A stretch of 64,000 bases of DNA from contig JAWMAR010000277.1 in assembly GCA_036785375.1 (NCBI GenBank), forward strand, positions 1,240,001-1,304,000. The letters are read 5' to 3'. Shown one piece after another: positions 1 through 64,000 of this stretch (its first letter is position 1; every line of letters starts with the position of its first letter). A program made the translations under genes and the position numbers. This DNA is from Leucoraja ocellata. Taxonomy: Eukaryota. The notes under the pieces are model-generated. The model was not told the DNA's origin. It made no database searches and was given only the letters and a program-made list of their open reading frames with translations.

Positions 1-1360
1 AGGGTTGTTTTCCCACATTATATAATTATGTTCAAAATGCAGCATGTCATGCCAAGCAAACTTGGTCTCAATCAACTTGTAACATTTTATTCAAAATAAC
101 GATGAATAATTCATAACTATTTGCTAGAAGAGTATCCACTTTTTTTTACTATTTATTTACTATGCTGCTGGAGCAGAGCATGGCTGTCATTGCTGAAGTA
201 GATGGGAGTGACACAAGTGCTGGCAATCTGTGCTTCCTGGCAGCTGCAGTCTGTAGTCCAATGTAGTCTGGACTGTAGTCCACTCTGTGCCCGGCCTTTT
301 GCACTGGCCCAACAGTGCCCTGCATAAACATTAGAAACAGCACCTAGTCCTCCATCCAAACACTTTACATCCTTCCTGAATTAATATTGCATTTAATTAT
401 TTCAGGTAAACACCCATTTTCTACTTCACAGATATGGCTGGCCCTTTCTGTTTCTAATTGCTCCGTTTCAAACTTTTTCCATTTCATTTTGTTGCTACTG
501 CTGGTCTTTAATGTATTTGCTTCCCTGGCAACTTTGATGTATCACTGCCATTTGTTGTGTTCTACCCATCCTTCTCTATGTAATTTTAAACACATTTATA
601 TTCTCAATTTCCCAGTTCTTATGGAAGGTCATGGCCTGAATCATTGACCTTGATGTTGTTTGATCAGCTGAGGCTTTCCAGCATTCTCTGTTTTTATTTC
701 CGTTTCCAGAACTGTAGGATTTTCTTGTTCTCACTGACAATTTCCAACTAGCACATTTTCCAATCCGCTCGCACAATTTGGCAATTGAGCTAAACAAGAG
801 AATTGCACGCTTCCCTCTCCCAAATGCTAACATCTGTGTTTTGTCAGACTTTAGATAATTGTCCAAACTGTAAGAGGCTAACAGGGGCAGGCTTAACAAT
901 GTGAAGAGACTCTCAATGTATTGATAAAAAATTTCAAATAATTCAAGTAGGAATGATTGATTGTGTTATGATAAAGAGAAAGAATATGGTAGAGATTGCA
1001 AGATTCCATTCAGCTCAATAAGCGAGTTCGGTATTTCAACTGCACATGCCCAGGTCACTGGTCACTCAAGATAAATATTCTCAGCAGCTGAGGTGCTGCG
1101 TGTCTACAGACCTGTGTTTCATCCGTTGTGAGGATCGGACCCAGGTCTCCAGCGCTGCAAGAGCTGTTGAATTGCTACTGGAGTTGGCGACACAATTTCT
1201 CCCTTCTCCACTGCCCTGTTTCCGTGCTGTGCCCCTAAACGAAATTAATCTAACTAGGTAAAGGTAAGTCATTGGAGGACGCAGGGACAGTGGACACGGG
1301 AACAGGTGGGGTTGAAGGGAGGAAGGAAAGTAGTCTGGGACCAAATTTGGGGACCAAAAA

Positions 1361-1503
1361 GAACTAGGGGGCTTAGGTGAGAGGGGAAAGATTTAACAAG
1401 AACCTGAGGTTCAAATTTTTCACACAGTGGGTGGTGGGGACGTTACTAAGGCAGGTATAATAACTATATTTTGAAAGACATTTGGACATGTGCATGGATA
1501 GGA
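1361..1503 (+). mobile_element. Degenerate CR1 LINE 3' fragment
   Basis: aactagggg...ggtgagaggggaaagatttaa...ttttcacacag...gacatttggac..catggatagg matches the ORF2 3' region of other CR1 copies in the window. Confidence 0.65.
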
Positions 1504-1505
1504 AC

Positions 1506-1553
1506 CCTCTCTCTCTCCCTCTCTCCACCTCTCTTTCTCTCCACCTCTCTCTC
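1506..1553. repeat. Imperfect (TC)n microsatellite abutting the Tx1 tail
   Basis: ctctctctctccctctctccacctctctttctctccacctctctctc. Confidence 0.8.
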
Positions 1554-2920
1554 TTTTTTTCCTTTTCAAAGATTTATTCGACACACTCATTTGATACAAC
1601 ACATCAAAACATAATCAGAAATTACAATATAACAAATAATCATTATAGTGCAACAGTGCATTAATTGTTTACAATACTCTCATCCCCACGTGGGGACCAG
1701 CGCCCACGGAAGGCCTCCAAAATCCCCGTGGACACCGCGTGTTCCCTCTCGGGGCGCACGCGCACGGACGTAGTCCCGGAAGAGGGGCAGGCAGCCTACT
1801 CTAGCCTGACCATCGACCGCCCGCTGCCTGTACCTGCAAATAGCCATCTTGGCCAGGCCCAGGAGCAAATTGATCGGGAAGTCCCACCCCCCCGATCGGC
1901 TCTCTCCGCCATCTGCCTTATGTCCAAACACTAGAATCGTGGGACTAAAATGCAACCAGAACTTGAGGAACAATCCCTTCAGATATTGGTACAGAGGCAG
2001 TAACCTCACACACTCCATCTACACATGGAACATGGTCTCCTTCCCACCGCAGAAAATACATGCGGCGGACATGCCCTTGAACCGACTCAAAAGTTTATTA
2101 CACGCCACCGCTCTGTGCAGCACTCCCCAACCCAGGTCCCTAATGTAAAGTGGGACAACTCCCTTCTAGAGGGACCCCCACTGGGGACCTTCCCGCGTTC
2201 GGGTGGTAACACCGTCCCCCATGGTGTGTCAGGATGGGAGACGAAGGCAAGGAGGTGCAGAATGTGCAGGAGCATTCTGTACAGTGCGCGTCTCTTCCCA
2301 TTACGAAACGGCATGCTGGCCATGCCAGAAAGGCGGCTCAGGTTGTGTGGAGCTGGTGCCTAAGAAATATCCCGGAGCCTAGGCCCGATGAGCAAATCCG
2401 ACGGAGCGGGGGTAAGCTCAGTTAGAAACATTCTAGGCACCTTGACACCCACTATGACAGGGTGAGGACCAGCCACTCCCGCAGTCGCAACATCCCCTTC
2501 CCCTCGTGGAGCAACACGCTGGCTGAAAACAACCAAATTCCTCACTCTTAGCACATCCCGATAGAAACTAGGCAAGCCCCTTAGGGCGGGTCGACTGATG
2601 CCCGCCACCGGGAACCGCGAGACACCCCCCTTAGGCAACGACCCTGACGGTAAAAATACGTGACCAGTGCGTGCCATCTGGGGGGGGGGTTCCTTACATA
2701 CATATACCTCCGCAGAGTCCTGAGACGGAGAGCCGCCACCTGGGTACGCACGCATACCAAGGACGCCGGAGATGTCCGGTGTGACAGGAAACCAGCCCGG
2801 AGCAGAGGCGACCCCAGGCTTACAGCCAGCTTGGAAAAGAAACGCTAACTCCAGCTGAGCTCTGCTCCAACTCCCGAGGAACCCGTTCCCCGTCGGGCCA
2901 GGGACCGTTAACTGCACCTC
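1554..2920 (-). mobile_element. 5'-truncated Tx1-clade (L1 superfamily) non-LTR retrotransposon
   Basis: Frameshifted minus-strand ORF2 C-terminus: LYRMLLHILHLLAFVSHPDTPW, a C-x2-C...H-x4-C knuckle (ACIFCGGKETMFHVYMEC) and LFLKFWLHFSPTILVFGH...NLLLGLAKMAI. AATAAA at 1578-1573, followed by an A-rich tail. Confidence 0.85.
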
Positions 2921-3661
2921 TCGCCCGCCTTACCCAGAGGCTGTCGGTTAACCCCCTCGGGGATAGAAAGAGAATGTCCTCTAACGCTGCCTAAAGAGGT
3001 TCTGCGGAATTCCAGACGATGGGTTTGTGAAGTGAGATAGAAATAAGATCGAATTAATGTTCATAAAAGAGCGATGCCTGTCCGCTATTGAGTTGACAGA
3101 ATTTTAGATTAATTCATTGGTAGAATACTTAACAATTTATACACAGTTTATACAGCCAGCACTTTGTTCGCTTTTTCTTTCTCACGAATGACCTTTGACA
3201 AATCCCATGATTCCTTCCGTTTTTCGGAATACCAAACTCGCTTATAGATATCAAATGTTGCTTCTTATTCATTTTGAAATACTATCTCAGTGAGGCTTGA
3301 CAAATTGCCCGCAATTAAACTGTAGTATATACCTTCGGTTCAAACCACCACCTGCAGTTCCTTTCTATAGAGTTTGCCTGTTTAAGTTGCTTGCTATCAA
3401 GGTTTAGATTGCGCTCTGAGACCTCTCCATGGCGTGCAGGGCAAAGGAACACGTGCATGAATGCTCAATCTTATGAGATTCTAAGTGCATTCTTAAAGAA
3501 GACCGCGACTACGGTTCAATGATGTTTAAACCCCAAATGCGAGCATCCGTTTACCCGCTGCTCATCCTTGGTACAGTCAAATTATTTTACCATCGCTCGG
3601 GTCAGCTGTCTGTGTGTTTTGGTGGCGTTTCAACAGCATCAAAGGGTTGTGTAACTAAGGT

Positions 3662-3751
3662 ATACAAAATTGCTGGAGAAACTCAGCGGGTGCAGCAGCA
3701 TCTACGGAGCGAAGGAAATAGGCGACGTTTCGGGCCGAAACCCTTCTTCAG
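3662..3751 (-). mobile_element. Short Penelope-derived element with hammerhead-like core, flanked by TSD
   Basis: Minus strand CTGAAGA-A-GGGT-TTCG-GCCC-GAAA-CGTC. TSD gttgtgtaactaaggt (3646-3661) / gttgtttaactaaggt (3751-3766). Confidence 0.75.
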
Positions 3752-4374
3752 TTGTTTAACTAAGGTCGGCATCAATGGACTATAAAACAACACATGGTAT
3801 TAGTGGGTTGTAGAACTTGCCTTTATACCAAAGGATTATTGAAAGACTTGGTATTAAAGAGCTTTAGAAATATCTTGGAGTGCTAATATTTTCTTTTGTG
3901 AAATATTGTTAAATAGTAGTTGATAATGATTTGGTGAAGCAATCATTCTTCCTATATTGAAGGTTGCGTAGACCCATGTTTCTATTGCTGGCCTCAGAAA
4001 TGTCTGCAAACTGACAGTATCAGGAAATATGGAGATTGACTCTTCTATATGTCTATGCCTTTATAGATAAAATGAAGCATGTTGATGAGATTCTGACTTC
4101 TTGGAGTAGGCCTAATCTACGGATGATGGGGATATAATGGCAGCAGAACATTGTGATGGCTGGAAAACATTCTCAATGGGGAGGGTGATCAATCAGAAAT
4201 CATTGTGCACATTGGCATTAATGACACAGATAGGAAAAGGAATGAGGTTGTGTGGAGTGATTATAGGGAGTTAAGAAAGAGATTAAACAAAGTCCTTGGG
4301 GATGGTAATCTTTGGATTACTCACAGTGCCATGTGTTAGCGAGGGCAGGAATAGGACAAAACAGAAGAATATGT

Positions 4375-4565
4375 CTGAAAAAGTGGCTCGACCAGAAACG
4401 TCATGCATTCCTTCACTCCAGAGATGCTGCCTGTCCCGCTGCAGTTCCTTTTCAGTCTGAAGAAGGGTTTCGGCCTGAAACGTTGCCTTTTTCCTTCGCT
4501 CCATTGATGCTGCCACACCCGCTGAGTTTCTCCAGCAATTTTGTCCATCTACAGTTTCTTCCTAC
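4375..4565 (+). mobile_element. Tandem pair of hammerhead-like Penelope-derived units inserted in CR1
   Basis: 14-bp TSD acagaagaatatgt (4361-4374 / 4566-4579). Cores are ctgaaaaagtggctcgaccagaaacgtc and ctgaagaagggtttcggcctgaaacgtt. Confidence 0.75.
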
Positions 4566-4668
4566 ACAGAAGAATATGTGGTTGAGGAGCTGAGGCACAT
4601 GGTTTCAGAGATCACTGGGATCTCTTTCGGAGCGGAGGTGACCTGTACATGAGAGATAAGTTACAACT

Positions 4669-4966
4669 GGGTGGCACAGTGGTAGAGCTGCTGCCTTACA
4701 GCACCAGAGACCCAGGTTCGATCCTGACTACGGGTTCTGTCTGTACAGATTTTGTATGTTTTCCTTTGATCATGTAGGTGTTCTCTGGGTACTCCGGTTT
4801 CCTCCCATGCTCCACAGGCATATAGATTTGTACGTTAATTGGCTTCAGTAAAATTGTAAATGGTCCCAAGTGTATAGGATAGTGCTAGTGTACGGGGGTC
4901 ACTGGTCGGCACTGACTTGGTGGGCCAAAGGACCTGTTTCCGTGCTGTATTTCTAAACTAAACTGA
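4669..4966 (+). mobile_element. tRNA-derived V-SINE (HE1-like)
   Basis: A box (tggcacagtgg), B box (ggttcgatcc), V-domain ctccggtttcctccca and CR1-like tail ggcc..ggacctgtttcc..(taaac)n. Confidence 0.85.
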
Positions 4967-6479
4967 ATTGGAGAGTGACCAATATATTGGGAGGATGAAT
5001 TGCTAGTGCTACTTGGGAGGGTTCAGATTAGATTGGCACTGAGAAGAGTCCAAGAGCAGATATGAGGCAGATGAGAAGATGAGAGAAATATTGTGGTCAG
5101 AGAGAGTGAAAGTGAGTTAGCATTCATTACAGGCAGGTGCATGACAAAAAGAGAGGAAAGACTGATAGCATTGATTTCAATGCTAGAGGCTTAACAGGTA
5201 AGGTAGACAAACTCAGACCATGGATTGGCTCAGGGGACTGGGATATTATAGCTATAACAGAAACAAGGATAAGAGAGGGTCAGGACTGGCAGTTCAATGT
5301 TCCAGGTTACAGATTCTACAGGTGTGATAGAGATGCAGGTGGGAGAGGAGGGGAGGTTGCCTCTTGAATTAGGAAGGACATAACAACAGTACTCAGAGAA
5401 TATAATCTTGCTGGATCATCTATTGAGGCCGTCTGTTTAGAACTTAGAAATTGGAAGGGAATCATCACTTTGATGGGACTATATTATCGCCACCCCCCCC
5501 TCACTCCAACAGAACAGATTGTACAGTAAGGGTATTGCAGATTGCTGCAAGCATAATAGGGAAGTATGAGTGAGACATTTTAAATTCACTAATGTTGATT
5601 GGGTCTCCCAAAGTGTAAAGGACTTGGACAGGATGACATTTGTTAACTGTGTCCGAGAAAGCTTCCATAATCAGTATCCAGAGGGTGCTGCTAAAGAGGA
5701 CATGACATTGGGCCTCCTCTTGGAAAACATGAATGGTAAGAGACTCGCGTGTCAGTGGGAGTGCACTTTGGAACCAGTGATCATAATTCTATTAGTTTTA
5801 AAGTAGTTATGGGGAAAGATTGGACTGGTCCACAAGTCAAGATCCTAAATTGAGGCCAATTTTGAATGGCAGTTGGTCAAAACCTAGAGGCCGAATAGGA
5901 GAATCTGTTTGTAGGTAAAGGGATGGCTGGCAAGTGACAGGATTTCAAAAGTGAGTTAGCAAGAGTACATGAGAAGCATGTTCTTGTTACGGTGAAGTTA
6001 GTGCTGGTGAGTTACTCCAGCACTTTGTGATCCATGCAAGATTACAGCATCTGCAGTTACTTGTGCCTACACAAGTTGACGTGTTCTTCCACCTTTTAAA
6101 TAGTTGATGACAAGGCATTTGAAGGTTCAACATAGTTCAGTTTAGCAGTACAGTTAATATTTGCATCTTCTTTTTTCATGTCCATCTTCCATGTTTCAAA
6201 TGTTGACATAGTTGTCATTGTCCGTCTTGAAAAGGACGCAAGTTTCCTGCGACAATCAGTGGGAGCCATCACTTGTTGCAGAACAAGTGATGGCGGTAGC
6301 AGAATTAGCTCAGGATACTTCCAGTTTCCAGCCCCGCAACGTGGACGCTTCTGCTATGGGGCCAATATTTGCATTAAATGAGAATCCTTCTCAGCATGGT
6401 CATCTTTATATTTTGAATTTTTTGTTTTTTTATACGTTCAGATTTTCGAATTATATTACCTTCCCCTAGAGCTTGGAGT

Positions 6480-6920
6480 CATGAAAGTGTAAAGTTTGGG
6501 AGGTGGGTGGATGATGGAACAAATGGAAATGTCTGTGCTGGAGTGGAGGCAAGGGGTGGCTGAATGGCACAATTGGTCGAAGTGGTGCTGACCGGGAACT
6601 GGTTGTAAAGGTGTGTCTAGAGTTGTTAGTAGGTGGAAAGAAATGAAATCTGAAATACCAAGAGAGGAGGGAGAAAAAGAAAAACTGAGTGCTGGAAATG
6701 TGAGATACTAGTCTGGAATGACCGATCCTAAAAAAATTGTTAGATTATAAACTAAATCTGGAAGGCTGGAGTTTGAAATGCTTTTCCTTGAGATTACATT
6801 GAGTTTCATTGAAACAGTGTTGAGGGTGAGGAGGGAGTGGGGAGTTGGAGAATACATAAAGGTTATAATGGGATTGAGATAGTGAAGTAAAGTGACAGGC
6901 CACTCACTGGAAGTTCAAGC
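6480..6920 (-). mobile_element. Highly degenerate Penelope-like element 3' fragment
   Basis: Weak resemblance to the GIY-YIG C-terminal region seen clearly at 49868-50014. Confidence 0.35.
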
Positions 6921-7038
6921 TAGTCTGAAATGATCTACATTGCCCAGATATGTGATGATATAGAAATCAAAGGCATATTGGACTCAAAATGTAGGCATGT
7001 CCACAATAACCTGTATTGCACATCTCTGTCCTGCACTT

Positions 7039-7262
7039 AGACACAAAATGCTGGAGTAACTCAGCAAGACAGGCAGCATCTCTGGAGAGAAGGAATGGAT
7101 GATGTTTCAGGTCAAGACCCTTCTTCGGACCCTTATGAAGAAGGATCATGACCCGAAACGTCACCCATTCCTTCTCTCCAGAGATGCTGCCTGTTCCGCT
7201 GTTACTCCAGCATTTTGCGTGTACCTTCGATTTAAACCGGCATCTGCAGTTCATTCCTACAC
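7039..7262. mobile_element. Palindromic (inverted pair) Penelope-derived hammerhead-like element
   Basis: Arms gacacaaaatgctggagtaac...aaggaatgg and ccattccttctctccagagatgctg...ttactccagcattttg are reverse complements. A second, older palindromic copy follows at ~7275-7415. Confidence 0.75.
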
Positions 7263-8099
7263 ATTCTCTCCTGAACTTAACAGGACAGGCAGTATCTCCA
7301 TAGGCAAAGTTGCAGTGTCTAGATCCAAAATATCCTTGCCTACACAGATGCTGGCTGCCCTGCTGAGTTCCTCCAGCAGTTTGCTGTTTTGCTCAGATTC
7401 CAGCATCTGCAGTCTTTTATGCACCAGAAAAAAAAAGGAGATTGGAGAATGAATTATTTCCTGAGTGAATATCATGTTCGGCTGAGCCGTTGCAGCATGA
7501 CCGTGGCAATGGTCAGGAGTACAGCGTTCATATCAGAGGAAGGTGAGGAATGTGTCTAGATCGTAATTGATATACAGATTTGTCCAGCTGAAAAATTTCA
7601 GATTGTTGTAATTAGTTCGCAGATACATCAAATAAATTATCTCAAATGAATAAAGATGATGGTTGAAAGCAGCTTTGAACAGGGCAATGGGCCAATGGGC
7701 ACGATTTCAAGACTAGATTTGTGCAGCAACCTGGAATTTTCATGAGGGTTATCTTATTATCCATTTACTTAATAATTATTCCCTTGCTGAAGGAAAAAAT
7801 ATTGAATTGATTGCAATTGGAAGTTATTTTCTTTAATTCATGGAGGATTCAGCAATATCTTGAGAAGGCTGTGAATTACAAAGTCATTCCCAATAAACTG
7901 ATCAATAACTGGTATTAATTTCAAACTGAAAATGATTGAAGCACATTATAGAGATACCTAGAGAAACAAGGAACTACAGTTGCTGATTTACAATAAAAGA
8001 CTAAAAGACGCAAAGTATTGGAGTAACTGCGACCGAAGAGAGTCCCGACCATGTTCTCCGGAGATGGTACCTTACCCGGGAGTCACTTGAGCACTTATG

Positions 8100-8385
8100 G
8101 CTTAGTTTAGAGATACAGTGTGGAAACAGGCCCTTCAGCCCATCGAGTCTATGCCGATCAGCAATCACCCATACACTAGTTCTATCCTGTACACCAGGGA
8201 CAATTTTTCCAGAAGCCAATTAACCTACAATCCCGCACGTCTTTGGAATGTGGGAGGAAACTGGAGCATCCACATAGTTACATGGAGAACATATAATTTC
8301 ACACAGACAGCACCGATAGTCAGGATCAAACCTGGGTCTCTGGCGGTGTAAGGCAGCAACTCTACCGCTCCACCACTGCACTGCC
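8100..8385 (-). mobile_element. V-SINE (HE1-like)
   Basis: Reverse complement of the 4669-4966 family (tail gtttag, tgggaggaaactggag, B box). Confidence 0.85.
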
Positions 8386-8510
8386 TTTGTGTCTTTTTTT
8401 ATAGAGACCTGGGTATTTTGGTGCATGAATCACAAAAAGGCTAGCAAGCATGTGCCGTAAGTGGGTAGGAAGTAACAAGCATTCTTTGGATTATTGTGCA
8501 AGAAAAAGAC

Positions 8511-9003
8511 AAGGGCCTGGCCCACGAGCATGCGACTCCATGCGGCAAGCGCGACCTAACGTGGTCGCTTGAGCCGTACCGCCTCGCGGGGCCGGTCCCA
8601 CTTCGATCGCCGGAGCCGTATGGAGTTGTGCGGAGCTGGTCCCGACATCGCGCGGGGCTCCGAAAAACTGACAGTGTTCAAAAATTCCGCGCGGCAACGG
8701 CCTGCCGGCCCGTAGACGCCTCGACGCCGTACGCACTCGACAGGCATACGCAGCGTCTCAACGCCGGACGCACGTCTTGACGCTGTACATCACGCGCAAA
8801 CTTCCCGTGGACTTCGCTCGAACTTCACGTCACTCACTCGACCTCCGCGCGGCCCCCGCTTTCGGTTTGGTTGCGCTCGCCGCATGCAGTCGCATGCTGG
8901 TGGGACCTGCCCTGTACGGGGATCACCCGACCTCCGCGCGGCCCCCGCTTCCGGTTTTGTCGCGCTTGCCGCATGCAGTCGCATGCTCGTGGGACAGGCC
9001 CTT
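8511..9003. mobile_element. GC-rich MITE with ~46-bp TIRs (Harbinger-like ends)
   Basis: Left aagggcctggcccacgagcatgcgactccatgcggcaagcgcgac; right gtcgcgcttgccgcatgcagtcgcatgctcgtgggacaggccctt. The superfamily is inferred from the ends only, and the TSD is not clean. Confidence 0.8.
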
Positions 9004-9639
9004 TATATTTATAAATTGGCAGCAGCTTTGAATCAAACTGAATGCAAGTGGTTTCTCAGCACTATAATTTGAAAGTTGTCATACATATGCCATGCCAACT
9101 GACATGAGGAAAGACCACTAGAGGCTCGTGATGGTTACAAAGATGTAAACCAAATAAAAATGAAGAATCAGGAGCTTTATAATTAATTCAAAGACAAGTA
9201 GATAAGGTGAATCATGACTTCCAAAGTCTGAAGTACAGTTCTTCATCTGTTTTTCAATCCAAGTCACATGTGTGACTTTTTTGAATTGGTAAACATTATA
9301 TTTCCTTATCCATTTCCAAAAGAGTAAAATAATCCTAACATTTATGATAAAGCCTAGAACTGGTTTCTATGTCATCTAAAATCTGATGTTTTACTAAGTT
9401 ATAGGATGGTATTCAGCCAATGCAAATTTAACTGTGACTGGGTATATTGGGTACAACCTTGAAATATCCGTGTACTCCATTTCACAGGGGCCTGCCAGAG
9501 TGAGTCCGTGATCCTTTGGCAAAGGCAAATAATTGAAGAAATGATAGTCAAATTATAGGAAGAACATGTATACAGAAAAAGAGGGTGATGTAGCAATATT
9601 AATCAGTGCAGTGGGAAGAAAATGTCCTGGCTGCATTGA

Positions 9640-10260
9640 TCAAGACGTGGTATTGTAATTATTTTAGGTAAGGGTTGATTGATGATTTTGTAGTAAATGA
9701 GCTTTTGGGGAAGAGCAACTATAATATGATAGAAATTTACACTGAGTTTGGAATTGATGTGGTTCAATGCAAAACTAGGGTCTTTGGAACTAAGCAGTGG
9801 AAAGTATGAAGGTAGAGGGGGAGAGCTGGCAGTGCTTGATCAGAAGAACACATTGATAGGTTTGCTTGCAGATGAGCATTTGAAAAAATAATACATAAGA
9901 TGCCAAAGATATATATTCTGTTAAGGCACAAAAATCTACCAGAAAAAATGATTTAACCATGGCTGACAAGAGAAATTAAAGCTAATATTAAATCAAAGGA
10001 AGAGGCTAATAAAGTGCAGGAGATTTAGGAGCATTTTAGAACTCAGCAGGAAGGACAACTAAATTGAAAAAGAAAGAAAAAGTAGAATATAAGAGTGGGT
10101 AATCTGGCAAGAAACATAAAAATGTACTTAACAACTTTTATGGGCATGTGGAAATGAAAGAACTAGCAAGGGCACATGTAGCCCTCCTACATACAAGGAC
10201 AGTAGAGTTTATAATGGAAAACTATAAAATGACCGGGAATTAAACAATCCTGTTGTACCT
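9640..10260 (+). mobile_element. Old CR1 ORF2 fragment (between the EN and RT domains)
   Basis: Degenerate similarity to 31140-31770, e.g. ccatggctgacaagagaaatt (PWLTREI). Confidence 0.7.
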
Positions 10261-10328
10261 GTTTAGTTTAGTTAAGTTAATTGTCACATGTACCGAGGTA
10301 CAGTGAAAAGCTTTTGTTGTCATAGAGT

Positions 10329-11005
10329 CATAGTCAAGTCAAGTCACATTTATTTATATAGCACATTTAAAAAACAACTCTTGTTGGCCAAAGTGCTTTA
10401 CATTTGTTATAAGAATAGCACAACAAAACAAACTACATACTGTACATATATACATGTAGCCCTCACTCAGAGGACGTCAGGAAAGGCTTGGGAGTATAGA
10501 TAAGTCTTTAGTCTTGACTTAAAAGAGTCGATGGAGGGGGCAGTTCTGATGGGAAGGGGGATGCTGTTCCACAGTCCAGGCGCTGCAACCAGCCCCTGAG
10601 CTTATGCCTAGACCGTGGGATATTCAGCAGCCCCAAGTCGGCCGATCTGAGGGGCCTGGAGGTGGAGTGGTGGGTGAGAAGACTTGTTATGTAGGTGGGG
10701 GCAAGCCCATTGAGGGCTTTGTAGACATGGAGGAGTATCTTGAAGTTTATACGGAACCGCACAGGGAGCCAGTGTAGAGCGGCCAGGATCGGGGTGATGT
10801 GGTCCCTTTTTCGGGTGACCGTCAGGAGTCTCGCTGCGGCGTTTTGGACCAGTTGCAGGCGGGACAGGGAAGATTGGCTGATGCCAGTGTAAAGGGATTT
10901 GCAGTAATCTAGGCGGGAGGAGATGAATGTGTGGATGATCTTTTCCAGGTCATCAACTGGAGGAATTGTTTTATTTTAGCTATCGAGGGGCCGAGAAGGA
11001 TGACC
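10329..11005 (-). mobile_element. L2-clade LINE, 5'-truncated
   Basis: ORF2 C-terminus RFRINFKILLHVYKALNGLAPTYITSLL..SRPLRS; L2 tail gtaaagcactttgg..tgtgctatataaataaa plus (gactt)n; TSD catagagt (10321-10328 / 11006-11013). Confidence 0.85.
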
Positions 11006-11163
11006 CATAGAGTGACTGTGTGGAAACAGGGCCTTCGCACTGGCCAACTTGCCCACATCGGCCAACAATGTCCCAGCTACCCTAGTCCCACTTGCCTGTG
11101 CTTGGTCCATAACCCTCTAAACCTGTCCTATCCATGTACCTGTCCAGCTGTTCCTTAAACAAT
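11006..11163 (-). mobile_element. CR1/HER1-like 3' end
   Basis: ggaaacagg.ccttcg, ggtccata.ccctctaaacct..ctatccatgtacctgtcc. Confidence 0.7.
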
Positions 11164-11539
11164 GTGTGCTAACCAGTCAGCAGAAAGACAATACATGATT
11201 ACAATCGAGACATTTACAGTGTACAGATACATGATAAGGGAAAAATGTTTATTGAAAGTAGGAATTGTTGCCGTAGGAATAGATATTTAGGAGTGTGGAG
11301 CAATTGTAATATGTTTGAAGATCTGCTTCTGTGGCTGTCACGCAAATAGTCGCCTGGGCTGGGCGCCATCTTGCATCTTTTTTTATTGTTTTTCTGTCGT
11401 CACTGAAGTCGTGCAAATATATTGACTAATACTGATATTGAATATATTAGAGAACCAAAGGTTTAGCAATCATGAGAAATGGAAGGAAAAAAGAATGTCA
11501 AAAGATGGTCCGAGAGGAATTATGGAGCTGGAAGGTTGT

Positions 11540-11745
11540 GGGACGACAGATGGCGCAATGGGCTAAGTGTTCGGCTGGCGACCGGAAGGTAGCCGGTTCG
11601 AATCCCGCTTGGAGTGCATACTGTCGTTGTGTCCTTGGGGCAAGACACTTCACCCACCTTTGCCTGTGTGTAAATGTAATGTAATTATGTGAAGCACTTT
11701 GGGGTCAATGCAAGTTGACTAAAAATGTGCTATATAAATAAGATT
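11540..11745 (+). mobile_element. tRNA-derived SINE with L2-type tail
   Basis: A box tggcgcaatgg (11551), B box ggttcgaatcc (11595), core gtgtccttggggcaagacact and tail atgtgaagcactttgg..aaatgtgctatataaataa. Confidence 0.85.
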
Positions 11746-11839
11746 ATATATATATTTATTTATAATCCTAAAAACCTGATGACCTACATTCCAAACCACC
11801 TACGTATTACCCAAGTCATTTATATATATATTGTAAAAG

Positions 11840-12022
11840 GTCGCAATCTCTGCAGCACACCATTTGTTACAGATTTCCAATCAGAAAAATACACAACCAT
11901 TCTGCTTCCTAACACCAAGCCAAGTTTGAATCCAGTTTTCCAATCAACCTTGAATCCCTTGTGCAGTATTGGACCACCTTACCATATGGGATCTGGTCAA
12001 AAGTCTTACTATGGTCCATGAC
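11840..12022 (-). mobile_element. Degenerate CR1 RT fragment
   Basis: Reverse-complement similarity to the DF.KAFD.V.H and WI..WL region of CR1 RT. Confidence 0.55.
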
Positions 12023-13577
12023 AAGAGATATGATTTGTCAACTGACATAGCCATGAGATGTTCTTAAATGCATCAGCCAAATGTAAGGCACTGGGACTAC
12101 ATTAATTGGGGTTAATGAAACTCACATCAGGCGCCTCCGGCTATTTTGCAATGGTTTAACAATTTTTTTATTGTCACTTGTACAGCGATATAGTGAAAGT
12201 GTCTGTTCTGTATGCTATCCACCAAATCACATCAGATATTGGTACAACAGATCCTCTTCTGAAACAGCACGCAGTGTTGCCATGTTCTGGTGCCTTTCTG
12301 TGACTGCCAAATCTCCAAAACATCCAATTTAGGGGTGAGGAGACATGGAATTCTTATATCTCTCATTTTAAGGCCCAATGTCCTGATGACACTGGACCAA
12401 TGAAGAAAGGAAGGCTTGGTCCAGTGTGACACCCTTGGCTCCATCTACCTGCTGCAGGCCGCACATGAATTGACTCTTCCCGCGGCCAGCTCCACCACAG
12501 CCATGACCTGAGACCACCGTGAACATATGTTGGTCACCTCCAGCAACTGCCCCGCTGCTTCCATGCACTGCGATGAACATGTTCTGAATCCCAAGTTGAC
12601 CACAGAATACTAGAGTGCCTTCCGAGGGCCGGAGGTAAGTTTGCCAACTGCTCACAGCCGCCGACCCTCTTTTTCACCTTGCATTACCGCCATCTTGGAG
12701 TCATTGAGCCATTGTTGCCGAGTTCGAGGAGCTTTCCAGATTAGGCTTATTTTTTTCACTTAGCACATGGCCGTAGACAGATCTGCTCTGTTTTGGAATA
12801 ATTGGAATATTTGTGTACCCAGAGAGACAGCAGTCACAAAATTAATTTTGGATGTCTGGAGCTCTCTGTCTTCAAATATTTCACATCATCCATGTGAATG
12901 ACCTTGTCCTGGTAGAGGTCATTGTGTATTCGGAGGGATCTTATCAGCTCCAATTGTAAATATGTAATTCAGTGGAACCATTTGTCACTCAAAGCATTGA
13001 AGTAAACAGTGGTCTTAGTAGCTACCGAAATTGCATTGAATTACCTGCTATTATTTTTTGTTCGTAAGAACACAAAAACTCAATGTTCTTTGAATTTGAA
13101 AATAACTAAGGGTCTCCACTGAAATGATCTTCAAGACAGTGCCTGCTTGTCGGGATGAATAAAAACCTTTTGCATTTCTCAGCTTCAGTCTACCGTGGCC
13201 TGGTCATGGCCACAGCAGCCCTTTCTTACTCCAAAGTTCTACTAATATAGACTTATTGACTGATCCCTCCAGGATATCATTCCAGGAAACTACTGTAGTA
13301 TGCCTCTGATGAATGGTGTGACTCGTGTTTTCCTTTTGAAACTGCTGTCATACCTGACATGCCTGCACCCCAGAACACTGAGCTGCCAGTCTTGTCTTTC
13401 CTTCAAACCACATTTCAGTGATAATGTCAATCTCATAATCCCTTGCACTGACCTGGGTATCAATGGGCATCCTTTCAACCAACTAGCCCACCGCCACGCA
13501 TCCCCAGTTTGCAGTTGCATGACTTTTCTTTAGATGATTACATGGATGCAAACCCGATTTGGCAAACAATCAATGAT

Positions 13578-13912
13578 GATGTTCCCAATGTTGGGTGAGT
13601 CTAGAACCAGGGGCCATAGTCTTAGAATAAAGGGGAGGTCAGTTAAGACTGAAGTGAGAAAAACGTTTTCACCCAGAGAGTTGTGAATTTATGGAATTCC
13701 CTGCCACAGAGGGCAGTGGAGGCCAAGTCACTGGATGGATTTAAGAGAGAGTTAGATAGAGCTCTCGGGGCTAGTGGGGTCAAGGGATATGGGGAGAAGG
13801 CAGGCACGAGTTATTGATAGGGGACGATCAGCCATGATCACAATGAATGGCGGTGCTGGCTCGAAGGGCCAAAAGGCTTCCTCCTGCACCTATTTTCTAT
13901 GTTTCTATGTTT
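13578..13912 (+). mobile_element. CR1 3' end
   Basis: Similar to 33150-33489, ending (tttctatg)n. Confidence 0.9.
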
Positions 13913-16149
13913 TTATGATGCAATTTTTCTAAATCAGATATAATGCAACACTTCTTGATAACGCCTATGATCACTTCCCCCCTTTGGCATAAACACAACC
14001 TAGTTAAGAGCAAGACCTGCTGCAATGGTGGTGAAAGTGTTAATATTATGGTGACTACAGCAGATCATATGAGACAATTGCCTACTGTAAATAATTTAAT
14101 ATTTGTACAGTAATCGTATAAATGGTGTATACTACATGTACCTGCAATATACTACTGCACTAACAGTATAGTAACGTGTTAATATTCTTCAATTATGTAC
14201 TGACAATGCCTCAATGTGCTAATGGTTCACTGCTGTGATGATTGACAATGATGAAATGCACTAATGCTTCCTTTCCATCATCCACTGACAATAAAGTAAT
14301 TTTATAATACTTTTCTCTCCAAAGATGTATTTGCATTGATGACATGCAAAGAAAACTAAGGCCTGCTGGTTTACTGGAAATTGTATAACAATTAAATATC
14401 TTTGGGGTGTGATATATTTTGTGCTTTTGCCCCATTTTCTGCAAGATTGTTAGCACTGTTTAGAGCTCATTTAAAATTGGTCATACAATATTAATCCAGA
14501 ATTGTATTTTGTAATGTCACCATGACATTTACACTTCTTCAGCACTTGCGCATCTCAAGTGTTGAGTTATGTATGTATATTTCCGTCAGTTCTCACTGTT
14601 CCCAATGGACCTTGGAATTGAATGTTGGCTTTCAGTAACTAATATTTCCATCAGTTTAAAAGCTTTAAAAAAAATTCTCCATAGACTAATGTTTTAAGCC
14701 ATTTGTGCTGAATTTACTGGGAATTGAATTGTCTGCATTAAAACAATCAAAATTGGAAGCAGACTCAAAATCACCACAGTACACAACTGCCAATTTGCAG
14801 CACGGGTTAGAGGAGACCGACTATATCCTGAGTGGAGGGAAGACAAGGCCAAGCTGATGGGGTTGAACCTGAGAACATCACGTGATTGACTTGTTGGCTT
14901 TATAAGTCAAAGCAGGCAATACAATACATTTGCCTGTGTTACCTTTTAGTGTAAGCCACTGAAAAATAAACCTAAACGTTACATATGCTTTTGTGAAACT
15001 TGAATAGTAATTGTTGACTGGTTTTTAACTTGATGAAATATGTTCACAAACCTACAATTTTATTGTCTTCCTTACCTTTTATTGTTTAAAGTCTGTGTTA
15101 TAACAATTGAACAGAAGGAAAATATTAGTTACCTGACCTGTAGAGGGTTTTTATCATGTTCTCATTTTTGTACAATTCACACAGTAAACTACCCACAAAA
15201 GCAGTGCTTTAACAGGATCACCCATTCACAGCACTAAAAATGCAGCTAAACCTTTGGTGCATAATTCAATCACACACGTAGAAGGCATTTTGTCTATTGT
15301 CTATATTGGCTGCTGACTATTTTATTAATCAATGAAAACCATGAAGTTGTGCTGAAAGGGTTCAGCTGAAGGACAAAGATAAAATATATGGGTGCAGCAA
15401 TCAAGAGAGAAAGTAGGAAGAGATCATTGGTGCTTTTCAAATTATCTAAATCTAGCAAAAATATAAGAAGGAGAAGCAGCACATGCAAGAATTATGGTCA
15501 TAATGAAAATAACTAAGGTACCTAATAAATATTTCATATCTGTCCTGGGTCAAGGAACTAAGTTGGAGCACCAGGAGCCAATTGGATCAACAAGTCCATT
15601 CGCTTTGTGGGGGAGGATGTAGGCTCTTGTCTTGGATGAACTAAGATTTTGGAGGGTGGGCTTTCTGTTTTGCCCAAGCTCCTAGACTTTTTTGAGCAAG
15701 TGACAAACCAAGTTTACTTCCAAAAGGCTCAACTAGAAACATTATTGCTCAAGGCCATTTCTTTAAGAATTCACGTTAAACCCAAGTACTAGTGCAGAAG
15801 GTGGTTAAAAGATGGCCTACTGATGAGAGGAGTTGTGTCGGGGGAGAATGATTACCTCAGAGCTCAGCACTGAGTTTAATTTACTTAAGTAACCTGGATT
15901 CGGAAACCCAATGCAACACATTGGCCAATATTGAAGATGATATCAAAGTTGGAGAAACTGAAATTAGTAAAGATGGTTTAGAAATTGCGAAATGGTTGGA
16001 TCTCTATATGTAAAATAGGAGAACAATGAAAGTTAAGATGATACACAAAGAAAAATATATGACATGTACATTCTGAGAAGCTGAAAGAACATTGAAGATT
16101 TAGAAGCTATGCAAAGAAAATTAAGAAAATAAAGGAAATATAAAAATAT

Positions 16150-16610
16150 AAGAAAAGGGAACAGGGGCAGGCCATATGGATGCTCACATGCTTCATCATT
16201 CAAAAGGATCATAGATAATACTGAACCTCATCCTCTTTCCACCCAATGTCCATATCCCTGATGCCCTCAACACTCAAGATTTATTGATCTTAGCATTAAA
16301 CATACTCTACACTATCTGAGGTACAGAATCTGATCTTGACCCAAGCTCTATTTTCCTGCCTGTTCCCTTGCCCCTGCATATCTCCTTTAGATTTTGCCCC
16401 CCTCAGCTAAAGCCTTGCACTCCTGTATTTGACATTCCCACCCTGGGAAACTGGTTCTGAGTGTCTACACTACTTATATAGGTCATATTGTTATAAACTT
16501 CTATCAGATGTCCTCTCAGCCCTGATGCTAGGTTGAAAACAGTCCAAGTTTGTCAAACCCATCCTTGCCGTAATCCCCTCTAATCCAGGCAGATTCTGGT
16601 AAATCCCCTC
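16150..16610 (-). mobile_element. Old CR1 3' fragments
   Basis: Degenerate reverse complement of the CR1 ORF2 end (ataaacttctatcag, aatccaggca..tggtaaatc). Confidence 0.55.
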
Positions 16611-16632
16611 AAAGTCACTGCAAAAGCTTCAC

Positions 16633-17520
16633 GGTGCTTTGGCTTGCGTTGAAAGGCAGTACTTTAATGCAAATGGTGGCATGAAGTTGAAAGGCACTAC
16701 TTACTGCAAATGGTGGCTTGGGAGCTTTGACTTGAAGTTGAAAGGCACTGCTTACTGCAAATGGAGGCTTGGGTGCTTTGGCTTGACGTTGAAAGGCACT
16801 ACTTACTGCAAATGGTGGCTTGGGTGTGGCTTGAAGTTGAAAGGCACTACTTACTGCAGATGGTGGCTTGGGTGCAATGGCTTGAAGTTAAAATGCGTTA
16901 CATACTGCAAATGGGGGCGTGGGTGCATTGGCTTGAAGTTGAAAGGCACTACTTACTGCAAATTGTGGCTTGAAGTTGAAAGGCACTACTTGCTGCAAAT
17001 GGTGGCTTGGGTGCTTTGGCTTTAAGTTGAAAGGCACTACTTACTGCAAATTGTAGCTTGGGTGCTTTGGCATTAAGTTGAAAGGCACTGCAAATGGCGG
17101 CATGAAGTTGAAAGGCACTACTTACTGCAAGTGGTGGCTTGGGAGCTTTGGCTTGAAGTGAAAGGCACTACTTACTGCAATGTTGGCTTGGGAGCTTTGA
17201 CGAAGTTGAAAGGCACCTCGTACTGCTAATGGTGGCTTGGGTGTGGCCTGGGTGTGGTTTGAAGTTGAAAGCCATTACTTACTGCAAATGGTGGCTTGGA
17301 TACAATGGCTTGAAGTTAAAAGGCGTTACTTACTGCAAATGGTGGCTTGGGTGCATTGGCTTGAAGTTGAAAGGCACTACTTACTGCAAATTGTGGCTTG
17401 AAGTTGAAAGGCACTACTTGCTGCAAATGTGGCTTGGGTGCTTTGGCTTTAAGTTGAAATGCACTACTTACTGCAAATGGTGCTTGGGTGCTTTGGCTTG
17501 AAGTTAAAAGGCACTACTGT
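16633..17520. repeat. Minisatellite, ~51-bp unit (with 36- and 48-bp variants)
   Basis: ggcttgaagttgaaaggcactacttactgcaaatggtggcttgggtgcttt repeated, with units at 16683, 16734 and 16785. Confidence 0.95.
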
Positions 17521-17719
17521 AAATGCACTTACTTCCTGTTTGCACTGTATATTGATTTTAGATAAATGCTACCACTTACGGCTGTGATTTTTGGCCATCT
17601 TACTCAGTCCCCTCCGCTGAGCAGGTGCAGAGAATTCTTCCCATCAATGAAAAATAAAAGTGTTATTAGTTTTAAGAAAGATGTTGAGAATCTCTCTCCT
17701 GTCAATCACTTTTCCGGTT

Positions 17720-17750
<31 letters not shown>

Positions 17751-18228
17751 TAAAAAACGGAAATGTGGGTGTGGCTCAGTCTGCTGCAAGATGGAGGAGG
17801 GAGAGGTCATGACTCGCTGTCTTAAGTGGCTTTGCACCCCTACTTCAAATGGTATGAACTGCACTTGAATTTGGTGGCCTTGCACCCTGCTAAAAGTGGT
17901 AAGAAACTGCACTTGAATTTAGTGGCCTTATACCCTGCTTGAAATAGAATTTCAAGGATTAGCCGTGAGTCAACCACAGCCCACCAGCCGTGAGTGAGTG
18001 AGTTGCCAGCACAACAGGCTTGATTGACTGAGCCGCCAGCCCAAGAATCCATTTGGCGCACAATTTGCATACTAGCCCTCTGGAAACCAGTCCCTTTAGC
18101 CCCCCTCCCCCCCCCCCCCCCCCCCCAACTGGCCACCAATATTAGAATTGGTGGAGAGGTGGAATATTGCGTTGGATGACCAGCCCTCCTGTGTGATGCT
18201 GGGACCCAACGGGTCTCACTTAGTCTAG
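16633..18228 (+). mobile_element. Non-autonomous Helitron (5' end not seen)
   Basis: 3' hairpin gggacccaacgggtctc followed by CTAG|T at 18225-18229. The body shares ctaccacttacggctgtgatttttggccatcttactcag with the copy starting at 37273. Confidence 0.75.
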
Positions 18229-18229
18229 T

Positions 18230-21200
18230 AAACTCTAAAATGTTATTGACCACTGAAGTCCGGCCAACCGGCCTATAGTTTCTCTTTTTGCTTTGCTCCC
18301 TTCTTGAACAGCGGAGTAACATTTGGAGTAATGCCCCTGTGGCTTCTGGAAAATCACCACTCATTCTACCATAATCTCTTCCACCTCCTTTAGATCCTGC
18401 CATTAATTAATCCCGACCAAACAGGTTTATCCCCAAACGGTATTCATTTTATAATCTGAGCAGATTATTTAATATTATATACTCCAATAGAATCCCTAAT
18501 GCAGATCTAGCAATTATCTCGTTAGATGCTGAAAAAGCTTTGACCAGGTAGAATGGCCATATTTATTTTCGGTGATGGAAACATTTCAACTAGGAGAGAA
18601 GTACTGTACATGGGTTAAATTGTTATATTCTAATCCAACAGCTAGAATATTACAAACAAAATGTTATCAACTAAATTTAACCTCTCTAGAGGCTGTAGAC
18701 AAGGATGTTCACTATCCCCACTATTATTTGCTCTTGCAATCGAACCCCTAGCAGAAAGCGTTAGAAACCATCCAGGAATATTTGGACACAATACTAGAGA
18801 CACAAGAAATAAAATCTCCTTATAGCAGATGAAGTACTAATATATATTACAAAGTTAGAAACTAGTATTCCAAACCTATTAAATCTAATAACTCAATTTG
18901 GTCAGTTTTCGGGATATAGAATTAATTGGATAAAAGCGAAATCATGCCAATAACAAAATTCAATTTACATACAATACAACAATCCCTTTTAAAATAGTTA
19001 AAGATAAATTTAAATACTTAGGAATCTATGTAACTAAGACATATATCTCTTTATTTAAACTAAATTTCCCACCCTTACTGAATAAACTACATAAGAATAT
19101 TCAATACTGGAAAACACTCCCATTTCTATGCTTGGGAGAATTAATGCTATAAAAATGATCTTCTTACCGCAACTGCTGTACCTATTTCATTAATTCCGAT
19201 ATATATCCCAAAAACTTTTTTCAAAAAAGTCGACTCCATTGTTACAAGTTTTGTCTGGGATTATAAGAATCATAGAATAAGTAAAAAACATTTATGTAAG
19301 TCAAAGATAAATGGAGGTTTGGCTTTGCCAAATTTCTTATTTTATTTTTTTGGCAGTCCATATTAAAAACATGAATTTCTGGCTGGAAGAAATGGATCAA
19401 CAACCAGATTGGTTAATGATGGAAAAGGAAGACTGTCTACCTTTTGAAATTGGACCGATCATATTTGCCCCCACAAAACTGCACAAAAAAACCTATAAAG
19501 AAACCCCATAATACATAGTGGAATACGAATTTGGAAACAAATAAAAAAAGATTTAAAAATGAATAATATACCACTATGACTTCCCATTGTAAATAATCCT
19601 TGTATTCAAATCATCCTTTATGGACAAAGGTTTCACACAATGGAAAAATTATGGAATCAAAAGTATAGGACATCTTTATGGGAAAGGCACTTTTCTTTCA
19701 TTTCAAGAGTTACAACAGAATTATGGACTGCACTCAAATAATTTCTTCAGATATCTACAAATTAGAGATTATGTTAAATCTAATACACAGTCTACAGGAG
19801 TAGGGAATCAGAAATTCTTGATGAATGTTTTGAACAAGCATCCTAATACTGAAAACCTAATAGCTTATATTTATAACACCCTACTAAACAACGAGGTACC
19901 ACCGACCGAACCATATAGATACAAATGGGAAAATGAAATAGGTCACCCCATAACGAAAGATATGTGGGACGAAAGTTTACAACAAATACATCAATTTTCA
20001 TTAAATGCCAGACATACTTTAATCAATTCAAGGTCTTACATAGACTACACTACTCTAAAATGAAACTAAATAGAATCTTCCCACAAATCTCTCCTATTTG
20101 TGATAAATGTCTACATCTAGAGGCTAATTTAACACACACGTTTGCAAACTGTATAAAACTTAAACATTTCTGGACTGATATTTTTGAAATAACTTCAGAA
20201 GTTATTAATACAAAACTGGATCCAGACACAACTTTAATAGTACTTGGAATATCAGAACAAAGTTTAACACTCACAACAAACCAAAGAAATTTCCTCGACT
20301 ACAGTATATAATCAGGAAAAAATTAATATTAAAATTTTGGAAAGGTCCTACAACCCCCACAATTAAAATGTGGATTACAGAAAGTCGGAGACCCTATACT
20401 TAGAAAGAATTAGACTTGTCTTAATGGACAAACAAGATCTTTCGATAAAATCTGGCTCCATTCATTAACTATCTGAAGGGATAGATTGGCACAGCACGAG
20501 GACCCCAACTGAAACTGAACTCAGATCAGATGAAAAGCTATACTTTATAATCTACACCTATCTCCATTGACGTATTACAGGTAATCCATTCCACCTACTT
20601 TGTTTTTCTGTTTTTTTAAATTTTATTTGTAACTTTCTACCCTCTCTTTCATCTCTTTTTCTATAAAAAAATGAAAACACTAGAAGCAGAATTGATAATT
20701 GAAAAATTTAATATGTATGACTGATGTATATGAATAGTCTTTTTATTATAATATGTAACTATACTTTATAATATGTCTGCTTCTAATAAAATATTTTAAA
20801 AAAAAAAGAATCCTGCCATGTAGTCCATCGGGTCCAAATGACTTATCTCCCTTCAACCCTTCAGCTTCCCAAGCACCATCCCTTAGTATTAGCCACTCCA
20901 CTAACTTCTGCCCTGACTTTTCTTTAATTTCAGGCATGTTATTGGTGTCTTCTATAGTGAAATTGATGCAAAAAAAGTATTTAATCCATCTGCCATTTCT
21001 TAATTCCCCATTATCACTTCTCCAGCATTATTTTCCAGTGGTCCAATGCCCACTCTTGCCTCTTTCTTACTCTTTATATATCTGAAGAACTTTTGCTATT
21101 CTCTTTTACATTATTTGCTAGCTTACCTTTACATTTCATTTTTTCTCCCTGTATTGCCTTTCTAGTTACCATTTGTTGGTTTTTAAAAGCTTCCCATTCC

Positions 21201-21760
21201 TCTAGCTTCCCACTAAACCTTTCAAAATTGTATGCCTTTTCTTTTAGTTTTATGATCCAATGTCATCTTTTGTTAAATTTAAATTCCTTACCAGCACAGC
21301 TACACCACCCCCTCCTCCCTTTCGATAGACAGACCACAAATCCTGGAGTAACTCAACGGGTCAGGCTGCATCACTGGAGAAAAGGAATAGAGGTCGTTTT
21401 GGGTCAAAACCTTTCTTTGGACTATATTTGTTAGGATGTGCAGCCTTGGATATTCAGTTGCCAACTCTGATCCTCGTTCAGCCACGCCTCCGCGATGCCC
21501 ACAACATTGTACCTTCCAGTTTCTAACTGAGCTATATCCACATTGTTCCGTATATTGTGTGCATTCATAATAACACTTTTAGTTCAATATTAACCAACTC
21601 TCTTCTCACATTGTTCCTGAGTTTCCCTGACCTTAGACTATTATCCCTTCTTAAACTATCCATCCTGGAGACTTCTGTAACCTCTTCTGCATTCTCCTTC
21701 CCTTTAACTTCATCCATACATTTCCATTTTGTTGACTCCACACCCCCATCCAAAAGCGAG
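18230..21760 (-). mobile_element. Old CR1 ORF2 (interrupted by L1 and by a hammerhead-like unit at ~21320-21425)
   Basis: NYRPVGRTSVVNNILE (17840-18403 ORF) and LKGDKSFGPDGLHGR (20746-20937) lie on either side of the L1 insertion. Confidence 0.8.
18404..20809 (+). mobile_element. 5'-truncated L1-clade LINE (fish-type), frameshifted ORF2 RT
   Basis: [58 protein letters not shown]; AATAAA plus poly(A); TSD atcctgccat (18394-18403 / 20810-20819). Confidence 0.92.
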
Positions 21761-21825
21761 CAAAGATCCTTCAATTTGCTGTCAAAAGCGTGGGAAGTAG
21801 CTGAGAGACTGTTTGGATACTTGCT

Positions 21826-21959
21826 GTGTAGGAAGGAACTGCAGATGCTGGTTTAAACCAAAAATAGACACAAAATGCTGGAGTAACTCAGCGGGACAGG
21901 CAGCATCTCTGGAGAGAAGGAATGGGTGACATTTCGGGCCGAAAGACCCTTCTTCAGAC
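21826..21959 (-). mobile_element. Short Penelope-derived hammerhead-like element with TSD
   Basis: TSD gatacttgct (21816-21825 / 21960-21969). The minus strand begins gtCTGAAGAagggtc. Confidence 0.75.
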
Positions 21960-22582
21960 GATACTTGCTTCCCTTCATACAGATGGATCATGCGCTCTAA
22001 TTAAGATTTCATCTTCAGCTCCAGGTAAATCTGTGCTAAACCCATGGAGTTTTCATTCTCTGATCAGCTTTTTAATCTCTTCCCACTGTAGAGAGCTCTT
22101 AGGTAAAGCTTTCCTGTTTTGAAGCAGAATGAAATTCGAGGGAGGGAATATCTTAAAAGTGGACAATATCCAATCATTTGTGAAGGTTCTTCAGGCAAGA
22201 CTTAACTTAATTTCCTCATTATTTATTTATTTTAAAAAAATTATTTCTGTATTCATTTTTATGAAGTATAAATGTTGCTATTTCTTTACAAGTTGTGAGT
22301 GGAAAGGAGTAAATAAAACTCCTCTCAGATTTTGGCACAAGGCTTGGTAATTTTTATAAAGAAAACTATGTTGTAATGTGTGTGATGTTACAGAGTATAG
22401 ACTTGAGATAGACCAAATCTTGGGAAATTGCAAGCATACCGGCAAATGTTTTGCTTTGATTAATTTTAAGTGTGAGCTTGTCCCAGGATTTGCTGCTTCT
22501 CGGGATTTGCTGTTTGTGAGCATTCTGGTCCATTGGGAGCACTGGGTTGTCAAATAACATCAATATTTCTTTCCTGATTTGT

Positions 22583-22782
22583 NNNNNNNNNNNNNNNNNN
22601 NNNNNNNNNNNNNNNNNNNNNNNNNNNNNNNNNNNNNNNNNNNNNNNNNNNNNNNNNNNNNNNNNNNNNNNNNNNNNNNNNNNNNNNNNNNNNNNNNNNN
22701 NNNNNNNNNNNNNNNNNNNNNNNNNNNNNNNNNNNNNNNNNNNNNNNNNNNNNNNNNNNNNNNNNNNNNNNNNNNNNNNNNN
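22583..22782. other. Assembly gap (200 N)
   Basis: Run of N. Confidence 1.
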
Positions 22783-22810
22783 CCCAGCGTGTGGTCAGAG
22801 AGGTCGGCAG

Positions 22811-22837
22811 CAAAGATCCTCCGCTATATGATCTTTG
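22811..22837. mobile_element. 27-bp TIR-only remnant (CAAAGAT family) in 8-bp TSD
   Basis: gtcggcag|caaagatcctccgctatatgatctttg|gttggcag. Confidence 0.7.
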
Positions 22838-24489
22838 GTTGGCAGTCAGTCGGGCCAGAGCAGAAAAACAGCGCTAAATCCAGCTAACTCTGCCTGTCCC
22901 GCCAGGTGAGCTTACAACCCTTCCTAGACTTGCGGGAAATATGGCCAGCGCGGAGAAGCAGCGCTGGTGTCCCGTCAGTCCAGACAGGGCAGTAGTTAAC
23001 CCGGTGAGACAGGCAGAGTTGAGCTGCATTTAGCGCTGGATTGAGCCTCCGAAGCCTCGCGCGCGTGATGTGTATGAGTGTGCTCATGCACGCATGGCCG
23101 CCAAAAAATTGTGTCCCCCGTCCCCTCCATGTTTTGATAGCATGTTCCGCTCTTGGCTGCAGCCACACGTGGTTACTTTGGGCTCAGCAACACTGCTGTT
23201 GTTATGGAATTCTTTTTGTTTAATAAAACTCACAAGTTCACAACATGTGACTCGCTTTATTGCACTTTAATATCATTAATTTTTCTAACATATGGAAAGA
23301 AGAATGATTACTGATCTTCGTCCAGGTGAACTTTTTTTATTCAATCCTTGTCTAATTCAATGAGGAAGAAAGCATCCTTTGATTTGATACTGGGAAATGA
23401 AGTAGAGGTGGTTGAAACTGTTAAATAGATTATCCCAACAGTCACCACAACATTGCTTGGTTTAAAAAAATAATGGAAAGAGATTAGCGAACTGAATAAA
23501 AGGTAAAAATGTTCACGAGGGAAAGACTCATTTTAGTGATTTAAGAAGAGGTCAGATGCATGTAGATTAACGATGCTGGGTATTCTGTGCATAGACCATG
23601 GCTGCTTAAATACAAATTAGCTGTAACATGCAGGAGCGTAAATAACATGCAAAACACTGTTGCTTGGATGACAAAGAGAGAAAAATAAAGAAACCTTTTA
23701 AATGTCGGGGCAAGATTCAGCTAAGGGCCAATGAGAAAAAGCTAATAGGGAATCATAGAGAAAGATTAGCACAGAACCAAATCAGAATAAATGCATCTGT
23801 AAATTATAAATGGTACTGGTATATTATATCAGAATTATATTATATCAAAGGAATTTTATCTCATGTGAATTCTCTTAACCATAACACATCATTAAATTAA
23901 TTTTGACATTTTCTGTAAATGGATTAAGTCACACCATGATTTTCTAAAATCACCATGTTATTAATTTCAGATTCATATATATTTGTGTGCATTGTAGGAG
24001 CTTTTTAAACCTGATTTGGCAGTGGAGCATTTGAAATACTGTAGATGTTCTATCAGGTGCATGTGCATTAGAATACAGTAGCCATGTATATTGCCAAGCA
24101 AGACTGTTGCAAGTATGATAGTGGATGCACAGTGTTGCTGCTGTTGGGGCTGTGTCTCACAATTATCTACTCACTGAAGATATTTTGTCAATGTTTGGAA
24201 TGGGTAAGTTTACCTCAAAATGGAGGCCAACAAATGTTTCCAAAAACATGGCCTTAAAATTCATAATTGAGATATGTTCCTACAAAGCATTATTATTAAA
24301 AACAAAGAAGTGTGTAGAGAAAATGTATTCAATTAAAAATGTTCACTGCAAATTTAATTTAACTCTGGTGTCTACTTTAATTTAAACTAATTGAAGCTTC
24401 CCGTGGCATATTGTTGATCGTAAATAAACAATATTGCCTTTAATAGGAACGGGAACATTCAAGGATTCTTCTCACAAAAGGCAAATTGC

Positions 24490-24720
24490 AAACAATGGCT
24501 TGCATTTGTATTGTCATTCCCATGTAGGTAATTATCCAAGGTGCTTCACAGAGGCAGAATAAAGAAAAATGACAATTGAAACAGGGAAGGAGCAATGGGA
24601 GTCAAGATTAAAAACTTGATGTACTGAACCGGTAAATGATGTTTATTTTGAAATAGAGAGTGTTGGCTGAGAGATGCTGATCAAGGGATGGAATTCCAGA
24701 GAATGGAACCTTGCATGTAC
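24490..24720 (-). mobile_element. Ancient L2-type 3' fragment
   Basis: ttgcatttgtat...tccaaggtgcttcacag...ggaattccaga resembles a reverse-complemented L2 tail. Confidence 0.4.
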
Positions 24721-25059
24721 GGCGGGTGTGCATACAATAGAGGAGACTGGAGTCACAGGAAATTAGAATACAGGCAAGAATTATGTGATTATGAATTGAC
24801 CTTCAAACTTTAATAGTGTGTTAAATGGGTGCTGCATCGAACATTATTATCCACCAGTATTTCCACAAAATATCAAAGCATTGGCCAGAACATCTACAAA
24901 GACCCAGTTATACAATAAAAAAAAGGCACCTGTGCTATTTTAGCACAAATTTGTTAATCTATACACATTTTGCACACAACAAGCCCTGCCCTTGAAGGAA
25001 CAATCCCCAGGAAATGCTGACAGATGCAAAGCACGTAATAATGCCTTAAGGTTTGACTG

Positions 25060-25300
25060 AGATTGACACAATGTGCTGGACTAACTCAGCGGGTCTGGCA
25101 GCATCCCTGGAGAAAAAAAGGATGGGTGACATTTCGGGTTGGGACCCTTCTTCAGAATCTCTGAAGAAAAAGCATTGGTGCTATTTCCGGTCGGCACTCT
25201 CCCTTTTTCTCCAGAGATGCTGCCTGACACGTTGAGTTACTCTAGTGCTTTGCATTTTTCTTTGGTTTAAAACCAGTACCTGCATTTCTTTGTTTCTACA
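25060..25300. mobile_element. Palindromic Penelope-derived hammerhead-like element
   Basis: Inverted arms around cttcttcagaatctctgaagaa. Confidence 0.65.
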
Positions 25301-25347
25301 TCTTGACAAAGAGATTGCTGGCTGTTTGTACATGTGTTTAATTTTAA

Positions 25348-25462
25348 GGTCATAAGGGATAGAAATAGAATTAGGCTATTCAGCCAATCAAGGCTACTCC
25401 ACCATTCAATAATGGCTGATCTGTCTCTCCCTCCTAACCCCATTCTCCTGCCTTCTCCTCAT
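25348..25462 (-). mobile_element. CR1 3' end
   Basis: ggtcataag..aattaggc.attc.gcc..cattcaat.atggctgatct..ccccattctcctgccttctcc. Confidence 0.75.
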
Positions 25463-25677
25463 ACTGTAAACAATAACATGTTGTTTGTTTAATTGCTGTA
25501 GTTTTATAAAAACCATCATATATATATTTTAATTGATAGTTTGTTTAAGTATTTGTAAATATTTCAAAATTGTTGAATGTTCTTGTATAGTTTACCTAGC
25601 TACCAAATACCTCATTTAGGAATTTCCAGAGTAGGGTTTGCCCTGAACCAATTGGTGAGATGATCACAGAGAGAAGA

Positions 25678-25848
25678 TCACTCCAAAGACATACAGGTTT
25701 GTAGGTTAATTGGCTTGGTATTAATGTACTAATGTCCCTAGTGTGTGTAGGGTAGTGTTAATGTATGGGAATTGTTGGTCGTATGAGCTCGCTGGGCCGA
25801 AGGACCTGTTTCACTGCTCTATCTTCAAACCAAACTGAACTAAACTAA
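25678..25848 (+). mobile_element. V-SINE 3' half
   Basis: ccaaagacatacaggtttgtaggttaattggc...gggccgaaggacctgttt..(taaac)n. Confidence 0.75.
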
Positions 25849-25879
25849 GATCCTGCAATGCCATAGGGACACACTACAG

Positions 25880-26376
25880 ACATTGGAGGTGGTTTGTTTC
25901 CTCCATCAATGCCGTGGCGGCGTTTCGGCGACGGCGACCCGACTTTGGAGGTTCGTCCGTGGGCCCAGTAGTCGTCGGGAGCTCGCAGGTCACAGGTTGG
26001 TGACCTGGTTTTCCGGAGCTCCCGCAGAAACAGCTTCATCCGCTGGACTGGAGGGCGGCAGCTTCGACCACCCCGGGCCGCGGAAATTGAACCGGCCCGT
26101 TCGCGGAGCACGGTTGAGCCGCGGGACTTACTTACCATCACCTGGTGGGGGTCACAACATCGGAGGCCTGGGTCGCCTTAGCGCAGAGGGAGAACAAGGA
26201 GGGAAGAGACAAAGGCTTAAGATTTTTGCCTTCCATCACAGTGAGGAGGTGTCTGGTGAACTCACTGTGGTGGATGTTAAATTTGTGTTTATTGGGTGTT
26301 TTGTTATTTTATTATATGTATGACTGCAAGGCAACAAAATTTCGTTCAGACCAAAAGGTCTGAATGACAATAAAGT
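25880..26376 (+). mobile_element. GC-rich non-autonomous retroelement with Rex1/RTE-like tail
   Basis: CpG-rich non-coding body ending aatttcgttcagacc aaaa ggtctgaatgacaataaag (stem-loop plus AATAAA). Confidence 0.5.
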
Positions 26377-28084
26377 TTCGAAGATTCCAAGATTTTGCAT
26401 CGTGAGCTGTGAAGATACTGAGTGAGAATTTAAATTGGAGATGGATGGCAGGCATTGAGGATTACCATTGATTGCACATTCTGGACCATTCAAATAGTAA
26501 CTTTCTATACTACCACTTTCATTGAATCATGTGGAATTTTTTCCAAAACATAAATGGAAAAAGTCCACAATATCTAATAGGATTATTTTTGAGAATATCT
26601 CACAATGATTCTGGACGGATTGGTTTGGCATTTTCTGTTGGATTCCAGTTTCATTGAACAGAAAATGTCAGAGCAAATTCAATTGCTTTCAAGGGAAGTT
26701 CTTCACCTTTTCTCTCGACAAAATAGATCTGCAGATGATAAGTATTTTTTCATTGCTTCGTGCATTGTATTGCTTCTAACTAAATGTACAGACTTACTAA
26801 ATTGGCAACGAAGAATTGTAATCTATTTCCTTTCTTAACTGTAACCCAGTGATGAGATTTAGATTCAAATGTGAATGTAAGCAATTAAACATGCTGCAGC
26901 TGACAGATGCAGTGTGTTCAGTTTGTTAAAATTGAAAAAGGCTATTAATATTTCCTCAAAATGTTCTCTGTTTGAAGGTCAATGTTGCATCATGTACCTA
27001 CTGACCTTTCTACACCAGACAGATGGAATTAAAATCTTATTTCTCTGATAAAGATAAAGGGTTCCAACTGGAATCAGTTTGGGTGGTCTTAACCACAATA
27101 TCTCTTCCCAGTTTTGCAATGATTGTCATGCAATTCAGAAATCTAATTGAGCAGATCACAAAAAAAATGTTTTTTTGAATGGGGGTGGGTGGTGCGAGGG
27201 TGGTTTGCATCAAATTGTCAGGAGGATGTGATCTAACTCGATGTATTATTTAGCCTTGGTCTTTACCATAAATGGCCATACTTGATATCATCACTGTAAA
27301 GCAATTCTGTTTCTTGTCACCCTTGCATTATGTTAATCAGCAGAAAGTTTCAACTCATTACATTTCATCAAAGTAAGAGTTCACTGCTCGCAAACAAACC
27401 GTCTCTGGTCTAAGTAATTTCATAATGCATTCATGACGAGAAAACAAGTTTTCAGGTTGTTGAAAAGGGGAAGAAGCTGGTCATAAAGGACACATAACTA
27501 TAGACCATTAATTACATCGAAACAATTAAAGAACAGTCCAATAGTTCAGACACTCCAGCACTCCAGCTATGGAGGGTAGAACATTTGTATTAAATAGTTA
27601 CCATAAAATATTTAGAATGGTTACACTGAAATGATTTTGGAAGTAGAATTGCAATGCAACTTTTCATAGTTATTCTGTTTTACTATATTATGCTTACTAT
27701 TTATCATGAACTCCCTGATACTATTCTTGCCAGTTGGGAAGAATTACATGAATTTATACAATGATCTTCATAAATTCATTATGTCATTGACATAATATCA
27801 TTGTCATTTGTATACTCGGATTCAGCAGTCAATTTAAAGCTAGGAAGGAATCACAAAATGCCATGACATCAGTGACTACTTTGTTTAGAATGGAGACACA
27901 AGTCCTGAGTTAGCTTCTCAACCTGACACGTTGACAATTTATTTTCACCCCACAGCATCTGCTTGACCCACTAGGTTCCTCCGTAGTTGTTTTTTTTTTA
28001 AAATAATTAAATCTCTTTAAACACCCCACACCACCAATAATTCTTTCAATTGTGCATTTTGATCTTTTGTATCCAACCCAACTA

Positions 28085-28250
28085 GGGCCAGTTTAATGTT
28101 TCTCCTAAAAGCCGCATCTCTGACAGCAAGCAGTGCTTCAGTATTCTACAAAAATACAGGACTAAAGTAATAAACTTTCTCTGTTCAAAGTTGTATTCAT
28201 GATGGAATTCTACAATAAACAATTTTGGTGATGCTTGAAGCACTGCCCCC
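28085..28250 (-). mobile_element. Ancient Deu-domain SINE (SacSINE1/AmnSINE1-like) remnant
   Basis: gggccagtttaatgtttctcctaaaagccgcatctctgacagcaagcagtgcttcagtattc resembles the reverse complement of the Deu core as I recall it. Confidence 0.45.
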
Positions 28251-28540
28251 AAACCACCCCAAACCCAAACCATATTCAAAGGCAACACTGCTGGACAGAG
28301 CCAACTGATTTTTACCTGGATGATCTACATCCCAATCAGTCCATAGCTGTCCATCGCAATTCAAGTATGCGGTATTGAAGAAAATAAAAGACTTGAATTT
28401 ACCATGACATTTTTAATAGCTGTGGGGCGATCCTGAAATATAGTTATTACTAGACGAAGTGGGACCCGTTGGGTCCCAGCATCACACAGGAGGGCTGGTC
28501 ATCCAACGCAATATTCCACCTCTCCACCAATTCTAATATT

Positions 28541-29317
28541 GCCAAAGCAAACTTGCCAAAGCAACCTAATATCTTTTTTTAGCTTTTCTAATTTCTTTCT
28601 TAAGATTCTTTTTACATTCTTTCTACTCCTCAAGCACCTCATTTACTCCATGTTGCCTATATTTATTGTAGATCTCTCTCTTTTTCCGAACCGTGTCCAA
28701 TTTCCCTTGAAAACCAGGGCTCTTTCCAATTTTTACTGTTTCCTTTCAACCGAACAGGAACATAAAGATTCTGTACTCTTAAAATTTCCCCTTCAAATGT
28801 CCTCCATTTCTCTTCTACATCCTTCCCATAAAACAAAATGTCCCAGTTCACCCCTTTTAAATCATTTTGCATCTCATCAAAGTCAGCCTTTCTCCAATCA
28901 AAAATCTCAACCCTAGGTCCAGTTCTGACCCTCTCCATAATTATATTGAAACTAATGGTATTGTGATCACTGGACCCGAAGTGCTCCCCAACGCATACCC
29001 CCACCACCTGTCTCATTTCCTAACAGGAGGTCCAGCACTGCCCCTCCTCTAGTAGGTACCTCTATGTATTGCTGCAAAAAACTATCCTGCACACATTTTA
29101 CAAACTCCAAACCATCCAGCCCATTTACAGAATGTGTTTCCCAGTCTATGTGTGGAAAGTTGAAATCTCCCACAATCACTACCTTGTGCTTACTACCAAT
29201 ATCTGCTATCTCCTTACATATTTGCTCTTCCAATTCTCGAACCCCATTTGGCGGTCTATAATACACCCCTATAAGTGTTGCTACACCTTTCCCACTTCTC
29301 AGTTCCACCCAAATAGC
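28541..29317 (-). mobile_element. Internal CR1 ORF2 endonuclease fragment inside the Helitron
   Basis: AIWVEL..GVYYRPPN..VVIVGDFNFPHIDW..PTRGGAVLDLLL and GEHFGSSDHNTISF. No CR1 3' tail is present. Confidence 0.9.
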
Positions 29318-29610
29318 AAGCTTTAGAACCAATAGAGACACTTTTTGCTAGCTTTAGAACCAATAGAGACACTTTTTGCTAGCTTTAGAACCAATAGAGA
29401 CACTTTTTGCAAGCTTTAGAACCAATAGACATTTTTTGCAAGCTTTAGAACCAATAGACATTTTTATGCAAGCTTTAGAACCAATAGACATTTTTTTGCA
29501 AGCTTTAGAACCAATAGAGACACTTTTTGCAAGCTTTAGGACCAATAGAGACACTTTTTGCAAGCTTTAGAACCAATAGGCACACTCTGCAAGCATTTTA
29601 GAACCACTAA
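29317..29610. repeat. ~29-31-bp tandem array
   Basis: gcaagctttagaaccaatagagacacttttt, about 9 copies. Confidence 0.95.
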
Positions 29611-30569
29611 GGGCACTTACATTTGAGTAGACATGTGTTCAGTGTTATTCACTGCTCAGAGAAACGTGATCCTCCGCCTTCCTCCATCTTGAAGAGACTT
29701 TGTGGCACACCACTTCCTGGTTTTATAGTCCCTCCCCCCTGCCACCAGCGGGGCAGCAGAGAGAATGGGGAATTTTGTAAAAACATTAATATCTCTGTCA
29801 TTTATAATCGGCGGGAAAAATCTTCAGCACACATGTGGTGGAGGGGGGCTCTGAGCGAGGTGGCCAAAAATGACGGCCGTAGGTGACGGCGATCTTTCGG
29901 AAATCGCAGCACAGATGGCCAAAACTGGTCAAGAACAGACTTTTAGTAATATAGATTGCTCAGGGGAAACCTAGAAGAGAGTTTTGGCAGAACAAATGCT
30001 TACAAACAGTGATCAGACAGAGAGATGATCTTAGCAATGTTGGCCAGAATTCTAACTGTGACATTCATATTCTAATATGAATAACACTTCTCTGCAAATA
30101 CAAAGTGATGACCAGTTATCTATTAGGTATTAATTGTCCCACAAACTAATGGAACCAAAGTTCTGAAATTGTTAACAGCAACCTTTTTCTTTGAATGAAT
30201 TGCTTAAAAAAACCCTACAATTAGTCTCATTTTATAGTCTTAAAATGTATCTTTGATAATATTGCCTTTGAAGTTGCGCATAATTAATTCTATTGTAACA
30301 GCAGAGGAAGCCTGAGAGAAATTCTGAAAGTTACATCAAGATTTTTGGTTGACATGATAAAGGCCTCTTTGATAACAGTTGGGACCAAATAATGACATTA
30401 GAAGGTATTGCAAGTCTAAGGAAGAAAACAGTCTGCTTTGGGAATCATTTGGTCAAAGCCATGTAGCTGAGTAAAGCGTGCTGAGGTAAGCCTTACTGAC
30501 GATCTGTGGAACACAAACAAATACTGGAAATTTTTAAGATTGAACAGATTTTTGAATAGTTTGCATGTC

Positions 30570-30697
30570 AGGGTTTTCTGGAGAGAAGGAAGGAGAATGT
30601 GGTTGAGAGGGAAAGATAGATCAGCCATGATTGCATGGCAGAGTAGACTTAATGGGCTGATGGCCTAATTCTGCTTCTATCACTTATGAACATGAAC
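30570..30697 (+). mobile_element. CR1 3' end
   Basis: gatagatcagccatgattg.atggc..agtagact..atgggc..atggcctaattctgct.ctatcacttatgaacatgaac. Confidence 0.75.
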
Positions 30698-31117
30698 AGT
30701 TCCAGGTTGGGACCAAGACTTAGACATAGATCTCTTACAATTAATCTTATGGGTGAAACTGTCAACACATAGTTCTAGGTTGAGAAAAAAATACTTATTA
30801 GCACACTAAAGACATTGTGATCCATTTGCTTGCAAGACCATGCACGTAAATTGGGTGATCAGTATATAATTTCTGTATAAGGGACTTCCTTGTGGCCTCA
30901 CAAGATTAGGCTAACCCCATGGAAGAAGCCCGAGGAGAGCCCGATGGACGAAGTCCCAGTTCTATCTGGGTCATGACACCCATAAATTTTTGGTTAGTTT
31001 TGTTTTTAGAACATAAGAAATGGGAGAAGGTGTAGCAATCATTCGCAATAGGTTAAACAAACTTGGATTGTTCTCAGTGGAATGTCTGGAGATGATGGGA
31101 AATAAATATATACAAAT

Positions 31118-33391
31118 ATGAGAGGCTTAGGTACGGTAGGTAATGAGGAAGGGTTAGTTAGTAGTCTTGTTGTGCGTGGCCCCTTGGGCAAGAGTGACCA
31201 TAATATGGTTGAGTTCTTCATTAGGATGGAGAGTGACATTGTTAATTCAGAAACAATGGTTTTGAACTTAAAGAAAGGTAACTTTGAGGGTATGAGACGT
31301 GAATTGGCCAAGATTGACGGGCAATTAATTCTAAAAGGGTTGACGGTGGATATGCAATGGAAGGCATTTAAAGACTGCATGGATGAACTACAAAAATTGT
31401 TCATCCCAGTTTGGCAAAAGAATAAATCAGGGAAGGTAGTGCATCCATGGATAACAAGGGAAATCAGGGATAGTATCAAAGCAAAGGATGATGCGTACAA
31501 ACTAGCCAGAAAAAGCAGCATACCGGAGGACTGGGAGAAATTCAGAGACCAGCAGAGGAGGACGAAGGGCTTAATTAGAAAAGGAAAAATGGATTATGAA
31601 AGAAAACTGGCAGTGAACATAAAATCTGATTGCAAAAGTTTTTATAGATATGTGAAAAGAAAGAGATTAGTTAAAACAAATGTAGGTCCCTTGCAGTCAG
31701 AAACAGGTGAGTTGATCATGGGGAACCAGGATATGGCGGACCAATTGAATAACTACTTTGGTTCCGTCTTCACTAAGGAAGACATAAATGATCTGCCGGA
31801 AATAGCAGGGGCCCGCGGGTCAAAGGAGGTGGAGGAATTGAGTGAAATCCAGGTTAGTCGGGAAGTGGTGTTGGGTAAATTGAATGGATTAAAGGCCGAT
31901 AAATCCCCAGGGCCAGATAGGCTGCATCCCAGAGTACTTAAGGAAGTAGCTCCAGAAATAGTGGATGCATTAGTAATAATCTTTCAAAACTCCTTAGATT
32001 CTGGAGTAGTTCCAGAGGATTGGCGGGTAGCAAACGTAACCCCACTTTTTAAGAAGGGAGGGAGAGAGAAAACGGGGAATTACAGACCAGTTAGCCTAAC
32101 ATCGGTAGTGGGGAAACTGCTAGAGTCAGTTATTAAAGATGGGATAGCAGCACATTTGGAAAGTGGTGAAATCATTGGACAAAGTCAGCATGGATTTACG
32201 AAAGGTAAATCATGTCTGACGAATCTTATAGAATTTTTCGAGGATGTAACTAGTAGCGTGGATAGGGGAGAACCAGTGGATGTGGTGTATCTGGACTTCC
32301 AGAAGGCTTTCGACAAGGTCCCACATAAGAGATTAGTATACAAACTTAAAGCACATGGAATTGGGGGTTCAGTATTGATGTGGATAGAGAACTGGCTGGC
32401 AAACAGGAAGCAAAGAGTAGGAGTAAACGGGTCCTTTTCACAATGGCAGGCAGTGACTAGTGGGGTACCGCAAGGCTCAGTACTGGGACCCCAGCTATTT
32501 ACAATATATATTAATGATCTGGATGAGGGAATTGAAGGCAATATCTCCAAGTTTGCGGATGACACTAAGCTGGGGGGCAGTGTTAGGTGTGAGGAGGATG
32601 CTAGGAGACTGCAAGGTGACTTGGATAGGCTGGGTGAGTGGGCAAATATTTGGCAGATGCAGTTTAATGTGGATAAATGTGAGGTTATCCATTTTGGTGG
32701 CAAAAACGGGAAAGCAGATTATTATCTAAACGGTGGCCGATTGGGAAAGGGGGAGATGCAGCGAGACCTGGGTGTCATGGTACACCAGTCATTGAAGGTA
32801 GGCATGCAGGTGCAGCAGGCAGTAAAGAAAGCGAATGGCATGTTGGCTTTCATAGCAAGAGGATTTGAGTATAGGAGCAGGGAGGTTCTACTGCAGTTGT
32901 ATAGGGTCTTGGTGAGACCACACCTGGAGTATTGCGTGCAGTTTTGGTCTCCAAATCTGAGGAAGGACATTATTGCCATAGAGGGAGTGCAGAGAAGGTT
33001 CACCAGACTGATTCCTGGGATGTCAGGACTGTCTTATGAAGAAAGACTGGATAGACTTGGTTTATACTCTCTAGAGTTTAGGAGATTGAGAGGGAATCTT
33101 ATAGAAACTTACAAAATTCTTAAGGGGTTGGACAGGCTAGATGCAGGAAGATTGTTTCCGATGTTGGGGAAGTCCAGGACAAGGGGTCACAGCTTAAGGA
33201 TAAGGGGGATATCCTTTAAAACCGAGATGAGGAGAACTTTTTTCACACAGAGAGTGGTGAATCTCTGGAACTCTCTGCCACAGAGGGTAGTTGAGGCCAG
33301 TTCATTGGCTATATTTAAGAGGGAGTTAGATGTGGCCCTTGTGGCCAAGGGGATCAGAGGGTATGGAGAAAAGGCAGGTACGGGATACTGA
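31118..33391 (+). CDS. CR1 ORF2 reverse transcriptase, N-terminally truncated (endonuclease essentially absent)
   Basis: 757-aa ORF with SDH, KSPGPD, NYRPVSLTS, QHGF, YLDFQKAFDKV, GVPQGSVLGP and FADD motifs. The ATG at 31118 is borrowed from the flanking older CR1. Confidence 0.85.
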   Translation: MRGLGTVGNEEGLVSSLVVRGPLGKSDHNMVEFFIRMESDIVNSETMVLNLKKGNFEGMRRELAKIDGQLILKGLTVDMQWKAFKDCMDELQKLFIPVWQKNKSGKVVHPWITREIRDSIKAKDDAYKLARKSSIPEDWEKFRDQQRRTKGLIRKGKMDYERKLAVNIKSDCKSFYRYVKRKRLVKTNVGPLQSETGELIMGNQDMADQLNNYFGSVFTKEDINDLPEIAGARGSKEVEELSEIQVSREVVLGKLNGLKADKSPGPDRLHPRVLKEVAPEIVDALVIIFQNSLDSGVVPEDWRVANVTPLFKKGGREKTGNYRPVSLTSVVGKLLESVIKDGIAAHLESGEIIGQSQHGFTKGKSCLTNLIEFFEDVTSSVDRGEPVDVVYLDFQKAFDKVPHKRLVYKLKAHGIGGSVLMWIENWLANRKQRVGVNGSFSQWQAVTSGVPQGSVLGPQLFTIYINDLDEGIEGNISKFADDTKLGGSVRCEEDARRLQGDLDRLGEWANIWQMQFNVDKCEVIHFGGKNGKADYYLNGGRLGKGEMQRDLGVMVHQSLKVGMQVQQAVKKANGMLAFIARGFEYRSREVLLQLYRVLVRPHLEYCVQFWSPNLRKDIIAIEGVQRRFTRLIPGMSGLSYEERLDRLGLYSLEFRRLRGNLIETYKILKGLDRLDAGRLFPMLGKSRTRGHSLRIRGISFKTEMRRTFFTQRVVNLWNSLPQRVVEASSLAIFKRELDVALVAKGIRGYGEKAGTGY

Positions 33392-33489
33392 GTTGGATGA
33401 TCAGCCATGATCATATTAAATGGCGGTGCAGGCTCGAAGGGCCGAATGGCCTACTCCTGCACCTAATTTCTATGTTTCTATGTTTCTAT
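31140..33489 (+). mobile_element. Young 5'-truncated CR1 LINE inserted into an older CR1
   Basis: Uninterrupted ORF2; (tttctatg)n tail; TSD ggtag (31135-31139 / 33490-33494). The older CR1 continues on both sides (~31055-31139 and 33490-33685). Confidence 0.95.
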
Positions 33490-33685
33490 GGTAGACAGTC
33501 AGAACCTTTATCCCAGGGCGGAAGTGCTTAACACTAGAGGGAATAGCTATAAGATGAGAGAGGGAAAGTTTAAAGGAGATGTGCGGGGCAGACATTTTCC
33601 TTTTTGAGTCCTTTTCCCAGGGTGGAGATGGTAAATACTGAACGGCATAGGTTGTAGAAAAGAAGGGGGTAGATTCAAGGAGATG

Positions 33686-33933
33686 TGTGTTGTGATGTCA
33701 CTGTCCATATAACTGAAGCCTTACACCGTGATAAAGGTCCAAAGACTTTATTAACATTACAACATCGGTAACTTCATGCTAGCTCGTTTCTCCAATATTG
33801 TGGGAACCAGGCAGGGAGGGTTACTGTGAAGCTAGTGGGCGTAACTACAAAGTGTGACTCATAACATGAGTGACACTGATCTACAAGCAAGGTTTTAATA
33901 CAGGGCAGGGGAGGTGCCTGAAACACACAGACA
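33686..33933 (-). mobile_element. Possible solo LTR
   Basis: TG...CA ends, AATAAA on the minus strand near 33750 and a possible gatg TSD. The right boundary is ambiguous. Confidence 0.3.
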
Positions 33934-33938
33934 GATGT

Positions 33939-34115
33939 ATTCAAGAGAAAGTCGGATATAGCTCTTAGGGCTAACAGAATCAAGGGATATGGGGAGAAAG
34001 CAGGACCAGGGTATTGATTCTGGATGATCATCCATGATCATATTGAAAGGCAGTGCCGGCTCGAAGGGCCAAATGGCCTAATCCTGCACCTATTTTCTAT
34101 GTGTCTACGTTTCTA
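33939..34115 (+). mobile_element. CR1 3' end
   Basis: Similar to 33310-33489; agacagatgt is duplicated on both sides. Confidence 0.8.
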
Positions 34116-34683
34116 AGACAGATGTGATGCTGATAGCAAGTGAGATAGCAACATTCAGGAGGCACTAAAACAGGGACACAACCAGACAGGGATTAGACAA
34201 TAGACAATAGGTGCAGGAGTAGGCCATTGGGCCCTTCGAGCCAGCACCGCCATTCACTGTGATCATATAAACCATGTAAAGATAGATGAGTTTAGTTTAA
34301 TTTGTGAACCGAAGGGCACGTTCCTGCGCACTGCAGTTCATTGTTGTGAAAAGCTTGTATCATATTATCTTAACATTCTTTTCAAATTTCCCACCAGATA
34401 AATTAATGATGTTGGGTACAAAAATAACCATGCAAAGAATGAGACAAGAATGGCTTTGGTAACAAGTGTGACTTAAAGGGTACACAATAACACAAACGAT
34501 GTTGGAATCGTAGGTAAAGCACCAAGTGCTAGAGGAACTCAACAGGTCAGGCAGCAGCTGTAGAGAGAATTGACAGGTGACATTTTGGGTTAGGACCCTT
34601 CTTCAGTGATTGGAGTAGGGAGGGAGAGAAAGCTGGAAAAGAGAGATGGGGGATAAACCATACCCAGGCACATTGAAGGGGAT

Positions 34684-34868
34684 AGACACAAAAAGCTGAA
34701 GTAACTCAGCAAGTCAGCATCTCGGGAGAGAAGGAATAGGTGACACTTTGGGTCAAGACCCAAAACCTCACCTATTCCTCTTCTCCAGAGATGCTGCCTG
34801 TCCCGCTGTGTTACTCCAGCATTTTGTGTCTATCTTCGGTGTAAACCAGCATCTGTAGTTCCTTCCTA
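34684..34868. mobile_element. Palindromic Penelope-derived element with 15-bp TSD, nested in an older Penelope 3' fragment (~34515-34670)
   Basis: TSD cacattgaaggggat (34669-34683 / 34869-34883); inverted arms. Confidence 0.75.
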
Positions 34869-36244
34869 CACATTGAAGGGGATGTTATGCTTCGCTTCCA
34901 CTTGCCCGTTTCTCAACCATGTCAGGTTTCTCGTCGTTCCCTATTCCTCCACCGCTCCTCTTCTTACACTTGAACTTCGAACTAGCCAATGTTTGCAGAA
35001 GTAATTCCTTCATAATACCAGTTTGTGCAGTGTACAGCCTATTACTAGAACGTTCAATATGCCTTGATAGATGTACTGCGGACTGATTTAGCCTGGTAAA
35101 GGGAATGACAGCATTTTTTAATAACCAATTAGATGCTGTCCCATCTGGCACTATGTGTGTGCGAGGAGTCCAAGTCAAGTCACCCTATGAATTGAAGGTG
35201 GACACCAAATGCTGGAGTAACTCAATAGGTCAGGCAGCAAATCTGGAGAAAAAGAATAGGTGATGTTTCAGGTCGAGACCTTTCCTACAGAGAGGGAGAA
35301 GCGGGAGAGTGTGTTGCAGAACATTTGAGGCCATGAAAATGGCCAGGTTTGTGTGGAAAGCTATGGATTTGAGTCAATGCTCTTCCATAAAGTGTAGAAG
35401 CCAACAATCTCTGCGAACCTTTGGAATTGCTCCATTTGCTGGTAATTGGAAGAAGAGAATGAGATAAAACTCTTTTTGGAGTACTAGTAATTTCACCACA
35501 CCAAACCCAGCTTTTATATAGGAACGAACTGCAAATGCAGGTTTACATTGAAGATAAAATGCTGGAGTAACTCAACGGGACAGGCAGCATCTCCAGATAG
35601 AAGGAATCCAGGGATGCAGTCTGTCCAACCTTATATACTGCTTTCGTACTGCAAGTTTGTTTTAACTCCGTTGTCAGCTAGCATCCTCTTACCGGTTGGA
35701 AGCAATGAAGCCCTAGTTCTCCAGTTTGCAGTTGTTGGTGTAGCTGCAGCAACTGTCAGGTTTAAGCCCCCCTCTCTGGAGAAAGGACCTTTCAGCACTG
35801 AGGTTAACGTAACATGGTAGCTCCTTAGATACCAGCAGTAGTTGCATTCTCCTACCCCATCTTATTCCACCTTCCCTATTCCAGGTTGCCTCTTCATTTT
35901 CCAGCAATGTTTATTTTTTTATGGGAGGTAATAACAGGCTGGGAATAATGTATTTCATCACAAGCTTTCAAAGCATCAGAGATTTATTTCAGGCCCAGCC
36001 AAATTACTTGTTAGGTGATAAACATTTAGGCAAGTGCTTAAATCCAGAACTGCAGTAAAGAAAATGAACAGGCCAGTAACCTGTAAATAGGCAAGATCCC
36101 TTTAAAAACTCAGGTGGGAATCATGCTGTTTAAAGCACATTGATCTGAGTTGGTTTGAGGCATTACAGAGGATGAAGGGTAAATTTTACCAAGGAGAGTA
36201 CAGGCCTCAAATCATTGATGTGCACTGACGTCACAATACTTACA

Positions 36245-36625
36245 ACTTACAAAATTCTTAAGGGGTTGGACAGGCTAGATGCAGGAAGATTGTTCCCGAT
36301 GTTGGGGAAGTCCAGAACAAGGGGGTCACAGTTTAAGGATAAAGGGGAAATCTTTTAGGACCGAGATGAGGAAAACATTTTTCACACAGAGAGTGGTGAA
36401 TCTGTGGAATTCTCTGCCACAGAAGGTAGTTGAGGCCAATTCATTGGCTATATTTAAGAGGGAGTTAGATGTGGCCCTTGTGGCTAAAGGGATCAGGGGG
36501 TATGGAGAGAAGGCAGGGACAGGATACTGAGTTGGATGATCAGCCATGATCATATTGAATGGCGGTGCAGGCTCGAAGGGACGAATAGCCTACTCTTGCA
36601 CCTATTTTCTATGTTTCTATGTTTC
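36245..36625 (+). mobile_element. Young CR1 3' end, same subfamily as 31140-33489
   Basis: Encodes GHSLRIKGKSFRTEMRKTFFTQRVVNLWNSLP..GYGEKAGTGY*, with an identical tail type. Confidence 0.92.
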
Positions 36626-36629
36626 CATG

Positions 36630-37165
36630 ATACGTATCAGGTCCACAGGTGCCATAATCACACACCTTTCACCAGATCTCTTTCTAGTCGGCTGCAGGAA
36701 GCACCCCTGGAGAACTAGGGTTGGATTGTGGCTGAATGAGGAGATGGACAACATTCGTTGGTCGATCTAGAAAGAGGCGGCTGCTGGAGGCCCTGCAGTG
36801 GCCTGGGGCTCAACTGGATTGGGCGCCGCTCCAGGAGACTGAGCGCGTGGACCAGACGCGACCTGCAGTGGCAGGGAACGGTGGACAACGCCTACAACTT
36901 TGCTTGGCCAGGCCAACCCTACAACTCTGCCAGGGCAAGAGACCTTTATGGCCAGCTGCACTTAAAGCAACTTGGACCTCAAAAATCATGCAAAAACCTG
37001 GCGACACTTGTCTATAGTATCAGTGGAATACTGTATTTCTATACTCTTTGTACTTATGATTAAGTTCCTCCCATGATTATGCATATGTATAGTAATTAGT
37101 GAACTGTATGCAGAAAAGTAACTTCACTGTAACTCAGTACATGTAATAATACAGAACCATTGAAC
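36630..37165 (+). mobile_element. GC-rich non-autonomous element with Rex1-like tail
   Basis: Ends aacttcactgtaactcagtacatgtaataat, like the tail at 10262-10320. Confidence 0.4.
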
Positions 37166-37828
37166 TTCTATTTTGAAGTTAGCATACACATCTTGGTGCA
37201 ATTTTCAAAGGTTAGGAGGCTGCAAAAACAGTTGTTTTCCTTTTCTGGGCATCTACCCTGTTAGATTCTTTATCTGTATAATTAAAAGTCTAAACGTGAC
37301 CACTTCCAGTTTCCACTCTATATTGATTTTAGAAAAAACGCTACCACTTACGGCTGTGATTTTTGGCCATCTTACTCAGAGTCTCCCTGTGTTCATCAGG
37401 TGCAGAGGACTTTTCCCATTGATGAAAAATAAAAATGAATGTTTAAAAAATGTTGAGATTCTCTCTCCTGTCAGAGGGGGGAGGGACTATAAAACCTGGA
37501 AGTGTGGACGTGGCTCAAGTCGCTGCAAGATGAGGGAGGGAGAGGCCATGACTCAGTCGGAGCTGTGAATAACACTGAACACATGTCAACTAAACTGTGA
37601 GTGTGGTTTTATGTGGTTTATTTGGAACTGTGTTTGAAGGAAAAAATGTTTGTATGTGCCTATTAACTGTGCCTTTAAACTGTGCAGCTATTGGAAATGT
37701 GTGGCTAATTGACAAGGTGTGGCTAATTGAAAAGTTGTAGCTAATTGAAAAGTTGTGGCTATTGAAAAGTGGTGTGGTTATTGAAAAGTGGTGTGGTTAT
37801 TGAAAAGTGGTGCGGTTATTGAAAAGTG

Positions 37829-39675
37829 TAGTTACAAAACCTACCTTCAGCGGCACTGCAGTTCTATCACTGGCCGTGTGTGCGACTTTAGCGCCTTTGA
37901 GAGGGAAGGGGCGGGATTAAAATGCAGGTTTGTATCGCTTGTCGTAGAGGGATTTCCTCGGGCTGCTCGTCGATGAAGAAAAATCGATCGGACTTCCGCT
38001 CCCGTTTTTTTAAATTAAAAAATTGCTGGACAATTTAATAGTTGGATTAAAGTAAAAGGTGACTTCGAACGCCTTCAACGCCTATCAGGACAAAACAAAA
38101 GGTAAGTCGTCTATTTCACATATAATCTTGCTTCTTGGGGTGGCTTTAATCTAATTTTACGACGCAAAAATGTTATTTGGGCCCATACGAACTGGCAGTG
38201 TCTTTCCTGCCGATATGAGGTTTAAATTCACAGCAACGGCAACGTTACAATCGATTGCATTCCAGAAACACTCACTCGCAAGATGATTTAAATCCTCTTT
38301 TTTTGGTCATAAGTTGTCTATATTTTGTGTTATTGTCTCTCCATAGTTAATATTTTTATACTAAATATCCATACCAGTTTTAGCAACATGTATTGTGCAA
38401 AAAATAATAATTTTGAATATATTGAGAGTGGATGTTTCTAGATTAATTTATGGTAATTAAACATTAAATTCCTTCCATCTGGCATATAAATTCATGACAG
38501 TAAGATTTTAAAAACATGGTATATTGTGAATTCTTGTGTGAATGGGATTAGTTTGCTACTTGGATACTTAGGCTATTAAAAAAAAATATCCTTTTCTTAA
38601 GAAATGGATAGATGTTTAGATCTTGTAATTGAATTTAGATTAATTGAATTGATTAGATGAATTTTGATTGATTTGATGAAACTGATGAATATGAATTTTT
38701 TGTTGGGTATTAACTATTTGTTTTAGCTTTTGACTTTATCATTTCTACCTCTTTTGTAAAACTGCAAATAATAACTTGTTTCTGTTAATGCTGTTCAGTG
38801 TTTTTTTTCCTTTACATTTTAAACAGGTGTCTCCGAAAAAGAAATGCAAAATTGTCAATCCAAATGCCCAGCAAAAGAGACTGATTTAGACAGCATTCGC
38901 AGAGATTATCCGAATTTGGACTACTCCAAATGTGATGATCTACAGGACATTGTTAATGGGAAAGTAGTGGGCAGAAAGGCATGTCATGCGTGGTTTGAAG
39001 AGCAAACACTTGTAGTTTATAATGCCAAAATTGAAAGGTTGAGGGAAAACAAGGTGTACAGAGTTGCTTATTGGTTACAATCTGAGGGGTATGATGATGC
39101 TACTGATTATGATATGCTAATGTACCAGCTAGCAACTGATCTTCAGAAAAACTTGGTCTTTTGCTAGAAATTGTAATTTATTTACCCATCTGTTACGGAC
39201 TTACAGCATATAAATACAATAATATTAAAGTTCTGATTTTGAGAATATCACATTTTTGAATTTTCAAGACTGGCTGGGTGTTTATTACTATTTCCGTCAC
39301 AACGGTCAATTTTGTAATTAGCTACAATTAGGTAACTACCTAATTATATGCTTTAATTTCAGGTTATCCAAGTAACATGTTTCATATTTGTTTCAGAACG
39401 CTTCAATCTATAATAACTGAAAATTTCATTCAGTTCTCTTAATTTTTAAGTTATGGGCTTTTGACTGTCCTCGATCACAGCTTTTGTGTTAAGTCAATGG
39501 AAAAGCAATAGGGAACAAGATGCTAATTTCTGAGTATGAAAATGGCCATAACTTTTTTAATACTGAAGATATGAAAGTGAATTAGGTGTCAAATTAAACT
39601 TCTTTTTATGCTTTATCTGATGGGATAAATTGCAGACTTGACTTTTAAAATCTCAAATATTTGTAACATTGCGAT
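37829..39675 (+). mobile_element. Internally deleted DNA transposon inserted in the Helitron's short tandem array
   Basis: Splits the (attgaaaagtg..) array. Short inverted ends gttacaaa / tttgtaac; internal splice donor (38102) and acceptor (38826); ORF 38844-39167. Confidence 0.5.
38827..39167 (+). pseudogene. Terminal exon of a transposon-encoded protein (possible Tudor/Spindlin-like C-terminal module)
   Basis: Polypyrimidine tract plus aaacag acceptor; open frame ...VVGRKACHAWFEEQTLVVYNAKIERL..VYRVAYW..DYDMLMYQLATDLQKNLVFC*. Confidence 0.45.
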
Positions 39676-40214
39676 AAAGTGTGCCTATTGAAAAGTGGTG
39701 TGGCTATTGAAAAGTGTGCCTATTGAAATGTGTGCAACAGTTTTTGGAAGGAAAAACCGTGAATAAATGTTTTATTAGACCAGGACTGTGTTTAATGCAA
39801 AATTGCCGCTCATTCCGTGACTTCCGCTTAGTGGAGACGTGGCGCTGAGCGCGTCATTTCCAGGTGAGTTCAGAGGTGGTGCTGATTGCGTCATTTTCGG
39901 TGAGTTCAGATGTTGCGCTGACTGCTGAAGGCCCAAGTGGAGATGCCGAGCTGAGCCGTTTAAGTAATTCAAGAGACCTTACTACCATGTATGTGGTGAG
40001 TGTGTGTGTTTGTTGATAGTTATTTAAAGTACTTTTTTGCAGTAGCAGCTTGAGAGGAGTGTTTCAGAGTAAAAAAGGCTTTAAACATTTGAATCATTTG
40101 GTTTGGACACCCCTGTGTTCTTATTTTCAAACTACTTACATAGAGTATATGGTTAGTAACAGGATTCAGTATGCTTACCACATTCTGAAGTTACTTGGCA
40201 TTTTAGAATTGGTG

Positions 40215-40482
40215 CTGTGTGTGTGTGTGTGTCTGTGTGTGTGTGTCTGTGTGTTTGTGTGTGTGTGTGAGGTGGAGGGTTTGTGTGTGTGTGTGATCAA
40301 CAAATAACAACTAGTACAAATAATATAGTCCTTTGTACTTCAGAGCTTATTCGCTATCTTTAATAGCCTGATGGCTGTCAGGAAGCTGTTCCTGAATGAG
40401 TGCGCGTGTGTGTGAGGGCATGTGTGTGTGAGGGCGTGTGTGTGTGAATGTGTTTGTGTTTGAGTGCATGTGTGTGTCTGTA

Positions 40483-40513
<31 letters not shown>

Positions 40514-40530
40514 GTGTGAGTGTATGTGTG
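40215..40530. repeat. Two imperfect (TG)n tracts flanking a short Rex1-like fragment
   Basis: TG repeats; the minus strand encodes SFRNSFLTAIRLL at ~40350-40400. Confidence 0.85.
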
Positions 40531-40937
40531 TACACTCTGCTTGAAATGCTCCGAAATTGGATTTGCTGGTCTGCACTCTGCTTGGAGTTCTGTGGTTGGA
40601 TTTTCTACCTGCACTCTGCTTGGCATGCTGTAAGGATGGGTCTGCTAGCTGCACTCCACTTGGAATGCTGTGAGGATGGATCTGCTGCCTGCACTACACC
40701 TGGAATGCTGTGAGGATGGATTTGTGGCCTGCACTCTGCTTGGAGTGCTGTGAGATTGGATTTGCAGCCTACACTCCGCTTCAAGTGCTGTGAGAGTGGA
40801 TTTGAGGCCTGCACTCCGCTTCGAGTGCTGTGAGATTGCATTTGCGAACTGCACTCTACTTCAAGTGCTGTGAGATTGAATTTGTGGCCTACACACCGCT
40901 TTGAGTGCTGTGAGATTGGATTTGCTGGCCTGCACTG
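40531..40937. repeat. 40-bp tandem array
   Basis: gcactctgcttggagtgctgtgagattggatttgcagcct, with units at 40691, 40731, 40771 and 40811. Confidence 0.92.
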
Positions 40938-42317
40938 AATAATGACTTTTGAGGTAAATTCTCAGATTTTCTTTGTTAAAATTCTACTGCTCAATCTCTC
41001 TATATTAAAATTGTCTTTTTTTTAATTGACAGCAAAGAGACAAGATGCAGTGAGCAGCAGAACACAACAAGAGACACAACGAGAAATAACTTAATAAATC
41101 TCATCTTTAACATTTAAATTGTTGTTATATTTTAAGAGATTCACATTTTAAACTTTAATAAATCCTTTTTCCACTTGCCATGCCTGCATGTTCTTCATCA
41201 TAATGGGAACCTAATAGGCAGGAATGGCTGCGCTGTCGGAGAGCCACTATGAGTGCATGAGGGAAGGTTGTGGGGAGATGGACTGAATGCCTGGGCGGGA
41301 GGGGAATGGCAAGGAGCAGAGTTTGGGGGGGGGGGGGTGTGAAGGGAGGAGGGGTGATTGAGTGAACTGCCAGCCCACCAGTTGTAAGTGACTGAAGTGC
41401 CAGCCCACCAGCCATGACTTAGTGAACTGCCAGCCCACCAGCCATGACTCACTGAACTGCAAGTCCAATAATCCATTTAGTCCACAATGTCCGTACCAGC
41501 CCTCCGGAAACCAGTCCCTTCAGCCCACAACACCCATACTAGCGCTCCAGAGAGCCATGCAAGGATAAGACTTACCTCCTGTAATCTGTAAAAAAAGATG
41601 AAAATATCTAAAATTGAGTTGGTCTCCTGTTTCGGCAGAATATCTGGCAATTTCTGAGCTGCCAGCCCGCTAGGTTGAGCTGCCAGGCCTGAGTGACTGA
41701 GCTGCCAGGCCTGAGTGACTGAGCAGCCAGCCCAAGAATCCATTTGGTTCACAATGTCCATACTAGCCCTCTGGAAACCAGTCCTTTTGGCCCACAACAA
41801 CCATACTAGCGCTACAGAAAGCCCCCCCCCCCCCCCCCCCCCCTCACTGGCCTGCAAGATTGGAATTGGGTGGAGAAGTGGAATATTGTACTGGGGGGCC
41901 AGCCTTTCCGTGTGATGCTGAGACCCAACGGGTCCTACTTAGTCTAGTTCATTTTAACTGCTTCCACCAGTTCAATCCTTAATTTATATTTGAGATAATG
42001 CATGCTTGGTCTTTACAGTAAATTCTCAATTTATCTTTCTAGCCTGGTATTATTTCAGGAAACCAGTGCTTCAGCCTCCATGGGGGCTGCAAACCTTTCC
42101 CGAGACAAAATGCCCAGAGCATTACAGAGTATAACAAAGTTCTGCAAGTTACAATAAACAGCATTTTTCAGCACTTTCTGGAGTTACTCCAGCATTTTTG
42201 TCTTTTTGTGTAAACCGCCATCTGCAGTTCCTTGTTTTTCTGCAATAAACATCCTTTGTGAATTCTATATCTCTTGAGATGTGTAGAACAGAGAACAGTA
42301 AAGCACAGGACATTGTC

Positions 42318-42452
42318 TGATCAGTCTGAAGAAGGGTCTCGACCCGAAACGTCACCTATTCCTTCGCTCCATAGATGCTGCCTTACCCGCTGAGTTTCTC
42401 CAGCATTTTTATCTTTCTTTGATTTTTCCAGCATCTGCAGTTCTTTCTTAAA
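42318..42452 (+). mobile_element. Penelope-derived element with the best-preserved hammerhead-like core, nested in a minus-strand CR1 3' end (~42280-42620)
   Basis: CTGAAGA-A-GGGT-CTCG-ACCC-GAAA-CGTC at 42326-42353. Confidence 0.75.
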
Positions 42453-45024
42453 CATTTTGTCCACCTCAGGATAAATTACTCATCTGGCCACACACGATCA
42501 ACATCTCCTCATTCCCAGCATACCCATGCACCTATCTAAAAGCCTCTTAAACGCCACTATCGTATCTGCCACCATTGTCACACCTGACAGCGCACTCCAG
42601 ATATCACCTTCTGTATAAAAAAACTGTGCCCTGGTATCCATTAATTCTGATTTCTTCTGTATTTCACCCTCTAGATGTTCCTTATTTGACAGAGCCTGAA
42701 TTATCTTGGCACTAGTTTTTGGGGACTGCTATCCTTCAAACTCAAACTTGTATTGGCACATTATTTCACATTTTTTAAAAGCTCCTAAAACATTTGTGCT
42801 TGAATAAATTATCTATATTCCTCTGGCACTCTGCAATCTTTTTTTCCCAATGTGAAGTACATCACAGCCATTTAATGCTTGAAATGCAATACTTAAAGTT
42901 GTTATTCCAGTATGACATGAAATGAGTCATAGAAACATAGAAACATCTATGTTAAGTCCTTAAAGAAAATAAGGTGTTTTAATCTGTTACTTCAGTAATC
43001 ATTATTTCTATATGAAATGCTGTCCCTATTTCACCTTCTGAAGAGATTTACTGCTCATTGACTCCTCATCTTTTACTTATTCAACTTATCACCATTCACC
43101 TTTAGTGAATCTAATTTAATTCAGTCTGCACATGCAGTTCCAGCTGCAGGCAATGGAGGTACAAGAGACTGCAGACACTGGAATCAGGAGCAAAAGAATC
43201 AATGGATAGCAATTAATGACAAGCTCCCTGATCAGTTTCCATCCCCTCCGTCTGAGAACAGTGCAGTGATTTGTTTGTTATAATATTGAAATATGCATGG
43301 TTATGCCAATGATGGATAATGTAACTGAGTCAGTATGGAAGCTTGTTTAATATATTTGTTGTTTGAAATATGAACCTCAAACATGAAAGCCAACAAAACT
43401 GATCAATACTGAATACAATAATGCCCCGCACAACACATCCCAACTTTTATACTCGATTCCCTAACACCAAAACCCTTCTTCACCTCCCTATCAACTTGCG
43501 ATACCACTTTCGGGGAAGCAAGACATGATACTCTGAGATTCCTTTGTTCTATTTTTTTTAAATAAATTTTTTTAATAAATATAAATTATGATGTTTTTAT
43601 GTGATATACTAAGATTATATATGTATTTTATGATATTTAATATGCAATGCATTTTTAATGTAATTTTGCCCCTTGTCTGGACCTCGAGTCCGTAATAAAG
43701 TTTATTAGTATTATTATTATTATTATAGTATTACTCAAGGACCTAGTGTTCATGGTGAAGGTCCTACCCTGGCTTGCCTTCCCAAAATACACCTCACACT
43801 TATCTGAATTAAACTCCATTCGACATTCCTTCGCAACTTACCCAGCTGATCAAGATCCTACTGTAACTCTTGATAACAATTTTCATTAACTACAATACAA
43901 CGTCTTGCACATTCTCACCCAAATTGTTGATAGTGATGACAAATAGCAAAGGGGCCAACATTGATTGCTGAGGCATACTACAAGTTACAGATCTCCTGTC
44001 TGAAAAACAACCTTCCACCTCCATCCTCTGCTTTCTATCATGAAGCTAATTTTGCATCCAGTTAGCTAGTTCTCCCTGGATATCATGCAATCTAACCTTC
44101 CAGAGCAGCTTAGCATGCAGAACCTTATCAAATGCCTTCTCAATCAAATCCATGAGACACCATTTACTGCACACAAAACCATGCTGACTATCCCTAATCA
44201 ACCATGTCTGACTATACCTAAACAACCCACGTCTTTCCAAAAGCATGCGTATCTTATCCTTCAGAACCCTCTCCAGAATCATTCCTACCACAGATGTTAG
44301 GTTTATTGGTCTATAATTCCTACACTTTTCTTTGCAGTCATTTTTTAAGTGGAGGCACAACATTAACAAACTTCCAAAGAAGATGATTCATATATCTCAG
44401 CCTGGACTCCTGCAATTTCTTCACAAGCTCTCTTGAATGTCCTTGGACATTTCTGACCAGGCTTGGGAACTTTATCTACCTTCTTCCACCTTCTTCCACT
44501 CAGCACCTCCTCATCTGTAATATGGACTATCCTTGTGACATTGCCACTTAATCTTTCCTAATCTTCATATCTTTCTCCATAATAAAAGCAGAGCATTGAG
44601 AATCAAATGTTAATTAATTGAGAAATATTCATTGTGAACATTGCCTATCTCCTGCTGCTCCATCCATAGATGACCGCTTTGGTTTCTGAGCGGCACTATA
44701 CTTTTCCTCTCTGGTTACCTATTTTTCCTCAATGTATTTGTAAAGTATCTTTGGATTTTCCTTGATCTTAGCTGTCTGAGCTATCTTTTTCCCCATTTTG
44801 TCCATTAATTTCCTTCTTAAGTATGCTCCTCAATTCCCTATACCCTTCCAGGAATACAGTTGATCCCAGCTGCTTATATCATACCCATGCTTTCTTCTTT
44901 ATCCTGACCAGTGCCTCACCTTCTCTCATGTTCCAGACTTCCTTAATCTTCACTCTGAGAAAAACATGCTTAACTAGAATTCTCGCTATCATACATTTAA
45001 AAGCATCCGACTTTCCAGATGTGC

Positions 45025-45324
45025 AGGGTGGCACAGTGGCGCTGTGGCAGAGCTGCTGCCACACGGTGCTAGGGACCCGGGTTTGATCCTGACTACGAAT
45101 GCTGTCTGTGTGGAGTTTGCACATTCTCCCTGTGACCCCGTGGGTTTCCTCCTGGTGCTCTGGTTTCCTCCCACCTGCCAAAGATGTGCAAGTTTGTGGG
45201 CTGTTTAGCTTCTGTAAATTGGCCCTAGTGTGTAGAATAGAACTAATGTACAGATGATTATTAGTTGGCGTGGACATGGTGAGCCATGGGGCCTGTTTCC
45301 ATGCTGTGTCTCTAAACTAACTAA
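45025..45324 (+). mobile_element. V-SINE (HE1-like)
   Basis: A and B boxes, ctctggtttcctcccac, tail ggcctgtttccatgctg..ctaaactaa. Confidence 0.85.
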
Positions 45325-45651
45325 TGTCTCTTTGCCAGGTTGACCTTGACCCAATAATGTCCTTAACCCAATTTAGAACTTTAACTGTGAACCAGCCCTG
45401 TCCACATCTATAATTATATTAAAGCTGATAGAACTCTGATTGCTGGTCCCAAAAGGCTCACCCACTGACCATTCAGTCGCTTGGCCTGCCTAGTTTCCTA
45501 AAGGTAGGTGAAGATTTTGCCCTCTCCCTTGTTGAGCTCATTACAAATTGCCTGAGAAAACGTTCCTGAACACCCACCAAATTCCACCACAGCAAAACTA
45601 TTGACACTATGACAACCCCAGTTTATATTGGGAAAGTTAAAATCCCCTACT

Positions 45652-46841
45652 TCTTCTTGTCATGTCGATACACTTTTCTAAGCCACTGCATAATGCAGGC
45701 TGTGGCACATGGGTTGAAGATGTTGAGATCTTCTGGTTTGCAGGGCTCTGGGAGGAGGGGGAAGGTTAGTAAGTGTTCCATAGTTTGGGTTGTCTCCCCG
45801 TAGTCACATTCGGTTGGTCCATTGTTGTTGTACCCCCACTTCTGCGTGAGGGCTTTGCACCGTCCGACTCGTGTTCTGAGGCGATTGAGGCAGAGCCAGA
45901 CTGGCCATGTCTCTTTCACTCCCAATGGAAGGGACTCCTCAGGGTTTGGTGTCAGTGTGTGGGGTTTTGATTGTAGGTGTGTCACCCAAGCATCTATCCT
46001 ACAGGTGTGGGGCTTATCATTCAGGGGTTGAACTGCATGTAGGAAGCTGTTTCAGGATTTTAACCTCTTTGGAGCCTGGACGTGTTGGAAGAGTGGGTGA
46101 CGAGGATCATCCTCCTGCTTGGTACGTTCTACTTTTGAGGACACTGCCCTTCTGATTGGAGGGGGTGCAACACCACACAGCAGGTACAGGTCGTCAACTC
46201 GTGTGGGACTGGGCCGGCATATTCAGCTGCTGAATAGCACAGTTCCCGGATCTGATCCACATTTAGAGTTGATCAGCTTTCTCAGGATGTTGTTTCTGAC
46301 TCCTATCTTTGCTTTTGTCTTGATAACATGGTCTTTGTAGCTTAGTGTGCGGTCCAGAGTAACTCCTAGATATATGGGTTTGCCTGAGTAGGTTAGACTC
46401 TTCCCATACCAGTGAACAGTTAATTTGCGGTTGGTGAGGTGGAAGGCACCAATTTGTGTTTTGTCTGGGTTTACCCGTAAATGATTTAGGGGACAATAGT
46501 TGGTAAGGTTGTTTATCGCTTCAGTGAGGGATTTCTCAAATTCTGAGAAGGACTGACACGGAGATGCGATACAGAGGCCATCAGCATACAGGAAGCTCCT
46601 GGTGCTTGGGTGGATGGGTTGGTCATTGGTGTAAATGTTGAAAAGCAGAGAGGCAAGAACAATGCCTTGAGGAAGCCCATTCTTTTGTCTGCGCCATCTG
46701 CTGCGATCACCCCTGAGGTCTACAAATAAGCCTCTATTCTCCAGCATGTTTTGGATCAGAGCTGTCAGATTAGCATCCTTTGTGATTTTGGATAGTTTTT
46801 GCACAAGTATTTGATGGGTGACTGAATCGTATGCTGCTGGC
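45652..46841 (-). mobile_element. 5'-truncated Vingi/Ingi-like LINE
   Basis: RT motifs AAYDSV..SRWRRQKNGLPQG..LFNIYTNDQP..FLYAD..YLGVTLDRTLSY; C-terminal WLCLNRLRTRVGRC..KWGY..QTMEHLL; (aag)n tail; TSD atcccctact / ataccctact (45642-45651 / 46842-46851). Confidence 0.8.
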
Positions 46842-46971
46842 ATACCCTACTATGACAACCCTATTAGTCCCGCAGCTGTGTGTATCTCTCAGCATATATT
46901 TTCCTCTGATTCTAGTTGACTATTTTGGGGCCTATAGTGCAATCTTAATGTTGTACCTTTCATTCTTTTGG

Positions 46972-47842
46972 TTGGAGGCGCTGTCCTGTGCATGGCTGCC
47001 CAGCCAGCAGCTGTCCGTCTCTTCATCTTTTTTTTTAGTTAGTTAAAGTGTTTTATTTGGAGGTTTTTATGTGGGGGGTGGGGCAGGGGGAAACTACCTT
47101 TCAGGGTCCCTACCTGGTCGGAGAGGCAGCTTTTCTCCGGGCTGCAGTTTTGACCCATCCTCGCGGCCTACCAGCGGGCCTGGAGCGGCGTTTCCTGTCG
47201 CGGACCGCCCAGAACCTCGGCTTCGGCGGCAGCACAGCGCTGGAGCGCTATCATGGAGCGGGCGATGCCTTGCCTGGGTTGCCGCGCTGGAACTCCAGTG
47301 AGCTGAGACCGCCGGGAACAACATCGCGGAGCTGCGGGTCTGTGGAGCGACCAGCTGTGGGCAGCGGCGCTGACTTTACATCGGGAGCCTGGGATCTCTA
47401 GATGAGATCACCAGTTGTGGAGCTCCAACCGGCGCGGCCTTGTTGGCTTCGGAAGCCGCGGCCTCCAGTACGGAAACTGCCTTTTCAGGGTTCCCAGGCC
47501 GCTGTGAGGATTCTCCCGATGCCGGAGCACCATCACCCTGGAACATCGGGCCTCCGTGGAGGCAACTGTGGAGGCCTCAATAGGCCCGACTATGGGTGAA
47601 CTGGGGATGGGGACTGGACATTGTGCCTTCCCTCATAATGGGAACCATTGTGGGGGGATGTTTTTATGTTTAAATGTCTTTATTATTGTTATGTCTGTAT
47701 TCTTTCTTTATGTGCTACACGGAGAGGACGCTGGCGCTGTTTGTTCGCCGCTTCTCCGTTTGCTATTGTCTGTTACTATTGTAAAGCGACTTTGAGTCTT
47801 AGAAAAGCGCTATAAAAATTAAATTTATTATTATTATTATTA
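46972..47842 (+). mobile_element. GC-rich non-autonomous element with L2 tail
   Basis: CpG-rich non-coding body; tail tgtaaagcgactttgag..gaaaagcgctata..(att)n. Confidence 0.55.
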
Positions 47843-49678
47843 TTCTTTATCTGCTCTGTGGACAGCTTGATTATATTCATGTAGTATTTTCTTTGTCCGG
47901 ATAGCATGCAAACAAAACCCACTCATTGTACTTTTGTACAGGTGAAAATAATAAACTAAACTAAACCTACGCTAAGTAGATTATCCCGTTTTTATTTCTT
48001 AGCTCCACTCATAAAGGCTCACTGGATGATCCTTCACCAATGTCTTCTCAGACTACTGACATGATGTTTTCCTTAATCAACAAAGCAACTCTTCTCTTTA
48101 AATCCTGGCTCTATCACACCTGTAGCACCAGTACTTGGGAGCATTGTTGCCAGTCCTGACGCTCCCTAAGCCAGGTTTCAGTATTGACAATAATGTTCCA
48201 GTTGCAAGTATCTATCCATGCACTGAGTTCACCCACCTGAACTGTCAAGCCTCTTGCTTAAAAATCAATGCAATTTAATCCAACCATTCTTCTTTGTTCC
48301 CTTCCATGCTCTTGCTCATCCATCTAATGAAATCACTGGTGTTAACTTCTGTAGGTCCTATAGAATTAATTTGTGTATCCTTTTAATGAAACTAGATGGA
48401 TGTTGTCATGACCAGGCCTGTTCTTCAATTATAGTTTTATGTTAGAAAGTCTGCCTGATTGACTCACATTCTCCCTTTGAGACTAATCTAATGGATTAAT
48501 GTCCTACTAGCAGTCTTGACAGCACACAATCTAGACGGATTGCACAGTTATAAGAATGTAAAATGAAGTATGAGGCATTGCATTTTCTGAAGGAAAATTA
48601 AACTGAAACCTCATTCAGGCCAAAAGCAATAGAACAGGTGGCTCTGTCTTGATAAATGCCACCTGATATACTTTCTATCTCCAATATTTTCTCTTTTGTT
48701 TTCAGGTTTTAAGTATCCACAGCATTCTGTTTGTATGCACTGTTAGCAGATGAATACATTTAATCCAATAGTTTGCTCTTTGAGTAATATGCCTATTATA
48801 TTTTACTGAACATTTTCATGACCATATTCTTTTGACTTAATTCATTAGCTGAGCAGCAGTGAAGACATGTGAAATATAAGTTCTTTGATTTCTTTAGATT
48901 TGAATTGGGACAGCACTGCACATCACATCAAAAAGGGAAGAAGAAGCAAGGCACTAATTTTGAACAGGAATTTCTTATGAACTGAGGAACATCTCATATC
49001 ATTATTCTTCTGAATATAATTAGCAATTAAATCGTAACAAAATCGTTGACTATTTTTTTCTGTATAGGTTAACAGTATATGTATGGTTTGTGCATGATAT
49101 TTCTCAGTTCATATCTTCCTGCGCTGGCGTTATTCAGTGTTTAAGTGAATATACCTTTTCAGTGAGGAGTCCAGTCATATAAATTCCAGAAAATTATTAA
49201 CTTGTCTGCTTCACTTTTATAACCACTGAGTTATAGTGCAGTGAGCAGCGAACTCAGCTGAGAACTCTTTTTACTTGTTGAACTGATGGAAGAATTTAGT
49301 GCCTTGCTAAAAGGAGTAATTGTCAAAATCCTTTTCTGACACACCTGTATTGATTTGCACCTAAATTGACTTTTGGCTCTGCAGTAAAGAACGAGGATTG
49401 GTCCAAAGTTGTCTAATGAGAGATGACCCACTCTTGAAGCACTAGAGTCAACTGTCTGAGCTACCTTCACATTGAAAGTAGTTTTGCTATTATTGGAAAG
49501 AATATTTTCCAAATTCACTTTACATAAATGATAAAGATTTAAAAAAATGAGCATTGAATCCCAGAATAAGCATTCGTCCACATTGTGCAGAAAAACAACT
49601 GCTTCCCACCACACAATATTTTTGTCTTTCCCTTTGAACTCTGTTAAAATTGTGAAGTGAAAGTGACAACACAACTGG

Positions 49679-50014
49679 TAGACACACAATGCTGGAGTAA
49701 CACAGTGGGACAGGCAGCATCTCTGGAGCGAAGGAATGGGTGACGTTCAGTCAAGACCCTCCTTCAGACGGGAGTGGACGGTACAGAGATAAAATGTAGT
49801 CGGAGACAGTAAGACTGGTAGGAGAACTGGGAAGGGGGAGGGGATGGAGAGAGAGAGGAAGCAAGGGCTACTTGAAGTTAGAGAAGTCAATGTTCATACC
49901 GCTGGGATGTAAGCTGCCCAAGCGAAGTATGAGGTGCTATTCCTCCAATTTGTGACAATGGAGGAGGCCCAGGACAGAAATGTCAGATTGGGAATGGGAG
50001 GTGGAGTTAAAGTG
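49679..50014 (-). mobile_element. Penelope-like element 3' fragment (GIY-YIG endonuclease C-terminus plus hammerhead-bearing 3' region)
   Basis: Minus strand encodes HFNSTSHSQSDISVLGLLHCH/KLEE*HLILRLGSLHPSGMNIDFSNFK* (stop 49870-49868), followed by a pyrimidine-rich UTR and the ctgaagg..gggtcttgac..aacgtcacccattcc unit. Confidence 0.85.
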
Positions 50015-53000
50015 TTCTAATGCTGCAACTGACAGAATAAACACACTCACAAAATACACTATTATGTCTTGACCTGTTTTCATTTTAGAGGCAGGCAAGC
50101 ACTAAACAAAGACTTTAATCTTTAAGACCTGTCAATTTTACATTAGCGAGCAGCCGTACTGTTGCTCCATACAAAACAGCTACAAACTGACAGGAATGTA
50201 CAAAAATCAACAATTAAAACAATTCAAAGTTGCCAGAAAGTATCAGCTCAGAAGCACAAGATACTGTTGATGAAGATAAAAGCTTCCATTAAATAGAATA
50301 TTGCTGCATGCAGATTGCTGCAAATTGTTGATTGGTTAGGAGGTGACCACTACTTGCAACATATGTCTCATGAAAAAGCAATGACCATTTTCCGAATTTC
50401 TAAGTGAGCCACAACAACATGAATTTGAGTTACAGCACGCGATAAAATAGCACTAATGAAGTCAAGTGTGTGCCTGGGTGGAAAATGCAAAAGTAGATTT
50501 GGCAACAATTCAATATTATTTATCATCCATATTAACCATGCTTAGTAAACGTGTGCACTTGATTACATTGACACTGCAATCCGTTATTCCTCTTCAGTGG
50601 TTGAAATGCCATTTGTCAAATCACTAATGGTGTGTTCACCAATATTGAGGTAAACAATGCTGGGAAATGCAATATTTTCTTTGTAGCACCCAGTATATCA
50701 CAGAATAAGGTGGCATTAAACAGATTTTATGCCGAGTTTTAATTAGGACGTCTGGAATATGTTCAGATTGCAGTTTCAACCTATCTTTTCACCACCGGAA
50801 TGAGACGTTGCTTTGAGGCAGCTCTTTATCCTGAAGGGTTTACTGAAAGTAATTTAGTAGATTAATTATCTTTGTTACTTCTCTTTAGATGGTTAAATTT
50901 AAAGGGGTGGGGGATTCATTTAAAATGTTAAATAAAATGCACTTCACTAAACGAAGCAACATTTTGCATTTATGTTAAATTTATCCAATTTGTAACAATT
51001 TTAAATGCATGAAATCTAAGCTTGTTCAATAATGATTACCATTGCCTACCAAAGGGAGAAAACAGGAGGGAGGACCTTGCCTTGTCACCAACACTAAACA
51101 GGTGGACAACATAACCAGTTGCATTTACCTGAACCACCTTGAACAACCCTAATCACAACCCTACTTCAGCACTGAACCTCTATGGACTTTGCACAACTAT
51201 GGTTGCTTTACGTACTTCAATTTTGCACTGTCATGGTCTAGTTTACTTAGAATAACTAGTCATGTATTGTGCATTTGTTGTTGTTGTTGCCTGTGCCAGT
51301 AAAGTTGCAGCAAGTAAGAATTTCATTATTTTGATTCATATCATTTATATGACTCTCTTACCGACACATACTCAGTTTTGCGGAGCTGAACGGGAAGGAG
51401 GTGAATACAACTGGCAGTTACATTCCCATGCATGCTCAGTGCTGGCAATCAAAACTAATTTTCTCTCCCATATAGTGAATATAAATATTTTGCAGATTGG
51501 GTGAATTTTCACAATCCCAGAACAAAACACACAAATGGTGCAAAGTAGAATTCAGGACTACTTTTAATTGATTCTTGATTAAACCACTGACATGAGGTTT
51601 AACAACCACCTTACTCTAGGAATCACTTTGCTTGATTATTTTTCCTCTTAATTCCCCAATATGTTTATACTTCCTTAACAATACTCTGTGTGCAGTGGTA
51701 GCCTAATATGTATTCCCAGTTATCACCAAAGCATGCAAAAATTGGTTTATGAATACTGTTGTCTTAAGAGTTCATATTACTGACCCCATATAATTTTGTG
51801 TAACCAAGATAGTGAGATTTGCTAAGTTGTAAATATTGATTATCTATAGCAGCTTTGGACCAGATAAAGTGGTCTGCACTTAGAGGCATTTAAAATATTT
51901 AAATACAAAAAGGAATGATTAGACTTTAAGTTACCTCCATTCACTTGTAAAATGTTTTGGCACAGTCAGGATGGAAAACTCTTGTTATAAAATAAACAAC
52001 CATTGTGAAGTTTATGCTCTTGAATTGATCTTGAAAAAATCATTTTTCATTTTTCACATATATATTTAACTGAAAAATTCAGAAAACTAAGATCCATTTC
52101 AAATTGGAGTTTGTTTTCTGCTGAATAAAAAATACTCTGCCACCTAGGTGAAGATTACTTTCGTGGTGGGAGGAGAAAAATGTTTCAAAAAGCGCTGAAT
52201 TTTTGCTACTTCTAGAATGCAAAAGAATGTGATGTGAAAACAGTTTTCTGCAAATTAGCTTCTAATATTTCAATTAGTTGGAAGTACTTTTCTGCATAAT
52301 AAATAACCAAATTAAATGTTATTTTCAATTTGCCAAGAATAATAAGTAACAATTCAAACTAAAGTTCAATTAATATTGGCTAATGCACTCAAATGTCTAG
52401 GTAGGTTAACCGTGTAATCCCATAGTAGGTTAAGTTGATATAGTTTTGTGTTTACTTTAATGTTCTTTTTTTACCTGGAATATACATCAATATTTCTGTG
52501 GTCTTGTGTTTTTATGCATATTTTTACTTTGCTCCATTTGTTAGTATTGATTTTGGAGGCTTATGATTGTTTGGGTGCAGTTAAATTCATTTCTTCTTAT
52601 GAAATGATCAAGATTATTTGGGATAAATTGATGAAACCATTGAATGAAAAATAGGAATTTTTCTTCCAGATTGCCTGTAAGAATTTGAATCAAGAACTGG
52701 TGAGATTGTTGTTTCAATTCAAATTTGTTTACTATCTGCTTTCAGTCATTGTAAACTTCCTTAAAAGCTGGTCTCTAAATGAAACAAGGGATTACATTTA
52801 AACAAATCATAATGAAAAAGATTTAATAAATGAAAAAGGTTTCCAGTAACAGATAACAATATGCGTTTGCATGAAGACTGGATAGTCATCAGTGAAGATA
52901 TTGTCAATGTTTAGTTCATGAAAGCACAGTTGCCACGATTCAGAAATGCTTTTTTTAAATTTTTTTTTAGGTAAACTCTGTAATATCATCAACAGTTTCT

Positions 53001-53741
53001 TAGTTCATTTGTTATACATCCCTAATGATATTTTCCAATCATTTTCCACTGTTAGAAGCATTAAGACGCTGCTGAACTATTTGTCTTCATGTAACAAGGT
53101 GGGAGCTCATACCCAGTGTTATCATTATTGTTACATTAACCTTGTTATTGAGATGTTCACAGGAGTGGTAATTTTGGTCAGATGCATGCAATACCAGACT
53201 TGGTAATTTGGAGAGTGCAAGTGTAAAGTGTAAATGGGATTTGTCAGATGCATCCAATGTTTTTGCTAATCGTCATGGAAAATGATTGCAGGGCAGAGAA
53301 GTCAGTAGTAATCAGTGGATGATATTATTTCCTTTTGGCCTCGCAATTGAGGGAAGAACAACAGTCTACAGATTCTTACATTTCTTACATTTCCTGCCAC
53401 ATTAATTGTATTTATAATAGCTTATAAACGTAAAGCTGCATGAATCCCATAATTTCCATCATTCAATTTATTTATTTTGTTTTAAAATTCAAAGCTTCCA
53501 TTGCCATTCGGTCAAGCCTGCCCAGGAACAGCTAACAAAACATGGTACAGGAATAACAGCAGACACAGAAAAGATTGCCATGGTGTGATCTTCCACATTT
53601 CAATTGCTTTAGTTCAAAGATAAATATTTTTTTAATTTGACATCCAATCTTTCATTTACAATGTTTTAAATAGTTCACTAAATAAACAAATGAAAAGTCA
53701 AATTCATTCATTATTCATTTGCTGCACAGTCAAATTTAAAC

Positions 53742-53975
53742 AGGAGACACAGCAGATGCTGGAACCTTGAGCAAAACGCAAAGTGCTGGGGGAACTCAGC
53801 AGGTCAGGCGGCATCTAAGGAGGTAATGGACAGGCAACGTTTCGGGTTGGGACATCTGAAGAAGGGTCCCGACCTGAAAAATCAGTCTGAAGAAAGGTCT
53901 CGACCCGAAACATCACCTGTCCATTCCCTCCCCAGATGCTGTCTGTTCCGATGAGTTCCTTCACCGCTTTGCATC
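53742..53975. mobile_element. Palindromic Penelope-derived element with two tandem hammerhead-like cores on the + strand
   Basis: Cores at 53856 (ctgaagaagggtcccgacctgaaa) and 53887 (ctgaagaaaggtctcgacccgaaacatc) lie between inverted arms. Confidence 0.7.
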
Positions 53976-56900
53976 CTGTAAAATACGCTAGGTTCACAGG
54001 TTTATCTTTAAAGGTGCTCATTAAACACAATAGGTTGAGTACTAATTCACAGGGGATACTAATCTACTACTGACATACATCTCTATTGGGAAACAAATCT
54101 CATACATAAATGTTATTGCACTATTTGAATTGAATTAATGATTTGTAAAGATATCAACTTTTAGGGAAATATGACGGAATTAAAATTTGCTATGTGATAT
54201 ATGAGTACTTAACATTCATCTCAAATCCATCAATATGCTTGTTTAGTAGAGGCATTGTTGTAAATTAATCACGAGCTACACAATAACTTGATATGCTAAG
54301 ATTCAAATGATAATTTTTAGGCCTTAAATACTTAATATTAAATTGTGGTTGTTCAACGTTACGTGTTAAGTTATTCTCCACAAAACCATTGGTTATAAAG
54401 GTTAATCAATTAGGAACACTTAAGGTATTTCCATTCTTTTAGAACATTTCTTAAGTCTGTTGACCAGGATACACCTCATATCATTCCTCATCATTAGCTG
54501 CAGGAAGAATCTCAACATGAAATTTGACAGTGAGATTATTTCATTTAATTCTTATTAACTGGAACTCGTTTGAAAACCAGTCCCTTGTGGCATGCTACAG
54601 CAGGAATTACATCTCTTAAATGCTTATTACATAGTTATCGTACTATGTAACATAGTTTTTACATATTATAGAGATTTTGGTAGTGCATCAATAAATTAAA
54701 ATATCAGAAAGTGGAGTAAAATCAGAACAATGTTAAGACTTATTGGATGAAAGTGTGAACATCACAAACTCTGAACATTTGAAACATAATTTCAAAGAAC
54801 TGGATAAGACTAAAGCTGGAAACCTAAGTGGACACTAATATGTGGCATGTGGATAACTTTAGCTGAATAACATTTCTAACTATATCAAAGGGTGAATAGT
54901 CTCCCTTTGTGTTTGTTAACGCCATATGTCACGGGTATTTTTGCTTGGGTGAAAGAGGAAAGCTCTGTCATTTTGCATATCTCTGACTTTTGATGTTATG
55001 GTTATGTTTTTATCTAGGAAGCATTAATATATTGATGAGAAGCCAAATGCTAAATCAGATTGAGTTATTTCAACATGGAAACTCTGATTCAATAAGCCAC
55101 AGTGAAAGACAAAAGCAGTATCTGCTCTCAATATATCATGAGATCAGGCCTAATTTAATGGGGGATACAGGTGATAAAATGATATGGTTATATAGAAACT
55201 TATTTGAAACAACAAATTTTGGTATGAATACATTTTAAGCAGTTTTGTTTGCTGATTGAAAATATAAAAATGTCTTAGTCAAGTATGACTGTATCAAGAA
55301 ATTTTAAATGTTCACATCCGCATCTATGAAAACATGTAAAATAACAATATCCCAAATAAAAGAAAGATATTCATGATGATGAAGTTTGGCTCAGTTCTGT
55401 AAGAGTTTTCTGTTTTTGAACATCACTGAGTAAAAGTACCAGCATCAAGGGAATAGGGCTTAAAGATTGTGAACAACATCAGTGTTTCTCACAGAGAGAT
55501 TGTAACTTGAAATCCCACCCCTTTCCTCAGGAAACAAAGAGCATTAATATTTTAAATGCAGAGATTCATATATCTTCTGATATGCAATTTTTTGAAGCTG
55601 TAGAAATGTTACCATATCATGCAGATCTTCAGAGTGCAGATTATAGGTGTTAATAATAAGCTGAAATATATTTATCATGTATTTTACATTCCCAATTTCC
55701 TTTGATTATCATCATTCTTTATTCCCTACTGGCATTGTCTTCATGCTAGAGTATAGTTCTTCAGACACAGGATTCCCTCTGGTACATGTGGTTATTCCTG
55801 AGATATGAAAGCCACTGCTGGAGTGTTACAGAATTGGCAGAGATGAGAATGAGTAGTCAATAATTCGTTAAAATCTAATCTTGTATTCACCCACTGTAGC
55901 AAATACAATTCAGAGCTAATAAGTCTGCCTGATCTCTTTTCACTGTGTATGTGAGGTAAAGCCACTATAGAATTCCTGCTATTTCTCCAACTAAAATGAA
56001 GAAATTCAGCAGAGATCCTTATGGGGAACAGTGGTTCCTATTCTTCAGGATTATGGCACAGAATCAGTGTTGTTCTGTAGATAAGAAGAACATGGCTACA
56101 TTTTTATTCTTTAAACTGCACTTTTTGATTAAAGAGTGGAACTTAAAAGTATTTTAGCCGGAAGGAAATATTTTTGTGGTTTCAAAAAGAGCTTCCTGAT
56201 ATTTCCTGGCAACTTTAATATAAAATAGAACCACAGCCTTATTAAAGGTGATCTTATAACCTGGGATCTTATTATGAGTTGTAAGGAAGTATGCCTGACA
56301 ACATCATGATCTCCAGGCTAGTTATTAAGTTATGAGTATCTCACTTGGACACTGAGGTGAACAAAGCAGACTGGAGATATGTACTTTGTTACTTTTGGGA
56401 GCAAATAGCTTCAGAAAGAAGGGGAATAGTTATTCTCAAATGAAGTTTACATTGTACACAGCTAAATATTATCCATGTTTGGCTTGGAGCCCACTGACAA
56501 GCAGCAGTGTATTTTTTAATCTGTTGGAAATACAACAGGTGATTCTCATAAGTGCTTGATACAGATAGCGGACGTCTGGAGAAATCAGGGGCAAAGTTGA
56601 AGAAAACTGTACGACTTAACAGACATCTGAAACTGTGCCTTTTCTTCTTCAATGGCTCTTGTTTATGTGGTACCTGATAACTAGCTTCAAAGATCAAAGC
56701 AATAACAGATTGCTTTTTTTATTCTCAATTTGGATCTTGCGAAAGAATCAAGCGGGAGAGAAGATTTAATTTTTTTAATATATTGACTGATTGACTATTG
56801 TTTTCTTCACTGAGCAATCTACATTAAATTAAATCGATGTCATGTCTAAAGCAAACCCTTCAATGGGCAGGTTCTACTATCTGTTTAAAAGAACATTGAT

Positions 56901-58410
56901 CCCCAGATGTCACATCTACATCAAAATGAAATTAAACTCTTAATTGAGCAGGTCCCAGTAGATAGTGGACACTGCATTTGGTGCTTATAGTCACTCGATA
57001 TAGTGGCACCCTGCTTCCTGAAGATGCAATTTGGCTTATTGCTGGAATATGGAAAAATTGAATTACATCCCAAATGAGCAAATAATACTCGGAATAGTCG
57101 AGTCCTTGATGAACATAACCACTGATTAATTTATATTATTGTCCTATTTCGAAATGTGAATGCACGCTCACAATTATTTAGTCCTTCGATTCCTGATCTG
57201 TGCAATCACAATAGAAGTTTAAATATCATATCAAGCAGAGTCTAAAAGGGCTTGTTACATGACATGCGGTAAACTTGCTTCCCTGATCCTGAAACCACAA
57301 TGGAAATCTAATCTTGTAAGTATACTGATCTCCTGACTTACAGGATACAATGCTTGGGTTAAGTATGTGAGCAGGCGAGGACTTCAACAGCATTATAAGC
57401 ACATCATCCAGGTTCTTGATTTGTTTGAATGCATATGCTGATTTTTCACCTCTCAGCCGAAATGAGAGATTCCCATGGTTATTCTCTGAGGAAGGAGAAC
57501 ACAGTGCCACCACATTAAGTTATAGAGGCTCCATTAATAGATCTGCAACTGGGATTTACAAACCTGGCTGGTAATATCAATTAATTCACCAGTTCCAATT
57601 ATGCACAATTTAGACTTTGGCTGGAGGCATGGTGAAACTTCCGTTTACTTGTTTTTTCTTATCAACATTGTGAATTGCCATGTTATCAATTATTAGTTAA
57701 ATGGAAACAAGATGAGGCTACTGAAAGTTTCTTACAGGCTAGGTAGCGTTTAAAATCCAAGGAACCCTGAGCAACCAAAAAGGTCCCAAACTGCATGCAC
57801 ACTGAATATCTTTCAACAAACAAACTGGTGATACATTTATCTGTGCAATGTTTACTTTCTTCAGCACCAAAGCAGCACCCAATACAGTTCATGGGCGAGG
57901 CAGAAGATGAAAAGAAGAAAACATAGCCAAGGATTTCTGATTGGAAATAATAAAGGAAGACCACTTGAAAAGCCACTTGAAAGGACCGGCACTATTTATG
58001 GCACATGAAATAAGATGAAGAAATTTTGGGGGTTATGCAGCTTTTCAATCTGAAGATTATAGCATTTCCATTTAATATTAAAGCAGATGCAGAAACTTTA
58101 CATAACTCGAATGTTACAAAATACCAGAAAGTACCAAAAGATACAAAATCTTTTTGATCTGAAAATTACACATTAAACAACGGGACTAAATTCACATTTC
58201 ATTGCTTATAAAACATATAGTGCAGCTATGACAATGAGCTTCCACCATCACTGATGCCAAACAGCATTGCTAAACCTTTTGTCATCAATTTTGCAAACAA
58301 TTTTCATTTGCAGTACTGTCATGGTCACAAAAATAGATGAAGCTTGCATAATGCAAAATAAATCCTGCCCGTGATCGAGGCAGTCAGACATGGCAAAGAG
58401 AGAAAGTTCC

Positions 58411-58566
58411 TCATTTCTTGTGGAAGAGCAGTGGCTTCACCAGCCCAGCCAGGATCTTGGGTAACTGGGTGGTTATAATCTCTGACATCATCTCTGGAAA
58501 CTCCACACTCAGCGCCTGGGACTGAACAAATGTATTCAAGCAGAACTGATGCAGCTTCTTGACAAG
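58411..58566 (-). CDS. pgr: Progesterone receptor (NR3C3), terminal coding exon (C-terminal ligand-binding domain, AF-2 helix and F region)
   Basis: Minus strand reads ...gtcttttttcaatag|CTT GTC AAG AAG..., a phase-0 acceptor followed by [54 protein letters not shown] (51 aa). It aligns without gaps to the human PGR last exon as I recall it ([51 protein letters not shown]). It is too short to appear in the ORF track. I found no upstream exons in the window. Confidence 0.95.
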
Positions 58567-58585
58567 CTATTGAAAAAAGACAGCA

Positions 58586-58797
58586 AAGTTCATAAGTGAT
58601 AGGAGCAGAATAAGGCCATTCGGCCTATCAAGTCTACTCCGCCATTCAATCACGGCTGATCTATCTCTCCCTCCTAACCCCATTCTCCTGCCATCTCCCC
58701 AATACCCATACTAATGGTGATTCTATCTATCTCTGCCTTACAAATATCCATTGACGGCCGCCACAGCCTTCTGTGGCAATGAATTCCACAGATTCCC
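58586..58797 (-). mobile_element. CR1 3' end immediately upstream of the pgr last-exon acceptor
   Basis: gttcataagtgataggagcagaataaggccattcggcc..gaattccacagattc is the reverse complement of a CR1 tail (cf. 30570-30697). Confidence 0.85.
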
Positions 58798-58934
58798 CAT
58801 CTGCTTTCCTTTACCTGTTTAACTTTCAACATTTTCTGAATGGATTTCTTCATTCACCAAATCTTATCAGCTGAGATTGAAGCCAGAAAATACCATTGGT
58901 GATAACCATGTAAAATCTTACACCTATTCATGGG

Positions 58935-59360
58935 GACACAAGAGACAGTCGATGCTGAAATCTTCAGCAAAACACAATGTGCTTGAGTAATACAAAGGGT
59001 TATGCAGCTTCTGGGAAGGGACAGGTGACGTTTTGGGTCAGGACCCTTCTTCAGACTGATGGAGTGGAGGGAGAGAGCTGGAAAAGAGGGGTAGAGGGTT
59101 GGACAAAGCCTGGCAAATGGTAGGTGGATAACGAGGAGGAGGATTTGAAGAAGGTCTTGACCCGAAACGTCACCTATTCCTTTACTCCAGAGATGCTGTC
59201 TGACCCACTGAGTTACTCCAGGCCTTTGTGTCTATCTTAGGATTTGATTGGCAACTGGGTGGAGTAAGTGACAAAGGCTAGGGGTGAAAAGAAAACAAAA
59301 TGATGTCAAATAAAGAGAGCAAAGTAGTGAAATATAAAGCCATAGGTGGATGTAGTTACG
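58935..59360 (-). mobile_element. Penelope 3' fragment with nested + strand hammerhead-like unit (59149-59238)
   Basis: The nested unit has TSD aggatttga (59140-59148 / 59239-59247) and starts within TGAAGA. Confidence 0.7.
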
Positions 59361-60110
59361 GGGGTTGGTTTGAACTACTACTCATAACACCCACCCATAA
59401 TTTTAGCCTTTAAATGTAAACATTGATCTTTTATTTTCATTGTAACAAAGAGTAAGCATCAGTAAGCATCAGAAAATGCTAAATATTTGCCCATTGATAT
59501 CATAGTCATCATTGGCAACGTATTTCTTTAAATAAGGAAGAAAATATAATGTGGTCACTGAAGAGGGACCAAGCCTTGGCTTGCAGGCTACTTTTGAGAA
59601 AGAGGACAACAAGAGCTATGTAACCACACAGAGTTAAACATGGCACAACAGACACAACATTTAAAAATCAAAAAACTTAGCAGATTCTTTTCCCTTTCGA
59701 ATTTCACTCTATAAAGATTGTAAAAAATTGTAGTTAATATTCAAATCAAAAATAATTTAACTAAAATCATTACACATTGTATGAAAGGGCATAACAGCTA
59801 CTTAGCATAGTTAGATCATGTTGCATTTAGACCATGGGCTGAGGTGCCTTTTAATTACATGTTGTGACCCACCTCCCATATCTACCTGTATTTATAACAT
59901 ATTGTGTAAAAATATTATAGAAATTATATCTGAAACTCGTCAAGAACAAAACCTGCCCATATTTTTAAAATATGGAAAAAACCTCCAAAATGTTGTCAGG
60001 TTTCCGAGTAGTAATTGTCCAATCAAAGCACGTTTGACATTGAGTCAGATGTCAATTGACCAATCACGCACTTTGTTTCAGGCTAGCTAGGCAGGGAGCA
60101 CACTGGGATC

Positions 60111-62627
60111 ATGGCGGAGAGTATTTCATCTGATGCTAGTGTGATGGAAGATTCCGAGGAAGGTTCTTTGGTCTTCTTTGCAATACATGTTGTCGAAACC
60201 CATAGCAAGATCATTGCATTTAGTGAGAAAAGCTGTAAGAAGTCTCAAGAATGTGCAGCTAAGTGGATGGAAGTGGAAGAAAGTCTGGAAAGCAGTCGCT
60301 GCTAAGGCACTGCAACACAGACACAACAAACAAGGCGTGGGACCAGTGAAATTTACGGACGAAGGCCATGGTGCTGCATGAGATGATGATGATGGCCATT
60401 CTCATGGACATTGTGAAGCAACTGGAACTGGAAGGTGCGATCTAACATCAGAATTTATGAAAATTAACCCAATCATGCCACCTAGTATAATTTTGGTGCA
60501 TCTTATAATATGAGATATGAGACCTTGGTCTGAAGTTGAGGACTTGAACTTTTTCTTTCCTGAACAAACTAAATTAAAAGGTGTCACTAATGTAGCTATC
60601 ATTTTTTATGAATCTACCAGGCTCAACCCGTAAAAGAATTTTCAAAACGTTTCTGCACCACTCTTCAGAGCCCCATACACATTCACACACAATAGTGTTT
60701 TGAGTGGACATGCACTGGAGGCACTGTGCTACATAATGAACACTAATCTGATCATTTGCTGACTTGCCTTCCATCCCATCAACCTGGACATGTGTACATG
60801 TGATATGTTGATTTTGTCTTACATAATGTCAAAAATGAAAAGAGGTGAAAAACTCCCTTACACATTTTATCTTCTATTATTAGAAGGCGGCAGTGTATCC
60901 CGGGTTATCATGCTGAGTGCTATCGTCACTTCTGCAACATTACGATAAATCGTGCAAGAGCAAGGTTTCGAAGGAAGAGAGGTAATGCTAACCACTTGCT
61001 GATAATATTGGTTTAAAACTGATTTAGAACATGCAAAATATATCTGATGAAAATCAGAAATTGACTGAAACAGTCTGAATTGTTCTGTTATAAATTTCTA
61101 GTGTATATTTTCACATATTCTAACAAAGAAAAGGTTTCATAAACTTAGTTAGGCCAATGGCACATTTCTGTCAATGTAAGCTTTGAAGTCAGTGATGTAT
61201 AGAATGATGGTATTAATTTTATCTTTGTAAAGTTATGATGTTGTGAACTGCAAAATAAAAATGATAAATAAAAAGGTAGAGCTCATCAAGCATTAAGTAT
61301 GCTTACATTCATTCCACTATATAAAATAAAATGTTTCACTAGAATTTATAGTTACAGATATTATGGTTCATGTAAATACACATTTTAACAAATATGCTAT
61401 ATGCACTTAGTATTGGATAATGCTCAAAGTTTGTTACTAATGGCCCTGAAATATAAGATAGGTCACATTCTGTAATTTTGTACAATAAAATATATTTGAG
61501 GAAGTTGAACTGTTTTTCTTTTCTTTTCTTTTCTGTTTTCTTTTTACCCTTCTAATTTTGTTCAATCAACAGACGCTGAAAAGCCTAAAGCAGGTGAATC
61601 CCCTCAAGAAGCAGTTCCTGATGGCGAACCACATGAGCCGGCCCCAAAGAGACTGCTTCGGTCCATGACAAGTGATGGTCAACAAACAGCTACTGTCGAG
61701 CACCTTGCCTGCAGACATGTCCTACCAGTGCATTGCATCATCTGTAAAGGCTCAAAGTACATCAAAGAACAAGCCACAGGTAAATGAAAAGTAGACAAAT
61801 TAGTACGATGTGAAACAAAACATAGGGGGCAGTTACTAACTGCTGCCACCATGAAGCAAGATGAAGCATTGCTATTACACATAAGAGATAGAGATCTTGT
61901 AGCTTGTAGTGAAGCAAGATACCATAAATCATGCTACCTTAGATACACAAAGGTTGTCACTAAGTTTGCAAAAATTAGTAAACAATATAATCAGCAGCAG
62001 GTGTATGAAAAGTCCTACTCTAGTTTCTGCAAGAGAGTCACCGAGGAGAGAATCATCCGTGGCAAAGAGATCTTTTAAGACTTGCTAAATTTAACCAACT
62101 TCTCAACTAGGAGGTTCAGGAAGTTGCTTGGATGCATCATCTCACAAGACAGGCTGTTTGAAGGCAAGGTTGAAGAGATTCCATCCTGTCTTATGTTTTA
62201 CAAGGCCATCTATGCAAGTAGAAAGTGATATTGTATTCGTTGAATCAATTGCTGTTGAAGAGCTGGTTGAAGGTGTTGTACAAGATAATTCAAGTGAGGG
62301 CAGTGAGAGCAGCAAAATTGTCGGTGAAAATCAACAAGGAGGATCATGGTCCCATCACCTCAGAGACATGTTTCATGCAGCCCAGATAGTGCAGAACAGC
62401 ATTGTCAACTCACCAAACCCCATCCAATGTCCCCCAACTTCTGAAGACGCAACATTAGATAAGGCTGAAGAGATTGTCCCAGCTGAACTGTACAACTTTT
62501 TGGCATGGACCAGTCAGCCAAAAAAATCTGGGAAGGTTGATGTGCCTGATGATCTGCCACAATGTCTACTGTCAGTTGCCCAGGATGTCATGTACCTGAA
62601 ACTAAAGGAAGGATACTCCTTCCAAAA
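60111..62627 (+). pseudogene. Spliced, truncated Academ-like transposase (N-terminal half), antisense in the pgr intron
   Basis: Exons ~60111-60434, 60884-60981 (GYHAECYRHFC) and 61573-~62627 (VLPVHCIICK, DLVACSEARYHKSCYLRYT, IVPAELYNFLAW, LLSVAQDVMYL). GT-AG introns, with matching phase across intron 2. In-frame TGA at 61785 and frameshifts. Two CCAAT boxes upstream (60019, 60060). The element's left end may be near 59376. Confidence 0.7.
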
Positions 62628-62723
62628 CTCCTTCCTGTTTGGTGGACTGTGTGGGGCGGGGGGACCCGTTGCTCCTCCTGTGCAGCAGGTGGCACTGCAC
62701 AGGACAAAGGGAGATGTAGGCAG

Positions 62724-63316
62724 CAAAGATTGTAGAGCAGAGCAAGATAGACCACTCCTCTGAAATCCAATGAACTGACGTGTAGTACGTAATGGAACAT
62801 CACGGCCGCCATTTGTTTATGCCAAACGGGACATCTTTGGTAGCGGGGACGGACTCCACAGTTATACAATCTACTCTTACATCAGGTCGCAGGGAAAAGC
62901 AAAGATACTAGAGGCTCCTCTAGTATCTTTGGGGAAGAGGACGTTTCCTCCACTCCTGAGTTGATCCAGGACTGATTCTCGGCCCCCCCGATACCAGTGA
63001 AGGTGGTCGGCAGGAGAGCCACAAGCGTCTGCCCGCGGTCGGCGCTCCCGAGGGAGGCAGCAGGCAATGCTCCTCTAGTATCTTTGGTGTAATCCGTTCC
63101 AAAGATTGATCTGCTCTATCATCTTTGGTGTAATCAGTGTTGTAGGGAAAAGTGTGTTATATATAATCGATCACTTCACATATTTAGTTAATATTATTGT
63201 AAATTTTATTAATATTATTGTAAATTGCTGCTCAATAAAATGGCGTTGTGTCATACCCATGTCATACTACGCTTTTTTCGCAGAGTGGCGCATCTTGCTC
63301 TGCTCTATAATCTTTG
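62724..63316. mobile_element. MITE with ~34-bp CAAAGAT TIRs and 8-bp TSD (P-like or hAT)
   Basis: caaagattgtagagcagagcaagatagaccactc ... gagtggcgcatcttgctctgctctataatctttg; TSD gtaggcag / gtagacag. Confidence 0.85.
62900..62931. mobile_element. 32-bp TIR-only remnant in 8-bp TSD
   Basis: gggaaaag|caaagatactagagg+ctcctctagtatctttg|gggaagag. Confidence 0.8.
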
Positions 63317-63905
63317 GTAGACAGTGTGGGTGTGCAGTCAGATTCTGTGTGTGCAGCCATTTTGAGTTGTCTTGCTGCAAGCATTGAGTAATAGACTCTC
63401 AAGTTTCATGCAGACCTAGAAAACGAACACGAGAAATACAGAGTATATGTGAAATCTGTTGATCGCAGTGTCTTGGGGAGAGAACCTTGTTGACCTCAGT
63501 GTCACAATATGAGAGATGGAGCAATTGTTTCAGCTTTTCACACCACTGCTATCCCAGGACCTTCATAAGAGGGCATGAGCAAGGCCAGGAGTGATGATAG
63601 GATAGGGCTATTATAATATTGCATGACCTGCTAGGCTTACTCAAGAACAACGATAAACATGCCAGTGGTTGAATGTTGCCTCTTGAAACTGTGGGCCAGT
63701 GAGCACTTAAGAACTTCAATTTGGCTGGGATAAGAACGGGTGAAGAGAAATGGGAAGAAGGCGAATAAAGGTCAGCTATTTACAGATCGATGATGAATTT
63801 GGTTTTAGGTGTAACACCGTCACCAAACTCTGCCTCTGGGAATATAACTGGATTATTAGTTGGCTCATATATTTAGAGTTAAAAAAAAATCAATGAAACG
63901 TGATG

Positions 63906-63907
<2 letters not shown>

Positions 63908-63956
<49 letters not shown>

Positions 63957-64000
63957 TAATAATAATAATAATAATAATAATAATCATAATCATAATCATA
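63908..64000. repeat. (AAT)n then (AATCAT)n microsatellite
   Basis: Direct reading; it runs off the window end. Confidence 0.98.

Follow-up and report, generated by a model that had tools for sequence, protein, structure and literature searches.

A P-element excision scar copied as a passenger within a vertebrate MITE, and the probable placement of the second-strand cut by sequence

The 64,000-nt stretch of DNA analysed here (the window) contains, at positions 62900-62931, a 32-nt near-palindrome composed of two TIR tips and enclosed by two almost identical 8-mers. Its presence raises the question of whether such a sequence is the donor-site scar of a P-type transposon, whether the transposon left from this very place, and whether the scar records the 17-nt cleavage geometry proposed in the initial annotation, a figure which derives from the Drosophila element, where excision leaves 17-nt tails (PMC7776569). 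The comparisons described below indicate that the 32-mer is a real P-element scar, which is present in the window as a copied passenger, and that the interest of the case lies in a probable family-wide cut at 18 or 20 nt, to which the window's own 32-mer, one of 74 passengers, adds little alone.

The 32-mer and the MITE that carries it

The features of the scar and of its carrier are as follows.

62716..62723, plus strand: left 8-bp target duplication (TSD) of the MITE, 7 of 8 letters shared with 63317-63324
62724..63316, minus strand: 593-bp non-autonomous P-family MITE with the scar inside, oriented opposite to the transposase-coding parents (from alignment of copies)
62724..62757, plus strand: TIR of the MITE, long, 20-type
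62833..62839, minus strand: 7-nt terminal motif in the MITE
62892..62899, plus strand: left 8-bp target duplication of the scar, GGGAAAAG, one change from the likely ancestral form
62900..62931, no strand assigned: 32-nt P-element excision scar with two short-type TIR arms, within the MITE (from sequence, copies and fold)
62932..62939, plus strand: right target duplication of the scar, GGGAAGAG, preceded by an extra G in most sister copies
63069..63086, minus strand: lone 18-19-nt TIR arm in the MITE, probably one half of a second scar
63100..63127, no strand assigned: 28-nt two-armed remnant in the MITE, likely a third, older scar, its left flank disturbed
63283..63316, minus strand: TIR of the MITE, long, 20-type
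63317..63324, plus strand: right target duplication of the MITE

Direct reading of positions 62900-62931 gives an inverted repeat of 15 nt plus 17 nt, and the description of a near-palindrome between 8-bp flanking repeats is thereby borne out to the letter. The flanks GGGAAAAG and GGGAAGAG are identical at seven of eight positions, i.e. the TSD is imperfect at this copy. The 32-mer folds into a hairpin of 14 bp (z = -7.2), and none of 200 shuffled sequences was equally stable. The same letters can be divided as 15+17, as 14+18, or as 15+18 with an overlap of one nucleotide, and the split between the arms is thus ambiguous. Since GGGAAGAG forms the left flank in 11 of 15 sister MITE copies of the scar, and one added G is found on the right flank in seven of nine, the ancestral duplication was likely GGGAAGAG. 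Read contigs of all four sequencing runs contain an insertion of GA at 62913; the 32-mer may accordingly be a 34-nt join whose 15-nt arm was shortened later, or these contigs may represent stand-alone 34-mers.

The exact 32-mer occurs 76 times in the genome assembly, compared with no occurrence of its reversed control. Among the first ten loci, nine have the flanks seen in the window and one (L004) is solitary, with a different TSD that is perfect. Extension of the 32-mer by 7 nt of MITE flank gives 59 matches, for nine of which, in addition to the window, long flanks were examined; the remaining 17 exact copies comprise 15 with the left flank of the MITE (26-29 of 30 letters) and two stand-alone copies, L004 (TSD 8/8) and L298 (TSD 6/8). 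The MITE flank is therefore common to 74 of the 76, and the scar in its MITE context is spanned by read contigs of runs X7 and X18. From these shared flanks, the scar evidently has a single origin, in an ancestor of the MITE with which it then multiplied, the window copy being one of 74 passengers. That the excision took place at the window locus itself, as first proposed, would fit a 7/8 TSD lying directly against the arms, but is refuted by the flank shared among 74 copies and by the bridging contigs, which leave it next to no probability. Identical 32-mers at many loci, which the initial annotation had counted against its own reading, do occur in the literal sense, but these copies ride in a larger MITE and do not constitute an amplifying 32-bp element. 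An anchored genome search for a pre-insertion copy of the scar site in the window returned a single match, a deletion, and no clean one.

The MITE itself aligns over its full length with 11 fetched loci (about nine distinct sites) at 82-94% identity, and its 34-nt TIRs are 88% complementary. Identity to the transposase-coding elements is 82-88% over its first 112 bp (62724-62835), which correspond to their 3' end, and 75-82% over its last 60-95 bp (about 63221-63316), which correspond to their 5' end. In other non-autonomous copies, a scar-like span lies ahead of downstream letters identical to those that follow the motif at 62833-62839. The MITE splits a short high-copy repeat (about 62630-62717 and 63317-63430), other copies of which are some 25 letters longer at the insertion point. 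Where the presence of this insertion in relatives was sought, repeat contigs predominated among their reads over the MITE.

Transposase-coding parents

A profile search of the genome with PF12017 gave 20 matches, eight of which were extended to 20 kb. A CAAAGAT end lies upstream of the transposase in all eight. Both ends together with a perfect 8-bp TSD were found in three (10,546, 11,862 and 11,258 bp), and both ends with a TSD match below 7/8 in another three; in the other two, no far end was found within 20 kb. Four parents share a stop-free frame of 772-773 amino acids, at a DNA identity of 97.4-99.5%. The 772-residue frame is matched by the Pfam families PF12017, PF21787, PF21788 and PF21789, while the THAP domain (PF05485) is split across two upstream exons, both of which are present in two of the four copies scanned. 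The sole PDB match is the Drosophila P transposase 6P5A (E 1.8e-42), whose catalytic residues D230, D303 and E531 are aligned to D, D and E by a count made by hand. A similar hand count, using the residue list in PMC7776569, gives identity at seven of eight GTP-site residues, with K400 aligned to R. The domains and the 6P5A match together supply the THAP, HTH, split RNase H and GTP-binding insertion domain by which the P superfamily is recognized. On this evidence, the parents encode a predicted THAP, RNase H and GTP-binding P transposase and make 8-bp TSDs. Long elements with CAAAGAT ends and both THAP and P-transposase domains, proposed beforehand as a check, thus exist (10.5-11.9 kb, three with perfect TSDs), supporting the proposal that the family was mobilized by a transposase of the P/THAP9 type.

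The parents (L046-L053) and 2.1-3.5-kb derivatives of them (L054-L058) contain fossil scars in their 5' regions, of 33 and 36 nt in the parents and 31 nt in the derivatives. One 36-nt scar in the parents has paralogous empty sites in other copies of the element. The P family evidently inserts into its own members, as judged from these sequences. One element end (L051:2301, G000:C2099) is of a 16-type, with the internal 5-mer 2 nt nearer the tip, and this end predicts a 16-nt tail.

Short spans across the genome and the position of the inner cut

Three TSD-anchored pattern searches, corresponding to three TSD classes, returned 269, 244 and 1037 short spans (reversed controls 2, 0 and 0), many passengers being included in the set of 1037. 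The 170 spans analysed were the first 30 of each search and 80 later entries of the sets of 269 and 244, taken in order, with entries that by eye repeated earlier ones skipped; the sampling reached contigs C45 and C63. Four of the TSD positions are fixed by the search pattern, and with this constraint there were no TSD mismatches in 148 spans, one in 20 and two in two. Omission of the last two and merging of spans with shared flanks left 151 independent events. In these, both TIR tips lie between the duplicated 8-mer under a hard length limit: 145 span 19-40 nt and six span 42-48 nt, the search being open to 48, with peaks at 38 nt (17 events), 33 nt (15), and 34, 31 and 28 nt (12 each). Among those printed, spans above 40 nt mostly contain inserted or re-copied TIR letters and not deeper element sequence. 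In searches without flank constraint, a TSD with at most one mismatch was present in 23 of 30 loci, and in another set perfect TSDs were present in 14 of 14. A generic count of 1176 spans was left out of the length analysis, since it is dominated by passengers, with a single flank common to 11 of the first 15 loci.

For many of the scars that lie in host repeats, paralogous empty sites with a single 8-mer are available. An orthologous empty site was found for scar L283, where contigs of three runs (related organisms A, B and D) lack exactly 44 nt, equal to the scar and one TSD, while the scar is present in run X15, whose organism (C) may belong to the species of the assembly. The sharp length limit, the empty paralogous sites and the empty orthologous L283 site support the view that the short spans behave as end-joining scars at donor sites, which by extrapolation would number thousands in the genome. 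Thus, the notion of fixed germline excision scars holds for the short spans as a class, though not for the window locus. Comparison of orthologous sites, likewise suggested at the outset, yielded a scar site empty in three of four runs but no full-element allele; pairs of full element and scar at one site were absent among the fetched loci and in two read comparisons, and three candidates with a full end proved to be a self-match or adjacent elements. At L015:1493-2109, a scar lies beside a full element that shares its target 8-mer, with three copies of the 8-mer, and near 1499-1547 of L271 a scar and a full element are adjacent with the target 8-mer in common. Both arrangements appear to reflect repeated use of one target site. 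Many scars occur twice per contig, 0.1-2 Mb apart and between the same flanks, and raw counts may be inflated by duplicated haplotypes or segments in the assembly.

The geometry of the cut was read from these repaired and aged junctions. Intact ends differ in the position of the C that precedes an internal AAGAT, which is 18 in the short type (28 ends), 20 in the long type (25 ends) and 16 in one end. A join of 34 nt can be 17+17 or 18+18 overlapping at GC, and therefore the filler between 17-nt arms that do not touch was examined (50 of 55 loci among the matches listed, read by eye, duplicates included). A filler of 1 nt is C or G in all eight cases; fillers of 2 nt are CG in 24, CT/AG in six and AC/GT in two of 32; and fillers of 3 nt are CxG in eight of ten. 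Between 19-nt arms (50 of 54 loci among the matches listed), a filler of 1 nt is C or G in nine of nine, and fillers of 2 nt are CG in 23, CT/AG in 12 and other in two of 37, with three 3-nt cases and one 4-nt case. Over both arm lengths, the 1-nt filler is C or G in 17 of 17 and the 2-nt filler CG in 47 of 69. A few joins also extend one or two bases beyond 18 or 20, with a filler CAG in seven listed entries for 17-nt arms, some of them duplicates, and CAA once for 19-nt arms. The terminal base of the tails is often lost at joins. Scars that combine a short and a long arm have CG in three of four independent events, and two of ten intact elements inspected have one end of each TIR type, for which reasons one transpososome likely cuts at both 18 and 20. 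The per-side retention tally was confined to central matches, with no hand-picked loci or passengers. In the unbiased set, C follows position 17 or 19 in 19 of 32 sides unexplained by the partner (p 5e-4 against 0.3), several of the 19 being ambiguous, and the next base is the TIR's A in four of 15, the level expected by chance. These junctions suggest that short TIRs are left with an overhang of 18 nt and long TIRs with one of 20 nt, both occurring on one element, and the proposed 17-nt geometry gives way to a retained limit of 18 or 20.

The same data have to be weighed against other origins for the spans and for the extra C. A hAT family, with the spans as hAT-derived remnants, would suit the TSDs, which are of 8 bp and have T at position 2 and A at position 7 in 35 of 54 (symmetrised). 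Such TSDs also agree with hAT targets. Excision by hAT transposases is not known to leave TIR letters behind, unlike the spans found here. In the long elements with the same ends the encoded transposase is of the P type, Pfam gave no hAT domain for the main parent ORF, and no second ORF of transposase size is present in the C376 element, the one scanned; for the elements examined the hAT reading is refuted, and we give it virtually no credence. The spans might instead be extreme internal deletions from aborted gap repair, or a self-amplifying micro-MITE, as could be argued from identical spans at unrelated sites (38-mers, and the 32-mer alone at L004 and L298), from the lack of an allele pair of full element and scar among fetched loci, and from the six of 151 spans above 40 nt. 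Against this, retention ends sharply at 18 or 20 instead of at scattered depths, the longer spans printed owe their length mostly to the inserted or re-copied TIR letters noted above, the junctions are very diverse, and the recurring sequences are the expected products of microhomology. Moreover, the spans lack the inner TIR and the subterminal sequence that are contacted by the Drosophila enzyme (PMC7776569). Deletion or self-amplification is accordingly very unlikely as an account of the scars.

A more closely related alternative retains the Drosophila stagger of 17 nt, with 19 nt on the long TIR, and has the extra C added during repair on the template of the partner's terminal G. The peaks at 34 nt (12 of 151) and 38 nt (17 of 151) can equally be read as 17+17 and 19+19, position 18 complements position 17 in the common TIR, and templated insertions are common at Drosophila junctions (PMC2895639). 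The decisive material is a TIR variant with A at position 17, for which templating predicts T/A or TA. Its 14 loci have CG in nine, G in one and no filler in four; counted as 12 independent events, all with perfect TSDs, these become CG in eight, G in one, none in three and T/A in none. Because the A17 variants give CG and never T or A, partner-templated addition is ruled out as their source, and two stagger lengths would be needed even so. The three of 12 A17 events with a 17+17 join fit the 17-nt stagger, and some cuts may indeed fall at 17 or 19; as a general explanation, a stagger of 17 and 19 nt has in our estimate only a slight chance of being correct. We consider it probable, with appreciable room for doubt, that the P stagger is not a fixed 17-nt ruler, and that one vertebrate P transposase cuts the second strand by sequence, just ahead of the point where the terminal 5-mer recurs internally, giving tails of 18 and 20 nt at the two ends of one and the same element, so that the thousands of scars would form a catalogue of germline end-joining of long 3' overhangs.

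The 32-mer very probably marks a donor site at which a P-superfamily transposon, once inserted in an ancestor of the 593-bp MITE, was excised and the broken ends were joined. P elements with such ends exist, encode a predicted transposase and make 8-bp TSDs. One strand would be cut at the tip of the element and the other inside the TIR, just ahead of the internal AAGAT, which would leave 3' tails of 18 nt (short-type TIR) or 20 nt (long-type TIR). End joining of these tails would give 34 or 38 nt where the terminal GC pairs, 36 or 40 nt where the tails are joined directly, and shorter products after trimming to internal microhomology; the 32-mer in the window would be 18+15 with an overlap of one nucleotide, or a 34-nt join that later lost 2 nt. 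The MITE, on the evidence of its copies, then multiplied with the scar inside. Of 47 ends found by a separate subterminal anchor, 45 have, directly after the presumed cut, five bases that repeat terminal positions 3-7, while positions 8-9 vary; these ends are relatives, not independent trials. Given this repeat, pairing of the new 5' end with the transferred strand could take place near the tip, with the middle looped out. Such an arrangement would set the cut by sequence and would tolerate the 2-nt indel, which would lie within the loop. The fold-back is suggested by analogy with the Drosophila strand-transfer complex, where the transferred strand loops out and folds back onto the non-transferred strand, pairing with its 5' part (PMC7776569).

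Relation to known P elements, and other features of the window

The family resembles the P element of Drosophila melanogaster in its THAP-HTH-RNase H-GTP-binding transposase with aligned catalytic residues and in its 8-bp TSD (PMC7776569), as well as in the retention of long TIR tails at the donor site and in the classes of join (PMC7776569, PMC2895639), which in Drosophila comprise 1-3-nt microhomology, blunt joins and templated insertions (PMC2895639). By contrast, the tails appear to be 18 and 20 nt in place of 17, two TIR lengths occur in one family and even in one element, the TIR sequence differs, and the parents measure 10.5-11.9 kb as opposed to 2.9 kb. The scars here are fixed in the genome in large numbers, whereas the Drosophila junctions came from induced crosses (PMC2895639). 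Zebrafish Pdre2, with zfTHAP9, is likewise a vertebrate P element with an 8-bp TSD, internally deleted copies and a THAP9-type transposase, but its TIRs are of 13 bp and of other sequence, compared with about 34 bp here (PMC10983969). Flanking deletions are reported from Pdre2 excision assays, and the accessible part of the same source gives neither a stagger length nor TIR-retaining footprints for Pdre2 (PMC10983969). The MITE is similar to P-derived MITEs such as BuT5 (PMC3698922) in being short, non-coding and bounded by P-element ends, and differs from BuT5, as that element is described, in holding nested excision remnants of its own family. Fixed P scars in a vertebrate genome, or a stagger of another length, were not reported in the literature searched, a coverage from which subscription papers and repeat databases are mostly absent.

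According to a 2020 review, neither the order nor the mechanism by which P elements have their strands cleaved is known (PMC7776569). TIR variants that occur naturally, and in which the presumed cut moves by exactly the 2-nt indel, offer a test of how the second cut is positioned and of the fold-back end structure, and the young parents with open frames make such a test of cut positioning practical. The scars also constitute a large record of how the vertebrate germline joins long 3' tails, and can serve as near-homoplasy-free markers between related species.

Other parts of the window contain further repeats. To the left of the MITE, positions 60087-62720 hold broken frames with cysteine and histidine motifs, partly multi-copy by read depth; these decayed frames gave no Pfam family above the cut-off and no usable Atlas match, and the segment is possibly a decayed transposon. 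The end of the window (63907-64000) is a long AAT/ATC microsatellite. A second, separate scar lies far from the MITE.

22811..22837, no strand assigned: 27-nt scar with a long-type arm and a 7/8 TSD

A run of N at 22584-22783 ends 27 nt ahead of this scar. The genome contains 27-mers like it, and a 22-mer, in many places with near-identical TSDs, so that the 27-nt scar, too, is likely a passenger, and further passenger families are indicated.
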